Positions 1 through 64,000 of a stretch of 64,000 bases of DNA are shown here, in pieces. Location of the stretch: NCBI GenBank assembly GCA_965116885.1, contig OZ220741.1:2144001-2208000 (forward strand), written 5' to 3'. The notes below the pieces were generated by a model. It was not told the DNA's origin and made no database searches. It saw nothing but the letters and a program-made list of their open reading frames with translations. Within the stretch, counting starts at the first letter, position 1, and each line of letters opens with the position of its first letter. Source of the DNA: Candidatus Latescibacterota bacterium (GTDB lineage Bacteria > Latescibacterota > UBA2968). Both the position numbers and the translations under genes were made by a program.

Positions 1-681
1 TTGGATCAGAGAAGGCGCGAGTTGGGTGTCCATGTTGCGGCAGATGCACGCGAAGTGGTGGGCCTTCAGGATATTGTGGTGTTGGGTGTGAAGCCTCAGT
101 TTTGGAAGCAAACCGTTGTGGGATTTCGGGATTTGTTGCACAGCGATCAAGTGATTATTTCTTTTATGGCGGGTGTGCGAATTGCGGCACTGGAAGCGGA
201 ATTGGGCGCGCTGCCCGTCGTTCGCGTGATGCCCAATGTGCTGGCGCAGGTTGGTGCTGCGGGTTCGGGCGTGTGCGCTGGTACGCATGTGGGTGAAGAG
301 CAACTGAATCTGGCGCTGTCTCTGTTCAACGCGGTTGGTGCGGCGGTCGTTGTTTCAGAATCACAGATGGATGCGGTGACTGGACTTGCAGGCAGTGGAC
401 CTGCATATGTGTACGCGGTAATTGATGCGCTGGCAGATGGCGGGGTGCGGTCTGGCTTGTCAAAAGATATGGCTTTGACACTGGCGACTCAGACTGTGCT
501 TGGGGCTGCGCGTATGGTTGCCGAGAGCGGCGAGCATCCGGCGATTTTGAAAGATCAGGTGACGTCGGCGGGCGGAACGACTATTGCGGGTTTGCACGCG
601 CTGGAGCAGGGCGGTTTGCGCGCCGCTTTGATGGATGCTGTTTTGGCTGCAACGGAGCGGTCGAGCGCATTGGGGGAGTGA
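1..681 (+). CDS. proC: Pyrroline-5-carboxylate reductase (5' end probably outside window)
   Basis: RVMPN, DAVTGLAGSGPAY and VTSAGGTTIAGL motifs; N-terminal Rossmann GxGxxG absent, so likely truncated. Confidence 0.95.
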   Translation: MDQRRRELGVHVAADAREVVGLQDIVVLGVKPQFWKQTVVGFRDLLHSDQVIISFMAGVRIAALEAELGALPVVRVMPNVLAQVGAAGSGVCAGTHVGEEQLNLALSLFNAVGAAVVVSESQMDAVTGLAGSGPAYVYAVIDALADGGVRSGLSKDMALTLATQTVLGAARMVAESGEHPAILKDQVTSAGGTTIAGLHALEQGGLRAALMDAVLAATERSSALGE

Positions 682-682
682 G

Positions 683-1285
683 ATGATTGCGATTGTCAAT
701 TACGGGATGGGGAATTTGCGAAGTGTTCAAAAGGCGTTTGAACACGTTGGTGCGAAGGCTGTTATTGTCGATAGACCCGAGGATATCGATACCGCTGAGC
801 GCATTGTGCTTCCCGGCGTTGGGGCATTTGGCGATGCGATGAACAATCTGAAAACAGCGGGATTGATTGCGCCCATTGTAGGGGCTATTTCAGAAGGCCG
901 ACCTTTTTTGGGCATTTGTTTGGGATTGCAATTGATGTTTGCCGAGAGTGAAGAAATGGGGCAGCACAGGGGATTGGACATTTTGCCGGGCAAAGTGAAG
1001 CGTTTTCCCGAAGGGCAGCGCGTTCCGCAAATTGGGTGGAATGAGGTGCGAATTCAGCGCGAGACAGCACTTCTGTATGGCGTGCCCGACAGGTCTTATT
1101 TTTATTTTGTCCATTCTTTTTTTGTGGCGTCTGAGCGAGATGAAGATGTGGTGGGGGTAACGGATTACGGGATTGATTATGCGTCAATTGCCGGAAATGA
1201 TCGGGCTTTTGGCGTGCAGTTTCACCCCGAGAAAAGTCAGGATGCGGGCTTGAAAATTTTGAAGAATTTTGCGGAGAAGGTGTAG
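683..1285 (+). CDS. hisH: Imidazole glycerol phosphate synthase, glutaminase subunit
   Basis: IVNYGMGNLRSV, LPGVGAF, GICLGLQ, FVHS, QFHPEKS; ATG 1 nt after proC stop. Confidence 0.97.
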   Translation: MIAIVNYGMGNLRSVQKAFEHVGAKAVIVDRPEDIDTAERIVLPGVGAFGDAMNNLKTAGLIAPIVGAISEGRPFLGICLGLQLMFAESEEMGQHRGLDILPGKVKRFPEGQRVPQIGWNEVRIQRETALLYGVPDRSYFYFVHSFFVASERDEDVVGVTDYGIDYASIAGNDRAFGVQFHPEKSQDAGLKILKNFAEKV

Positions 1286-1286
1286 G

Positions 1287-2084
1287 ATGCTGGCCAGGCG
1301 AATTATTCCGTGTTTAGATGTGAAAAACGGTCGCAATGTGCGCGGGGTCAGGTTTTCAGCCGATAAAGACGCTGGCGACCCCATTGAACTCGCGAAACGC
1401 TATGATGCAGAAGGTGCCGATGAACTGGTGTTTTACGATATTACGGCATCGGCGGAGAAGCGCGATATTGTCGGCAAACTCGTGCGGCGCGTATCCGAAG
1501 AGGTGTTTATTCCCTTTACGGTTGGCGGGGGCGTTCGCACGTATCGGGATATTCGCACAATTATCGAAGGGGGTGCAGAAAAAGCGTCGATTAATTCGGC
1601 TGCTGTGCATACGCCTGAAATTATTACGCAAGGGGCTGAAAGTTTTGGGTCGCAGGCAATTGTGGGGTCAATTGATGCAATTCGACGGCCGAGTTCCAAT
1701 CAGACAGAGGATGTGTGCTGGGAAGTAGTTATCAATGGCGGGCGCACATATACTGGACGAGATGCCCTCGAATGGGCTGAAGAACTGGTGGAGCGCGGCG
1801 CGGGCGAACTGGTTTTGAACAGCATTGATGCGGACGGTACAAAAGATGGATACGATATTGAGTTAAATCGCATGATTGCCGAGCGCGTGGATGTGCCGAT
1901 TGTGGCGTCTGGGGGTGCTGGGGGGCCAGAGGATATGTACGCGGTGTTGTCGGAAGGCAAGGCGAGCGCGGCACTGGCTGCGTCGATTTTTCACTACAAT
2001 CAATACAGTATTGCGGAAGTCAAAACGTATCTCGCAGAACGCGGGGTCCCGGTGCGCCCCAGGATCGAAATTGATTTGACATGA
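1287..2084 (+). CDS. hisF: Imidazole glycerol phosphate synthase, cyclase subunit
   Basis: [45 protein letters not shown]. Confidence 0.97.
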
Positions 2085-3238
2085 GTGGGATAAAAGAACA
2101 CGAAATTGATCGCAGAGCTTTACTTGCCGATGTGCGGCGGGTGGTGGTAAAATTGGGTACGCGAGTGGTGACGGCAGATAGCAATACATTGAATGTTGCG
2201 GTGATTGATCGCCTGGCCGCTGATGTGGCGTCTTTGATCGCACGCGGTTTACAGGTGGCAATTGTGACATCCGGAGCCGTTGGTGCTGGCATGGGGCAAT
2301 TGGGGTTGCGTAATCGACCGAGGCGTTTGGCCGATTTGCAAGCTACGGCTGCGGTGGGACAGGGACTGGTGATGGATGCTTACAAACGGGCATTTGAAGC
2401 ACACGGTGTTTCGGTGGGGCAGGTGCTGTTGACATCGGATGATCTGGACAATCGCACGCGGTATGTAAATGCGCGCAATACACTATATCAATTGTTTCGG
2501 TATGGTGTTGTGCCTGTTGTCAATGAGAACGACAGCGTGGCGGTGGAAGAATTGCAATTGTCTGTGGGTGAAAATGATCGCCTCTCCGCTATGGTGTCAC
2601 ATCTGGTAGATGCGGATATGCTGGTGTTGTTGACCGATGTCGATGGGTTGTTTTCAAGCGATCCCGCAAAAAATCCAAACGCACAATTGGTTCGGTTGGT
2701 ACGCGGGATGCCCGAAGAACTCTACGCCTCTGTGGGGTCTTCGGGGGGTACTCTGGGGCGCGGAGGAATGCGCACAAAACTCAGGGCAGCCGAGGCCGTG
2801 ATGCAAGGTGGGCAGATGGCGGTGATTGCAAATGGATGTACAAACGGTTTGCGCGAAATTTTGGATGGGGTAGATTGCGGCACGTTATTTGTGGCGGATA
2901 ATCGCAGTTTGAACAGCAGAGATTTGTGGTTGGCGCATTCCCGAAAGCGAGGGTGTGTGGTTGTAGATGATGGCGCAGTAGTTGCTTTGAGCGATGGGGG
3001 CAAAAGTTTGTTGCCTTCGGGTATTATCCGCGTTATTGGCGATTTTGAAGTTGGTGAACTCATTGGTGTTGAATCGGAACAACGCGTTGAGATCGCGCGC
3101 GGTTTAACGCGATTTGGTGCCGATGATGTGCGACGTATTCGCGGAAAAAAAACGCCAGAGATTGTAGAAATTCTCGGGATCGACAACGGCGCGGTGGTTA
3201 TCCATCGGGATGATATGGTGGTGTTAAATCGGAGGTAG
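2081..3238 (+). CDS. proB: Glutamate 5-kinase with PUA domain
   Basis: VVKLGT, VTSGAV, AAVGQ, VNEND, GGMRTKL, C-terminal SLLPSGI...IHRDDMV PUA domain. Confidence 0.96.
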   Translation: MSGIKEHEIDRRALLADVRRVVVKLGTRVVTADSNTLNVAVIDRLAADVASLIARGLQVAIVTSGAVGAGMGQLGLRNRPRRLADLQATAAVGQGLVMDAYKRAFEAHGVSVGQVLLTSDDLDNRTRYVNARNTLYQLFRYGVVPVVNENDSVAVEELQLSVGENDRLSAMVSHLVDADMLVLLTDVDGLFSSDPAKNPNAQLVRLVRGMPEELYASVGSSGGTLGRGGMRTKLRAAEAVMQGGQMAVIANGCTNGLREILDGVDCGTLFVADNRSLNSRDLWLAHSRKRGCVVVDDGAVVALSDGGKSLLPSGIIRVIGDFEVGELIGVESEQRVEIARGLTRFGADDVRRIRGKKTPEIVEILGIDNGAVVIHRDDMVVLNRR

Positions 3239-3270
3239 AAAAACCGACAATTGGCTTTGGAGATTGTGTT

Positions 3271-3639
3271 ATGCGCTCATTTTATCGGGGACAAAGTACG
3301 GTATTGCCGGAAAATAGTCCGATGTTACCGGGAAGTGCAAGGCGACGCCTGAATAAATTTTTAATATTTGCACCCGTGGTGCTTTCCCTTTATTTGTTTT
3401 TTGCAGGAGATAGTGGGATTTTTCAACTCGTAATGCGCGAGCAGCAAATTGCCGCATTGAAAGGGGAGATTGCAACTATTCGCCAGCAGAATGCGGGGTT
3501 GGAGCGCGAGGTAAAGTTGCTGGAAAATAATTTGGGTGAAATTGAACGCATTGCTCGAGAGCGCTATGGCATGGTGTATCCCAATGAATCGATTTATATG
3601 GTCTATCCCAATCCACCAACAGCATTGGAGTCGCCGTGA
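3271..3639 (+). CDS. Septum formation initiator family protein (FtsB/DivIC-like)
   Basis: Single TM helix ending FFAGDSG, coiled coil, IERIARERYGM..PNE motif. Confidence 0.85.
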   Translation: MRSFYRGQSTVLPENSPMLPGSARRRLNKFLIFAPVVLSLYLFFAGDSGIFQLVMREQQIAALKGEIATIRQQNAGLEREVKLLENNLGEIERIARERYGMVYPNESIYMVYPNPPTALESP

Positions 3640-4421
3640 TTTGCCATACCGATGGATTGGTGTTGCGCGGTTTTCGCATGAGTGAAAGCAGCAAGGTTGT
3701 GGTGCTGTTTTCTCGCGATTACGGCAAATTGCGTCTGGTCGCCAAAGGGGCGCGACGGCCCAAAAGTAAATTTGGTGCGAGCCTTGAACCCATGACGTGG
3801 GGGCGTTATGTTTTTTATCGGCAGGATAATCGAGAGTTGCAAATATTGAGCGAAGGCGATATTGCACACGCATTTGAACCGGTAAAACAACACTACGGTC
3901 GAATGGCAGCCGGAAGCGCGATATGCGAATTTCTGGATCATATTACCGAAGATGAAGACCGCAATCCACTTTTGTTTAGTATTGCACTTGAAGCCATGCG
4001 ATGGGTGGGGAGCATTGCCGAAATAGCGCTGGATGTACCGGTGTGGTATTTCCAGATTCGCGCTGCGGGTGTGGTGGGGTATCGTCCCCATATGAGTGGG
4101 TGTGTTCAATGTGGTACGCGGCTTCAGGGGCACCGCCTGGGGTTCAGCCCCAGCCTGGGCGGTACTCTGTGTGACAAGCACGCAGGAGCGGGCATGCGCG
4201 TGCAGTTCGAGACGGTAAATTTTATGGCGCATCTACAGGTGGGACGTCCTGACCGCATTGACCTTTCCCTCTTGCGGGGTGTAAATCGCGCAGAGGTGAC
4301 GCGAATATTGCGCGCATTTTTTGACCAACACATCGAATCGCGCTATCGCCCAAAGGCACTGGATTTTTTTGAACGCTTAAGGGCAGCAGAACCTGCGTTG
4401 CCTTATCGCGCAGGGGTATAG
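3636..4421 (+). CDS. recO: DNA repair protein RecO
   Basis: GLVLR...GKLRLVAKGAR OB fold; CVQCG...LCDKH zinc site. Confidence 0.93.
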   Translation: MICHTDGLVLRGFRMSESSKVVVLFSRDYGKLRLVAKGARRPKSKFGASLEPMTWGRYVFYRQDNRELQILSEGDIAHAFEPVKQHYGRMAAGSAICEFLDHITEDEDRNPLLFSIALEAMRWVGSIAEIALDVPVWYFQIRAAGVVGYRPHMSGCVQCGTRLQGHRLGFSPSLGGTLCDKHAGAGMRVQFETVNFMAHLQVGRPDRIDLSLLRGVNRAEVTRILRAFFDQHIESRYRPKALDFFERLRAAEPALPYRAGV

Positions 4422-4429
4422 GACTTGTC

Positions 4430-4960
4430 ATGAATCGACTTCTACAGCGATGGTTGGAGCGCGAAAAGCCACTATTTTCCAAATTGCGCGCCATTCCACT
4501 ATTTCGAGAACTGAACCGCCGGGAGTTGCAGGCGGTAGTGGAATTTATAGAAATTCGCAAGTATTCAACGGGCGATGTCGTTTTTGAACAGGGTGATCCG
4601 GGAGATGGGGTTTACGTGGTGTTAAAAGGATGTGTAGAGGTGTTTCAGAAGGATGGCGAAGCCGGCGAGAAAGTGCTGCTTGCCCAATCTGGATCCGGTT
4701 CCTTTTTGGGGGAAATTGCACTTTTGGAAGATGCGCCGAGAACAGCAGCAGCAGTGTCAGTAGAAGATACAAAAATGGCACTTTTCCCGCGAGACGCATT
4801 GTATCAATTGGCGGAACAACGACCGCATTTGGGAGTAAAAATTGCCATTCAACTCGCGCGGATTGTCGCGGAGCGATTGCGGCAGACCAATCACAGTTTG
4901 CAGGTTGCCCAAGATGAACTGGCGGTAAAACAAAAAGAGGACGGAGAAGACGAGTCATGA
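4430..4960 (+). CDS. Cyclic nucleotide-binding domain protein (no HTH)
   Basis: VFEQGDPGD, FLGEIALL..APRTA phosphate-binding cassette. Confidence 0.9.
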   Translation: MNRLLQRWLEREKPLFSKLRAIPLFRELNRRELQAVVEFIEIRKYSTGDVVFEQGDPGDGVYVVLKGCVEVFQKDGEAGEKVLLAQSGSGSFLGEIALLEDAPRTAAAVSVEDTKMALFPRDALYQLAEQRPHLGVKIAIQLARIVAERLRQTNHSLQVAQDELAVKQKEDGEDES

Positions 4961-6495
4961 ATGAACCCTCTTCAGGTGGCCTGGGTACTGCTCAGATTTT
5001 GCGTATTGTGATTTTTTTGGGCCTCATCGTTGTGATGGTCTGGTTGCTATATACTATTCGAAGTACGCTGGTCCCTTTTTTTATTGCATTTGTGCTGTCG
5101 TATTTTCTCATGCCCGTGGTTGATTTTCTCGAATCGCACCGCTTAAATCGTTTTATCGCCGTGGTTGTCGTCTTGCTGGCTGTTTTTGCAATTGTGGTCA
5201 TTCCGCTTATTGTGGTCGCGCCTATGATTGTGCGCGGTACGGAGGATATGGTCAAGAGCATTATTGGTGAGCAGGGTACATGGTACTGTGTGGTGGAAAA
5301 TACGGGCGATGATGTGGTGAAGATTGATCGGTTTGAGAGCGAACTCGAAGATTTTAAGGTTGATGGCTTGCCCCTGGAATTGACACCCGGTGGAGGAGAC
5401 GCGGAATCCGCTGCCCCACAGGCCAACCCAAAAGTGGTCGGTAGGCGAGATACACTGCGCGTGGTATTTTCTCCACAAGCGGATGAACCGCGCCGGGCGT
5501 CTTTGAGGTTGTACGGTTCGTCTGGCAGCCGGGAAGATTCTATTGTGTTGACGCTTAGAGGGAATATGGAGGATGTGTCATCGGTTTCGGATACAATGGC
5601 TTCGGTTCAATTTGGCACATCTAAAATTTTAATTTCGGCGACAAAACATGCGTTTGGCAAATACAAGCCCAGTTCTTTGATGGCACTCAAGTCAGTTTAT
5701 GAAACTACATTCCTGCCGTGGCTGAAATCAGCTCAGACCTATCTCGAAGAAATTTTGCCAATGCTTAAGGGCCGCGATTGGGAGGAAGAAATTTTGCCAA
5801 TGCTCAAGGGCCGCGATTGGATACAGGCCGCGAATCAGTACCTGCAAAACGTTGTGACAATTTTGCTTAAGGAAACTCCCGGATTGGTCGGGCAATTGCT
5901 ATCGGGACTTACCTTGTTCATCATTGTGCCTTTTGCTTTATTCTTTTTTTTAGCAGAGGGCAGAACGATCAAGCGTGCGATTATCGAGCAGGTGCCAAAT
6001 CGATATTTTGAGCTGTTATTAAATTTGCTGCATCGCATTGACAGGCAATTGGGGAGCTATATGCGCGGTATGGTGTTATCTGTAATAATTGTTTCGCTTC
6101 TGTCAAGTACCGGACTTTATATCATCGGTCTGGAACATTTTTTGGTGATTGGTATTCTCGCTGGTTTGGCCAATGTAATTCCCTATATGGGACCTGCGAT
6201 TGGGATTATTGCCGGTGTTGTTGCCGCTGTATTGCAATATTCTGCGCTGAGTTTTGGTGTGGTTATTCCAGTAATTATAGTGTTTGCGATCGTTCAACTC
6301 GTAGATAATGTTTTTGTCGCTCCTATGGTGGTTGGGCGCAGTGTTAATTTGCATCCTCTGCTCGTTATTTTTGCGGTGTTCGTTGGCAGCGAGTTGTTTG
6401 GTGCAGTTGGCATGTTATTGGCCGTGCCCACAACCGCGGTGATTAAAGTATCTGTGCGGACGATTTATGAGGGGTGGCGGAGTTATTCGGTTTAG
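4957..6495 (+). CDS. AI-2E (PerM/TqsA) family transporter with inserted soluble domain
   Basis: LVPFFIAFVLSYFLMPVVDFLE, NVIPYMGP, QLVDNVFVAP, LHPL, GMLLAVP motifs; about 150 aa longer than typical. Confidence 0.9.
   Translation: MNEPSSGGLGTAQILRIVIFLGLIVVMVWLLYTIRSTLVPFFIAFVLSYFLMPVVDFLESHRLNRFIAVVVVLLAVFAIVVIPLIVVAPMIVRGTEDMVKSIIGEQGTWYCVVENTGDDVVKIDRFESELEDFKVDGLPLELTPGGGDAESAAPQANPKVVGRRDTLRVVFSPQADEPRRASLRLYGSSGSREDSIVLTLRGNMEDVSSVSDTMASVQFGTSKILISATKHAFGKYKPSSLMALKSVYETTFLPWLKSAQTYLEEILPMLKGRDWEEEILPMLKGRDWIQAANQYLQNVVTILLKETPGLVGQLLSGLTLFIIVPFALFFFLAEGRTIKRAIIEQVPNRYFELLLNLLHRIDRQLGSYMRGMVLSVIIVSLLSSTGLYIIGLEHFLVIGILAGLANVIPYMGPAIGIIAGVVAAVLQYSALSFGVVIPVIIVFAIVQLVDNVFVAPMVVGRSVNLHPLLVIFAVFVGSELFGAVGMLLAVPTTAVIKVSVRTIYEGWRSYSV
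5746..5820 (+). repeat. In-frame tandem duplication, 2 x 36 bp (39-bp period)
   Basis: gaagaaattttgccaatgctYaagggccgcgattgg at 5746-5781 and 5785-5820, one synonymous mismatch; encodes EEILPMLKGRDW twice. Confidence 0.95.
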
Positions 6496-6508
6496 GAAAG
6501 AAGGAGTA

Positions 6509-9229
6509 ATGGAGACGATGAAAAATAAAGCTTTGGAGCGTGCCTACGATCCAAAAAATATTGAAAAGACGTGGTATGATTTTTGGTACAAGAAGGGATA
6601 TTTTCGTCCGGAGTTTCGCGCGACAGGCCCCGCCTATACGGTGACGATTCCGCCGCCCAATGTGACGGGAGAGTTGCACATGGGACACGCACTGCAGCAC
6701 GCGATTCACGACGCGGTGATTCGGTACAAGCGAATGCGGGGATTTCGCACGCTGTGTTTGCCCGGTACGGATCACGCGGGTATTGGCACGCAGATGAAGG
6801 TGGAGCAAGAGATCTGGGAGAACGAAAAAAAGACGCGCCGCGAAATTGGGCGCAGAGACTTGTTGAAACGGATATGGGCCTGGCGGGAAAAATACGGCAG
6901 TACAATTTTGCGACAGTTGCGCGAGTTGGGCTGTAGTTATGACTGGTCGCGCGAGCGATTTACAATGGATGAGGAGTACGTTCGGGCGGTGTTGGAAACA
7001 TTTGTGCGTTTTTACGAGAAGGGCTGGATTTATCGGGGCAAACGCATGGTGAACTGGTGCCCGCAGTGTGGCACTGTGATTTCCGATCTCGAGGTGGAAG
7101 AAAGAGAGGTCGATAGCCACCTGTGGCATATTCGGTATAAAGGGATAGATGACGCGCCCGATGTGGTTGTGGCGACAACGCGCCCGGAAACCATGCTGGG
7201 CGATACCGGGGTGGCGGTACATCCATCCGATGCGCGATGGCGCGATGCCGTGGGTAAAATGGTGATGTTGCCGCTTATGGACCGCCCCATTCCCATTGTG
7301 GCAGATGACTATGCCGATCCGGAAATGGGGAGTGGTGCGGTGAAGGTGACGCCGGGACACGATCCCAATGATTACGAGATAGGGCAGCGTCACGATTTGC
7401 CCGAAATCGCGGTTATTGGTCTGAATGGCGAAATGACGGAGAATGCGGGTGCTTATGTTGGGCAGGACCGGTATGCGTGTCGCAAGGCGGTGGTTGAGGC
7501 GCTCGACAAGATAGGGTTGATGGAAAAAATAGAGGATTATACCCACGCGGTACCGCATCACGATCGCTGTGGCACGGTGATAGAACCGATGCCTATGGAG
7601 CAGTGGTTTGTGGCGATGCGCGATTTGGCCGATTTGATTTTGCCCTTGATGCGAGAAAAAAAGATCGATTATGTGCCGGATCGGTTTCGAGAATATTCGA
7701 TTGAATGGCTGGAGAATATCCGCGACTGGTGTATTTCAAGGCAACTGTGGTGGGGGCACCGCATTCCGGTGTGGACGTGTGAAAATTGTAGTGCGGTGAT
7801 TGTGAATGCAGAGCCGCCCGAATTGTGTACAAAGTGTGGCAGTCAGCAGTTGATACAAGACCCCGATGTGCTCGATACGTGGTTTTCCTCGGCGCTGTGG
7901 CCTTTTGCAACGCTGGGTTGGCCCGAAGATACAGAGGATTTGAAGCTGTTTCATCCGACGGATTTGATGATTACGGGACGGGATATTTTGTATCTGTGGG
8001 TGATTCGGATGATTATGACGGCCGTTGAATTTGTGGATGAGATTCCGTTCCGGACGGTGCTGGTTCATCCCACGGTGCAAACGCGCGATGGCAAGCGCAT
8101 GAGCAAGTCGTTGGGTACGGGAATTGATCCGCGCGAATTGATTGACCGTTATGGCGCGGATGCCACGCGCCTGTCGCTTTTGTATCAATGCGGCAGTTCG
8201 CAGGATATTCGGTTTGATGCCGATGTAAAGGACAATAAGTTGCAAGATTCGCCCATTGCGGAAATGTGCCGAAATTTTTGCAACAAAATTTGGAATGCCG
8301 CGCGGTTTGTACAAATGAATCTGGACGATCGCGACATACGCGATGTGGCGTTGCAGACGGTGCCCGAGCCGATTACAGACCTTTCTGATCGGTGGATTTT
8401 GAGTTTGTACAATCGCACGGTGTTGCAGGTTACAGAGGCTTTGGAGGCGTATCGCTTTGATGAAGCAGCGCGCGCGTTGTACGATTTTGTGTGGAGCGCG
8501 TATTGCGATTGGTATGTGGAGATGGCGAAAGTGCGCCTGTATGGCGATGATCAAGACGCCCGTCAAACTGCGCAGTCGGTTTTGTGTGTCGTGTTTGAAG
8601 GCACGTTGCGCCTGTTGCATCCCATCGCGCCTTTTATTTCTGAGGCGTTGTGGCAAACATTTCCACGCAAAGGCGAGGCACTTATTGTCGCGCCCTGGCC
8701 CAAATGCGACAAAACGCAATTTGATAAAGTTGCCGAGCGAGAGATGGCTTTGATGCGGGATGTGGTGGGGGCCGTGCGCCATATTCGAGGTACAATGCGT
8801 ATTCCGCCGGGCAAGCGCGTGGATGTGGTGTGTAAGACGGGGTCTGAGGAGGCGCACGCGATTTTGACGTCTGTTCATGGCTATATGAAGGCGTTGGGGC
8901 GCATTGAAAATTTGACCCTCGGCGCGGCTTTAGAACGCCCGGCAGCGTCTGCGAGTGCTGTGGTTGGTGATGTGGAAATTTTCGTGCCTTTGGCCGGCGT
9001 GATTGATCTCGCTGTGGAGCGCCAGAGATTGGAGAAGGAGATTGGGGGATTGGAAAAGGCACTGGGGGGATTGGAGAAGAAGTTGAGCAATGCGGGTTTT
9101 TTGAACAATGCCCCCGCAGAGGTCGTGGCAAAAGAACGCGAGCGCGAGCGCGAGTATCGGGATACATTGTCGAAGTTGCGGGAAAATCTGGCTGTAATTT
9201 CAGAGGGAGATTCAAATGTCGAACGTTAG
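6509..9229 (+). CDS. valS: Valine--tRNA ligase
   Basis: PPPNVTGELHMGH, ATTRPET, DWCISRQLWWGH, RMSKS, C-terminal coiled coil; AAGGAG RBS before ATG 6509. Confidence 0.98.
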   Translation: METMKNKALERAYDPKNIEKTWYDFWYKKGYFRPEFRATGPAYTVTIPPPNVTGELHMGHALQHAIHDAVIRYKRMRGFRTLCLPGTDHAGIGTQMKVEQEIWENEKKTRREIGRRDLLKRIWAWREKYGSTILRQLRELGCSYDWSRERFTMDEEYVRAVLETFVRFYEKGWIYRGKRMVNWCPQCGTVISDLEVEEREVDSHLWHIRYKGIDDAPDVVVATTRPETMLGDTGVAVHPSDARWRDAVGKMVMLPLMDRPIPIVADDYADPEMGSGAVKVTPGHDPNDYEIGQRHDLPEIAVIGLNGEMTENAGAYVGQDRYACRKAVVEALDKIGLMEKIEDYTHAVPHHDRCGTVIEPMPMEQWFVAMRDLADLILPLMREKKIDYVPDRFREYSIEWLENIRDWCISRQLWWGHRIPVWTCENCSAVIVNAEPPELCTKCGSQQLIQDPDVLDTWFSSALWPFATLGWPEDTEDLKLFHPTDLMITGRDILYLWVIRMIMTAVEFVDEIPFRTVLVHPTVQTRDGKRMSKSLGTGIDPRELIDRYGADATRLSLLYQCGSSQDIRFDADVKDNKLQDSPIAEMCRNFCNKIWNAARFVQMNLDDRDIRDVALQTVPEPITDLSDRWILSLYNRTVLQVTEALEAYRFDEAARALYDFVWSAYCDWYVEMAKVRLYGDDQDARQTAQSVLCVVFEGTLRLLHPIAPFISEALWQTFPRKGEALIVAPWPKCDKTQFDKVAEREMALMRDVVGAVRHIRGTMRIPPGKRVDVVCKTGSEEAHAILTSVHGYMKALGRIENLTLGAALERPAASASAVVGDVEIFVPLAGVIDLAVERQRLEKEIGGLEKALGGLEKKLSNAGFLNNAPAEVVAKEREREREYRDTLSKLRENLAVISEGDSNVER

Positions 9230-10214
9230 ATTTGGTATTATGGGATTGGGGCGCGGTCGCGGAGCAGCAAAACAGGTGGCAGCAGCAGAGGGTAGCGCGT
9301 TGGTTTGCGTGTGTGATTTACAGGAAGACAAGGCCGTGGAGCAGGCCGAAATATATGGATGCGACTGGACGACGAATTACAAGGCGATGTTTGCGCGCGA
9401 TGATATCGATGCGATCGGTATCTATACGTCCAGTGGCACGCATTGCGATTACGCCATTGAAGCGATAGAAGCAGGCAAACATGCATTTGTCACCAAACCG
9501 ATGGATATTCTCGTGGAAAAGTGCGATGCGGCGATTCAGGCGGCAAAAGATGCGGGGAAGGTTCTGGCAGTGGATTTTGGAAATCGCTATTCTAAGGCAA
9601 ACCAGCAATTGAAGGCAGCCATTGATCAGGGGATCATTGGACAGATTTTTTTGGGTGATGTGAAGATGAAGTGGTGGCGCGAGCAGAGCTATTACAATGG
9701 GGGTTTTCCCATGGGGTGGCGCAGCCGCAAAGAGACAGAGGGCGGCTCGATAGCCAATCAGGGTGTGCATTTTGTCGATCTCATCTGCTGGTTGCTCGGC
9801 CCGGTAAAGGAAGTTTATGGGCGCAGTGCAACCATGACACACGATATTGAAACGGAAGATATTACAATTGCACAGTTGACATTTCAAAGCGGCGCCTGGG
9901 GGCTGATTACGACCACGACATCGAGTTATCCAAATTTGGGGACACAAGTGGAGATCAGCGGCACGGAAGGCACTGTACGGTGGGATCAGCGCGGCGGTAT
10001 AGAAGTGATGACAAAGGGTGAGGAATTGGTAGATTTGAGCCGGTTTGAAGTGCCCGATGCGCCTGCCGATATTGCAGAGGATATGGTTTCTGCTATCACC
10101 AAAGGCACGGCCCCTGTGGTGTCGGGTGAAGAGGGGCGAAAATCTGTTGCGCTCTTTTGCGCAGCTTATGCGTCTTCAAAATCGGGTTCCCCTGTGGTTA
10201 TTGATCAGGGGTGA
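9216..10214 (+). CDS. Gfo/Idh/MocA family oxidoreductase
   Basis: GIMGLG, AGKHAFVTKP, GGSIANQGVHFVD. Confidence 0.9.
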   Translation: MSNVRFGIMGLGRGRGAAKQVAAAEGSALVCVCDLQEDKAVEQAEIYGCDWTTNYKAMFARDDIDAIGIYTSSGTHCDYAIEAIEAGKHAFVTKPMDILVEKCDAAIQAAKDAGKVLAVDFGNRYSKANQQLKAAIDQGIIGQIFLGDVKMKWWREQSYYNGGFPMGWRSRKETEGGSIANQGVHFVDLICWLLGPVKEVYGRSATMTHDIETEDITIAQLTFQSGAWGLITTTTSSYPNLGTQVEISGTEGTVRWDQRGGIEVMTKGEELVDLSRFEVPDAPADIAEDMVSAITKGTAPVVSGEEGRKSVALFCAAYASSKSGSPVVIDQG

Positions 10215-10229
10215 TATGCGGTTTGAAAT

Positions 10230-10718
10230 ATGTCTGAACAGTTGGAAGTGAAACTCGGAATATTGCTTCGAGAACGAGGCTGGACCATTGCAGTTGCAGA
10301 GACCACAACAGGGGGGGTGATCAGCGCCCGCATTGTTTCGGTTCCGGGCAGTTCGGCTTATTACGAGCGGGGGGTTATTGCGTATAGCGCGTTGTCTAAA
10401 CGCGAGATGCTGGGGATAGATGTGCAGGTGATGGATACTTATGGTGCAGTGAGTGCAGAAGCCGCGCGCGCAATGGCTAAAGGTGTGAGAAAGGTGAGTG
10501 GTGCAGATTTGGGTCTGGCCGAGACCGGGATCGCAGGCCCCATTCTCGGTCGGTCGCCCAAGCCCATCGGTACGGCGTATATCGCACTTGCCAGTGCAGA
10601 AGGTGTGGTGTGTAGAGATTTTCGGTTTGATGGGGATCGCGATGAGATACGCAATGCGATAGCAGATGCTGCCCTGCAGATGGTGATTGAGGCGGGAAAA
10701 AAAGCAATTGATAACTGA
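10230..10718 (+). CDS. CinA C-terminal domain protein (NMN deamidase PncC-like)
   Basis: AVAETTTGG, VPGSSAY, GAVS, TGIAGP. Confidence 0.88.
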   Translation: MSEQLEVKLGILLRERGWTIAVAETTTGGVISARIVSVPGSSAYYERGVIAYSALSKREMLGIDVQVMDTYGAVSAEAARAMAKGVRKVSGADLGLAETGIAGPILGRSPKPIGTAYIALASAEGVVCRDFRFDGDRDEIRNAIADAALQMVIEAGKKAIDN

Positions 10719-10798
10719 TAACTTGCTTTTTTGCGCGTTCAGCCGTATTTTCAGTGCCCTGTGCGATGTTCAATAAGTTCTGGGGTTTGGAGGTTTGT

Positions 10799-11149
10799 AT
10801 GAGAATTTCGGAAAAAATCCGCGGGGATGTCGCTGTCTTAACCCTGTCGGGTGAATTGATGAGCGGTCCCGAGGTTGCCCCGTTCCAAGATCATATTAAG
10901 AAACTTGCAAATGAGGGCGTAAAAAAAGTGGTGGTTGATTTTTCCAGGGTGCGATGGTTTGGCAGTGCCATGTTAGGCGTGCTAACGGCGAGTTTGACGA
11001 CGCTGCGCGGTGAAGGCGGCGATTTGAGATTGACGGGTGTTACCAGGAAGATTGAAAGTATTTTGATGGTTACTCAGTTGGCAAATATTTTTAAGACCCT
11101 GGATACGGTAGATCGAGCTGTGGAAAGTTTTTCAGATCAGGATGCATAG
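10799..11149 (+). CDS. STAS-domain anti-sigma factor antagonist
   Basis: LSGEL, VVVDFSRVRWFGSAMLG, GGDLRL; GGAGG RBS. Confidence 0.88.
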   Translation: MRISEKIRGDVAVLTLSGELMSGPEVAPFQDHIKKLANEGVKKVVVDFSRVRWFGSAMLGVLTASLTTLRGEGGDLRLTGVTRKIESILMVTQLANIFKTLDTVDRAVESFSDQDA

Positions 11150-11210
11150 AGATTTTTGTACATTGTGGACTGAGCAACGTCCGATTTTTGAAGAGCTGTT
11201 TGCCAAATTG

Positions 11211-11576
11211 ATGAGAGTCAAAGTTGACATTCGCGACCAGGTTGCGATTATAACTGTATCGGGTACCCTTATGAGTGGTCCTACGGTCGTTCCTTTTCAG
11301 CACTATGTCGAAGAGGTCATGGCCGATGGCATTACCAATGTCGTGGTCGATTTTTCCAGAGTGAAGTGGTTTGGCAGCACGATGTTGGGCGTGTTAGCGG
11401 TCAGCCTGGAGATGTTGAGAAATGCTGGAGGTGATCTCAGGTTGGCTGGCATTGCAAATCGGATGGAGAGTTTGATGATGGTCGGAAAGTTGTCGTCACA
11501 TTTTCGCACGTTGGAATCGGTTGACGCGGCTATCGAAAGCTTTGTATCCGACCCGCCGGGGAGACGGGAAACATAA
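11211..11576 (+). CDS. STAS-domain anti-sigma factor antagonist (paralog of upstream gene)
   Basis: VVVDFSRVKWFGSTMLG, GGDLRL; aligns end to end with 10799-11149. Confidence 0.85.
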   Translation: MRVKVDIRDQVAIITVSGTLMSGPTVVPFQHYVEEVMADGITNVVVDFSRVKWFGSTMLGVLAVSLEMLRNAGGDLRLAGIANRMESLMMVGKLSSHFRTLESVDAAIESFVSDPPGRRET

Positions 11577-11614
11577 ATCGTTCCAAACTATCATCGTGTA
11601 TTTCGTTCATAAAA

Positions 11615-11650
11615 AAGGGGTGCGATTATATCGCAATCCCTTCTTCTTTT
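11615..11650 (+). terminator. Putative intrinsic terminator
   Basis: aaggggtgcgat-tat-atcgcaatccctt hairpin followed by cttctttt. Confidence 0.5.
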
Positions 11651-11727
11651 GGGAAGAAAATACCTCAAAGTATTTTAGCCCCATCGGTCCGGCGATGAGA
11701 CTATATCATTGAAAGGAGACACATCGT

Positions 11728-13857
11728 ATGTTGCATCGTATGATTCCCCCAGCACTGATTTTTCTATGTGCTTTTGTACAGTGCAGCGAAAAACAACCCG
11801 TACCTACACCCAAATACACCGGCGACCTTCCGCAATTGCAGGATCGCGGCGCATTGCGGGTGATTGTCCGTCCAGATCCGATTACCTATATGCCTCGGCA
11901 GGCGGATCCAGTGACGCTCAACTACGATATCGCTCGTGGCTTAGCCGAATCACTCAAGCTGAATCTGGAGATTGTAAAGGTCACAAGTTATTCACAGATG
12001 ATGGAGAAATTGCTGACAGGCGAGGGCGATATTGTCGCTTCCAGCCTGACAATTACGCCAGAGCGGAAAGCGCGTGCGGCGTTTTCAGTGCCATATCTCT
12101 ACGTGGATGAATATCTGGTTACGGCGTCTGGTGATAGTTTGCCCGAGAAGATTGCAGATCTCGCCGGTATGGCGATCAGCGTGCGGCAGTCCAGTTCGTA
12201 CTATCAGACCCTGGTCAAAATTCAGCAACAGGTTCCGTCCTTGAACATCCACACTGTACCGGAAACGCTCAGTATCGAGAACTTGCTGGAAGGGGTTGCA
12301 AGCGGCAAATACGCAGCGACCGTATCCGACGCGCATTTGTGGCACGCCTTGTCTGGCTATTACGACAATTTGGTCACGCCGATAGTACTGGCTGAAGATC
12401 GTCCACTCGCCCTGATGATGCGCCCAAACGATGCAAAGCTCAAGGTCGCGGTGGATGAGTATTTGTTGGCGCATCAATTTACGCGGCATCGTCAGCAGGA
12501 ATTTACCGATGATCTACCCGGTTTGAAGGAACGCCGCCGGTTGCGGATGATTACGCGCAATAATGCGATGACTTATTTTATTTACCGGGGACAGCAAATA
12601 GGGTTTGAATACGAGCTTATAAAGCGATTTGCCTCGGAACACGATCTGCGTCTTGAAATTGTCATTCCGGACAGTCACGCCGAACTGTTGCCGTATTTAA
12701 ATGGAGGCAAGGGCGATGTCGTGGCTTCGGCGATGACTATTACTGAGGAACGGCAAGAGCAGGCCGCGTTTACGCTACCCTATAATGAAGTGAATGAACT
12801 GGTGGTGGTGCATGCGGATGACGATTCGATTGCCAGCCTTCAGGATCTGGCTGGACGGACGATACATGTGCGCGCGAGTTCTTCGTTTTATACGACGCTG
12901 ATGGCGTTGCGGGATTCCGTCGAAGGTCTCGAGATTGCCATAGTGCCCGATGACGTAGAAACCGAAGATATTTTAGCTGGAGTTGAAGAGGGTATTTATG
13001 ACCTCACGATGTGCGATTCCCATTTGCTCGATATAGAACGCGCGTATGGTCGCCGCCTCAAAGCCGCTTTGAGTATAAAGCCCACGGCACTGGGCTGGGC
13101 GGTTCGCAAGGACAATTCAGAATTGCTGGCGGCATTGAACGAATATATAAAAGAAGAAAAAGGCGGCTTGTTTTTTAATATGATGAAAAAGAGGTATTTT
13201 AAGAGCACGCGCGCTGTTGCCAGAGCCAAAGATTCAATGCGGGTCGGGCTGAGCGGTCAGTTGTCGCCTTATGATGATCTGGCAAAAAAATACGCCTCTC
13301 AATACGGGCAGGACTGGCGTCTGATTACCGCACAGATGTACCAGGAATCCAAATTCGATCCAGAGGCCGTTAGCTGGGTCGGCGCGCAGGGGCTGATGCA
13401 GGTGATGCCGAGTACGGGAGAGGAGTTGGGATTCACCGATCTTCATGAACCCCAGGTGGGTATTCACGCCGGGGTCAAGTATATGCGTCAGCTTATCAAC
13501 AGGTTTGATCACAATCTGCCGATGGAAGAGCGGATTCGCTTTGCGCTGGCTTCTTATAATGTGGGGTACGGGCATGTGCTCGATGCCCGCCGCCTGGCGC
13601 GAGAAATGGGCTGGGATCCCAACCGCTGGTTTGGCAATGTGGAAAAGGCGATGCGCTTGCTGTCCCAACCGGACTATTACGAGCGGGCGCGATACGGTTT
13701 CTGCCGTGGCGGTCAACCCGTACACTATGTGGAAAATATTCAGAATTTCTACGATGCTTATGTCGAAATACTGAATACGGCGATACCTGCGAAGGTGACA
13801 CAGCCGCTTAGTTCGGGCTTCGTAGGCCCTCCGTCTGCTGTAGAAGATCGTCGTTGA
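11728..13857 (+). CDS. MltF-like lytic transglycosylase with two tandem substrate-binding domains
   Basis: Two SBP_bac_3-like units (GDIVASSLTITPER; GDVVASAMTITEER), then SLT domain (YQESKF, GAQGLMQ, ALASYNVG). Confidence 0.88.
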   Translation: MLHRMIPPALIFLCAFVQCSEKQPVPTPKYTGDLPQLQDRGALRVIVRPDPITYMPRQADPVTLNYDIARGLAESLKLNLEIVKVTSYSQMMEKLLTGEGDIVASSLTITPERKARAAFSVPYLYVDEYLVTASGDSLPEKIADLAGMAISVRQSSSYYQTLVKIQQQVPSLNIHTVPETLSIENLLEGVASGKYAATVSDAHLWHALSGYYDNLVTPIVLAEDRPLALMMRPNDAKLKVAVDEYLLAHQFTRHRQQEFTDDLPGLKERRRLRMITRNNAMTYFIYRGQQIGFEYELIKRFASEHDLRLEIVIPDSHAELLPYLNGGKGDVVASAMTITEERQEQAAFTLPYNEVNELVVVHADDDSIASLQDLAGRTIHVRASSSFYTTLMALRDSVEGLEIAIVPDDVETEDILAGVEEGIYDLTMCDSHLLDIERAYGRRLKAALSIKPTALGWAVRKDNSELLAALNEYIKEEKGGLFFNMMKKRYFKSTRAVARAKDSMRVGLSGQLSPYDDLAKKYASQYGQDWRLITAQMYQESKFDPEAVSWVGAQGLMQVMPSTGEELGFTDLHEPQVGIHAGVKYMRQLINRFDHNLPMEERIRFALASYNVGYGHVLDARRLAREMGWDPNRWFGNVEKAMRLLSQPDYYERARYGFCRGGQPVHYVENIQNFYDAYVEILNTAIPAKVTQPLSSGFVGPPSAVEDRR

Positions 13858-13873
13858 GTCTGCATTCCTTATT

Positions 13874-13921
13874 AAAACAGGTATTGCTCAAAAGATAGAG
13901 CAATACCTGTTCTTTTTTTTT
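13874..13921. terminator. Probable bidirectional terminator between convergent mltF-like and thiC
   Basis: aacaggtattgctc / gagcaatacctgtt 14-bp perfect stem, long T run on +, A run on the other side. Confidence 0.85.
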
Positions 13922-13923
13922 GC

Positions 13924-17141
<3,218 letters not shown>

Positions 17142-17144
17142 TCC

Positions 17145-17351
17145 ATGCTACTTACAGTGAATGGTCAAGAGCAATCAGTGGATGATGCATCAACGCTGCT
17201 CGATTTGCTGATTGAGATGAATTTTAATGCCGAACAAAAGGGTATTGCCGTGGCTGTAAATGCCGAGGTTATAGCGCGGGCGATGTGGTCAGATATGCGA
17301 TTGCACAATGGTGATCGGGTGGATATTATTCATGCGGTTCAGGGGGGGTAG
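17145..17351 (+). CDS. thiS: Sulfur carrier protein
   Basis: 68 aa, VNG start, AVAVN, C-terminal VQGG. Confidence 0.95.
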
Positions 17352-17373
17352 TGGGAATAACAGTGAGGGTATT

Positions 17374-18150
17374 ATGACTGGCGATTTTAAGATGGCAGGC
17401 GTAACATATCGTTCACGGCTGTTGATAGGTACTGCGCATTATCCCAATATGCAGGTGATGCTGAAGTCCGTGGAAGCCAGTGGCGCAGAGATTGTAACGG
17501 TGGGCATTCGGCGGCTCAATATGAGTGACGAATCTGGCGAGGGTGTTCTCGATTTGCTCGACCGGTCGCGGTACACCATTTTGCCCAATACGGCCGGATG
17601 TTTTACAGCTCAAGACGCGGTGCTTACTGCGCGGTTGGCCCGCGAAGCGCTGGAGACCGATTTGATCAAGTTAGAGGTAATTGGGGATGAACGCACGTTG
17701 TTTCCGGATGTGGTGGGGTTGCTACAAGCAGCAGAGACCCTGGTGAATGATGGGTTTACTGTGTTGCCTTATTGCAATGATGATCCAATTACCTGCAAGA
17801 AGCTGGAAGATTTGGGGTGTGCTGCGGTGATGCCTCTGGGGGCACCCATTGGTTCGGGAATGGGGATTCGCAATCCGTACAATATTCAGATTATTCTGGA
17901 TTCGGTCAATGTGCCGGTTATTGTCGATGCGGGGGTGGGGACCGCATCGGATGCTGCTCTGGCGATGGAATTGGGTTGCGATGGTGTGTTGTTGAATACG
18001 GCGGTGGCAGGTGCTCGGCATCCGGTGAAGATGGCGATGGCAATGAAGAAGGGAGTTGAAGCCGGGCGGTTGGCTTTTGAAGCCGGGCGGATTCCGAGAA
18101 AGCTGTACGCAACGGCTTCGACGGCGATGGAAGGACGGGTGGAAATTTGA
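17374..18150 (+). CDS. thiG: Thiazole synthase
   Basis: [37 protein letters not shown]. Confidence 0.97.
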
Positions 18151-18761
18151 ATTCCTTGCCGCCTCTCTATCTGATTGCCGACCGGGCAACGTGCGGTGAT
18201 CGTCCAATGATGGATGTGCTCGCGCGTGCGCTGGATGCGGGGGTGCGGCTGGTGCAGTTGCGGGAAAAAGCACTGGATAGAGATGCATTAGAAGCTCTGG
18301 CTGAGCAGGTGTTGTCGCTGGTGGCGCGTTATGATGCGATGTTGTTGATTAACTCAGTAGCAGATATTGCCGTGCAGATGGGCGCGCAGGGTGTGCATTT
18401 GCCAGGTGGTGCATTGCCGCAGGCGGCCCGAGATCGGATCGGATCGTCATTTTTAATCGGTTATTCCACACATACCTGTGCGGAATTAGATTGCGCTGAT
18501 GGGGCAGATTTTGTCACTTATAGCCCCATTTTTACACCGGGCTCCAAACCCGGGTATGATGGTGTGGAAGCAGGGTTGGCGGGGTTGGCAAATGCGGTGG
18601 CGCATTCTCGCTTACCCGTTTACGCTCTGGGTGGAATTACACCTTCTCGCGCGGCCAGATGTCGCACGACGGGATGTGCGGGTGTCGCGGTGATGTCGGG
18701 TATTTTGGCGGCGAGAGATCCGGCTAAGGCGGTACGTGAATTTTTGAAGGTATGGGAATGA
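18147..18761 (+). CDS. Thiamine phosphate synthase family protein (TenI-like)
   Basis: VQLREK, GVHLP, SPIF..SKP, YALGGI; lacks the ND and GQ.D motifs of active ThiE. Confidence 0.75.
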
Positions 18762-19552
18762 AACAAGCCCTGACAATTGCGGGTTCGGATTCCGGCGGCG
18801 GCGCGGGCATTCAGGCGGATTTGAAAACATTCCACGCCCATGACGTATTTGGTCTGTCTGCGATTACATCGGTTACTGCTCAAAATACGCAAGAGGTGCG
18901 TGCGGCTTGTGATTTGTCCGAAGAGATTATCCGCGCTCAGATAAGTGCCGTGTTTGACGATTTTGAAATTGCTGCGGTCAAGACGGGGATGTTGTCTTTG
19001 CGTGCGATTGTAGAGGCTGTGGCCGATGAGTTGACAACTCGCAATGGGCAACCGCTCGTGGTCGATCCGGTGATGATTTCGACGAGTGGATTTTCGTTGC
19101 TCAGGGATGATGCCATACAATGTATCACGGACCGTTTGTTGCCGCTCGCTGCGTTGGTGACGCCGAATATCCCTGAAGCAGAATTGTTGATTCAGAGAAA
19201 AATAAAAACGCGAGAAGATGCCGGTTTTGCTGCGCGCAAAATTGCCGATTTGGGCAGGTGTGCCGTGCTGGTGAAGGGGGGACATTTGGAGGGCACTGCG
19301 GTGGATGTGTTGTGGGATGGGGCGTGTGAAACGATTTTTGAAGGTGAGCGCATTGATACCGGAAATACACACGGGACGGGTTGTACACTGGCATCGGCGA
19401 TAGCGGCTAATTTTGCGTTGGGATACGGGTTGTGCGACGCGATAGATAGAGCAAAAAATTATGTTACAGAAGCTATCCGGCATGGCTTGGATATTGGCAA
19501 AGGTAGCGGTCCTACAAATCATTTTTATTTTTTAGACTGTACTGAACGCTGA
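18758..19552 (+). CDS. thiD: Hydroxymethylpyrimidine/phosphomethylpyrimidine kinase
   Basis: LTIAGSDSGGGAGIQAD, VKTGML, VVDPVM, THGTGCT. Confidence 0.97.
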   Translation: MKQALTIAGSDSGGGAGIQADLKTFHAHDVFGLSAITSVTAQNTQEVRAACDLSEEIIRAQISAVFDDFEIAAVKTGMLSLRAIVEAVADELTTRNGQPLVVDPVMISTSGFSLLRDDAIQCITDRLLPLAALVTPNIPEAELLIQRKIKTREDAGFAARKIADLGRCAVLVKGGHLEGTAVDVLWDGACETIFEGERIDTGNTHGTGCTLASAIAANFALGYGLCDAIDRAKNYVTEAIRHGLDIGKGSGPTNHFYFLDCTER

Positions 19553-19581
19553 GTACGGGCGGGTTTGAAACCCGCCCCTTC
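19553..19581 (+). repeat. REP-like palindrome (GTAG family, degenerate)
   Basis: gtacGGGCGGGTTTgAAACCCGCCCcttc. Confidence 0.75.
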
Positions 19582-19585
19582 TAAT

Positions 19586-20197
19586 ATGAAAAAAATTGGC
19601 AGACTTCACGTCATAACCGATGTTGTTTTGCAAGATCGCTTTTCACACGTAGCGCTGGCACAAATGGCTGTCGCTGGAGGAGCGGATACCATTCAGTTTC
19701 GACAAAAAGAGGGTTCGACGCGCGCGTTGGTTGAGACGGCTATTGCCGTGAAGCATGCGTGTGGCGATGTGCCTTTGATTGTGAATGATCGGGTTGATGT
19801 GGCGATTGCCTCAGAGGCCGATGGGGTGCATTTGGGACAAGATGACTTTCCCATTGAAAAGGCGCGCGACCTGCTCGGTGAAGATGCGGTGATTGGCGGT
19901 ACGGCAAAGACGCTTTCACAGGCGCGTCAGTGCATTGCCGAAGGTGCGGATTACATCGGTTTTGGACCGATTTATGCAACGGGTTCAAAAGCTGATGCGG
20001 GGCTGGTGAAAGGTCTGGAAGGCTTGCGCGAGATGGCCAATGGGGTCAATATCCCGATTATCGCCATTGGGGGTATTGGGATAGAAAATGCTGGCGAGGT
20101 GATGCGCGCAGGGGCGCACGGTATTGCGGTGATTTCAGCCGTGTGTTGTCAACCCGATCCCACTGAAGCGACCCAAAGGTTGATGGATCAAATATAG
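19586..20197 (+). CDS. thiE: Thiamine phosphate synthase
   Basis: QFRQK, IVNDRVD, GVHLGQDD, GPIYATGSK, AIGGI, AVISA. Confidence 0.93.
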   Translation: MKKIGRLHVITDVVLQDRFSHVALAQMAVAGGADTIQFRQKEGSTRALVETAIAVKHACGDVPLIVNDRVDVAIASEADGVHLGQDDFPIEKARDLLGEDAVIGGTAKTLSQARQCIAEGADYIGFGPIYATGSKADAGLVKGLEGLREMANGVNIPIIAIGGIGIENAGEVMRAGAHGIAVISAVCCQPDPTEATQRLMDQI

Positions 20198-20205
20198 GTA
20201 CGATT

Positions 20206-22194
20206 TTGTCTAAAAGCCATTTGATTATTCACACGCTAATTCTGGTCCCGATTTTTGCGGGGTGTCAGCCTGGCGAACAGGTGACGGTTTCGGGTGCGGT
20301 TGCAAAGCCGGGGACTTATGTCTATCAGCCCGACAAATCGGCGAACAGTTATCTCGAAGAAGCTGGTGGGATGACGGAAGAAGCACTCTCTGATAGTGCA
20401 TATCTGGTTCGCGGGTTGGTTGACTCTTCTGGCAAAAAGATAATCAAGAGTGTGACGATTCCCCTGTCGGAATATCCAGAAGTTTTGCCCGATGATGTGA
20501 TTAAAGTGCCAGCCCGTGTTTATAATGTGCGATTGGATACGGTTCGCGTTTTGCGCAATGTCCGATTGGTTCAGGAGAATCGGATTCTCAAAATTCCCGC
20601 AGGTGCTCTGGTGTCTGGGTGGACAGAGCGCGGCGTGCTGGTGGCGTTGTTACTTGGGCGCGGAAAAATTTACGAGATGGCTGATACCACGAAGGCAGTA
20701 TGGGCTTTTCATTACTTATACGTTCATTTGCACCCCGATGAATACGGCCGCCTGAGGGGTTTTGCAGGAGATGTGATTGACAGTTTGGAGGCTCTGGAAG
20801 ATGCATATGCCATCCATACACGTACCAGAACGCAGTTGGATTATGTGCGCCCTGGAGGGTTACAGCTTCCGGACACGGGTTATTGGCGCGTGTTGCTGGG
20901 GATTTTGCTAACGCCCAGGAGTGCATCTTTTCCGGGTAAGGGATTGCGCCGGCGTCGCTTTGAGGATGGGCGGGTGTGGACGACTTTTCCCAGTGGGCGA
21001 CAGCGCTGGCAGTATCCCGATGGGCGGGTGGAGGTGATATTTCCCGGGGGTATGAAAGAAATTCGATTTCCCGATGGGCGGGTTGTATCTGGCTATGAAC
21101 AGCAGGTGTCTCGCTTGAAAGATGAGTCTGCGGTTCGCAATGGTGTAGCCAGCGGCGCGATGGAGGAACGCACTTCGGAAAGGGTGACGGGGATTTCGGC
21201 AGGGGTAATATCCGATGGCACTATAGTAACCCGCAAAAAAGAGGGAAATGAACCTGCCATTCAGTCCGATGGGTATATGATTGTGAAAGGGGTGGATGGT
21301 TCAGTTCGGGAAACATTTCCCGATGGGCGAATTTTGCATCGCAGTGGAACCGGGTATCAAGTGGAGATTTTCCCCGATGGGCGAGAGATTGAGAGCAATC
21401 GCTTTGGGCAAAAGATCACCTCGTGGCCCGATGGTCGAAAAGAAGTGCGAATGCCGGTCGCATACAGTTATCCCGGTCCGTTGCGAACAGATCTCGCGGT
21501 GGTCAATCCGCTTCCAGACTCGGTTGCTGTAGGTGAAGAACTGACGGTTACAGGGCAGTTACACAGCGAGGTGGAAGATATATCTATCTCAGCCTTTCTT
21601 GCGCCCGATGGCAATGTGATCAAAGGGGCTGTGCGAAGGCAGGGGCGGCGGTTTCAGGCGCGGTTTCGGTTTGGGGAGGTAGGACATTGTCGCGTACAGG
21701 TCCAGGTTGTCCTGCCCAGGGCGCGCACCTTTGCGGTTTCGCACCAGGCGGTGGTTGTTGGCAATCCCGAGAAGTTAGAAGATGAAGTTTTGACAATAGC
21801 CCCCTATCCGGGGGATGAGGGGGCTGAACGATTTTTGATTGATCAAATTAATGCGGCGCGAAGGCGGATTGGATGTCAGGCGGTCCTTCCACATCCCAAT
21901 TTGATGCATGTGGCGCGCATCCGCCTCGAGGAAATGTTGGCTTTGGGTGAGGTATCCCACTTTTCTTTCGGGGGCTTGGATGTGATGTGGCATGTAACCA
22001 CCCGACGCTTGCCATTTTTCCAGGTGAGCGAAAATGTGGCAAACGGATATTTTGTCGAAACGATGCAGGCAAGTTGGATGTTAAGTGCGAGCCATCGTTC
22101 AAATATATTGGCGAGACACTGGACACATGTGGGGGTAGCTGTGGCAAAAGATAGGGGCATGGTGTGGGGTGTTCAGGTGTTTGCACGGCAATAA
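20206..22194 (+). CDS. Multidomain putative lipoprotein: SLBB domain, 9-aa PDG repeats, Ig-like domain, C-terminal CAP/SCP domain
   Basis: IFAGC lipobox; VTVSGAVAKPG..AGG (SLBB); repeated FPDGR; INAAR...SH...ENVA...WMLSASHRSNIL...VGVAV (CAP). Confidence 0.7.
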   Translation: MSKSHLIIHTLILVPIFAGCQPGEQVTVSGAVAKPGTYVYQPDKSANSYLEEAGGMTEEALSDSAYLVRGLVDSSGKKIIKSVTIPLSEYPEVLPDDVIKVPARVYNVRLDTVRVLRNVRLVQENRILKIPAGALVSGWTERGVLVALLLGRGKIYEMADTTKAVWAFHYLYVHLHPDEYGRLRGFAGDVIDSLEALEDAYAIHTRTRTQLDYVRPGGLQLPDTGYWRVLLGILLTPRSASFPGKGLRRRRFEDGRVWTTFPSGRQRWQYPDGRVEVIFPGGMKEIRFPDGRVVSGYEQQVSRLKDESAVRNGVASGAMEERTSERVTGISAGVISDGTIVTRKKEGNEPAIQSDGYMIVKGVDGSVRETFPDGRILHRSGTGYQVEIFPDGREIESNRFGQKITSWPDGRKEVRMPVAYSYPGPLRTDLAVVNPLPDSVAVGEELTVTGQLHSEVEDISISAFLAPDGNVIKGAVRRQGRRFQARFRFGEVGHCRVQVQVVLPRARTFAVSHQAVVVGNPEKLEDEVLTIAPYPGDEGAERFLIDQINAARRRIGCQAVLPHPNLMHVARIRLEEMLALGEVSHFSFGGLDVMWHVTTRRLPFFQVSENVANGYFVETMQASWMLSASHRSNILARHWTHVGVAVAKDRGMVWGVQVFARQ

Positions 22195-22208
22195 AAGAGA
22201 GGTTTGGT

Positions 22209-23798
22209 GTGAATAAAAAACAGGCCGATGTGCCCGATTTGCTCCAGATTGAAGGCGGGTTAAATTTAGGTACATCGCGGGAGGTGTCGCAACAAACCGG
22301 CGTTCCCGAAGCGCATGTCTATGGCGTGGGTAGCTTTTTTGATTTGTTGACGGATACGGATAAAAAAGTGCGGGTCTGCACGGGTTTGTCGTGTCGCATG
22401 GCGGGTGCAGATCAGGTGCTGCAGGCGATGGTAGATGCGGGTCTGCCTGCGATGGGGTGTTCGTGTCTGGCAGCTTGTGATCGTCCGCCTGCGGTGTTGC
22501 GAGACCGCGATGTGTTGCCCGCTGTATCGGTTGAGGATGTGGTGCGGTCAGATGGCGATTGGACAAGGCTTCTGCCAGAGATAGTGTCCAGTGACAACTT
22601 GGGGCATGTGGGACCAGAGGTGGATGATCCAGATACCATGGCGATCAATTTGTTGGGGCAGGCCGATTGGTCGGGTAAGGCGTTTGGAAAGGCCGCGAAG
22701 ATGCGTCCCGAAGAAATTATTGAAGAAATAGAGACGTCGGGGCTGCAAGGTCGCGGTGGTGCGGGTTTTTCTGCTTCTTTTAAGTGGAATGCCGTGTGTT
22801 CAGAAAAAGAGACCGTGCGTTATGTGGTCTTAAATGGCGATGAGAGCGAGCCTGGTACATTTAAGGACCGCGAAATTTTGATGCGTCGTCCCGATCGGGT
22901 CATTGAGGGGTTGGCGATTGCTGCTTATACAATCGGGGCGAGAGATGTTTATTTGTACTTGCGGGGCGAGTTTGCATTTCCAAAGGCTGTGATGGCAAAA
23001 GTTGTTGCGGAGTTTGAATCGCATAATATATTTCCCGATATCCGTTTTCACATGCACTCGGGGCAGGGTGCGTATATTTGCGGCGAGGAGACGGCACTTT
23101 TAGAGGCATTGGAGGGCAAGCGCGGGATGCCGCGTTTGCGACCGCCCTATCCCACAGAATACGGTTTGTGGGGAAAACCCACACTTATTCACAATGTGGA
23201 AACGATTGCGTGCGTGCCTTCGATTATTTTGAGAGGAGGCGATTGGTTTCGCAATCTGGGGCGCACAGAGGCGGGTTCAAAAGTGTATTGTATTAGCGGG
23301 CATGTCGGATGTCCCGGTGTTTATGAGTTGCCACTGGGCGTGACTCTGGATGAGTTGGTCGAAGAGGCGGGCGGATATATTGGTGCTCCAAAGGCGTTTA
23401 GTCCCGGGGGTGCGAGTTCGGGTTTTTTGCCGGCTAAATACAGAGATCAGCCATTGGATTTTAAGACAATGGATGGGTTGGGTTCGCTACTCGGCTCGGC
23501 CGGTGTTGTCGTGTTGAACGACACGGTGGATATGAAATGGTCGGTCAGTCAACAGTTGAGATTTTTTCACGATGAAAGCTGCGGGCAATGTGCCCCCTGT
23601 CGCATTGGTACGCGGTATTTACACGAGGCACTTGAAAATCGCATTTGCAATCGGGAACAGGACGATAAACCTCACTTGCAACACACAGAAGATGTGGCGT
23701 GGCAAATGGGTGAGGGTTCGATATGTGGTCTTGGGCAAATTGCTGCTCTCCCCCTGACGAGTGCCCAAAAATTTTTCCCCGAGGAATTTGATGAATGA
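22209..23798 (+). CDS. NAD-dependent formate dehydrogenase beta (diaphorase) subunit, NuoE-NuoF-like fusion
   Basis: CTGLSC...CLAAC 2Fe-2S motif, GRGGAGF, DESEPG, GAYICGEETAL, ESCGQCAPCRIG. Confidence 0.9.
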   Translation: MNKKQADVPDLLQIEGGLNLGTSREVSQQTGVPEAHVYGVGSFFDLLTDTDKKVRVCTGLSCRMAGADQVLQAMVDAGLPAMGCSCLAACDRPPAVLRDRDVLPAVSVEDVVRSDGDWTRLLPEIVSSDNLGHVGPEVDDPDTMAINLLGQADWSGKAFGKAAKMRPEEIIEEIETSGLQGRGGAGFSASFKWNAVCSEKETVRYVVLNGDESEPGTFKDREILMRRPDRVIEGLAIAAYTIGARDVYLYLRGEFAFPKAVMAKVVAEFESHNIFPDIRFHMHSGQGAYICGEETALLEALEGKRGMPRLRPPYPTEYGLWGKPTLIHNVETIACVPSIILRGGDWFRNLGRTEAGSKVYCISGHVGCPGVYELPLGVTLDELVEEAGGYIGAPKAFSPGGASSGFLPAKYRDQPLDFKTMDGLGSLLGSAGVVVLNDTVDMKWSVSQQLRFFHDESCGQCAPCRIGTRYLHEALENRICNREQDDKPHLQHTEDVAWQMGEGSICGLGQIAALPLTSAQKFFPEEFDE

Positions 23799-26601
23799 AC
23801 TGATATTGAACGGACAGACGGTATGCTTTGCTGAGGGCGAAACCCTGCTGGATATTGCATCCCGTCATGGGTTGGAAATACCGACCCTGTGTCACGATCC
23901 GCGCTTAGAGCCCGCGGGTGCGTGTCGCTCTTGTCTGGTGGAAGTTGCCGATGAGCGGTTGATGACACCGGCCTGTGCGCGTGTGGCGCAAGCTGGTATG
24001 GTGGTGATGACCGAGAATGAGCGCATTGATCGGCACCGCCGAACTCTGATGGCTTTGTATATGACCGATCATCCGCACGAGCGCGAGGTATCGGAAGTCG
24101 GTTCGCCGGATTTATTGCTGAATATGGCCGCTGAGTTCGATGCGCCGATGGATTGGGGGTGGATGGAGCCGATGCGGGGAGATCGAGAGGATCGCAATCC
24201 CTATGTGGATTTTAATCCCGAAACCTGTATTGCGTGTGCGCGATGCGTGCGCTATTGCGACGAAATAGAAGGTGTTTCGGCGATTACTCTTGCGGGTAGA
24301 GGGTCGCATACGACTATTTCTACAGTGGAAGAAAAATCACTGCTGGATACGACGTGCGAGTTGTGTGGTGGATGTATTGATGTGTGTCCAACCGGCGCGA
24401 TGAATGAAAAATTGCCCCTTACGCGCGGGCAAAAACCCGAGCGGGAATTGGTAAAGGTGCGGTCAACCTGCAACTTTTGTGGGGTGGGTTGTCAGTTCGA
24501 TCTCAATGTGGATTCAGAAGGACGAGATGGCAAGGGGCAGATTGTAAAGGTGACGAGTCCACCGCCGGGCACGACGACCAATGATGGCAATTTGTGTGTC
24601 AAGGGACGCTTTGCTTATGATTTTGTCCATCACAACGACCGGTTGACTGAGCCGCTTGTGCGGGGTGAGGATGGTGTCCTGCGTCCAACTACATGGGACG
24701 CTGCGCTCAAAAGCGCAGCGGAGGGTTTGTTGGGCGTTGCAGAGCGACACGGCGCAGATGCCCTGGGTTTTGTGAGTTCGTCGCGGTGTACGATGGAGGA
24801 AAATTTTCTCGTTCAGAAAATGGCGCGCGCACTGTTTCGGGCAAATCACGTCCATCAGTGCGCGGCCACGTGACACGCGCCAACTGTGGCCGGTCTGGTC
24901 GAAACATTTGGTGCGGGTGCTATGACAAATTCAATTGGCGAGATACGCGATGCCGATTTTCTGTTTGTGATTGGCAGCAATACGAGCGAGGCACATCCGA
25001 TTATCGCTATGGAGATGAAGCGTGCGGTTCGCAAAGGCGCGACTCTCGTTGTCGCCGATCCCCGGGCGATATGGATGACGTCTATTGCGGAAAAGCATTT
25101 GCAACTCAATCCCGGTACAGATGTGTGGTTGCTCAATGCCATGGCGCATGTGATTGTGGTAGAGGATTTGATCGATAGCGAGTTTATCGAGAATCAGACT
25201 GAACATTTTGAGCAGGTCAAAGAGGTCGTTGCGTCTTATACACCCGAAAAGGCGGAAGAGATAACGGGTATTTCAGCAGATGATATTCGCTGGACCGCGC
25301 GTCAGTACGCTACGACGGAAAAAGCGGGTATATACTATACGCTGGGCATTACGGAACACGCACACGGTACGGATAATGTGTATGCGCTTGCAAATCTGGT
25401 TTTGATGACGGGGCATCTGGGCAAGCCATCGATGGGGATGAATCCCCTGCGCGGACAGAACAATGTGCAGGGTGCAAATGATGCGGGTGCCACGCCGATG
25501 TTTTATCCGGGTTATCAGCGCGTGGATGATCCCGAGGTGCGGGCAAAGTACGAGAAGTCATGGGGTGTTCCGCTGTCCCCGGTGCCGGGTCTGAATCTCA
25601 ATGAGATGATGAAGACTGTGGGTGAACAGATGCGCGGCTTTTTTGTGATGGGTGAAGATATTGTGTTGTCCGAACCCAATGTTTTGGAGTTGGAGAAGGG
25701 GTTGAATAATGTCGATTTTATCGTGATGCAGGATGCGTTCCTGAATGAGACGGCGCGTTTTGCCGATGTGATTTTGCCCGCAGCCGTGTTTGCCGAGAAG
25801 GAGGGTACGTTTACCAATTCAGAGCGCCGTGTGCAGAGGGTTCGCAAGGCGGTTGAACCCCCTGGGGAAGCGCTTCCAGATTGGGAGATTCTGGTGATGC
25901 TGGCGAATAAGATGGGCGCGAATTGGTCGTATAAAGACCCGGCGGAAGTTTATGCCGAGATGGTTAAAGATGTTCCTCAATTTGCCGGTATTAGTCACGA
26001 AAAATTGGAAAAGATAGATGCAGGAGAAGAGCGCATAGCGGGATTACAGTGGCCGTGTCCCGATGCGGATCATCCGGGTACAAAATTTTTACACGAAGAT
26101 GGCATTTTGCGCGGTAAGGGGTTGTTTATGCCCGTGCATTATATCCCGCCAGCGGAATTGCCGGATGAAGATTACGGTCTTTTTCTTTCTACGGGACGCA
26201 CGCTGTATCACTACAATGCTGCAACACAGACGCGCCGGGAGTCCGGGCTTGATGCAAAACAGTCCGAGGCTTTTGTGGAGTTGCATCCGAGCGATGCGCG
26301 GAAGCGAGGTGTTCACCACGGGGATGTGGTGGAGGTGACGACGCGGCGCGGGCGTGTGCAGTTGCGGGCTATTTTGTCGCGGCAGGTGCGCCCGGGGTGT
26401 ATCTGGATGCCGTTGCATTTTGCCGAGGCACGCGCCAATGTGTTGACGAATGATGTGGGCGATGCTGTGACGGGGACAGCCGAGTACAAGGTGTGTGCGG
26501 CAGAGGTGCGGTTGGTTGAGTCGATGTCCGATAATGAAACGTTCTTTCCGGGGAGCTATTACTACGAGAAGGGGCCGGGGTTGCAGCGCGTGGGTGATTG
26601 A
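23791..26601 (+). CDS. fdhF: Formate dehydrogenase alpha subunit, selenocysteine-containing (936 aa; TGA 24871-24873 read as Sec361)
   Basis: ORFs 23761-24873 and 24886-26601 share a frame and join as QCAAT-U-HAPTVAGL; PLRGQNNVQG, EKEGTFTNSERR, TGR..YHY; N-terminal 2Fe-2S and 4Fe-4S motifs. Confidence 0.92.
24874..24919 (+). promoter_or_regulatory. Bacterial SECIS-like stem-loop
   Basis: gcgccaa/ttggtgc, tgt/aca and ggcc/ggtc stems with GGTCT apical loop starting 19 nt after the TGA. Confidence 0.78.
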
Positions 26602-26611
26602 GCCTGGACTT

Positions 26612-26644
26612 AAAAAAGCCGCGAGCATAACTCGCGGCTTTTTT
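26612..26644. terminator. Bidirectional intrinsic terminator
   Basis: aaaaaagccgcgag-cataa-ctcgcggctttttt. Confidence 0.9.
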
Positions 26645-28115
26645 AATAGGCTAACGTCTCTCGACCGAATCGCTCGGCAGCCTCAAGGGTCTCGCGCACA
26701 TCGTCCCAGGTTGTGGTGTGGTTGACGATGCACAGCCGGAGTGAAAACTTTCCATGCAGAAGCGTTGAGGATATGAAGGCTTTGTCTTCCCAAAAGATGC
26801 GGGCGAGTACCGTCTTGTTGATTTCTTCGAGTTCTTTCTCTTCAATAGCTGTGTCGGCGGGGTGGATTCGGAAGCATACGACTCCCAGAGACGCGGGGTT
26901 TAACATCTCCAGTATCTGGCTCTCCCTCACGTATTCTTCCGCCTGAGTGGCCAGTTCCATTCCCTTTGCGACGGCGCACCGGAATGCGTCCATCCCGAAG
27001 GTCTGGACGGACATCCAGATCTTAAGCGCGCGCACCGAGCGGCTCAGTTGCAGGCCGCGATCCGAGAAGTTCGGGTGGTTTGCGCCCCATATTGTGTCCT
27101 GGAGAATATCGTGATGAACACCGAAGGCGTTTTCAAGTGTGTTCAGGTCTTTGACCAGCAGGCAGCCGGCCTCATAAGGCTGGAAAAACCATTTGTGCGC
27201 GTCCAGGCCGATGGAATCTGCGCGTTCCATCCCGCGTAAGAGTTCCTTGCCTTGTTCGGTCACGACCGCGAAGCCGCCGTATGCAGCATCAACGTGTAGC
27301 CATATATCTTCTACTTCACAGTAGTCTGCCATGGCTTCGATAGGATCAATGGTTCCGGTACTGCTCGTTCCGGCATTGGCACACACCGCAATGGGATTGA
27401 ATCCCGCTGCGCGGTCGTCTGCTACAGCCTGTGCGAGTGCATCCATGTCCAGGCGGAAGAGATCGTCGCTCGGAGTCAGGCGTATGCATTCTGGGCGAAT
27501 GCCGATGATCCTGGCTGCGCGGATGTGCGCGCTATGGCTCTGGTCGCTCATGTACACTGTGGCGCGTTCGGGATGTCCCGCGGCTTCTCGGGCTGCGACG
27601 AGGGCATCGAGGCTGGCTGCGGAGCCTCCGCTCGTCAAAAGCCCACCCGCGCTTTCTGGGTAGCCGACCCATTGCCGCAACCAATCAATGACGACCAGTT
27701 CGAGTTGACTCGGACCGCTTCCGACCAGCCAGGTGCATGCGTTGACGTTGTATCCGGCGGCCATGAAATCGGCCAGCACGCCGGGCCATGTGGGTGCCGA
27801 TGGGATAAACGCGAAGCAACGCGGGTGGTCCAGTCGCATCGCAATTGGGAGGATCTCGCGTGCGGCCTGCTCAATGACTTCCTCTGGGGGCCGTCCAGCT
27901 TCGGGCGGGTCCTTCAAGAGTTGTTTCTCCAGTCCCTGTCTGAATTCTCCATCCCAGGCATTTTCTCCGGGCAAGGTCTCGGTTCGCGCCACCAAAAGCT
28001 CCGCGGCTTTGCGCGCGAGTTCAAGCATGAGTTCGGGTGCCATCTGGAGGCCGTTGCCCGTCTCGTCTGAAAGTTTCCGTTTTGTCTCTGATCTTCTTTT
28101 CATACCCCTTCTCAT
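26643..28115 (-). CDS. Group II PLP-dependent decarboxylase (aromatic L-amino acid decarboxylase-like); start codon uncertain
   Basis: HPRCFAFIP, TSGGS, SDQSHS, WLHVDAAYGG, LDAHKW (PLP Lys), LSR..RALK. Confidence 0.9.
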   Translation of the reverse strand: MRRGMKRRSETKRKLSDETGNGLQMAPELMLELARKAAELLVARTETLPGENAWDGEFRQGLEKQLLKDPPEAGRPPEEVIEQAAREILPIAMRLDHPRCFAFIPSAPTWPGVLADFMAAGYNVNACTWLVGSGPSQLELVVIDWLRQWVGYPESAGGLLTSGGSAASLDALVAAREAAGHPERATVYMSDQSHSAHIRAARIIGIRPECIRLTPSDDLFRLDMDALAQAVADDRAAGFNPIAVCANAGTSSTGTIDPIEAMADYCEVEDIWLHVDAAYGGFAVVTEQGKELLRGMERADSIGLDAHKWFFQPYEAGCLLVKDLNTLENAFGVHHDILQDTIWGANHPNFSDRGLQLSRSVRALKIWMSVQTFGMDAFRCAVAKGMELATQAEEYVRESQILEMLNPASLGVVCFRIHPADTAIEEKELEEINKTVLARIFWEDKAFISSTLLHGKFSLRLCIVNHTTTWDDVRETLEAAERFGRETLAY

Positions 28116-29041
28116 TCTTTCACTTGTGGATAAAAACCCGAGAGGAAGGTTAATTTCATGCCGGTTTGTGGGTCAGTAATTGGGGTGGCATAACTTATCT
28201 TGGGCGAGCCAATGGGATCTCCGAGCAAGTCGCCGTCCCCATTCTCATCTACCGCTGGATTATCGAAATAATACTCGACAAAACCACCACCTGCAGCGGC
28301 TGCAGCGATGAGTTCCTGGACGTATTTGACGCCATTGGGATCTTCAAAGTTAATCAGGTTTTGTCCCTCGAGAGCTGCATTGGCTGCGTGATACACTATG
28401 ACGCCATCGCTGTTTAAAACTGCGAGATAGATGGCTTCGTGTTTCCACCTGCCTCCCTCTTGTCTGAATTCTTCTGCGATGTCTTCGGAAAAGGGGAAGC
28501 TTTTCGCGTATTCTTTTGCGGCTTCTACAAATGCTTTCAGGGTTTTCTTATCTATCACATCCCTGGCCGTGATCTGTTTTGTTGGCTCTTCCAGGGAGTA
28601 TGACTCTTTCACCTGTGCTTTTCCACCGATGGGCAAATAGAGTACGACCTTATAGCCTGCGTTAATCGGTATGCTGGACCAGGTGCCGATCTCGATCCCG
28701 TCCTGTGAGGCACGCGCCTGGTAATAACCATTGCCCGATGAGATTTCTACCAGTGTCTGACCTTTTTCATCGGTTGTGCCCGACCACTCATAGGCTGGCG
28801 TCTGTCCGGCAATAGAGCGCGAAAACTCTACGGTTGCACCGCTTACTGGTGCGCCGTCACGATACAGATTGACCGTGACTACAGCCTGTGCTTTGTGGTG
28901 GGCTATTGCCAATTTGCTCAGGGGACGTCCGACCTGTTCCTCTGTTCCGACTTCTGACTGCGTCAAGCGCTCTCCGCCGCAGTTCCACATCAGTCCTGCA
29001 GCAAGAGCTATGATAGCTATACTGCGAATGTGGTTCAACAT
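28112..29041 (-). CDS. Putative lipoprotein: shared N-terminal beta cassette plus single Cache-like domain
   Basis: GLMWNC lipobox-like; LKAFVEAA, HAAN..LEGQNL...DPNG, GGGFVEYYFDNP, KISY; GGAGGA RBS. Confidence 0.75.
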   Translation of the reverse strand: MLNHIRSIAIIALAAGLMWNCGGERLTQSEVGTEEQVGRPLSKLAIAHHKAQAVVTVNLYRDGAPVSGATVEFSRSIAGQTPAYEWSGTTDEKGQTLVEISSGNGYYQARASQDGIEIGTWSSIPINAGYKVVLYLPIGGKAQVKESYSLEEPTKQITARDVIDKKTLKAFVEAAKEYAKSFPFSEDIAEEFRQEGGRWKHEAIYLAVLNSDGVIVYHAANAALEGQNLINFEDPNGVKYVQELIAAAAAGGGFVEYYFDNPAVDENGDGDLLGDPIGSPKISYATPITDPQTGMKLTFLSGFYPQVKE

Positions 29042-29059
29042 GGAATCCTCCAAAAAAAT

Positions 29060-30667
29060 TTACGGCGAGAACCGATAGACCACGGGCAATTGCGCGGGGT
29101 CTGTGATGGTCAAGTCTGTGTGGTGATAGATGTTGATGCGTCCGGTGCCGCAGTCTCCAAATTCGTCGCAGTTGAGCATGCCGATGAGAGCCTGAAAGCC
29201 TGACGTCGCGTGGAGTTGCCGGCGCAGTGCGGCGCGATCTACATACAATTTTCCACCAGCTTCGCCTGCAACAATCTCGATGGCGTTGAGCAGCAGCGTT
29301 GTGGCATCGTAAGAGTGCGCCCAGTAAGGCGTGATTGGAAATCCGCCATACGCGGCTTCGTACGCGGCGAGCGCTTCATCTACGCTCTTGCCGGTTGCAG
29401 CATTGACATTTGAGCCGAGATCCGCCTCCGGTCCTGCAGCGTAAACACCCTCTGATTGCGGTGTGGCGAGGAATTTCGAATCGAGGAGGGCTGCACCCGT
29501 GATGAGTGTCGCGTCTTTCAGGCTGTCGTGTTCCCGCGCCTGCTTGGCGAAAGGTATGCCTTCTATATCGAAGAGCGGGAAGAAGATGCCGTCTGGTGTG
29601 GCTGCTGCAAATTCCGTGAGGACGGATGCCATGTCCGTCTGCCCTTTCGCGATCGTGGCGGTGGCTACGACCTCGCCGCCGATGGCGCTAAACGCATTGC
29701 CAAATGCGATGGTGAGACCCAGGGTGTACGGGTCTCCATCATTGAGAGCGGCCATGCGTCGCAGGCCCAATTCATTGTATGCGAAGTCGGCGACTGCCCG
29801 CGCCTGATAGAGGTCGTTGACCGAAACGCGGAAATAGCCGGGGTGGTAGTCGGAACTCGCGTTGCCGGCGAGGTCGGACGTAAGTGCTGGCGAGGTGTTG
29901 GATGGCGAGATCATTACCAGACCCGCCTCGCTGATCACCGGTGAGGCCGCCACTGCCGCACCCGAGCAGTTCGTGCCGATGACGCCGACTACCTGCGGGT
30001 CGGCAATGATCTGCTCTGCGCCCATGTGTCCGCCATCTGGCCCACACCCGGTGTCCAGTGATTCGCCGAGTTCAACCGCGTGACCGTGGATTAGGCCGAA
30101 GTCTTGTACGGCCAATTCAATGGCGTTCCGCGACGGCCCACCAAGCGATGTCGCGATTGTATGCGCGAGCAACGAACGGATTTGCACGGCTTCGCCTTCG
30201 TCAATCGTGACTAAAGAGCGCATGGACGAACCGGTCACCTGTGCTTGTCCACCGATGGGCAAATTGAGCATGACTTCGTAGCCTGTATTAAGTGGAATGC
30301 TGGACCAGGAACCGATCTCGACCCCGTCCTGTGAGGCACGCGCCTGGTAATAACCATTACCCGACGAGATTTCCACCCAGGCCTGACCATTATCAGCGGT
30401 CATATCCGACCACTGATAGTTGGGGGCCTGTCCAGCAATGGAGCGCGAAAATTCTACAGTTGCACCGCTTATTGGTGCGGCATCCTGGTGTACAGTGACC
30501 CCTACCACAGCCTGTGCTGCATCCTCGTGCGCCACCATTTTGCTCAGGGGACGGCCAATCTGTTCCTCTGCCCCGGTCTCTGATTGCGTGACGCGCTCAC
30601 CGCCGCAGTTCCACATCAGTCCTGCGGCAAGAGCTATGACAATAATACTGCGAATGTGCTTCAACAT
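29060..30667 (-). CDS. Putative lipoprotein: shared N-terminal beta cassette plus branched-chain amino acid-binding (LivJ/LivK-like) domain
   Basis: VVGVIGTNCSG, MISPSNTSPALT, YFRVS.ND, YDAT; AGGAGGA RBS. Confidence 0.82.
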   Translation of the reverse strand: MLKHIRSIIVIALAAGLMWNCGGERVTQSETGAEEQIGRPLSKMVAHEDAAQAVVGVTVHQDAAPISGATVEFSRSIAGQAPNYQWSDMTADNGQAWVEISSGNGYYQARASQDGVEIGSWSSIPLNTGYEVMLNLPIGGQAQVTGSSMRSLVTIDEGEAVQIRSLLAHTIATSLGGPSRNAIELAVQDFGLIHGHAVELGESLDTGCGPDGGHMGAEQIIADPQVVGVIGTNCSGAAVAASPVISEAGLVMISPSNTSPALTSDLAGNASSDYHPGYFRVSVNDLYQARAVADFAYNELGLRRMAALNDGDPYTLGLTIAFGNAFSAIGGEVVATATIAKGQTDMASVLTEFAAATPDGIFFPLFDIEGIPFAKQAREHDSLKDATLITGAALLDSKFLATPQSEGVYAAGPEADLGSNVNAATGKSVDEALAAYEAAYGGFPITPYWAHSYDATTLLLNAIEIVAGEAGGKLYVDRAALRRQLHATSGFQALIGMLNCDEFGDCGTGRINIYHHTDLTITDPAQLPVVYRFSP

Positions 30668-30706
30668 AGAATCCTCCTGAAGAGTGTTGTAAGAAAATGC
30701 TGTCGA

Positions 30707-31729
30707 TCAAGCAGGTGTCAGGGCTTCTCTGGCAGCTTGAGCTTGAGGTGAGTTGGGATCGCGTCGTATGGCGCGATTCATAGCAAGATGTGCGCGTTCA
30801 TCTCCGGTTTTAGCCAGTTCGAGGGCTTCTGCAAAACCTTTCTCCGAATAGCTGAGGTCGCGGGGTATGATGCGATTATCCTGGTTTTCCCAATAGTATT
30901 TGAGGTCGTCGTTTTCCCAGTCTTTGTACACGTCTTCCCAGGTGAGATTGTTGAAGATGTTTAGATGGGGTTCGAGCATGTGCTCAGACAGGGTGTCGCC
31001 GAGTTTTTGATAGCGGTTGTCGAGGGAGACGCGAAGGCGGTCTTCGGTGAGGTTTGGTAGAGCCTGGTGTACCGTGAGTGCGGGGAAGATGAGGGTATCG
31101 CCGATTTCGTAGTTGGTGCTGTGCCATTGGCCTTCCAATTCGTCGGTGTGGATGCACAGGCCGCCCGCGCCCAGGGAGAAGTGGTGGTTCATCACGGCGT
31201 TGATTTTGTGAGAGCCGGGCAGTACGGCGAGGCCACCCAGTTCAATGGGGCAGTCGCCAACAGGTGCCCAGCAGGTGTAGGTGTCGAAGTTGCCCTGAAA
31301 GTGTACAAAGTCCTGGTGTATCGGTGTGGTGTGCGCCGTGTATTTCGGAAACCACAGGCGAGCGACTTTGTGCGGATGCGGGAAGACAGGGCCATCCATT
31401 ACTTTTTTGAGCAGGTCGAGAACTTCTGGTTCATGGGCAATGCGGTGAAAGGCTTCGAGTTTGTACACTTCGTGATATACGTCGGTGTATTCGGTGTCGC
31501 CTTCGGTACACTGTTTGGATATATCGGCAATGCCATCTATGGGGTCGGTTCCCTCGACGAGCCAGGGGGTCATTTTGTTGAGCATTTGTCGCCGCAAATC
31601 CCAGAGTTTGTCCGGGTTCTGCAATTTGCGAAAGAAGAGGTACCCTTCTTCATTGATGCGCCGCCGCAACTCTTCCGAATCGTCGATCGCGTCGTTGGAT
31701 ACGCGCAATTCTGCAATCTGGTCCGTCAT
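30707..31729 (-). CDS. Phytanoyl-CoA dioxygenase (PhyH) family Fe/2OG enzyme
   Basis: EEGYL, HQD, WAPVGD, LAVLPGSH, TVH, RVSLDNR. Confidence 0.88.
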   Translation of the reverse strand: MTDQIAELRVSNDAIDDSEELRRRINEEGYLFFRKLQNPDKLWDLRRQMLNKMTPWLVEGTDPIDGIADISKQCTEGDTEYTDVYHEVYKLEAFHRIAHEPEVLDLLKKVMDGPVFPHPHKVARLWFPKYTAHTTPIHQDFVHFQGNFDTYTCWAPVGDCPIELGGLAVLPGSHKINAVMNHHFSLGAGGLCIHTDELEGQWHSTNYEIGDTLIFPALTVHQALPNLTEDRLRVSLDNRYQKLGDTLSEHMLEPHLNIFNNLTWEDVYKDWENDDLKYYWENQDNRIIPRDLSYSEKGFAEALELAKTGDERAHLAMNRAIRRDPNSPQAQAAREALTPA

Positions 31730-31948
31730 GGCCTGCTCCTGGGTTAATGAGGAGATTGGGGCGATTTCTCTTCGGGGGAATTGGTCTGCAATGTATAATT
31801 ATAGGCTTTATATATTAGAATGCAACCCAAATTAGCAAAAGACGTTTTAATTTTCATAACTCGCCGACCTCTGAAAGGGCATCGCAAACTTTGTTTGCCA
31901 AATTTGTGCAAATCTTCGATACTTAGGGGCTATTCGTTTCGCATTACA

Positions 31949-31973
31949 GGCGGGTTGGGAAACCCGCCCCTAC
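31949..31973 (-). repeat. GTAG-family REP palindrome
   Basis: Minus strand GTAGGGGCGGGTTtcccAACCCGCC. Confidence 0.8.
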
Positions 31974-32000
31974 GTCTAATCACTGACAACTGAATCTGCC

Positions 32001-35000
32001 ATGCATCCCAAATCTTCACTTTTGCCGCGTATTTCGGTGTTGCGACCCGTGTCCGTTACCATGTGCCTTGTCGCACTATTGGTGTTGGGGGCGGTGGCGT
32101 ATGTGCGCATGCCCGTCGAGATGATGCCCGATGGTTTGACACCGCCATTTTTGGCTGTGTCTGTTGGGTTTCGCAATGCCTCTCCACAGGAGACCGATCA
32201 ACAGATTACCCTGCCACTGGAAGAGACGCTGCGTACCGTAAAGGGTATTAAGTCCATGCGTAGCTACAGCTCTCGGGGCGTGCGCGTGCATATGGAATTT
32301 CGCCAATATACAGATATGGTGGCTGCGTACAATCAGGTTTCAGACCGGCTCGAGCGCCTCAAGCCCTTGCTGCCAGAAGAGGCGCGAGACGAGGTGCGTA
32401 TTCACAAATACGATCAGGATTCGAAGTCTGTTATGTATGTGTCTGTGTCGATAGACTCGACCATTACAGAACCCTTTCAGTTTATCGAGACCTTTGTGCA
32501 ATATCCTCTGGAGCGCGTGGATGGGGTTGGGCGCGTGGATATTTTTGGCGCGGATCGCAAGGAAGTGATGGTGGAGGTGGATCAAGAGCGCATGAGGGCG
32601 CGCGGTGTGCGCATTGGCGAGATTGTTTCGACCTTGAGGGGCGACAATTTTTCACTTGCCGGGGGGTATGTGCGGGAGGGACCAAAGAAATTTTACGTGC
32701 GGTCGCTGGCGCAGTATGTCACGTTGCGGGAAATTGAAAATATCCAGATTCAATCGCGGGCAGGCAAGGTGCGCCTGGGCGATGTGGCTTCGGTGGTTTT
32801 CGAGGTGCCCGAAAAATCGTGGACGCAGCGCATTGATGGCAAAAGAGGTATGAGTTTTGGTATCAAACAGGAATCGGGTGCAAATATCGTGGATGTGACC
32901 GATCGGGTTTTAGCGAAATTGAAAGCTATCGAAGAAGATCCGCGCATGGCCGGGCAGGTGTCGTTTCAAGTGCTGTTCAATCAGGGATTTTTTGTCAAGG
33001 AATCGATTCGCAATCTTCGGGAAACCGGACTTTGGGGCGGGTTATTTGCCGCGCTGGTGTTGTTGTTCTTTTTGCGTACCGTGCGGATGACGGCCATTAT
33101 TACTTTGGCTATTCCGCTGTGTGTGATGATTGCGATGACCGCGTTGTATTTTGTCGGCTGGTCGCTCAATGTGGTGACTATGATGGGTCTTATGGTTGGG
33201 ATTGGGTTGGTTGTGGATAATTCTATTGTGATTTTGGAGAATATTTATCGCCGGCGTGGAAATGGCGAGGCACCCGAAGATGCTGCTATATTTGGCGCGA
33301 GTGAGGTGGGGCAGGCCATTACTATGGCGACGTTTACGACGGTGGTGGTGTTTTTGCCTATGATGTTGTTTAGCGGCGATATGTTTATGACTTTTTACAT
33401 GACGCGCCTGGGCGTTCCGGTTGGGGTGGCTCTGGTGGGGTCGCTATTTGTGGCGCTGTTGTTTATTCCCCTGGCATCTGTGCGATTGGGCAAAGGTCGG
33501 GTGCGTCCCAATTCCAAAATTATTGTGAAGGCGCGAGGAATTTATGAGCGCATGTTGAGTTGGACATTGCGACACCGCCGGGACGCGGTGTTGATCGCGC
33601 TGGCACTTGCGGCAACGACGATGTATCCCCTGGATAATCTGAAGCGCGCAGACCGCCACCGCGGTGGTGCGTTTAACGATTTGGATGTGCGGTTGAGGTT
33701 GCCGCGTCACTTTTCGCCGGAAGAAACCGAGGATATTGTGGGAGAGGTCGAGGAATTTCTGGAGGCGCGGCGTGAAAAATACGGCTATGAAACCCTGCGC
33801 GTTTACTACCGACCTGGTTACGGTAATCTGAGCTTGTATATGCCGGCCAAGAGCGATGATCCTTGGTGGTACGTGGCGTACAAAAATACGCGCAGTGCCT
33901 TGGGGATACCCGTTGCTGGACCAATGGAACGGGCTGAGGTCGCGGAAGATATTAGCAAAAATATGCCCAGATATGTGGGTGTGCGGCATTCTGTGGAAGG
34001 GGCTCGCAATGAGGGCGGTGGTAGTGATCCGGGCGTATCGATTTATCTGGAAGGCGATGATACTGAGGTCCTCATCAGTCTCGTCGATGAGGTCGAGCGA
34101 CGCTTGCGGCAGATCCCGTCTCTCGTCGGTGTTGATACGGATTTGGAACTTGCCGATGACGAGGTGCGGGTCGTGATTGATCGGGAACGGGCGAAACGAC
34201 TTGGGATTTCTGTACGGGATGTTGCGCGCTATATCTCTTATGGTCTGCAAGGGGTGTCGTTGCCTCGTTTTAAGTCCGATGATGGCGAGGTGCGGGTGCG
34301 GCTTTTTCTGGATAGGACAGACCGACAAAATTTGAATCAGTTGCGCAATTTTCCGTTTGAGGCCGACGATGGTACAGAAGTGGCTTTGAACGATGTCGCC
34401 TTCTTCCAGGTCTCGCGGGGAATGGGGCGCATTGCGCGGTACGATGGCAAGGTCAAGTTGCGTATCAGGGCTTATACGACGCGGACAGATATTAGGGGTC
34501 TGGCCGCGGAGATTGACAAAGTGATGGCTGGTCTCGAGTTGCCCCGCGGGTATTCGTGGGACAAGGGAGAGAGTTTCAAACGCCTTGAAGAGGACGCAGC
34601 CTCTGAGCGACTGGGGATTGTGATGGCGGTGACGTGTGTGTTTTTGTTGATGGGCGTTTTGTTCGAGTCGTTTATTTTGCCGTTTTCAGTACTTTTTTCA
34701 ATTCCATTTTCTTTTTTGGGTGTTTACTGGACGCTGTATTTGACAGGTACGCCCATGGATAGGATGGCGTCTGTGGGTGTGATTGTGTTGATCGGTGTGG
34801 TGGTGAATAACGCGATTGTGCTGGTGGATATGGTCAATCGCTTGCGTGCCGATGGCATGAATCGCTTTGATGCAATTATGGAAGCGGGGCACAATCGCTT
34901 TCGCCCCATTATGATGACGACGTTTACAACGGTATTTGGCTTGCTGCCCATGGCTGTGGGCGATAGCAATGCAATGGGCATGTCTTATGCGCCTTTGGGA

Positions 35001-35168
35001 CGCACGATGATGGGTGGGCTGTTGGCTTCGACGTTCCTGACGTTGCTGGTTGTGCCCTTATTTTATACCTTGCTCGACGATTTGCGTCTGGCGTTTCGGC
35101 GTTTGAGCGCGGGTGTGTTTGCCTCTCGCGCGAGGGATGAGGCTTATGATACGGCCGACGATGATTGA
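32001..35168 (+). CDS. RND efflux transporter permease (AcrB/AcrD/AcrF family)
   Basis: RPVSV, GLVVDNSIVILENI, FESF..P, GVVVNNAIV, RFRPIMMT, GGL..ST.LTL.VVP. Confidence 0.93.
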   Translation: MHPKSSLLPRISVLRPVSVTMCLVALLVLGAVAYVRMPVEMMPDGLTPPFLAVSVGFRNASPQETDQQITLPLEETLRTVKGIKSMRSYSSRGVRVHMEFRQYTDMVAAYNQVSDRLERLKPLLPEEARDEVRIHKYDQDSKSVMYVSVSIDSTITEPFQFIETFVQYPLERVDGVGRVDIFGADRKEVMVEVDQERMRARGVRIGEIVSTLRGDNFSLAGGYVREGPKKFYVRSLAQYVTLREIENIQIQSRAGKVRLGDVASVVFEVPEKSWTQRIDGKRGMSFGIKQESGANIVDVTDRVLAKLKAIEEDPRMAGQVSFQVLFNQGFFVKESIRNLRETGLWGGLFAALVLLFFLRTVRMTAIITLAIPLCVMIAMTALYFVGWSLNVVTMMGLMVGIGLVVDNSIVILENIYRRRGNGEAPEDAAIFGASEVGQAITMATFTTVVVFLPMMLFSGDMFMTFYMTRLGVPVGVALVGSLFVALLFIPLASVRLGKGRVRPNSKIIVKARGIYERMLSWTLRHRRDAVLIALALAATTMYPLDNLKRADRHRGGAFNDLDVRLRLPRHFSPEETEDIVGEVEEFLEARREKYGYETLRVYYRPGYGNLSLYMPAKSDDPWWYVAYKNTRSALGIPVAGPMERAEVAEDISKNMPRYVGVRHSVEGARNEGGGSDPGVSIYLEGDDTEVLISLVDEVERRLRQIPSLVGVDTDLELADDEVRVVIDRERAKRLGISVRDVARYISYGLQGVSLPRFKSDDGEVRVRLFLDRTDRQNLNQLRNFPFEADDGTEVALNDVAFFQVSRGMGRIARYDGKVKLRIRAYTTRTDIRGLAAEIDKVMAGLELPRGYSWDKGESFKRLEEDAASERLGIVMAVTCVFLLMGVLFESFILPFSVLFSIPFSFLGVYWTLYLTGTPMDRMASVGVIVLIGVVVNNAIVLVDMVNRLRADGMNRFDAIMEAGHNRFRPIMMTTFTTVFGLLPMAVGDSNAMGMSYAPLGRTMMGGLLASTFLTLLVVPLFYTLLDDLRLAFRRLSAGVFASRARDEAYDTADDD

Positions 35169-35179
35169 GAGGATGCGTA

Positions 35180-35266
35180 ATGGAAACAGTCATTGGCATG
35201 ATCGTGGTAACGGGCCTGTGTGGGCTTGTCGCCTTGCTGGTAAGGTGGCAGGCAAAGAAAAAATAA
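35180..35266 (+). CDS. Small single-TM peptide, 28 aa (not in ORF track)
   Basis: METVIGMIVVTGLCGLVALLVRWQAKKK; GAGAGGA RBS; tandem TAATAA stops; terminator follows. Confidence 0.6.
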   Translation: METVIGMIVVTGLCGLVALLVRWQAKKK

Positions 35267-35271
35267 TAATT

Positions 35272-35299
35272 GTGGCGGTTTTGAGACCGCCACTTTTTT
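35272..35299 (+). terminator. Intrinsic terminator
   Basis: gtggcggt-tttgag-accgccac then tttttt. Confidence 0.85.
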
Positions 35300-35311
35300 G
35301 TTGGATTTTTT

Positions 35312-36337
35312 ATGCTTGAGATAGACGATTTAGACAAGCGTCCGCTGATGGGCATTACGATGGGCGATCCGTGTGGTATAGGACCCGAAGTGATTTTGAA
35401 GGCTCTGGCGCGTGAGGAAAGCTATCGCGTGTGCAAGCCATTGGTTATTGGGCATCCCGAAATATTGTATCGCGATATGGGTATGGCCGGTGTGCGACTG
35501 GATGTGCGGGTTGTGGATCGACCCGAAGATGGCGCGTTTGAGTTTGGATGCGTTGATGTCTGGTGTCCGGTGGATGTGGATATGGATCAGATCTCAATGG
35601 GCAAAGTGTGTTGCGAGGCGGGTAGAGTAGCGGCTGAGTGGGTGATTCGCGCGGTTGATCTGGCGATGGCGGATCGCATTGACGGGATTGTGACGGCGCC
35701 TTTGAATAAGGAGGCGATGAATCTGGCGGGTTATCCCTACGCGGGGCATACGGAATTGTTGGCTGAGAAATCGGATGCAGGACGCGCACATCTCATGCTG
35801 GTATCTGATCGCATGAATGTGTCGCATGTGACGGGGCATATTGCGTTGCACGAGGTTCCAGATAGGCTTACGGTCGATCTGATTTACGATACGGTTCGGT
35901 TAACCCGAGATGTGCTTATCGGCATGGGGAAGTTAGATCCCAGGGTTGCGGTATGCGGGTTAAATCCACACGCGGGCGAAAATGGCTTGTTTGGTAGCGA
36001 GGATGCAGAGGTTGTCCGTCCGGCTGTTGAAAAGGCTCTGAGCAAAGGCTGGCGCGTTGATGGGCCTCTGCCTGCGGATACGACTTTTTTGAAGGCCTAC
36101 AATGGAATATACGACGGGGTGGTGGCGATGTATCACGATCAAGGCCATGTGCCCGCAAAGCTGGTGGCGTTTGACGAGGCTGTCAATGTGACCCTGGGCT
36201 TGCCGATTGTGCGGACGTCTGTGGATCACGGTACGGCTTATGATATCGCGGGCAAGGGTATCGCTAAGGCCGTGAATATGTTGCAGGCGATTCGCGTGGG
36301 GAGTAAGTTGGCGATTTTTACTTCATCCCCGCGATGA
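35312..36337 (+). CDS. pdxA: 4-hydroxythreonine-4-phosphate dehydrogenase family
   Basis: TMGDPCGIGPE, TAPLNKE, GHTE, GLNPHAGE, MYHDQG, RTSVDHGTA. Confidence 0.93.
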   Translation: MLEIDDLDKRPLMGITMGDPCGIGPEVILKALAREESYRVCKPLVIGHPEILYRDMGMAGVRLDVRVVDRPEDGAFEFGCVDVWCPVDVDMDQISMGKVCCEAGRVAAEWVIRAVDLAMADRIDGIVTAPLNKEAMNLAGYPYAGHTELLAEKSDAGRAHLMLVSDRMNVSHVTGHIALHEVPDRLTVDLIYDTVRLTRDVLIGMGKLDPRVAVCGLNPHAGENGLFGSEDAEVVRPAVEKALSKGWRVDGPLPADTTFLKAYNGIYDGVVAMYHDQGHVPAKLVAFDEAVNVTLGLPIVRTSVDHGTAYDIAGKGIAKAVNMLQAIRVGSKLAIFTSSPR

Positions 36338-36695
36338 CGTCGAGGAGTATGAGGTGTGCGCCGGTATCGCCGAAGATGGGTGTGCGCGTGGGTGCGTTGT
36401 CGGGGAAAAATTCGGCGTAGGCGTCGTTGAAGTCCGAGAAAAGAGAGCGGTCCTGGAGGATGGCGGTTACTTTCAGGACGTTGTCGAGCGATGTTCCCGC
36501 GTCTTCGAGTATGCCCGATATGTTGGTGAGAATGCATCGGGTTTGCGTTTTGATATCGTCTCCGACAATTTCATCGGTTTCCGGATCGACCGGGGGTTGG
36601 GCAGAGATGAAGATGAGGTCGCCGTAGATTATGGCTTGCGAGTAGGGGAATTTGGGGATGTTGCCGCGTTTGCTGGTGAAGGGTTGTTTTTTCAT
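36318..36695 (-). CDS. RidA/YjgF family protein
   Basis: PYSQA, IFISAQ, NVLKVT, FNDAYAEFF...PTRT. Confidence 0.9.
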   Translation of the reverse strand: MKKQPFTSKRGNIPKFPYSQAIIYGDLIFISAQPPVDPETDEIVGDDIKTQTRCILTNISGILEDAGTSLDNVLKVTAILQDRSLFSDFNDAYAEFFPDNAPTRTPIFGDTGAHLILLDVIAGMK

Positions 36696-36845
36696 TGTGG
36701 TCTCCTTGTGAAATGAGTATTGAGGATGCGTAATATAATTCCCTATGAGAAAAAATAAAAGGTATATGGGATGGGAGATGGTAGGTGGGAACGTTCTGGC
36801 GTATTGGGTGGTCTAAGGGTTAGTAATTAAAAATAGGAATGCGTT

Positions 36846-37325
36846 TTGGATATCTCAACTCAACGATCTCGGTGGGGAGACGCCGATACGCTTCGGCGTT
36901 TTGTTCTCGCTATTTTGATAATGGGAATTGTCGGTACGGGAGCCGAGCTTGTCCTCCTTGAGCATATGGAGGATTTCTGGCAGTGGGTGCCTCTCGTGCT
37001 CTTTGTGGCGGCGCTTCCGTGCGCTGGCTGGCTCTTTATCGCGCCTGGCGTGGCGAGTGTCCGCGTTTTTCAGATTGTGATGGTGCTGTTCGTTGTTTCG
37101 GGTTTTGTCGGGCAGTGGCTTCACTACAAGGGAAATGTCGAGTTCGAGCTGGAGATGTATCCATCCCGCAGTGGGCTTGAGCTCGTTTGGGAGGCTCTGG
37201 GGGGGGCTACCCCTTCGCTGGCACCAGGGACGATGACACTTCTCGGGTTGCTCGGTTTAGCGGTTTGTTTTCGCCACCCCGGTTTGCGGGCTGGTGAAGT
37301 GAGAAATTCTCAGGAGGGAATATGA
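36846..37325 (+). CDS. Hypothetical membrane protein (about 4 TM)
   Basis: Hydrophobic helices, ELVLLEH and PSLAPG segments; ATGA overlap with next gene. Confidence 0.7.
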   Translation: MDISTQRSRWGDADTLRRFVLAILIMGIVGTGAELVLLEHMEDFWQWVPLVLFVAALPCAGWLFIAPGVASVRVFQIVMVLFVVSGFVGQWLHYKGNVEFELEMYPSRSGLELVWEALGGATPSLAPGTMTLLGLLGLAVCFRHPGLRAGEVRNSQEGI

Positions 37326-38017
37326 ATATTCGCGGTAGAAGAGAGAAATTTACCAATATGGCGGTGTTACTCGTGTGTTTTGCGATGCTCTGGGGTTGTG
37401 GTGGGTCGAATGTGGAAGAGACACCTGTCTCCGACGCTCCTGCGGAAGAAGCCGCGAGTAGTGCAATGGTCGTCAATCCAAATCTCGCAGGTACCGATGA
37501 ACTCGGCGCGCTTCCCGGGATGAGCAAAGAGCTCGCTGACGCGATTGTGGCGCAGCGCCCGTTCCTCGGTATGGTAGCATTGCACCCGGTCGTGTCGCAG
37601 CATCTCGGTCTGGAGGAGGTCGAGAAGCTCTACGTTCAGATGTTTATTCCGCTTAATCTGAATACTGCCAGCGAGGAGGAGATTCTTCTGGTGCCCGGCG
37701 TGGGAAAGCGGATGGCGCACGAGTTTGAGGAGTACCGTCCTTATACGGCTATTGCCCAATGGCGCCGTGAGATGGGCAAATACGTAGATGATACCGAGGT
37801 TGCGCGGATGGCGCAGTATGTTTTTGTGCCTATCGACTTGAATACGGCTGCTGAGAAGGAGATCCTCGCCATTCCGGGCGTGGGAAAGCGGATGGCACAC
37901 GAGTTTGAGGAGTACCGTCCGTATTCGAGTATGGAACAGTTCCGGCGCGAGATTGGCAAGTATGTCGATGATGGCGAGGTGGCGCGTCTGGAGCGGTACG
38001 TGGAGATTCGACCTTAG
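37322..38017 (+). CDS. Putative lipoprotein with three helix-hairpin-helix units (ComEA-like)
   Basis: LWGC lipobox; NLNTASEEEILLVPGVG and DLNTAAEKEILAIPGVG repeats with 180-nt period. Confidence 0.8.
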   Translation: MNIRGRREKFTNMAVLLVCFAMLWGCGGSNVEETPVSDAPAEEAASSAMVVNPNLAGTDELGALPGMSKELADAIVAQRPFLGMVALHPVVSQHLGLEEVEKLYVQMFIPLNLNTASEEEILLVPGVGKRMAHEFEEYRPYTAIAQWRREMGKYVDDTEVARMAQYVFVPIDLNTAAEKEILAIPGVGKRMAHEFEEYRPYSSMEQFRREIGKYVDDGEVARLERYVEIRP

Positions 38018-38090
38018 TGTTTTTTTATTCAGATTGCCTATATTGAGTTTGATTATCTAATGTAGAAGATTTTATGCAATGGAGGTTGTG

Positions 38091-38786
38091 ATGTCTGTTA
38101 ATCGCCGACGTTTTCTATGTCAGTCCGCTGCATTGGGTGCGGCGGTTTTTGTGACACCAGGGGTTTTTGCCGAGCAACTGACGCTTACGCCCCGGCAGAC
38201 CGAGGGTCCGTTTTATCCGGATAAGATGCCGCTGGATGTCGATAATGATCTCGTGATAATCAACGATGCGATTACGCCCGCAGTGGGAGAGATTACGCAT
38301 TTGACCGGGCGTGTTCTGGATGTGAATGCCAATCCCATAAAGAATGCCATAGTGGAGATCTGGCAGGTCGATAGCAATGGGGTTTATATCCATACCGAGG
38401 CTCCGAGGCGCGACAGGCGAGACGCGAATTTTCAGGGTTTTGGGCGTTTTGAGACGGGATCTACGGGTGAGTACCGCTTTCGGACGATTAAGCCCGTGCG
38501 GTACGGGGGGTCGCGAACCGCTCATATTCATTTTGCGATTAATAAAAATGGGCACCGGCTTTTGACGTCGCAGATGTACGTGAAAGACAATCCGGACAAT
38601 GAATGGGATTCTATTTTCAGAAATACGGGTCGCGCGTCTCACGATTTGTTGTCCGTGCCGTTTAAGCCATTGCCCGGGTCTGAGGTTGGCGAATTGACGG
38701 CAAATTTTGATGTTGTGATTGGCGAGTCGCCCGAAGACCGGGAAAATGACCGAGGGCGACGAGGCCGACGGCGCGGGTGGTGGTAA
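38091..38786 (+). CDS. Intradiol ring-cleavage dioxygenase family protein with Tat signal
   Basis: NRRRFL, TEGPFYP, VEIWQ.D..G.Y, FRTIKP..Y, AHIH. Confidence 0.9.
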   Translation: MSVNRRRFLCQSAALGAAVFVTPGVFAEQLTLTPRQTEGPFYPDKMPLDVDNDLVIINDAITPAVGEITHLTGRVLDVNANPIKNAIVEIWQVDSNGVYIHTEAPRRDRRDANFQGFGRFETGSTGEYRFRTIKPVRYGGSRTAHIHFAINKNGHRLLTSQMYVKDNPDNEWDSIFRNTGRASHDLLSVPFKPLPGSEVGELTANFDVVIGESPEDRENDRGRRGRRRGWW

Positions 38787-38801
38787 AAAGATAGGATATG
38801 C

Positions 38802-38830
38802 TTGACGGAATGATCATTTCTGGCTATTCT
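38802..38830 (+). promoter_or_regulatory. Sigma70-type promoter for the three-gene cassette
   Basis: TTGACG-17 nt-TATTCT. Confidence 0.6.
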
Positions 38831-38891
38831 TTTTTGCACTGATGGTCCATTTCGACGACTGTGGTAAAAGTTCTGGCTAAGGATTTGCTGA

Positions 38892-39293
38892 ATGCATAGA
38901 ACACCCGAGATTGTTTTCCGGGCAATGAAAGAGGATTTTGATGGTAAACCTCTCGTGGAAAGGTCGGCAAGGGCATTAGGAGTTCGCATAAGTGGACCAT
39001 CTGTAGATATCTCAATTGATGAGAAAGGCGAAGTGCTTCCTAAGACGGGAGGGATGTCTGTAACGCCAGATTCTCTTCATCTGCTGCCGTATATAAGAAA
39101 GCCCAAAGCTTTGGGTGGTGAAGGACGCGACCCGGTTTTTTCTTTTCAAGTGATCAATTTGCCTTCTATTTTAGCTCTACGTAGAGATACATCAAGGCAC
39201 GCGCTTGTTGAACCATCGAAGCCCTGTTTGTTCGAGGAATATGAGCAAAATTTACATGGCACCAGAGAAGATTGGGTGAAATGTCATGAGTGA
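38892..39293 (+). CDS. Hypothetical protein, possible Tse2-like ADP-ribosyltransferase-fold toxin
   Basis: VFR10, GGMS56V, H103ALVEP spacing fits an Arg-Ser-His ART-like triad. Confidence 0.55.
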   Translation: MHRTPEIVFRAMKEDFDGKPLVERSARALGVRISGPSVDISIDEKGEVLPKTGGMSVTPDSLHLLPYIRKPKALGGEGRDPVFSFQVINLPSILALRRDTSRHALVEPSKPCLFEEYEQNLHGTREDWVKCHE

Positions 39294-39564
39294 AGCTTTC
39301 GAGCGATATCGTTCTTTAGAACGCGATCTCATTTATATCCGCTGGCAACATGCAGGATTTGAATCTGATGAAGAAGAGACTATTCTGGATGTCATGGAAG
39401 AAGTTTGGTATGAATTGAGGGAAAAAGAACAGCAGTTACTGTACAGTGAAGGGACGAAGTCCCTAATCCGCGATACCATACCACATTATTGTTTGATCGA
39501 TGGAGACATTTGGAGGGAGTCCCATTCCGGCAAATTGATTCGTGATCTTGGAGGTGTAGCCTAA
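39286..39564 (+). CDS. Small acidic helical protein, possible antitoxin/immunity protein
   Basis: 92 aa, ESDEEETILDVMEEVWYEL; 8-nt overlap with upstream ORF. Confidence 0.5.
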   Translation: MSEAFERYRSLERDLIYIRWQHAGFESDEEETILDVMEEVWYELREKEQQLLYSEGTKSLIRDTIPHYCLIDGDIWRESHSGKLIRDLGGVA

Positions 39565-40298
39565 TGTATCTTACTGCACAACGGATTCTGCGGATAAAGG
39601 ACAAGAAGGGGGGGATCAATGTTTTTCTGTATCAACACGGTAAGCATGATTTGCCTCCAAATGCACAATTTAGCAACGTTGACTGGATCACCAATCAGTA
39701 TCCTGGAAAACTTATCGCGGAATCTGTAGATTTAGTGCCAGGAGGCAATGCCGTTCTGAGCTTTATCGATATTGTTGGCAGGGAGGGGCTCGACAAAGAG
39801 TGCATACAGTATTTCCTCGACCAAATGGAATGCAGTGTTAAGGATGTACATACTCCCATTACCGAATCTACTTCGAATCTCGCCGTTAAATTTGGAATTA
39901 CATTGGGATTAAAAGGACAGGAGATAAGAGAGTATAAAGCCCTCAAGGAAAGGGCGATGCATCTGTTGGAGTCGCCCGAGCCTCCCAGGTGGCGCACTGG
40001 GAACCCGTGGATAGTGATTTATCGCAATATTTCTCATAATCAGGAAACATTTAGCTTATCATCAGAAACCGCCGAGAAACTCAAACAGATACATAACGGG
40101 TCTTGGGACTCTTCGAGGGTTTCAATAGATCGACACACAAAGCATAATGTCGAACTCATACACGGTGACCTGATACAGCACATCGCACCGGTCTTAACCG
40201 ATTTAACGCTTGAACAAATTGCTATACAGGGTGGATTAATACTTTGCGATTCTCTGACCCAAAAAAAAATTAAATGGCCTGAACTGAGGGAAATATAG
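39564..40298 (+). CDS. Hypothetical protein
   Basis: 244-aa ORF, GGAGG RBS, TAATG coupling to upstream gene; no motif recognised. Confidence 0.7.
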   Translation: MYLTAQRILRIKDKKGGINVFLYQHGKHDLPPNAQFSNVDWITNQYPGKLIAESVDLVPGGNAVLSFIDIVGREGLDKECIQYFLDQMECSVKDVHTPITESTSNLAVKFGITLGLKGQEIREYKALKERAMHLLESPEPPRWRTGNPWIVIYRNISHNQETFSLSSETAEKLKQIHNGSWDSSRVSIDRHTKHNVELIHGDLIQHIAPVLTDLTLEQIAIQGGLILCDSLTQKKIKWPELREI

Positions 40299-40323
40299 TT
40301 CAGGTAGAAATAAGGGGTATTTT

Positions 40324-40674
40324 TTGCGACGTTTTACTCACATTCTAATTATTGCATTGACGCTCATGGGAACGGTTGCGCCCTGTCTGTGCTGGGCGCA
40401 TCAGGCTTCGATGCCAGAGTGTCATGCTGCAGCAGAGTTGAAAGATTGCTGTTGTAGCAAAGAGGCGGCGGTCGATCAGCAGATGCCGGCGAGCGATCTG
40501 GCTGTTTTGCCGGGTGAATGGCAAAATCCAAAGTTGAATTTGACTTGTGTGACGTTGTATCCCTCGGTCGTTCTTTCCCAGAGTGATTTCCTTCCTTTTA
40601 TGGTGGATGATCGCCAGAGAGCTTTGCGATCACCGCCCGATCTGTATCTTCTCCACGCTGCATTTCTCATCTGA
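40324..40674 (+). CDS. Cys/His-rich exported hypothetical protein preceding the metal efflux operon
   Basis: Hydrophobic N-terminus, CLC, CH, CCC, C-terminal RSPP..YLLH..FLI. Confidence 0.6.
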   Translation: MRRFTHILIIALTLMGTVAPCLCWAHQASMPECHAAAELKDCCCSKEAAVDQQMPASDLAVLPGEWQNPKLNLTCVTLYPSVVLSQSDFLPFMVDDRQRALRSPPDLYLLHAAFLI

Positions 40675-40810
40675 TTTTTCTTTCCTGTGCTTGAATGGCG
40701 TTTGGGGATAGGTGTGTACAAAATATTCCCAAATGGTCGTTTTTTTCGCCGCATGTTTTGCGGACTTTTTCCTTTTTAAATACTAAATATAGATTCTCTG
40801 GAGGTGGCTT

Positions 40811-42070
40811 GTGTATGCTATCCGAGCCATGATCGGACTATGCCTCATGGGTATATCTATTTTACCTGTGCGGGCAGATGAACTGGAGTTGGATGCGTTG
40901 ATTCAGGAGGCTTTGGAAAATAATCCCAATTTGTCGGTTTTACGGGCGCGGTTGGCTGCTTTTGAAGCGAAAATTCCGCAGGCGGGGGCATTGGAAGATC
41001 CGTCTTTTCGTTTTGAGGTGAGCAATGTGCCGTTGAGCGATTTCAATTTGAGTAGTTCGCCGATGAGTGGGAATCAATTTGTGATCAGTCAGAAGTTTTC
41101 TTTGCCGGGGAAACAGCGGGCGCGCGAGCGATCAGCAGAGTTTGCTTCAGATTCTGTTGCATGGCTGTTGCGAGATCGAGAACTGGCAATTGCCAATGCG
41201 GTCAAGCAACCTTTTTTTGACCTGGCTTATGCGACCCGTGCTATTGCAATTATGGAAAAGAATCGGGTGTTGTTGCAAGATCTGGTTCGCATTGCCCGCA
41301 CGAAATACGCCGTTGGAAAAGGGTTGCAACAGGATGTGTTGAAAGCTCAGGTTTCGCTGTCGGCACTGGATACGGAGTTGATTGCTCTGCGGGCTAAAAA
41401 ACAATTGGCAGAGGCGCGTTTGAATCTGGTGTTGAACCGGTCTCCGCAAAGTCCTCTGGACGCGCCGCCAGATACTATTGGTCTTTCGGGTGTGCCGTTG
41501 ACGGTTGATGTCTTGCAAGCGCAAGCCGATGAGGCACATCCATCCCTGAAAGCTATGGATCAATCGATTTTGATGTGGCAAGCAGAGGTTGAGGTTGCGC
41601 GAAGAAATCTCTGGCCGGATATGACGGTGAGTTTGGGATATCGCCAGCGCGTGTTTGCGGCCAATGATCCGGTGAAAGGAAGCGATTTTATATCTGTTGG
41701 CGTCGGCATTCCATTGCCCGTATTTGGCGGACGCAAACAACGCCAGCAGATTGCAGAAGCGCGGGCCAATATGCGAGAGGTTGAAGCTCAAAAGGCCGCT
41801 GAACGCGAGCAGATTCACTACGAGATTCAGCGTCTAATTATTGAGGTCGGGCAACACCGGGAAAGTGCCGAGTTGTTTCGCACTGCGATGTTGCCCCAGG
41901 CAGAGCAGTCGCTGGCGTCGGCTTTGTCGGGATATCGGGTGGATAAGGTGGATTTTTTGACGTTGTTGAATAATCAGATGACGCTGTTGAATTTTGAGAT
42001 CGCACATTATCGACATGTAATTGAGCATGAAAAACGGGTGGCAGATCTGGCGGCGGCGGTGGGGCGTTAG
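40811..42070 (+). CDS. TolC-family outer membrane factor (CusC-like)
   Basis: Signal peptide, ALENNP, QAGALEDP, Y..GK...DVLKAQ, Y....DFL.LL; operon context. Confidence 0.9.
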   Translation: MYAIRAMIGLCLMGISILPVRADELELDALIQEALENNPNLSVLRARLAAFEAKIPQAGALEDPSFRFEVSNVPLSDFNLSSSPMSGNQFVISQKFSLPGKQRARERSAEFASDSVAWLLRDRELAIANAVKQPFFDLAYATRAIAIMEKNRVLLQDLVRIARTKYAVGKGLQQDVLKAQVSLSALDTELIALRAKKQLAEARLNLVLNRSPQSPLDAPPDTIGLSGVPLTVDVLQAQADEAHPSLKAMDQSILMWQAEVEVARRNLWPDMTVSLGYRQRVFAANDPVKGSDFISVGVGIPLPVFGGRKQRQQIAEARANMREVEAQKAAEREQIHYEIQRLIIEVGQHRESAELFRTAMLPQAEQSLASALSGYRVDKVDFLTLLNNQMTLLNFEIAHYRHVIEHEKRVADLAAAVGR

Positions 42071-42090
42071 GGGCAGGTTTAAAACCTGCC
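42068..42090 (+). repeat. REP-like palindrome overlapping TolC-family stop codon
   Basis: TAGgGGCAGGTTTaAAACCTGCC. Confidence 0.7.
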
Positions 42091-42102
42091 TGATCGTCTA
42101 AC

Positions 42103-42237
42103 GTAGGGGCAGTGCCCCCGTGCCTGCCCGTTTAAAGTAGGGGCAGTGCCCCCGTGCCTGCCCGTTTAAAGTAGGGGCAGTGCCCCCGTGCCTGCCCGTT
42201 TAAAGTAGGGGCAGTGCCCCCATGCCTGCCCGTTTAA
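42103..42237 (+). repeat. Tandem array, 4 x 34 bp GTAG-REP-like units, no spacers
   Basis: gtaggggcagtgcccccgtgcctgcccgtttaaa at 42103, 42137, 42171; fourth copy at 42205 has one substitution. Confidence 0.97.
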
Positions 42238-42251
42238 CAAGGAGTTGAGAC

Positions 42252-43640
42252 ATGAAATATCTCATTCCAATTCTATCATTGATTGTGGGATTTGTTGGTG
42301 GGGTCTGGATTTCGGGAGATACGCATACAGAGCAGGTACAGGCGTTGGAAACATATATTTGTCCGATGCATCCGACGGTGGTATCGGATAAGCCGGGTAG
42401 TTGTCCCATTTGTGGTATGGATCTGGTAGTGAAAGAGGTGGATGGTGGGCACGGTCATAAGATGCAGGCGGATCACGAGACATATATTTGTCCGATGCAT
42501 CCGACGGTGGTGTCGGATAAGCCCGGGTCTTGTCCAATCTGTGGTATGGATCTGGTGGTGAAGGAGGCTGATGCGTCGTCAGTTCAGGATGGAAGCGTGC
42601 AGATTGATCCTGTGACGATTCAGAATATTGGTGTGAAGACGATGGTGGTGGAAAAGCAACCTTTGACGCGGACGGTGCGCGCGGTGGGCAGGGTGGATTA
42701 TGACGAGACGCGGATTATGGATGTGAATAGCAAGATTGCGGGGTGGGTTGAGCAGTTGTATGTGGATTATACCGGTCAGTGGGTGAAAAAGGGGCAGCCT
42801 TTGCTGGCGCTTTACAGCCCTGAACTGGTCACGGCGCAGGAGGAGTATTTGACGGCTCTGGATTATGCGGAGAGAATGCGCGGGGGGGTGGATCGAGATG
42901 TGGCGCAAAGTGCCGATGATTTGCTCGTTGCTGCGCGACAAAGGTTGTTGTACTGGGATATTTCGGCGGGTCAGATTGCGGAGTTGGAAAAGACGCGACA
43001 GGTTGGGCGAACAATGCCCATTCTGGCTCCTCGTTCGGGGATTGTGACGCATAAAGATGTGCTGGAAGGGGCGCATATCGGGTCGGGTCAACATCTGTAT
43101 CGCATTGCGGATCTGTCTGTGGTGTGGATTTATGCAGATGTGTACGAATACGAGATGCCGTGGGTTTCCAGAGGGCAGCGCGCAGAGGTGTCGCTGTCTT
43201 ATTTGCCGGGTGAGCAATTTGAAGGCAAAGTGGATTATATTTTTCCTTTTATGAATGAAAAGACGCGCACGGTTCAAGTGCGGATGGTTTTTGACAATGC
43301 AGATGGCGCGCTTAAACCGGATATGTATGCCGATGTGGTGATTCGTTCCGAGGTGGGGCGTGAGGGCGTTGTGATACCTGTTCAGGCGGTGATTCATTCG
43401 GGGACGCGCAGGGTTGTTGTGATGGCTCACGGAAACGGCAGGTTTGAACCGCGCGGGATTCATATCGGGGTGGAGACCGAGGATGGCTATGAGGTCATGC
43501 ACGGGCTAAATCCGGGGGAGCAGATTGTGACTTCGGCGCAATTTTTGATCGATTCAGAGAGCAATTTAAAGGCTGCACTGGCGGGGATGCTTGGAGATCC
43601 TGTGAAACATGGTGGACATAGTGGACATGGTGGACATTGA
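42252..43640 (+). CDS. cusB: Heavy-metal RND periplasmic adaptor (CusB-like) with two heavy-metal-binding repeats
   Basis: YICPMHP...PGSCPICGMDLV twice; YSPEL..AQEEY, LKPDMY, FLIDSES; His-rich tail. Confidence 0.88.
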   Translation: MKYLIPILSLIVGFVGGVWISGDTHTEQVQALETYICPMHPTVVSDKPGSCPICGMDLVVKEVDGGHGHKMQADHETYICPMHPTVVSDKPGSCPICGMDLVVKEADASSVQDGSVQIDPVTIQNIGVKTMVVEKQPLTRTVRAVGRVDYDETRIMDVNSKIAGWVEQLYVDYTGQWVKKGQPLLALYSPELVTAQEEYLTALDYAERMRGGVDRDVAQSADDLLVAARQRLLYWDISAGQIAELEKTRQVGRTMPILAPRSGIVTHKDVLEGAHIGSGQHLYRIADLSVVWIYADVYEYEMPWVSRGQRAEVSLSYLPGEQFEGKVDYIFPFMNEKTRTVQVRMVFDNADGALKPDMYADVVIRSEVGREGVVIPVQAVIHSGTRRVVVMAHGNGRFEPRGIHIGVETEDGYEVMHGLNPGEQIVTSAQFLIDSESNLKAALAGMLGDPVKHGGHSGHGGH

Positions 43641-43669
43641 GGCGCGCATTTTGAGGAGGTTGGAACGCG

Positions 43670-46600
43670 ATGCTAAATCGAATTATTGAAGCGAGTGTCG
43701 AGAATCGGTTCCTGGTGGTGATCGCTACTTTGATGGTGATTGGATGGGGGGTGTACGCGATGCTGAATACGCCACTGGATGCGATTCCCGATTTGTCGGA
43801 TGTGCAGGTGATCGTGTTTAGCGAATATCCGGGTCAGGCGCCGCAGGTGGTGGAGGATCAGGTGACGTATCCGCTGACGACTGCGATGCTGTCCGTGCCT
43901 TATGCAAAGACGGTGCGGGGATATTCGTTTTTTGGCATTTCTTATGTGTATGTGATTTTTGAGGATGGTACGGATATGTATTGGGCGCGCAGTCGGGTGT
44001 TGGAGTATCTCAATTCCGCGTCTGATAGATTGCCGCAGGGGGTGACGCCAAAGCTGGGGCCAGATGCGACGGGTGTGGGTTGGGTTTATCAATATACGGT
44101 GCTGGATACGACTGGAAGATACGATCTTTCGGAGTTGAGGTCGATTCAGGATTGGTATTTGCGATATGAGTTGAGCAGTGTGCAGGGCGTGTCAGAGGTG
44201 GCGTCTGTGGGTGGATTTGTGAAGCAGTACCAGGTGGTTGTAGATCCCAATCGCTTGCTGGCATACAATATTCCCTTGCAGAAGATTCGGATGGCGATTC
44301 AGCGCAGCAATAATGATGTGGGGGGGCGGCTGGTCGAACTGGCAGAGACGGAATTTATGGTGCGTGGGCTGGGGTATATCCAGTCTGTGGCGGATATAGA
44401 GCAGATTGCTCTGGGTGTGGATGAACACGGTACGCCGATTCGCGTAAAAGATGTTGCGACTGTGCAGGTGGGGCCAGAACTCAGAAGGGGATTGGCCGAG
44501 TGGAATGGCGAGGGGGAGGTGGTGGGGGGAATTGTGGTAATGCGGTATGGGGACAATGCGCTCAAAGTTATCGATCGGGTGAAAGAGAAGATGGAATCGC
44601 TCAAACCCGGTCTTCCCGAGGGCGTGGTGGTGGTCGCCAATTACGATCGCTCGGCGCTTATTCTGCGCGCGGTTGATCATTTGCAGAAGAAGCTGATTGA
44701 AGAGATCGCGATCGTGGCTGTGGTGTGTATTGTTTTTTTGCTCCATTTTCGCAGTGCTTTTGTGGCTGTTTTCACATTGCCGATGGGGATTTTAATTGCG
44801 TTTGCCGCGATGTATCACCAGGGTGTCAATTCGAATATTATGTCTCTTGGGGGTATTGCAATTGCTATTGGGGCGATGGTGGATGCCGCTATTGTGATGA
44901 TTGAAAATGCACACAAGCATATCGAACGCGATGGCGGGACAAAGTCGCATAGTGAGATGATTATCGCCGCTTCGAAAGAGGTGGGGCCTGCGCTGTTTTT
45001 TTCGCTGTTGATTATTACGCTGTCGTTTTTGCCGGTTTTTACACTGGAGGCGCAGGAGGGGCGGTTGTTTAAGCCGCTCGCATATACCAAAACTTATGCT
45101 ATGGCGGCGGCGGCATTTTTGGCGATTACGGTTGTGCCGGTGCTGATGACTTTTTTTGTGCGCGGCAAAATTCGATCTGAGGCGAAGAATCCCATCAGTC
45201 GTGTGTTGATCTATCTGTACCGGCCCGTGATTGATTGGGTGTTGCGACATCGGGTGCTGACTGTGGTGTTGGGCGGGTTGGTGTTGTTTGTGACGGTGTT
45301 TCCTTTTCGGGATATTGTGGTGTCGCGTTTTTCGGATCGGCCGCAGAGTTTGACTTATAAGGCATTGGTGAAGTTGGACGCGCTGTTTCCTATGGAAAAA
45401 ATTGGATCGGAATTTATGCCGCCTCTGTACGAGGGCGATCTGTTGTATATGCCCACGACATTGCCAGGGATATCGATTACGAAGGCGCGGGCGTTGTTGC
45501 AACAGACCGATAAAATTATTCGCACTTTTCCCGAGGTTGAACACGTATTTGGCAAAATTGGTCGGGCGGAGACGGCGACAGACCCGGCGCCGCTGTCGAT
45601 GATTGAGACGACGATTATGCTCAAGCCCGAGTCCGAGTGGCGAGAAGGGATGACGCCTCAGAAATTAATTCGGGAATTGAATCAGGCGGTGAAATTTCCG
45701 GGATTGACCAATGCGTGGACTATGCCGATTAAGACGCGCATCGATATGCTTTCAACGGGTATTAAGACGCCTGTGGGTATCAAGGTGGTGGGGGATGATC
45801 TGGAGACATTGCAGATGTTGGGCGAGAAGATCGAGACGGTGGTGCGCGATTTGCCGGGTACGCTGAGTGTGTTTGCCGAGCGGGCTGCGGGTGGCAATTA
45901 TCTGGATTTTGAGATCGATAGGCAGGCTGCTGCGCGTTATGGGCTGACGGTTGGGGATGTGCAGGATGTTATTATGTCGGCGTTGGGCGGGATGAATATT
46001 ACGCATACTGTAGAGGGTTTGGAGCGCTATCCGGTGAATTTGCGTTATGGCCGAGAGTTGCGCGACAATTTGCCCGCGCTTCGGCGCGTGCTGGTGCCCA
46101 CGCCGATGGGGGCGCAGATTCCCATTGGACAGTTAGCAGATCTTCACATTCGGAAGGGTCCACCGGGTATTAAGAGCGAGAATGCGCGGTTAAATGCGTG
46201 GGTCTATGTCGATATTGAAGGCGTGGATGTGGGGACTTATGTCGCGCGGGCGCAACAGGCGGTGTTGGAGCAGGTGCAGATGCCACCTGGATACACCGCG
46301 ATCTGGAGCGGTCAGTATGAATATATGTTGCGGGCAGAGAGAAAGTTGAAGGTTGTGGTGCCCGTGACGCTGGCGATCATTTTTGTGCTGTTGTATCTGA
46401 ATTTTAGAAATGTGACTGAGACCGCGATTGTGATGCTTTCACTGCCTTTTGCTCTGGTCGGTGGGATATGGTTGATGTATATTTTGGATTACGATATGAG
46501 CATTGCCGTGGGGGTTGGGTTTATCGCGCTGGCGGGATTGGCTGCCGAGACAGGGGTGGTGATGCTGATTTATCTGGATCAGGCTTATGATAGTATTAGA

Positions 46601-46894
46601 CGCGAAAAAGGCGATGTTTTGACGCTGGCGGACTTAAACCAGGCGGTGATGTCCGGTGCTGTGGAGCGGGTGCGTCCCAAGTTGATGACGGTGTTTTCAA
46701 CGATGATGGGTCTGTTGCCGATTATGTGGTCAACGGGTACGGGGTCCGAGGCGATGAAGCGCATTGCTGCGCCTATGGTGGGAGGGATGGTGTCATCGAC
46801 GATTTTGACGCTGCTGGTGATTCCGGCGATTTATGCGTTGTGGAAAGAGAGAAGGGTATCCGCAGATGACGCAGAAAAAACGCGAGTAATTTGA
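43670..46894 (+). CDS. cusA: Heavy-metal RND permease (CusA/SilA-like, Cu/Ag)
   Basis: DAIPDLSDVQVI, GPDATGVGW, GAMVDAAIVM, EFMPPL.EG, PAPLSMIET, RIDMLSTG, RVRPKLMT. Confidence 0.95.
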   Translation: MLNRIIEASVENRFLVVIATLMVIGWGVYAMLNTPLDAIPDLSDVQVIVFSEYPGQAPQVVEDQVTYPLTTAMLSVPYAKTVRGYSFFGISYVYVIFEDGTDMYWARSRVLEYLNSASDRLPQGVTPKLGPDATGVGWVYQYTVLDTTGRYDLSELRSIQDWYLRYELSSVQGVSEVASVGGFVKQYQVVVDPNRLLAYNIPLQKIRMAIQRSNNDVGGRLVELAETEFMVRGLGYIQSVADIEQIALGVDEHGTPIRVKDVATVQVGPELRRGLAEWNGEGEVVGGIVVMRYGDNALKVIDRVKEKMESLKPGLPEGVVVVANYDRSALILRAVDHLQKKLIEEIAIVAVVCIVFLLHFRSAFVAVFTLPMGILIAFAAMYHQGVNSNIMSLGGIAIAIGAMVDAAIVMIENAHKHIERDGGTKSHSEMIIAASKEVGPALFFSLLIITLSFLPVFTLEAQEGRLFKPLAYTKTYAMAAAAFLAITVVPVLMTFFVRGKIRSEAKNPISRVLIYLYRPVIDWVLRHRVLTVVLGGLVLFVTVFPFRDIVVSRFSDRPQSLTYKALVKLDALFPMEKIGSEFMPPLYEGDLLYMPTTLPGISITKARALLQQTDKIIRTFPEVEHVFGKIGRAETATDPAPLSMIETTIMLKPESEWREGMTPQKLIRELNQAVKFPGLTNAWTMPIKTRIDMLSTGIKTPVGIKVVGDDLETLQMLGEKIETVVRDLPGTLSVFAERAAGGNYLDFEIDRQAAARYGLTVGDVQDVIMSALGGMNITHTVEGLERYPVNLRYGRELRDNLPALRRVLVPTPMGAQIPIGQLADLHIRKGPPGIKSENARLNAWVYVDIEGVDVGTYVARAQQAVLEQVQMPPGYTAIWSGQYEYMLRAERKLKVVVPVTLAIIFVLLYLNFRNVTETAIVMLSLPFALVGGIWLMYILDYDMSIAVGVGFIALAGLAAETGVVMLIYLDQAYDSIRREKGDVLTLADLNQAVMSGAVERVRPKLMTVFSTMMGLLPIMWSTGTGSEAMKRIAAPMVGGMVSSTILTLLVIPAIYALWKERRVSADDAEKTRVI

Positions 46895-46921
46895 GCGTTT
46901 TACGCAGATGAAAGGCGAAAT

Positions 46922-46946
46922 GTAGGGGTGGGTTTTTAACCCACCC
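46922..46946 (+). repeat. GTAG-family REP palindrome
   Basis: GTAGGGGTGGGTTtttAACCCACCC. Confidence 0.8.
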
Positions 46947-46987
46947 GATGTAAACCCCAGAATCATTCACTTTTCAGGAGGTGTGTT

Positions 46988-47341
46988 ATGAAGTCTCGTA
47001 TTTTTGCATTATTGGTCATTGGCGCGACAGCTATAGGCATGGCTGGCTGGATCGGCTGTTCGTCAAAGTCGGAGGCGACGACTGTCGAGGTGAAGTTGTC
47101 AACGATGCAGTGCGCTATGTGCTCGAATACCATAGAGGAAGCACTGAAAGAGGTTGATGGCGTTCAGAGCGTGGAAGTCAATCTGGAGGCGAAAACGGCG
47201 AAGGTGACGTTTGATGCTAAGGCGACCAGTGTTCCCGCTTTGGAGCAGGCTGTTGTCAAGACGGGTTATGCGGCTAATGACAAAAAGGCCGACGCCGATG
47301 CGTATGCAAAGTTGCCCAGTTGCTGCCAGGTTCCTGAGTAA
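46988..47341 (+). CDS. Exported heavy-metal-associated (HMA) domain protein
   Basis: WIGC lipobox-like, MQCAMC, VDGV, C-terminal LPSCC. Confidence 0.9.
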   Translation: MKSRIFALLVIGATAIGMAGWIGCSSKSEATTVEVKLSTMQCAMCSNTIEEALKEVDGVQSVEVNLEAKTAKVTFDAKATSVPALEQAVVKTGYAANDKKADADAYAKLPSCCQVPE

Positions 47342-47354
47342 TAATTGTTGGATC

Positions 47355-47392
47355 AAAGCTCCGGATGTTTTGATGCATTCGGGGCTTTTTTT
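47355..47392. terminator. Intrinsic terminator, probably bidirectional
   Basis: aaagctccggatg...cattcggggcttt followed by T run. Confidence 0.75.
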
Positions 47393-48530
47393 ATAACTGT
47401 GCAACACCCAGCCCCAGCAATGCCAGAGTGATAGCCGATAAGACGCCCAATATTACCGGTTTTATACCGCCTGCTTTCATTGCAGCAAATGCCGTAGATA
47501 ATCCCACCCCGGCCATCGCGCAGATAATAATCCACTTGCCGCTCTGGCTCAATAGGCCAGCGAGATCTATATGCCGGTCTCCTGCACCAAACACAAATTG
47601 TTCGGATAAATGTAATGTCACTTCTGGCAAAAAGCCCAGGGTTCGCAGCAGTGCCATTGCCAGAAACAATACGACAAAACCCGGGACCAGCCTGGAATAA
47701 CGCACTGGTTCATCGATATAAATCGCGTGTCGCTGCGTATAAGCAAACCACGCTCCCAGCACAAATACGACAGGTCCCAAAAGTGAAATGCGCACCAGTT
47801 TGACAATGGTCGCCATTTCCCCCGCTGTCTGCCCATCTCCTGCATGCGCGAATCCCGCGGCAATGACCTGTGGTGTTGCGTGAATGCCCAATCCACACCA
47901 GATGCCATATACTTCTGCATCCAGCATTGCCAGAGATCCAACCACGGGAAATATCAGCATCGCCACTACGCCCAGCAGATTGATCACTCCGACCGAATAC
48001 GTTATGTCTTCGTTGTTGGCTTTGATCAGGGGCGCAAGGGCTACAATGGCAGAACTTCCGCAAACTCCTGTGCCCACACCAATCAATAGTCCCATTTTTT
48101 TTTCGATGTTAAACCAGCGCGATATTAGATGGGTGAATGCAACAATTACCGCAATCAACACGGCCGCACCGATCAGGACCTGCACTGCGACGCGAATCAA
48201 ATCGTAAAAATCCAGTCGTGCACCCAGGAGCACAATTCCAACGGGTAGCCACTTTTGCACCACTGTATCTATGCCGGGCTTCAGTTTTGCCGTTGACGGC
48301 ATCACATTGCACAATAGCATGCCCAATAACAATGCCAGTAATACTGCGCTCAGGGGATGTTGGCCCGAGGACAGTGTAAATGGCGGAAAGGGCAATGTGT
48401 TTAAATATATTGCTGCCCACGACAAGATTACACATACCCCAATGCCTGGCCAGGGACTTTCTTTGGGCCAGATAGAGAGTTTTTTGCGAAATTGCGCTTC
48501 AAATGATCGCTCTTTCCCGCTCAGGTTCAT
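47391..48530 (-). CDS. YeiH-family membrane protein (putative sulfate exporter)
   Basis: GIVLLG, GTGVCGSSAI.A, IH..PQV.AA, KLVR, AMAGVGL. Confidence 0.9.
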   Translation of the reverse strand: MNLSGKERSFEAQFRKKLSIWPKESPWPGIGVCVILSWAAIYLNTLPFPPFTLSSGQHPLSAVLLALLLGMLLCNVMPSTAKLKPGIDTVVQKWLPVGIVLLGARLDFYDLIRVAVQVLIGAAVLIAVIVAFTHLISRWFNIEKKMGLLIGVGTGVCGSSAIVALAPLIKANNEDITYSVGVINLLGVVAMLIFPVVGSLAMLDAEVYGIWCGLGIHATPQVIAAGFAHAGDGQTAGEMATIVKLVRISLLGPVVFVLGAWFAYTQRHAIYIDEPVRYSRLVPGFVVLFLAMALLRTLGFLPEVTLHLSEQFVFGAGDRHIDLAGLLSQSGKWIIICAMAGVGLSTAFAAMKAGGIKPVILGVLSAITLALLGLGVAQL

Positions 48531-48542
48531 ACCTTCATTTCC

Positions 48543-49502
48543 CTATAGAAGCGCGTTTACATTTTGCACTTCGTCGCGCCGAAAATATTCTTCAATACTG
48601 AAGTATCGGGTTCCCGTATCACACAGTACTGTCACGACTACGTCATCGCTCGAAAGTCTCTGGGCCACGCGCCGGGCTGCCAGTACATTTGCCCCCGAAG
48701 AAATTCCGACCAATAGTGCCTCTTCTCGCGCCAGAGTTTCCGTCATGTCAAATGCCTCGCGGTCCTCTATTGTGATTACTTCATCCAGTATATTGCAATT
48801 TAAGATCGATGGAATAAATCCCGCTCCAATTCCCTCGATCGCGTGCGGCCCCCGGCTTTTACCACTCAATACAGCCGAACCCGCAGGCTCAACAGCTACT
48901 ACTTTTGCACCTGGTACTTCTGCTTTGAGGACCTCACCCACACCCGTTATTGTCCCACCTGTCCCTACTCCCGACACAAAAGCCGTTATCTTTCCTCCTG
49001 TTTCTTTTACAATTTCTGGCCCTGTGGTCTGTCGATGCGCTTCTGGATTGGCCGGATTGTCGAACTGCTTTAACTCAATGCAATTTGCATTCTTTTTTGC
49101 GATCTCCTGCGCCCGCTGTTTTGCGCCGTCCATATCGCCCGAGCCGGGTGTGATGACCACTTCGGCTCCGTATCTGGTCACCAGTGCCCGCCGTTCAAAA
49201 CTCATTGTTTCAGGCATTGTCAATACCAGCCGATATTTGAGTTTGGCACATAACATCGCCAGGCCGATCCCGGTATTTCCACTGGTCGCCTCTACAATGG
49301 TCATGCCGGGTTTGAGTGTTTTGGTTTTCTCTGCATCTCGAATCATACTTAGCGCGATGCGGTCTTTTACGCTGCCACCCGGATTGAGATATTCCATCTT
49401 GGCCAGAATGGTAGCGCCCCCCGCTGGCGATAAATTCTCTAACCGAATCATCGGCGTTCCACCAATGATATCGGAAACGCGACCTACAATTGTATCTGGC
49501 AT
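48543..49502 (-). CDS. cysK: Cysteine synthase A
   Basis: IGGTP, NPGGSVKDR, EATSGNTG, QFDNPAN, GVGTGGT, GISSGA. Confidence 0.95.
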   Translation of the reverse strand: MPDTIVGRVSDIIGGTPMIRLENLSPAGGATILAKMEYLNPGGSVKDRIALSMIRDAEKTKTLKPGMTIVEATSGNTGIGLAMLCAKLKYRLVLTMPETMSFERRALVTRYGAEVVITPGSGDMDGAKQRAQEIAKKNANCIELKQFDNPANPEAHRQTTGPEIVKETGGKITAFVSGVGTGGTITGVGEVLKAEVPGAKVVAVEPAGSAVLSGKSRGPHAIEGIGAGFIPSILNCNILDEVITIEDREAFDMTETLAREEALLVGISSGANVLAARRVAQRLSSDDVVVTVLCDTGTRYFSIEEYFRRDEVQNVNALL

Positions 49503-49742
49503 AGTATTCTCCCTTGAAGTACATCCGACGCGAAGGGGTGAGAAATACGAGGTGTGCGCCGGTGTGACAATATAATTCTCAATGGTAAAAAATAAACAGG
49601 TTTATGGGTATTGAGATTTAGAGGTTGGGAGGTTTTTTGAATCAGTTGTGTCTTGAATTATTCACAGGTGATGAGTATATTCGGTTCGGAATATTCTTCA
49701 GTCTGGCGAGATACCTGGATATGCAGGTTAAAGGAGGGATTT

Positions 49743-50651
49743 ATGGCTCTTGCGATGACAGAGCAGCAAGAGAGAGATTTTGATGAGAAGGGATTTGTTA
49801 TTCTTGAGGATTTTTTTACTCAGGATGAGGTCAATCGGCTTTTGCTGGCTATTGATGAGGTGGCAGAGCGGATTCGAGAGGCCGAGGGCCTGGGGCCTGA
49901 TGATCCTTTTGCCGTGCGCAATGCCCTGTCGCAGCACGAGGCGTTTCTCGATTTGGTCGATCATCCGCGCATGTTGCCTCTGGTGGTGGATGCAATTGGC
50001 TGGAATATTCAGATTCGTACCACGCATCTGGATTATCGACCGCCGTATCCCGAGGGTTTGAAAGCAGGCGATGTTGGCGTTGGCAAGGGCGAAGATCAGG
50101 AGGTTGGGTACCGCAATGTGGCTTGGCATCCCGATTTGGCGAGCGATATGCTATTCTTGGGGCCTTCGCTCGATGGACGTCTCCCGTTTATGGAGATTAA
50201 GGTTTTTTACGTGCTTTACGATATGACTGAATCCAATTGTGGCAATCTGTGGTTGGTGCCGGGTAGTCACAAGCGCAAGCCCGAAGAGTTGCGGGAAATG
50301 GGGCGCGAGGTCAATCCAGAAGAGGCGGTTGAGCTCAAGTTGCGGGCTGGTTCTGCGGTGTTGTGGCGAACCGCGGTGTGGCACTGTGTGGGTCCCAATT
50401 TGTCGAGAAAAACGCGGAAGATTATGCATGTGGGGTATAATTACCGATGGCTTCGTCCGACCGATTATATCGAGCAGGATGCCGATCTTATTGAACGAAG
50501 TTCGCCAATTCGGCGTCAGTTGTTGGGCGCGCTGGCTTCGGGAAAAGATCCGCTGGGACCAGAACCCGATTTTCACCCTTCGTCACAATACTGGCTGACT
50601 AAGAATTGGGATGATGTTCCGTTGCGAGCGTGGTCACAGGCGCGAGCTTAA
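49743..50651 (+). CDS. Phytanoyl-CoA dioxygenase (PhyH) family Fe/2OG enzyme
   Basis: FDEKGFVILEDF, WHPD, LVPGSH, VWH; AAGGAGG RBS. Confidence 0.87.
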   Translation: MALAMTEQQERDFDEKGFVILEDFFTQDEVNRLLLAIDEVAERIREAEGLGPDDPFAVRNALSQHEAFLDLVDHPRMLPLVVDAIGWNIQIRTTHLDYRPPYPEGLKAGDVGVGKGEDQEVGYRNVAWHPDLASDMLFLGPSLDGRLPFMEIKVFYVLYDMTESNCGNLWLVPGSHKRKPEELREMGREVNPEEAVELKLRAGSAVLWRTAVWHCVGPNLSRKTRKIMHVGYNYRWLRPTDYIEQDADLIERSSPIRRQLLGALASGKDPLGPEPDFHPSSQYWLTKNWDDVPLRAWSQARA

Positions 50652-50664
50652 ATGTTAAAAAATA

Positions 50665-50692
50665 AAACCCCAGGAGTGTGTTTCTGGGGTTT
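50665..50692. terminator. Terminator-like hairpin between convergent genes
   Basis: aaaccccagga...ttctggggttt with upstream A run. Confidence 0.65.
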
Positions 50693-50720
50693 GTGGTGTG
50701 TCGGGTGCTATTTTTGATTA

Positions 50721-51392
50721 TCAGGGTGAATCAAATTTGTAGCCGACACCGCGCACTGTGGTAATGGCTTTGCCCGATTCACCGAGTTTGGAGCGCAGGC
50801 GGCGAATGTGGACGTCAACGGTGCGCATGCCGCCGTAATAGTCATAGCCCCAGATGCTGTCGAGGAGGTCCGATCGGGTAAATACGCGAGCCTCGTGGGT
50901 GACCAGATGTTTGAGTAGTTCGTATTCTTTGAGTGTGAGTTCGACAACGCTGCCCTTGACGCGCACTTCATAGCGCGCCATATTGATGACGAGGTCGTCT
51001 ATTTTGAGGGTGTGATCGTCGGGGGGATGGTCGTCGTTCCAAAGAGCCAGGCGCAGGCGCGCTTCGAACTCGCGCAGGCTATAGGGTTTGATGACAAAAT
51101 CTGAAATGCCGAGTGAAAAATCGAGGTTGAGTGCGGTCATTTCATCGGTGATGACGAGCAGGGTGCTGTCGGTGGCAGGACGTTGTTGTTGAAGGTGTGC
51201 AATGGCCTGTGCGAGGCGATCGAGGGAGGATTCGGGGTCAATGATGGTCAAATCAATGCCGTTGGCGGGTATGGGAGGCAAATTGCTCCGTCCGCTCAGG
51301 ATCACGTGTTCAACTTGATGCCCGATGTATTCGAGGTCTGATTTAAGACGCGCGCCGTAGGCTTCGTCTGCGAGAAGAAGAATAGTTGCCAT
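50721..51392 (-). CDS. OmpR-family response regulator with divergent receiver domain
   Basis: DFVIKPY, LTLKEYELL, WGYDYYGGMRTVDVHIRRLRSKL, TVRGVGY. Confidence 0.9.
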   Translation of the reverse strand: MATILLLADEAYGARLKSDLEYIGHQVEHVILSGRSNLPPIPANGIDLTIIDPESSLDRLAQAIAHLQQQRPATDSTLLVITDEMTALNLDFSLGISDFVIKPYSLREFEARLRLALWNDDHPPDDHTLKIDDLVINMARYEVRVKGSVVELTLKEYELLKHLVTHEARVFTRSDLLDSIWGYDYYGGMRTVDVHIRRLRSKLGESGKAITTVRGVGYKFDSP

Positions 51393-51481
51393 TGGAGACG
51401 AGATTGGGAATAAGGGAGGAACTGATATTACGCATTTTAATGCGCCCGTGTGTAATATCAGCACTGAAAACTGAAAGCCGA

Positions 51482-51510
51482 AAATTAGTGGCCTCATGGC
51501 ATTTTGTCAA
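51482..51510 (-). promoter_or_regulatory. Sigma70-type promoter for the response regulator
   Basis: Minus strand TTGACA-17 nt-TAATTT. Confidence 0.6.
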
Positions 51511-51591
51511 GGTGTATCTAAGAATACGGGCGCAGGCGTTGACAAAACACTTTTATCACTTTTTTTCAAAAAATCGTCTCAGGAGCACATT

Positions 51592-53229
51592 ATGTCTTCT
51601 CCTCATGCAATTGCTCATCCCGCTTTCAGGCCGTCCATTATGGGCAGAAATGGCGTGGTCACATCGGGACACCATCTCGCTTCTCAAGCAGGTATTCAGG
51701 TTATGATGGCGGGTGGCAATGCCATTGATGCGGCTATTGCCACGGCCGCTGCGCTCGGCGTGGTTGAACCACAATCTTCAGGCGCAGGCGGCGATGGTTT
51801 TATTTTAATTTACTCGGCTAAGACGGGCACAGTATCTGCCATTAATGCCACTGGTGCAGCCCCAACGGGTGCGACCCGAGAATTTTATCTCCAACGCGGT
51901 GGTATCCCGATGAAGGGTATTCTGAGCGTTTCCATCCCCGGTCTGGTTGACGGCTGGCTCGTTGCTCACGAGCACTTTGGCACGCGCCCGCTCGAAGATA
52001 TTTTTGCGCCGGCAATCGCCTTTTGCGAAGAGGGCTTTCCGCTCAGTCACAAATTGGCGAATAGTTTGCGGGGGGAAACAAAACGTTTTGCATCCGATCC
52101 ATATACGCGAGCGGTTTTCACAAATGATGGTCAGCCCCTCAGTGCCGGGGATATTGTCTATCAGAAGGATCTGGGTAAGACCTTGAGGAAAATCGCCGCA
52201 GAGGGGCGCGACGCCTATCGCACGGGTGAAATAGCCCGGGATCTCGTTGCATTTAGCCAGTCGCGAGGTGGGTTGCTTACCGAAGCCGATTTGAAAAACC
52301 ATCGCGCTCGCATTGGCGATCCCATTGCCGTGACTTACAAAGGTTATACTGTGTACGAAGCACCGCCCAATTCGAGTGGGCATATTTTACTTCAAGAACT
52401 CAATATTGTCGAAAATTTTGATCTTCAGGCGCTGGGTTGCAATACTGCCGAGAGTATCCACCTTATGGTCGAGGCGAAAAAACTCGCTTTTGCAGACCGA
52501 GAAAAATACATGGCTGATCCAGATTGGGTCGATGTGCCAATTGATGGATTGCTCTCGAAAGATTATGCAAAAGAACGCGCTTCGTGTATCGACCTTGAAC
52601 GCGCTGCTATCCATGTCCCGCCCGGTATCCCGGAATCGGTTGAGGATACTACATGTTTTTGCGTGGCTGACGGCGAGGGCAATGCGGTTTGTCAATTGCA
52701 GAGTATTCAATCTGGCTGGGGATCAAGTCTTATTGCGGGAGATACGGGTATTCTTCTCAATAACCGTATGACGTACTGGCATCTGGAAAAAGATCATCCC
52801 AATTGTCTGATGCCCGGTAAACGAGTTCGCCATACCATGAATCCCGTTATTGTCGCGAAAGACGGTAAACCCGTTCTGATATGCGGCACGCCGGGTGCAG
52901 ATACACAGGTACAGACCAATTTGCAACTGGTGACACATATTCTGGAATTTGGCATGACGCCTCAAGAGGCCGTTGAAGCCCCCCGCTGGCGTTCTCTACA
53001 AAATCCCATGGAATCCACGGTTCCCCATACGTGCGAAGATGTGCTTCAACTCGAAAGCCGTTTTCCTACAATCCAGTGCGAAGCTCTGGCTCGGAAAGGT
53101 CACGACCTTCGCATTCTCTCAGAGTGGGGTGGGCCGGGAAATGCACAGGCTATTCAGATCAATCCCGAGACCGGTGCCCTGATGGGCGGTTCAGATCCCA
53201 GGCGAGACGGATATGCCATTGCTTTTTAA
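51592..53229 (+). CDS. ggt: Gamma-glutamyltransferase family protein (no signal peptide)
   Basis: GGNAIDAA, SGAGGD, PPNS.G, DTT nucleophile, LNNRM, PGKR..HT, SDPRRDG. Confidence 0.92.
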   Translation: MSSPHAIAHPAFRPSIMGRNGVVTSGHHLASQAGIQVMMAGGNAIDAAIATAAALGVVEPQSSGAGGDGFILIYSAKTGTVSAINATGAAPTGATREFYLQRGGIPMKGILSVSIPGLVDGWLVAHEHFGTRPLEDIFAPAIAFCEEGFPLSHKLANSLRGETKRFASDPYTRAVFTNDGQPLSAGDIVYQKDLGKTLRKIAAEGRDAYRTGEIARDLVAFSQSRGGLLTEADLKNHRARIGDPIAVTYKGYTVYEAPPNSSGHILLQELNIVENFDLQALGCNTAESIHLMVEAKKLAFADREKYMADPDWVDVPIDGLLSKDYAKERASCIDLERAAIHVPPGIPESVEDTTCFCVADGEGNAVCQLQSIQSGWGSSLIAGDTGILLNNRMTYWHLEKDHPNCLMPGKRVRHTMNPVIVAKDGKPVLICGTPGADTQVQTNLQLVTHILEFGMTPQEAVEAPRWRSLQNPMESTVPHTCEDVLQLESRFPTIQCEALARKGHDLRILSEWGGPGNAQAIQINPETGALMGGSDPRRDGYAIAF

Positions 53230-53241
53230 GAAGGAAAAACT

Positions 53242-54420
53242 ATGAAAATCAAAGAGATTCGCGCGGTTGCCGTCAATATTTCTCCCGATCAAAAAACAGA
53301 ACCTCGCGTCCCAAAGCTGCCCACAGATGGTTTTATCAGTCCTATGGCGCGATATCCCGAATTTAAAAGATCGGGGTGGAATCCAAATTGGACTCGCACG
53401 GCTTGTGTCGTGACGGCGCAAGATGGCACCTGGGGGGTGGGTTTTACCAATCACAGTGGGCCAGTGCTCAGTATTATCAACGATCACTTTGCCCCTTTGC
53501 TCGAAGGACAAAATTGCATGGCGACCGAGAAGCTTTGGGATATGATGCGCCGCGCTTCTTCGCCTTATCATACGGCGGGTTTGTCCAGCTATGCCATCAG
53601 TGCTGTGGATAATGCCCTGTGGGACTTAAAGGGAAAAATTTTGCAGCGTCCTGTTTACGAGCTTTTGGGTGGTCCGCAAAAAGACAAAATTTTCTGTTAT
53701 GCCAGCAATACAGATATATCTTATGGTACGGAAAATAGTATTGAATGGTTTCTCGAATTGGGGTTCAAGGCGGTCAAGCTCTTTGCGCGATATGGACCGG
53801 AGTCCGGTATTGAGGGGATAAATAAGACTGAAGAGTTGGTTGCCAAAACGCGCGAGCAGATCGGCGATGATGTCGAACTCATGCTCGATGCTTGGATGTC
53901 GCTCAATGTCGAGTACACGGTTCGTCTCGTCGAAGCATTAAAACCATATCGCCTCAAGTGGCTTGAAGATTACGTGTTGCCCGAAGATATGGAAAGCTAT
54001 ACAAAGGTGCGTCAACGCGTCCCCGGGCAAATTCTCGCAACGGGCGAACACTGGTACACCATCCATCCCTTTGCCACAGCCGCGAGTCAGGGGCTTGTCG
54101 ATATTTTGCAGCCCGATATTCAGTGGGCAGGTGGTGTGACGGCCTTGATGCGGATATGCCATATTGCCGAGGCGCATGGGCTAACGGTTATCAGCCACGC
54201 GGGCATGAATTACCCCTATGGTCAGCACCTTTCTTATGCTATGCCAGCGATACAGTGGGGCGAACGTTCCGAAGGGGTATCGCCTCCGGGCGTTCCGCTC
54301 GAAGAACGCGTCGCGCTGCCGGGAACTCCTGTGATTAAAGACGGTTATCTCATTCCGAGCAATGCCCCCGGCTTTGGTCTTGAAATTACTAAGGACTGGT
54401 TGGAGCAAAAGGTTGTATAA
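53242..54420 (+). CDS. Enolase-superfamily acid-sugar dehydratase (L-rhamnonate dehydratase-like)
   Basis: AISAVDNALWDLKGK, LMLDAWM, KWLED, ATGEH, QPD. Confidence 0.85.
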   Translation: MKIKEIRAVAVNISPDQKTEPRVPKLPTDGFISPMARYPEFKRSGWNPNWTRTACVVTAQDGTWGVGFTNHSGPVLSIINDHFAPLLEGQNCMATEKLWDMMRRASSPYHTAGLSSYAISAVDNALWDLKGKILQRPVYELLGGPQKDKIFCYASNTDISYGTENSIEWFLELGFKAVKLFARYGPESGIEGINKTEELVAKTREQIGDDVELMLDAWMSLNVEYTVRLVEALKPYRLKWLEDYVLPEDMESYTKVRQRVPGQILATGEHWYTIHPFATAASQGLVDILQPDIQWAGGVTALMRICHIAEAHGLTVISHAGMNYPYGQHLSYAMPAIQWGERSEGVSPPGVPLEERVALPGTPVIKDGYLIPSNAPGFGLEITKDWLEQKVV

Positions 54421-54434
54421 CTATTGGAGACGAT

Positions 54435-54980
54435 ATGGCGCAAGAGTGGAAACACTTGCTCAAGTTTCGCTGCACTCGCTGTGGAAATTGCTGTCGAGAC
54501 CCCATTGTTCTGGTTACTGACGAAGATGTGCGCCGCATTGTTGAGGGCACAGATCAGGCGGCTTGTGATGTTGTCGATTTTTATAAGCCGAGTGAGATTG
54601 AATGGGGCGAAGACCAGCCGGGCTGGATACGTTTGAAGTCTGGCCAGCGCATTATGGGATTGCGTAGAACTGAGAGCGGATGCCAATATTTGGGTGGAGA
54701 CGATTTGTGTACTATCTACGATTATCGCCCGGTGACTTGTCGAAGGTATCCATTTGATCTCGAGTTTGACGAAGAAGGCGATATCGAGTTGCTCAGCATT
54801 AGCCAATCTACCGATTGTCCGTATGAACTTGATGGGTACAATCCGTTGGGCGAAATTAAGGCTATTGCAAAGTGGGAGACGTGGGAAGAAGAACCCTATT
54901 ATGCCAGACTTAAAGCGTGGAACGCGCGCAAAGAGATGGGCGGGAGAAAGACATTTCTCAAATTTATTGGGTTGGGGTGA
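54435..54980 (+). CDS. YkgJ-family cysteine cluster protein
   Basis: FRCTRCGNCC, CQYL....CTIYDYRPVTCRRYPF. Confidence 0.9.
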   Translation: MAQEWKHLLKFRCTRCGNCCRDPIVLVTDEDVRRIVEGTDQAACDVVDFYKPSEIEWGEDQPGWIRLKSGQRIMGLRRTESGCQYLGGDDLCTIYDYRPVTCRRYPFDLEFDEEGDIELLSISQSTDCPYELDGYNPLGEIKAIAKWETWEEEPYYARLKAWNARKEMGGRKTFLKFIGLG

Positions 54981-55053
54981 AATGGTCTGGATCAGGATGA
55001 ACAGGATGATGGTTTGGTAGGATTAGCAGGATGGGTAAGGGAGAAGATAGTCT

Positions 55054-55914
55054 ATGAATCACAACATTTTTGATCGTGCTGAAGAATTTATCTATAACAA
55101 TGCGCGGTTGCTCGAGCGGCAGTTGTTTGCCTATCATTTCAAAGGGGGTTCGCGGGAGCATGTGCTCACAGCACTTCGCGCCTATCAAAATGAAGATGGC
55201 GGATTTGGACATGCCCTTGAACCGGATATTCGCTGTCCAGAAAGTCAACCCGTGCCGGTGCAGCACGCGCTTGAGTTTCTCGATGCCGTGGGTTTTGATG
55301 CCGAGATGGTGCAGCGCGCCTGCGATTATCTGATGACGATTGCGACGCCCGAAGGCGGTGTTCCGTGGTTGTTGCCTTCTGCACATCGCTATCCGCGAGC
55401 ATCATGGTGGAATACAGTTGAAGATCCACCGGCGTCTTTGAATCCAACGGCTGCAATTGCTGGTTTGTTACACAAGAATCGCGTTCGACATGCGTGGGTA
55501 GATCGCGCGACCGCGTACTGCTGGTCAAAGATAGCCGATTTGCAACCTGTGGAAATGCACGAGATGGGTGTGGTGCTGACTTTTCTCTATTATGTGCCGG
55601 ACCGGGCGCGCGCAGAGCGCGAAATTGAGCGTCTGATCGGTGGGATGTTTTCTGCAGGTCTCATCGCCGATGCAAATGCCACGGGCTATGTCCGCAAACC
55701 GCTCGATTGGGCGAATACGCCCGATCATCCGCTTCGCAAGCACTTTCGGGAAGAGGATGTTGCGGCAAATCTCGATGCAATTGTTGCAGGACAACAAGCA
55801 GATGGTGGGTGGAATATTACCTGGCAAGCCGTGAGTCCGGGTTGCGAACTCGAATGGCGTGGCTGGGTGACTTTGGGAACATTGCTGACGCTGCGGGCGA
55901 ATGGGCGGTTGTAA
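55054..55914 (+). CDS. Hypothetical protein with prenyltransferase/QW-like repeats
   Basis: YQNEDGGFGHALEPD and QQADGGW motifs. Confidence 0.75.
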   Translation: MNHNIFDRAEEFIYNNARLLERQLFAYHFKGGSREHVLTALRAYQNEDGGFGHALEPDIRCPESQPVPVQHALEFLDAVGFDAEMVQRACDYLMTIATPEGGVPWLLPSAHRYPRASWWNTVEDPPASLNPTAAIAGLLHKNRVRHAWVDRATAYCWSKIADLQPVEMHEMGVVLTFLYYVPDRARAEREIERLIGGMFSAGLIADANATGYVRKPLDWANTPDHPLRKHFREEDVAANLDAIVAGQQADGGWNITWQAVSPGCELEWRGWVTLGTLLTLRANGRL

Positions 55915-55931
55915 TTGTACAGAGAGTTATC

Positions 55932-56681
55932 ATGTTGATTGCTAAGATAGAAGGACACTACCACTTTCTCAAGGGTATTGACCCTTACTCTTGCGGCGTT
56001 ATTGCCGATCCCGGCTGGGAGATTGTTCATGTAACACTGGAACAGGCGCTACCCTGGCGGCAGGGGTTTGATCGGGTTGAGGCGCATTTGCAGGAGGTCG
56101 GGCGAGATCGACAGGCATTGTGCGGCATGGAGTTGCGTTCGCCTGCGCCTTTTACTATGGCGGGGTTTATCGCTTTCAATCGGGGTTATTGTCAGGTGCT
56201 CAAGGCATGGGACCTGTACGTGGGAGAGTTGAATCCAGTAGCTCGCACCAATGTGGCACCGCTGTTCGATCCGCCGGGGGAACCGGTGCTGCACGCATTT
56301 TCCTATACGGTGCCGGCAGCGACTGATACACCCCGGACTCTGGTGATCGCCGGGGCAGGGGAATTGCGCGAGGGGATATTATTGGAGCAGGGGATTGTCC
56401 GCAGTGGGGATACCAGTGCAGAAGCGATGCGGGAGAAGGTTGGTTATGTGGTGGATGTAATGGTCGAGCGATTGTTTGGTCTGGGTGGGGCATGGGAGAT
56501 GATCAATGCGGTGGATGTGTACACGGTGCATTCTCTGGACGGGTTGGTAGAGGATATTTTGTTCAATCGCATTGGGCCAGTCCGACGGCACGGTTTCCGC
56601 TGGCACTTTACCCGGCCGCCAGTGGTCGATATTGAATTTGAGATGGATATGCGCGGGGTGCGTCGAGATCTGGTGATATAA
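55932..56681 (+). CDS. CnbZ-like (2-amino-5-chloromuconate deaminase-like) protein
   Basis: YS.GV.A.PG.EI, ELRSPAPFT..GF..FN, NPVARTNV.P, AFSY match my recollection of the family. Confidence 0.6.
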   Translation: MLIAKIEGHYHFLKGIDPYSCGVIADPGWEIVHVTLEQALPWRQGFDRVEAHLQEVGRDRQALCGMELRSPAPFTMAGFIAFNRGYCQVLKAWDLYVGELNPVARTNVAPLFDPPGEPVLHAFSYTVPAATDTPRTLVIAGAGELREGILLEQGIVRSGDTSAEAMREKVGYVVDVMVERLFGLGGAWEMINAVDVYTVHSLDGLVEDILFNRIGPVRRHGFRWHFTRPPVVDIEFEMDMRGVRRDLVI

Positions 56682-56729
56682 GATCATGGGCAGAGATGGG
56701 GTGGGCTGATTGCGAAATAATATTTTTTC

Positions 56730-56759
56730 TTGACATATTCCACTGAGATTGCGTAAGTT
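56730..56759 (+). promoter_or_regulatory. Sigma70-type promoter for ilv/leu operon leader
   Basis: TTGACA-18 nt-TAAGTT with AT-rich upstream tract. Confidence 0.55.
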
Positions 56760-56838
56760 ATTCAATCTAAAATACATTATTACTTCTTTTCCCAAGTCTT
56801 CTATTATGCGCTCAATTTCTACATTGGCGATTTCCACA

Positions 56839-56949
56839 ATGCGAGACGGTGTACACCGTTCTTTGCGCCTTTCTATTGCAGGGCGAGTTCTGATCGTTCT
56901 GCACCTTCTCCTGCTCGTGAGCCTTTTTCTATCTATTATCATTCATTAG
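56839..56949 (+). CDS. Putative Leu/Ile/Val-rich attenuator leader peptide (alternative start 56806)
   Basis: MRDGVHRSLRLSIAGRVLIVLHLLLLVSLFLSIIIH; 15 of last 20 codons are L/I/V; directly upstream of ilvN-leuA. Confidence 0.65.
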   Translation: MRDGVHRSLRLSIAGRVLIVLHLLLLVSLFLSIIIH

Positions 56950-57051
56950 TTTCAGGCTCTTTCCCCAACTCTTGCGACAGCACCTATAAAAGGACAGAGC
57001 CTGTGATTTACTCATAGGTCGTTGTCACTTCATGTATTCGGGAAATGTTTA

Positions 57052-57543
57052 ATGACTCAAAAACACACGATAAGTGCCCTGGTCGAAAATCATTTTGGCG
57101 TTCTGTGCCGCGTTGCGGGCCTTTTTTCCAGTCGCGGATTCAATATCGATAGTCTGTCCGTTGGCGAGACAGAAGACCCGAGTATTTCGCGCATGACTAT
57201 TGTCGTCGGTGGTGACGATAGCGTGCTCGAGCAAGTGGTCAAGCAATTGGATCGCCTTATTGATGTCATTCGCGTGATCGATATTACACAGGGCGCATTT
57301 GTCGAACGCGAACTCATGTTGATCAAGGTCAAAGCCGATACAACAACGCGTGCAGAAATTATCCAAATTGCCGAAGTATTTCGCTCAAATATCGTCGATG
57401 TATGTCCCAGATCGATGACCATAGAGGTTACGGGCAAAAATGATAAGATTCAGGCTATCATTGGCATGCTCAGTTCTTTTGGCATCGAAGAAATCGCGCG
57501 CACAGGCACGGTTGCTCTGTTGCGAGATTCCGCTACGCAATAA
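57052..57543 (+). CDS. ilvN: Acetolactate synthase small (regulatory) subunit
   Basis: [49 protein letters not shown]. Confidence 0.96.
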
Positions 57544-57556
57544 GGAGGTGATGCAG

Positions 57557-57676
57557 ATGGATCCCGATCTCGGTGATCTTACTGAAGAACTCGCTCTCGT
57601 TTGGCAGATGGGGAAAGACCGCCAGAGCGTTCCATCTGCCCATTTCCACTTTGATTCTGGCATGTTTAAGGGATAA
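57557..57676 (+). CDS. Possible 39-aa small ORF between ilvN and leuA
   Basis: TAAGGAGGTGAT Shine-Dalgarno; stop 2 nt before leuA ATG. Confidence 0.4.
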   Translation: MDPDLGDLTEELALVWQMGKDRQSVPSAHFHFDSGMFKG

Positions 57677-57678
57677 CA

Positions 57679-59235
57679 ATGTCAAACGTTAAAAACAAAG
57701 ACCGCGTCATTATTTTTGATACCACTTTGAGAGACGCGGAACAGACGCCGGGGGCTTCACTCGCGTTGCGCGAAAAAGTTGAAATTGCCCATCAACTCGC
57801 ACGGCTCAATGTCGATGTTATCGAGGCCGGATTTCCCATATCGTCCGATCAGGACTACAATGCCGTGCGGCGTATCGCACACGAGGTCGAAGGTCCTGTT
57901 ATTTGCGGTCTGTCTCGCGCAATCTTCCAAGATATTGACCGCGCAGGTGAAGCTCTGAAAGACGCGCCAAAGCCGCGCATACACACGTTTATTGGGACAT
58001 CGCCGCTCCATATTTCTATGGTGGGCAAAACGCCCGATCAAGTTCTGCAAATGGCTGTTGATGCGGTTGCACGAGCGAGATCGCATTGCGAGGATGTGGA
58101 ATTTTCACCGATGGATGCTGCGCGTACAGAGCCGCAATATCTGCTCGATGTGATCGAAGCTACTATTGAGGCGGGTGCGACAACGATCAATATTCCCGAT
58201 ACTGTGGGCTATGCCGTTCCCGGTCAGTTTGGCCGTATTATTCGCAATATTTGCGAGAAAGTGCCCAATGTCGATCGGGCTATTATCAGTGTCCACTGCC
58301 ACGACGATTTGGGCATGGCGACGATCAATGCTCTCGAAGCACTCAGAAATGGCGCGCGTCAGGTCGAATGCACCATCAACGGATTGGGTGAACGCGCAGG
58401 CAATACCTCGCTTGAAGAAGTGGTCATGGCCGTCAAAACGCGCGGGGATTATTTCGATCTCTATACGGATATCAAAACGCGCGAAATCGTAAACACAAGC
58501 CGTCTGGTCAGCCGCCTCATGGGTATTGTGGTTCCGCCCAATAAACCTATTGTGGGAGCCAATGCCTTTGCACATAGTTCGGGTATCCATCAAGACGGGG
58601 TGCTCAAAGACCGCGAAAATTTCGAAATTATCGATCCCAGATCTGTGGGATGGGAAGAATCGAGCATTGTGCTCACGGCGCGTTCTGGACGCCACGCATT
58701 GCGCCATCGCCTGGAAGAACTCGGTTATAATCTCAATCAGGATGAATTAAATATTGCTTATGAGCGCTTTGTCAAAGTTGCCGACAAGAAGAAGGAAGTT
58801 TATGACGAAGACCTCATGGCTATTGTGGAAGATGAAATTCGAGATTTTCCCATGCGGTTCGTGTTGGACTATTTGCATACTGTGAGCGGTACTGGCACGG
58901 TTCCCTCTGCGACGGTTCGCATTGGTATTGACGGTAAAAACCACGTTCAGGAGTCAGCCTGGGGTGATGGGCCGGTAGATGCGACGTATCAGGCGATTAA
59001 GAAAGCCACGGACAATACGAATACAAAAGTGGAAGACTATACTATCCGCGGCGTTACCGGGGGGGCCGAAGCGATGGGAGAAGTCACGGTCAATGTGTCG
59101 TGCAATGGACGCATAGTCAGGGGACGCGGTGTTTCAACCGATATTATCGAAGCCAGTGCCAAGGCTTTTCTCGATGCGCTCAATCGCCTGGCCATTCAGC
59201 AAGACAATCACAAGGAGCGAGAACCAACCGTTTAG
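57679..59235 (+). CDS. leuA: 2-isopropylmalate synthase
   Basis: IFDTTLRDAEQ, IEAGFP, PDTVG, HCHDDLG, GERAGN, HSSGIHQDG, regulatory domain GPVDA. Confidence 0.96.
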   Translation: MSNVKNKDRVIIFDTTLRDAEQTPGASLALREKVEIAHQLARLNVDVIEAGFPISSDQDYNAVRRIAHEVEGPVICGLSRAIFQDIDRAGEALKDAPKPRIHTFIGTSPLHISMVGKTPDQVLQMAVDAVARARSHCEDVEFSPMDAARTEPQYLLDVIEATIEAGATTINIPDTVGYAVPGQFGRIIRNICEKVPNVDRAIISVHCHDDLGMATINALEALRNGARQVECTINGLGERAGNTSLEEVVMAVKTRGDYFDLYTDIKTREIVNTSRLVSRLMGIVVPPNKPIVGANAFAHSSGIHQDGVLKDRENFEIIDPRSVGWEESSIVLTARSGRHALRHRLEELGYNLNQDELNIAYERFVKVADKKKEVYDEDLMAIVEDEIRDFPMRFVLDYLHTVSGTGTVPSATVRIGIDGKNHVQESAWGDGPVDATYQAIKKATDNTNTKVEDYTIRGVTGGAEAMGEVTVNVSCNGRIVRGRGVSTDIIEASAKAFLDALNRLAIQQDNHKEREPTV

Positions 59236-59314
59236 TATCCGCAGATGGACGCAGATGGATAGACACTGTTGTGTTTATCTGTGGTTTCAAAGGGTTTTAA
59301 GAATAGAGGCATAA

Positions 59315-60712
59315 ATGGGTCAAAGTTTATTTCACAAAGTTTGGGACGCGCATGCGGTGCGAACGCTGCCATCGGGGCAAACGCAGTTGTTTATCGGCCT
59401 GCATCTCGTTCACGAGGTTACCAGTCCGCAGGCTTTTGATATGCTCAGAGAGCGCGGTCTCACTATTGCGTATCCAGAACGCACATTTGCCACGGTTGAT
59501 CATATTGTACCTACAAGCGATGTTGCCCGTCCATTTGCCGACGGTATGGCCGAGGACATGATGATCGCCATCGAAGAAAATGCCCGACAGTTCGGCCTTT
59601 CTTTTTTTGGTCTGGACGACGAGCGTCAGGGTATTGTCCACGTCATTGGTCCCGAACTGGGTCTGACACAGCCGGGCATGACCATTGCCTGCGGCGATAG
59701 CCACACTTCAACGCATGGAGCTTATGGTGCCATTGCATTTGGCATCGGCACCTCGCAGGTGCGCGATGTGCTCGCTACGCAGTGTCTGGCGATGGATCCT
59801 CTCAAAGTGCGCCGTATTGAAGTATCCGGCACGCTGGGCAATGGGGTTTACGCCAAAGATGTTATTCTCAACATTATCCGCAATCTCGGTGTAAAAGGCG
59901 GTACGGGTTATGCTTACGAATATGCCGGATCCGCTATTGAAGCTATGGATATGGAAGCGCGCATGTCGGTGTGCAATATGTCGATTGAAGGCGGTGCGCG
60001 CGCGGGGTATGTGAATCCCGATCAGACGACTTATGACTATCTGAGGGGACGCACTTATGCACCTTCGGGCGAAGCCTTTGATCGCGCGGTTTCCTGGTGG
60101 CGTTCTATGGCTTCCGATGCCGATGCCGATTACGACGATGTTTATCATCTCGATGGCTCTGCCCTTGAGCCTACCGTGACCTGGGGTATTACACCGGGGC
60201 AGGCACTCTTTGTATCAGAAAAAGTGCCGGCTTTGACGGATCTGCCTGACGATGAGCGCGATGTTGCAGCCGAAGCGTATGATTATATGGACTTAAAGCC
60301 GGGTACGGCTATATCTGGTATGCCTATTGACGTGGCTTTTGTGGGGTCGTGTACCAACAGCCGTATCTCTGACCTCAGAGAAGCTGCCAGAGTTGTCGAG
60401 GGCCACAAGGTGGCCGGTGGCGTCAAAGCGCTGGTTGTGCCGGGGTCCAAATCCGTTCTCAAGACAGCCGAAGCAGAAGGCTTGCACCACATTTTTGAAG
60501 ATGCGGGCTTTGAATGGCGTGGGGCCGGGTGTTCGATGTGTTTGGCTATGAATCCCGACAAATTGCAGGGACGCGAAGTGTGCGCGTCTTCGAGTAATCG
60601 CAATTTCAAAGGGCGTCAGGGAAGCCCCACGGGACGTACCCTCTTGATGAGTCCCGCAATGGTTGCAGCCGCGGCTATCGCCGGTGAGGTTATTGACGTA
60701 CGCGCGATGTAA
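59315..60712 (+). CDS. leuC: 3-isopropylmalate dehydratase large subunit
   Basis: [41 protein letters not shown]. Confidence 0.98.
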
Positions 60713-60725
60713 AGGAAGGTTATTT

Positions 60726-61319
60726 ATGAATTCATCTGTGATTCAGTATGTAGAAGGGCGCGCGATTCCCGTTCGGGGAAATGACATCGATACCGATCGC
60801 ATTATTCCCGCGCGGTATCTTCGCGCTATTACGTTTGACGGCCTGGGTGTGCACGCATTTGAAGACGATCGCAAATCAAATCCCGATCACCCATTTGATG
60901 ATCCGCGCTATCAGGGGGCATCCATACTCATCGCCAATGATAATTTTGGGTGTGGGTCTTCGAGAGAACACGCGCCCCAGGCTTTGATGCGCTGGGGGAT
61001 TAGTGCTATTGTGGGTGAATCTTTTGCCGAAATTTTTCTGGGCAATTGTACGGCTATGGGCGTGCCTTGCCTGACGGCTTCAACCGCGGATATTGTCAAA
61101 ATTCAAGACGCGATAGAAGCAGATCCGCAACGAGAAATGGCGGTTGATCTCAAAGAGAAAAAATTGACATTTGGCGATATAGAAGTCAATCTCCAGATTG
61201 CAGAAGGCAATCGGCTCCAACTCATTGAGGGGGCGTGGGATGCAACGGGTATGCTTCTCGAAGGCCGCGGTGCGGTGCGGAATATCGCCAACAAACTTCC
61301 CTATGTTACGGGCTTTTAA
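60726..61319 (+). CDS. leuD: 3-isopropylmalate dehydratase small subunit
   Basis: DIDTDRIIP, NFGCGSSREHAP, SFAEIF. Confidence 0.97.
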   Translation: MNSSVIQYVEGRAIPVRGNDIDTDRIIPARYLRAITFDGLGVHAFEDDRKSNPDHPFDDPRYQGASILIANDNFGCGSSREHAPQALMRWGISAIVGESFAEIFLGNCTAMGVPCLTASTADIVKIQDAIEADPQREMAVDLKEKKLTFGDIEVNLQIAEGNRLQLIEGAWDATGMLLEGRGAVRNIANKLPYVTGF

Positions 61320-61329
61320 CCTTTTTTAC

Positions 61330-61352
61330 GCCCGCATCTCGCGGGCTTTTTT
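61330..61352 (+). terminator. Intrinsic terminator after leuD
   Basis: gcccgc-atctc-gcgggc then tttttt. Confidence 0.75.
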
Positions 61353-61488
61353 GCGAGCTATTATGCATTTCTACATGCGAACAGGCAGGAGATATTATCC
61401 GGGCACTCGTTGCCCGGAGGCCATTGGTTTGGGCATTGGATCGTTTTGCATGACCCAACTTTTTTAATCCCAAACCAGAGGAAATCAC

Positions 61489-63069
61489 ATGTCTAAACTT
61501 GTACAAATTTACGATTCGACCCTTCGAGATGGCGCGCAGGCTGAGGGTATTTCATTTTCGGCTGAAGACAAAACCATGATTGCACAACATCTCGATGCGA
61601 TGGGCATTCACTATGTTGAAGGCGGTTGGCCCAATCCGACGAATCCCAAGGATCTCGAATTTTTTGATCGCGTGCGCGATCTCGAATTTCACAACACCAA
61701 AATTGTCGCTTTTGGCAGTACATGCAGGGTTGACAATCCGCCCGAAGACGATCCCACTCTCACCACTTTGCTCAGGGCAGGTACAGAGGTTATCACGCTC
61801 TTTGGGAAAAGCTGGACGCTTCACGTAACCGATGTGTTGCGGGCGACATTAGACGAAAACCTGCAAATTATCAGGGACTCTTGCGCCTGGCTGAAGGAAA
61901 ACGGCCGAGAAGTTATTTACGATGCCGAACATTTTTTTGACGGTTACAAAGCCGATCCCGAATACGCGCTGGAAACTTTGTTGGCCGCGCAAGAAGGCGG
62001 AGCCGAGGTGCTCGTTTTGTGCGATACCAATGGCGGCATGATGCCATATCAAATACAGGAGATTATCAGCGATATTCAATCCAGGCTCGATGTGCCTTTG
62101 GGTATTCACACGCACAACGACGCGGGAATGGCTGTGGCCAATAGCATTGTCGCACTCGAAATGGGTGCTACACATGTGCAGGGGACTATCAATGGCTATG
62201 GGGAACGCTGTGGCAATGCCAATCTGTGTTCGGTGATTCCAAATATTGAATTTAAGTTGGGGATGAGAGCTATTGGCGCGAAAAATCTGAAAAGACTTAT
62301 GGAATTATCGCGCTTTGTGAGCGAAATCGCCAATGTCTATCACGATCACCGCCAACCTTATGTGGGCGAGAGTGCTTTTGCACACAAGGCGGGTGTTCAC
62401 GTAGATGCGATGCTCAAACAACCCGTCGCGTATGAACACTGCGATGCGGAATCTGTAGGCAATCAGCGCCGTTTTCTGCTTTCAGAACAATCGGGCGGCG
62501 GGGCCGTCGCAGCAAAATTGCACCATCTGATTCCGGGACTGGACAAACGCCATCCAACTGTCCAGAAATTGCTGCAAAAAATTAAGCAACTCGAACACGA
62601 AGGCTATGTTTTTGAAGCCGCCGAAGCGTCGTTTGAAATTATTGCCCGCCAGATATTGGGCAGTATTCGCAAACCGTTTAAGCTCATCAATTACAAGACG
62701 ATCAATCGCAAAAGTGCTGCAGGCTCTGAAGTAGAAGCCATTGTGAAAATAGAAATTGAAGGACAGATCTACCACACGGTTGGCGAAGGCGATGGTCCTG
62801 TCAATGCGCTTGATTCGGCATTGCGCCTGGCGCTTGAACCAAATTATCCCATGCTGAAAGATGTGCGTCTTGAAGACTACAAAGTGCGCGTGTTATCCAG
62901 TGCCGATGGTACGGCAGCCAAGGTGCGAGTGCTGATTGAGTCCTCTGACCGGCGGCGCGTGTGGAGTACTGTCGGTGTATCTGAAAATGTCATCGAAGCC
63001 AGTTGGACAGCACTGGTCGATAGTTTGACTTATAAATTGTTGCTCGACGATATTATCGTCGTTGACTGA
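61489..63069 (+). CDS. cimA: Citramalate synthase
   Basis: YDSTLRDGAQAEG, EGGWP..NPKD, FGKSW, DAEHFFDG, AHKAGVH, DYKVR, WSTVGVSENVIEASW. Confidence 0.93.
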   Translation: MSKLVQIYDSTLRDGAQAEGISFSAEDKTMIAQHLDAMGIHYVEGGWPNPTNPKDLEFFDRVRDLEFHNTKIVAFGSTCRVDNPPEDDPTLTTLLRAGTEVITLFGKSWTLHVTDVLRATLDENLQIIRDSCAWLKENGREVIYDAEHFFDGYKADPEYALETLLAAQEGGAEVLVLCDTNGGMMPYQIQEIISDIQSRLDVPLGIHTHNDAGMAVANSIVALEMGATHVQGTINGYGERCGNANLCSVIPNIEFKLGMRAIGAKNLKRLMELSRFVSEIANVYHDHRQPYVGESAFAHKAGVHVDAMLKQPVAYEHCDAESVGNQRRFLLSEQSGGGAVAAKLHHLIPGLDKRHPTVQKLLQKIKQLEHEGYVFEAAEASFEIIARQILGSIRKPFKLINYKTINRKSAAGSEVEAIVKIEIEGQIYHTVGEGDGPVNALDSALRLALEPNYPMLKDVRLEDYKVRVLSSADGTAAKVRVLIESSDRRRVWSTVGVSENVIEASWTALVDSLTYKLLLDDIIVVD

Positions 63070-63089
63070 CCCTTTTCAAAGAGTATCGC

Positions 63090-64000
63090 ATGCAAATCAA
63101 TTCTCGTCGGATTGAACGCCTTCCGCCCTATGTTTTTCACGAGGTCAATGCCCGTAAAATGTACCTGCGGCGCAAGGGCGTTGATATTATTGATCTGGGT
63201 ATGGGCAATCCCGACCAGCCGACACCGCCACATATTATTGACAAGCTCACCGAAGTTGTCCGAGACCCCAAGACGCATGGGTATTCGCCATCGGCGGGCC
63301 TTCCGGCTTTGAGGCGGGCGATTTGTCGCCATTACAAACGGCGTTTTGACGTTGATCTCGATCCGGAAACAGAAGCTATTGTCACGATTGGCTCGAAAGA
63401 GGGGCTGGCGCATATTTGTCTCGCGCTTCTCGATCCGGGCGATCTCGCCATTGTGCCAAATCCGGCATATCCCCTGCATCTTTATGGTGTTGCGATTGCC
63501 AATGGCAATGTCTTCAGCATGCCTTTGCGACCGGAAAAGGAATTTGTGCCCGATCTGCAAATGATCCCGCGGGAACTGTGGCCTAAACCCAAAGTGATGA
63601 TTTTTAATTTTCCCCACAATCCCACGACAGCTACTGTCGATATTTCTTTTTTTGAGGAGATTGTGGATTTTGCCCGCCGCCAAAATATCATTGTTATCCA
63701 CGATATGGCCTATTCGGATATCGCGTTTGACGATACTGTGGTGCCGAGTCTTTTACAGGTTAAGGGTGCCAAAGAAGTCGGGGTCGAATTTTACACGATG
63801 TCCAAGTCCTACAATATGGCTGGTTGGCGCGTCGGGTTTTGTCTCGGAAATCCAGAGGTGATTAAAGCGCTTTCCGTGATCAAAAATTACTATGACTACG
63901 GTGTTTTTACTCCCATACAGGTCGCTGCAATTTCCGCGCTTGATGGCCCGCAAGACTGCGTGCAGCAATCAGCCGCCAGGTATCAGAGCCGCAGGGATAC
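63090..64000 (+). CDS. Class I/II PLP aminotransferase, AlaC-like (runs off the window end; not in ORF track)
   Basis: Manual translation: RLPPYVF, IIDLGMGNPD, TIGSKEGLAH, NFPHNPT, HDMAY, MSKSYNMAGWRVG, DYGVFTPIQVAA. Confidence 0.9.
   Translation, partial: MQINSRRIERLPPYVFHEVNARKMYLRRKGVDIIDLGMGNPDQPTPPHIIDKLTEVVRDPKTHGYSPSAGLPALRRAICRHYKRRFDVDLDPETEAIVTIGSKEGLAHICLALLDPGDLAIVPNPAYPLHLYGVAIANGNVFSMPLRPEKEFVPDLQMIPRELWPKPKVMIFNFPHNPTTATVDISFFEEIVDFARRQNIIVIHDMAYSDIAFDDTVVPSLLQVKGAKEVGVEFYTMSKSYNMAGWRVGFCLGNPEVIKALSVIKNYYDYGVFTPIQVAAISALDGPQDCVQQSAARYQSRRD

Follow-up and report, generated by a model that had tools for sequence, protein, structure and literature searches.

A mobile three-gene cassette of Latescibacterota with a Tse2-like toxin: a candidate tripartite toxin-antitoxin module with a third protein outside the SecB family

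A compact cassette in the chromosome of Candidatus Latescibacterota bacterium (GTDB lineage Bacteria; Latescibacterota; UBA2968) raises the question of whether a stand-alone Tse2-like toxin, a small acidic partner and a third protein without recognisable motif form a toxin-antitoxin (TA) or defence system and, if so, what the third protein contributes. The cassette lies in a window of 64,000 nucleotides (NCBI GenBank assembly GCA_965116885.1, contig OZ220741.1, positions 2,144,001 to 2,208,000 of the forward strand), and all coordinates given here are those of the window. A sequence-only reading of this DNA had proposed a three-component TA or defence-type cassette. While that proposal is supported computationally, the third gene is not specific to this toxin; its family forms the last gene of cassettes with varying, unrelated toxin/antitoxin pairs. 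The interpretation favoured here, with a probability of roughly 0.55, is a tripartite toxin-antitoxin-'guardian' module that is similar to the TAC systems and takes its third protein from a new, non-SecB family.

The insert and its toxin gene

The cassette consists of three ORFs on the plus strand that are tightly coupled, as the sequence-only reading described: ORF1 (38892..39293, 133 aa) overlaps ORF2 (39286..39564, 92 aa) by 8 nt (ATGAGTGA), and ORF2 is joined to ORF3 (39564..40298, 244 aa) by TAATG. The three genes occupy an insert of ~1.49 kb on the plus strand (~38837..40322), with approximate boundaries based on flank comparison, junction alignment and GC. The AT-richness that had been noted is real (cassette GC 0.439 versus 0.528 and 0.516 in the 5-kb flanks), and so is the insertion between unrelated genes, as 7 of the 21 genomes compared within the genus lack the cassette and have the two flanks 34-72 nt from each other. 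The cassette is a mobile presence/absence insert in the Latescibacterota chromosome. It is neighboured by a dioxygenase gene on one side and by a metal-efflux operon on the other; the site is no defence island, which counts against the interpretation favoured here.

The promoter ascribed to the cassette is not its own. The sigma-70-like element TTGACG-17-TATTCT (38802..38830, plus strand, 9 of 12 consensus matches) lies outside the insert and is kept in three genomes of the genus at sites that lack the cassette, where it is found directly 5' of an operon that starts with a Cys-rich ORF of 116 aa (40324..40674, plus strand) and continues with CzcC-like and CusB-like genes. The element is therefore a resident promoter-like element of the downstream efflux operon, behind which the cassette has inserted. 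Promoter-like sites are no more common here than expected by chance (3 found versus 3.9 +/- 1.9 in shuffles). The insert gives the 116-aa gene a new ribosome-binding region, and no terminator-like site is detected on the plus strand between ORF3 and this gene. Metatranscriptome contigs from four RNA-library runs leave positions 39051-40149 without cover; such contigs can show neither the absence nor the level of transcription.

ORF1 belongs, by its sequence relationships, to the Tse2 ADP-ribosyltransferase-like family, and is a putative toxin with putative ADP-ribosyltransferase (ART) activity. The motifs on which the family assignment had originally relied are borne out, with R10, S56 (within GGMS) and H103 invariant in 27 close (alignment A1) and 21 diverse (alignment A4) relatives; D99 is also invariant and E107 nearly so. 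ORF1 matches Pfam PF18648 (ADPRTs_Tse2) over positions 8-136 of the 137-position model, with an E-value of 1.7e-4 and a score of 22.7 bits (cut-off 26.6), while all 27 of the ORF1 relatives match this family at E<=0.1 (best 4.6e-8) and 14 of 30 relatives carry a precomputed PF18648 label. When PDB sequences are searched with the diverse profile A4, the solved Tse2 chain 5ako_C ranks second of 177,635 sequences, at a non-significant E-value of 0.53; the close profile A1 does not recover Tse2 from the same sequences. In the weak A4 match, tGGmSv of ORF1 is set against TGGTSVF of Tse2 and rHalvePak against THYTIMPAK, such that S56 aligns with the TS of the Tse2 GGTS and H103 with the His of THYTIMP, the Arg falling outside the alignment. 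The predicted pocket of Tse2 is formed by R14, T79, S80 and H122, and the T79A/S80A variant is reported to be inactive, according to the available portion of a 2026 preprint. The AlphaFold2 model of ORF1 built from the 27-sequence alignment is poor (mean pLDDT 43.3) and does not establish an ART fold. This model, the sub-threshold Pfam score of ORF1 and the non-significant PDB match all weigh against the interpretation favoured here.

The stand-alone nature of the toxin also holds. The TssC (PF05943), Hcp (PF05638) and TssB (PF05591) families have 0 matches in the single-contig genome (98.36% complete), the E. coli control being recovered in each of these type VI secretion system (T6SS) searches, and an N-terminal trafficking domain is missing from ORF1. 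All of its relatives are small proteins (285 matches, in a search confined to proteins of 68-247 aa). With no TssB, TssC or Hcp and with small relatives only, the ORF1 toxin therefore looks intracellular. Viral contigs scanned with alignment A1 give 12 pattern matches and 0 relatives.

The acidic partner, its tail and the link to ORF3

ORF2 is small and acidic as described (21 D+E versus 11 K+R in 92 residues, pI 4.63). Its head (residues 1-60, 39286..39465, plus strand), which holds 16 D+E and may be read as a helical hairpin, is the putative antitoxin part and is conserved together with ORF1 across phyla (alignment A3). Comparison with Tsi2 stands at the level of an analogue but not of detectable homology: Pfam has no family for ORF2 at E<=1, and PDB searched with profile A3 yields no Tsi2 chain at E<=10. 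The remainder of the protein (residues 61-92 and the stop codon, 39466..39564, plus strand) is a variable linker followed by a portable C-terminal tail, which has a GVA-COOH end in the window. The layout of ORF2 is one of acidic helical head, variable linker and tail, with the tail ending in Val-Ala or Ala-Ala.

The end of the ORF2 tail resembles the tag of the host's own tmRNA (ADDNTYAMAA), and ClpP is present in the host genome. We interpret the linker and portable tail as an 'addiction' element whose end is ssrA-like. The window's own tail has a GVA rather than an AA end, which counts against the guardian reading. A ubiquitin-like GG signal in the LGGVA tail of the window was considered and rejected, the relatives having REVA, KEVA or TEVA.

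The terminal residues are strongly patterned among the genes that lie directly 5' of ORF3-family genes. An Ala end is found in 54 and an [AV]A end in 51 of 63 unique genes; counted by partner family, the figures are 11/15 and 9/15. As background, long ORFs of the host have an Ala end in 6.7% and an [AV]A end in 0.8%, and the other TAATG/TGATG-coupled pairs of the genome have an [AV]A end in 0 of 104. The last codon of gene 2 falls in the spacer, outside the Shine-Dalgarno site, and the tail is probably a signal at the level of the protein. Two observations weigh on the other side of a guardian reading. Tail residues -3 and -4 overlap the Shine-Dalgarno site of ORF3 and are therefore partly constrained at the DNA level, and 4 to 6 of the 15 partner families have ORF3 without an Ala-Ala end, including both HTH-type partners.

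The three genes co-occur elsewhere, with an ORF3-family gene directly after an ORF2-like gene in 21 of 26 ORF1 loci of other genomes. The first two genes that precede ORF3 include Tse2-like, CHAP-like, HEPN-like and GNAT-like types and a 170-aa family, the Pfam hints being all below cut-off; an HTH_3 domain is above cut-off in one partner antitoxin. In Myxococcota, at least five partner families end in P-R-x-x-A-A-COOH before ORF3. The 170-aa toxin family and its TPR-like antitoxin are found both with and without ORF3, and provide a direct comparison: TPR-like antitoxins that precede ORF3 bear ~30 additional residues at the C-terminus, with homology to the tail of ORF2 and a VA end (6/6), while the same antitoxin type without ORF3 does not (0/7), and an [AV]A end occurs in 0 of 17 loci without ORF3 in total, although the loci counted come from related genomes and are non-independent events, which tempers the guardian reading.

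At one chromosomal site, cassettes of the ART type and the 170-aa type have both flanks in common. In three locus pairs, the similarity between cassettes resumes within gene 2, at about residue 73 (of 95), 63 (of 95) and 79 (of 107), and continues through ORF3. The breakpoints of these pairs lie at the start of the tail, which is portable between ORF2 and the TPR-like antitoxin, and the ORF3s of ART-type and 170-aa-type cassettes interleave in a quick tree. Recombination swaps the toxin and the antitoxin core and retains the tail and ORF3.

The third protein and its possible roles

ORF3 is a 244-aa protein without recognisable motif, as had been stated; Pfam, PADLOC and NCBIfam all return nothing for it at E<=1. 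Its family comprises 340 representatives at E<=1e-3 (clusters at 50% identity), and all names among the 120 listed are 'hypothetical'. Two parts are distinguished. The N-domain (residues 1-140, 39564..39983, plus strand) is the conserved core and the part that always adjoins tail-bearing antitoxins. The C-domain (residues 141-244, 39984..40298, plus strand) is an optional module that is missing from most Myxococcota forms and is elsewhere fused to other N-terminal regions, in one case to a HicB-like antitoxin N-terminus.

The predicted structure of ORF3 is confident (pLDDT 92.8) and has no clear counterpart in the collections searched. Foldseek against PDB finds nothing at E<=1e-3 (best E 2e-3, TM below 0.2), a VIA-wide search has a best Z of 4.4 with no clear match, a BFVD search has a best E of 1.2e-2, and the ESM Atlas offers no usable match for ORF3 as a whole or for residues 1-140. 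At the sequence level, the ORF3 profile has only chance-level matches among PDB sequences. The missing fold matches of this model do not establish a new fold. SecB in particular is not recovered: the Pfam family is matched by 0 of 85 ORF3-family members, hhalign of the ORF3 alignment (A2) against two SecB sequences returns a probability of 0.1%, SecB is not among the fold matches listed for the model, and no member of the SecB family is encoded by the host genome. Two other candidates were rejected, namely a SUKH-type immunity protein (no family or fold match) and an SspB-like adaptor (no family match, and none among the fold matches listed). The structure matches of ORF3 include no known chaperone or peptide-binding fold, and this speaks against the guardian reading. 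So does the failure of the searches made in phage, plasmid and IMG/VR collections to find relatives of the cassette; here the plasmid and phage collections were searched by tblastn with the single Latescibacterota ORF3 sequence, without a match. Complex prediction of ORF3 (A2) with ORF2 (A3) has a score of 0.00, which is no answer and weighs neither for nor against binding.

In the mechanism proposed for the tripartite module, ORF1 would act as a cytoplasmic ADP-ribosyltransferase-like toxin of the Tse2 family and would be neutralised by the acidic helical head of ORF2. The disordered linker of ORF2 and its portable tail of ~30 residues, with an [A/V]-A-COOH end, would mimic the degradation tag of the host tmRNA, and the TAATG junction would couple the translation of ORF3 to that of ORF2. 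The ORF3 N-domain is proposed to bind the tail, such that the antitoxin stays folded and is shielded from ClpXP-type proteolysis. Stress or a phage protein, for instance, could titrate or inactivate ORF3, upon which the antitoxin would be lost and the toxin would arrest the cell. By analogy with studied systems, the cassette may have an anti-phage role. A broader proposal is more tentative, and is held at somewhat less than an even chance: the ORF3 family may represent another class of 'addiction chaperone' that evolved independently of the first, in which a non-SecB, tail-binding guardian and a short portable tail would convert ordinary two-gene TA pairs into sensor-controlled three-part systems that are widespread in largely SecB-poor phyla (Latescibacterota, Myxococcota) and are possibly phage sensors.

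Three rival explanations were weighed. ORF3 could be a sensor or SspB-like adaptor that brings tail-bearing antitoxin to a protease, or otherwise triggers antitoxin loss, as the activating arm of abortive infection. The association of tail and ORF3 suits any tail-recognising protein, and the optional C-domain, which recurs in other proteins (one with a HicB-like N-terminus), could be a signal-receiving module. This role is nonetheless unlikely, since ORF3 is coupled 1:1 to the antitoxin and made constitutively, and a constitutive degradation adaptor would render the cassette self-toxic; in the sole analogues studied, as portrayed in the available excerpts, the antitoxin is protected by the third protein, and no SspB or other adaptor is among the fold matches listed for ORF3. 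That ORF3 is an unrelated passenger, or regulates transcription of the operon, with the tail hitch-hiking, is very improbable. In this view the shared tail would reflect only the common descent of ORF3 and the 3' end of gene 2 as one recombination block. Breakpoints within gene 2 would alone carry the tail along with ORF3, yet hitch-hiking leaves unexplained both the convergence of unrelated antitoxins in other phyla on P-R-x-x-A-A-COOH and the missing extension of the two-gene versions. No DNA-binding domain is recognisable in the head of the antitoxin, which could leave a need for another regulator; ORF3, with a pI of 6.55, is not a basic protein, however, and matches no HTH family.

The toxin gene also invites comparison with interbacterial conflict loci of the polymorphic-toxin type, with ORF1 as an exported toxin, ORF2 as its immunity protein and ORF3 as either an adaptor for secretion or a second immunity protein. 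PF18648 takes its name from a T6SS effector, two distant ORF1 homologues (L020 and L026) adjoin large Rhs/YD-repeat proteins, and the cassette genes diverge faster than their surroundings, with 54-77% identity versus 93-95% for the flanks (loci L003, L006 and L016). By contrast, the closed genome is without TssB, TssC and Hcp, ORF1 is without an N-terminal trafficking domain and its relatives are all small, and the Rhs-linked homologues have no ORF2-like or ORF3-like neighbour. HTH_3 domains and HicB-like N-termini are typical of TA antitoxins, and the former occur in some partner genes and the latter on one C-domain protein. The ssrA-like tail, in turn, points to turnover in the cytoplasm. 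An effector-immunity locus is, on balance, quite improbable.

Relation to known three-gene systems

A SecB-like chaperone has so far been the defining component of the TAC systems, among them CmdTAC and HigBAC, which act against phage. If the tripartite reading is correct, a second, unrelated family fills the same role, and 'antitoxin tail plus guardian' would be a general, convergent design. The tail and its guardian would form a new portable pair for engineering, and hundreds of unannotated cassettes (340 ORF3 clusters) would join the candidate defence systems. The small cytoplasmic toxins of the Tse2 family, with their cognate antitoxin, would also be convenient material for finding the substrate of Tse2, the mechanism and target of which are still unknown according to the available part of a 2025 review (PMC12133291). 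In the titles and abstracts listed by searches of the freely accessible literature, neither a TA module with a Tse2-family toxin nor a TAC system with a third protein other than SecB is described.

The Tse2-Tsi2 effector/immunity pair of the Pseudomonas aeruginosa T6SS (5AKO) shares with the cassette the Pfam family of ORF1, the GGxS and His motifs and a small acidic helical partner. It differs in that the host genome here has no T6SS/Hcp and the cassette has a third gene.

CmdTAC of E. coli ECOR22 is composed of the ADP-ribosyltransferase toxin CmdT, the antitoxin CmdA and the SecB-like chaperone CmdC, as set out in the accessible sections of PMC11618068. According to the same sections, a helical pair at the N-terminus of CmdA is accompanied by a long unstructured C-terminus whose final residues, LAA, are a ClpXP signal 'similar to other TAC antitoxins'; once chaperone protection is lost, the toxin is set free. 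The TAC chaperone is described, in excerpts that include PMC11618068, as recognising both the antitoxin extension and a phage structural protein. The cassette is like CmdTAC in its order of toxin, antitoxin and third protein, its ART-like toxin and its antitoxin with an N-terminal helical pair and an unstructured end of the Ala-Ala type. The toxins differ, in that CmdT, with its catalytic Tyr, is likened to exotoxin A and ORF1 is of the Tse2 family with an R/S/H pocket; CmdC is SecB-like whereas ORF3 has no SecB or Pfam match, and no phage trigger is known for ORF1-3. Compared to PADLOC-DB v2.0.0, ORF1-3 have no model match at E<=1, a result that bears on CmdTAC only if this release includes CmdTAC models.

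The general TAC arrangement of three co-directional, coupled genes running from toxin to antitoxin to third protein is found here too, and a ClpXP-type antitoxin signal is present at the level of sequence. In the classical TAC systems (HigBA, MqsRA and HicAB with SecB-TA and ChAD), one third-component family likewise serves several unrelated TA families (PMC5105189 and PMC6377645, in the portions available). What makes the antitoxin dependent on the third component is similarly a portable extension at its C-terminus, one that two-gene relatives lack, and the ChAD extensions are portable between antitoxin families (both from the available text of PMC5105189). The classical systems differ from the cassette in their toxin families, and ORF3 is of another protein family, with an optional second domain. 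The Panacea systems, to the extent covered by the available text of PMC8832971, provide a further parallel, as a conserved module (PanA) is joined to many unrelated toxin domains. PanA is, however, the antitoxin of two-gene systems, whereas in the cassettes considered here the conserved elements are a third protein and the short tail carried by unrelated antitoxins.

Cassette layout and insertion site

The three genes of the cassette lie on one strand and encode a 133-aa putative Tse2-like toxin (ORF1, 38892-39293), a 92-aa acidic putative antitoxin (ORF2, 39286-39564) and a 244-aa third protein (ORF3, 39564-40298). The tight coupling described in the sequence-only reading is present, with an 8-nt overlap of ORF1 and ORF2 and a TAATG junction between ORF2 and ORF3, as is the AT-rich composition (GC 0.439 versus 0.528 and 0.516 in the flanks). 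The host replicon is a closed 5.56-Mb chromosome, and the nearest public relatives of the window are labelled Candidatus Latescibacterota.

The insertion site is variable and the cassette mobile. In a survey of the 21 genomes of the genus, with window positions 38100-41900 as query, every genome has the two flanks, a dioxygenase-like gene on one side and a 116-aa/CzcC/CusB-like operon on the other, and what lies between them falls into five classes: a Tse2-type three-gene cassette (8 genomes, including one with a truncated ORF3), a three-gene cassette whose first gene belongs to a different 170-aa family (3 genomes), a 170-aa cassette of two genes that lacks ORF3 (2 genomes), a 264-nt remnant (1 genome), and an empty site with 34-72 nt between the flanks. 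The empty state, in which the flanks adjoin without a cassette, occurs in 7 of the 21 genomes and upholds the earlier view of an insertion between unrelated genes. Three empty sites aligned to both window junctions place the insert at ~38837-40322. The TTGACG-17-TATTCT element (38802-38830), previously taken for the cassette's own promoter, is found in empty sites too, directly before the efflux operon; therefore, the element is a resident promoter-like site, and the cassette was inserted between it and that operon. As judged from these alignments, the cassette brought no copy of the element of its own. No terminator-like site was found on the + strand between ORF3 and the downstream gene.

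Several further observations concern this site. The 116-aa product of the downstream gene (40324-40674), the first of the CzcC/CusB-like operon, has an N-terminus like a signal sequence and one Cys-rich stretch (CxxxxxxxxxCCC); at occupied sites the insert provides the ribosome-binding region of this gene. One single-contig assembly of the genus, G073, has an occupied site at its first bases (C1:5-3262) and an empty one at its last (C1:5888717-5891062); the contig ends may overlap and have captured two alleles of one population. In another genome of the genus (L003:6682-7170; G085:C1:4977928-4978410) stop codons cut the ORF3 of a Tse2-type cassette to its N-domain (143 aa), while ORF1 and ORF2 are still intact. 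A 220-nt contig from an RNA-library run (X16) shows no differences over 38838-39050, which covers the insert start and the first 159 nt of ORF1; its aligned part starts at the left insert boundary, just 3' of the -10-like hexamer, and the match is that of a contig, which proves neither transcription nor a transcript start.

ORF1 and ORF2 as a candidate toxin-antitoxin pair

ORF1 aligns to the Pfam family ADPRTs_Tse2 (PF18648) over model positions 8-136 of 137 (E 1.7e-4), at 22.7 bits, under the cut-off of 26.6. A word-indexed search returns 30 relatives, 29 of 131-133 aa and one 79-aa fragment, and all 27 that were aligned match PF18648 at E<=0.1 (best 4.6e-8). By these profile matches ORF1 is a Tse2-family protein, as had been proposed. 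A diverse profile (A4) of 21 ORF1-type sequences from several phyla retrieves 285 proteins, all small (the search being confined to 68-247 aa) and none carrying a protein name. The predicted Arg/Ser/His motif holds, with R10, S56 and H103 invariant in A4 alongside D99, P108, T124 and W128. Against all PDB sequences, A4 ranks Tse2 chain 5ako_C second at a non-significant E of 0.53; in the two aligned pieces, GGMS corresponds to Tse2 GGTS and H103..P108 to Tse2 H..P. A 2026 preprint gives R14, T79, S80 and H122 as the predicted Tse2 pocket, with T79A/S80A serving as the inactive form. AlphaFold models ORF1 poorly (pLDDT 43), and its ART-like fold is putative.

Distant ORF1 homologues at L020:1073-2980 and L026:99-4616 lie beside large Rhs/YD-repeat proteins, with a different small gene downstream in each and with ORF2-like and ORF3-like genes absent; they look like orphan polymorphic-toxin modules.

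ORF2 is very acidic, as described (pI 4.63), and matches no Pfam family; no relation to Tsi2 is detectable. An ORF2-like gene follows ORF1 in loci of four phyla (Latescibacterota, Lentisphaerota, Myxococcota and Acidobacteriota), and the co-occurrence suggested as a check is found for this pair. The ORF2 alignment (A3) has a conserved ~60-residue head, a variable linker and a C-terminal tail of which the last residue is Ala in 26/26 sequences. In two acidobacterial loci (L017:1033-2363 and L018:5944-7274), the ORF2-like gene after ORF1 has no Ala-Ala end and an unrelated 209-223 aa protein occupies the place of ORF3.

ORF3 and the tail of the putative antitoxins

A full phmmer scan with ORF3 yields 340 cluster representatives (E<=1e-3), most of ~240 aa and some of ~140 aa. 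The third gene keeps its earlier description as unknown: 85 family members give no consistent Pfam match, and the 120 listed relatives have no precomputed Pfam domain and at most 'hypothetical protein' as a name. AlphaFold gives a confident model (pLDDT 92.8, pTM 0.84) of two alpha/beta domains (residues 1-140 and ~149-244), with no clear match among solved or viral structures. In the window's phylum 44 of 168 genomes have the family, as do 37 of 401 sampled Myxococcota. Its common core is the N-domain alone, and the C-domain is found also behind other N-terminal regions, once a HicB-like antitoxin domain above the Pfam cut-off (E 5e-11). The latter begins one of the 396-493 aa proteins of L062-L067 (e.g., L066:2569-4047, minus strand), which end in the C-domain and include an unknown ~300 aa domain. 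Two genomes have a second ORF3-paralogue cassette (L068:2405-3076 and L069:2665-3417, both minus strand) with the middle protein fused directly to the C-domain, as if the N-domain had been deleted. A second full-length paralogue in five Latescibacterota genomes (L058-L061; e.g., L059:2965-3708, minus strand) is preceded by a 125-aa protein with the end IR[END]AA, and no Tse2-like gene adjoins it.

ORF3 is not exclusive to the Tse2-like toxin. In cassettes of Myxococcota and Latescibacterota, the last position is taken by ORF3 or its N-domain, and the first two genes vary: Tse2-like with ORF2-like proteins; CHAP-like with helical, HEPN-like with 140-aa, GNAT-like with 248-aa, and 170-aa-family with TPR-like proteins; and several further pairs. 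The Pfam hints behind these labels all fall below cut-off; the one exception is a middle protein with an HTH_3 domain. The window's genome also has, outside the window at G000:C1:1169811-1170029, an incomplete copy from the 170-aa toxin family (E 3.6e-8) with a stop codon inside.

The middle proteins share their ending. An Ala end is seen in 54 of 63 unique middle genes and an [AV]A end in 51; clustered by core, these genes form 15 families, a conservative count as the largest cluster joins two unrelated cores, with mostly Ala ends in 11 and mostly [AV]A in 9. Background values are 6.7% (Ala) and 0.8% ([AV]A) for long ORFs of the host genome, and 9/104 and 0/104 for other TAATG/TGATG-coupled host gene pairs. 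The 170-aa first-gene family (75-85% identity between loci) provides a natural experiment, with 6 loci that have ORF3 and 17 with a readable second gene that do not. All six antitoxins before ORF3 carry a ~30-residue extension with a VA end, which aligns to the tail of the unrelated ORF2 family; the extension is in 0/7 TPR-like antitoxins of loci without ORF3 and the [AV]A end in 0/17, counts that are not independent events since the genomes are related. This comparison of sequences links the tail to ORF3. In three cassette pairs with differing toxin types, two of them at the same chromosomal site by their matching upstream flanks, DNA similarity is lost across the toxin and antitoxin head and returns inside gene 2 (at about residue 73/95, 63/95 and 79/107), continuing through ORF3. 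In a quick tree of ORF3 N-domains, both cassette types interleave in the Latescibacterota clade.

The final codon of the middle gene falls in the spacer that separates the Shine-Dalgarno site from the start codon of ORF3. Tail residues -3 and -4 overlap the Shine-Dalgarno site and are thus under some constraint at the DNA level. The host tmRNA tag is ADDNTYAMAA and ClpP is encoded in the host genome; ssrA-type tags with an -LVA end also act as degradation tags.

It is rather unlikely that ORF3 instead promotes loss of the antitoxin, as an adaptor for its degradation or as a trigger. That ORF3 is a regulator that only hitch-hikes with the tail is highly improbable. An interbacterial effector/immunity locus would suit the Tse2 kinship of ORF1 and is unlikely as well. 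No TssC, Hcp or TssB family members were found in the window's genome; therefore, delivery of ORF1 by T6SS, the route of Tse2 itself, is unlikely. Toxicity, ADP-ribosylation, neutralisation, tail binding, proteolysis and a phage link are putative properties of the cassette.

Comparison with toxin-antitoxin-chaperone systems

The cassette resembles toxin-antitoxin-chaperone (TAC) systems in its logic of a third protein and a portable antitoxin tail. In TAC systems, several TA families share a chaperone family that serves them through a portable C-terminal 'ChAD' extension, which is missing from two-gene relatives (PMC5105189). The closest known case to the Tse2-like cassette is the E. coli anti-phage system CmdTAC, which consists of an ART toxin, a SecB-like chaperone and an antitoxin that begins with two helices and whose long, unstructured C-terminus ends in LAA, a ClpXP signal (PMC11618068). 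The toxin is freed when the antitoxin loses its place on the chaperone to a phage capsid protein (PMC11618068; 10.1101/2024.02.24.581848). By contrast, ORF3 is not SecB-like, the defining TAC feature: it has no match to SecB in Pfam, and hhalign gives its family a 0.1% probability against SecB. The window's genome has no member of the SecB Pfam family, and SecB is in 2 of 61 sampled Myxococcota genomes and absent from 59; these SecB-poor groups are where ORF3 cassettes are found most often. As the SecB-like chaperone is missing, the cassette is therefore classed as TAC-like in its working and outside the TAC family. It probably works like a TAC system with a different third component.
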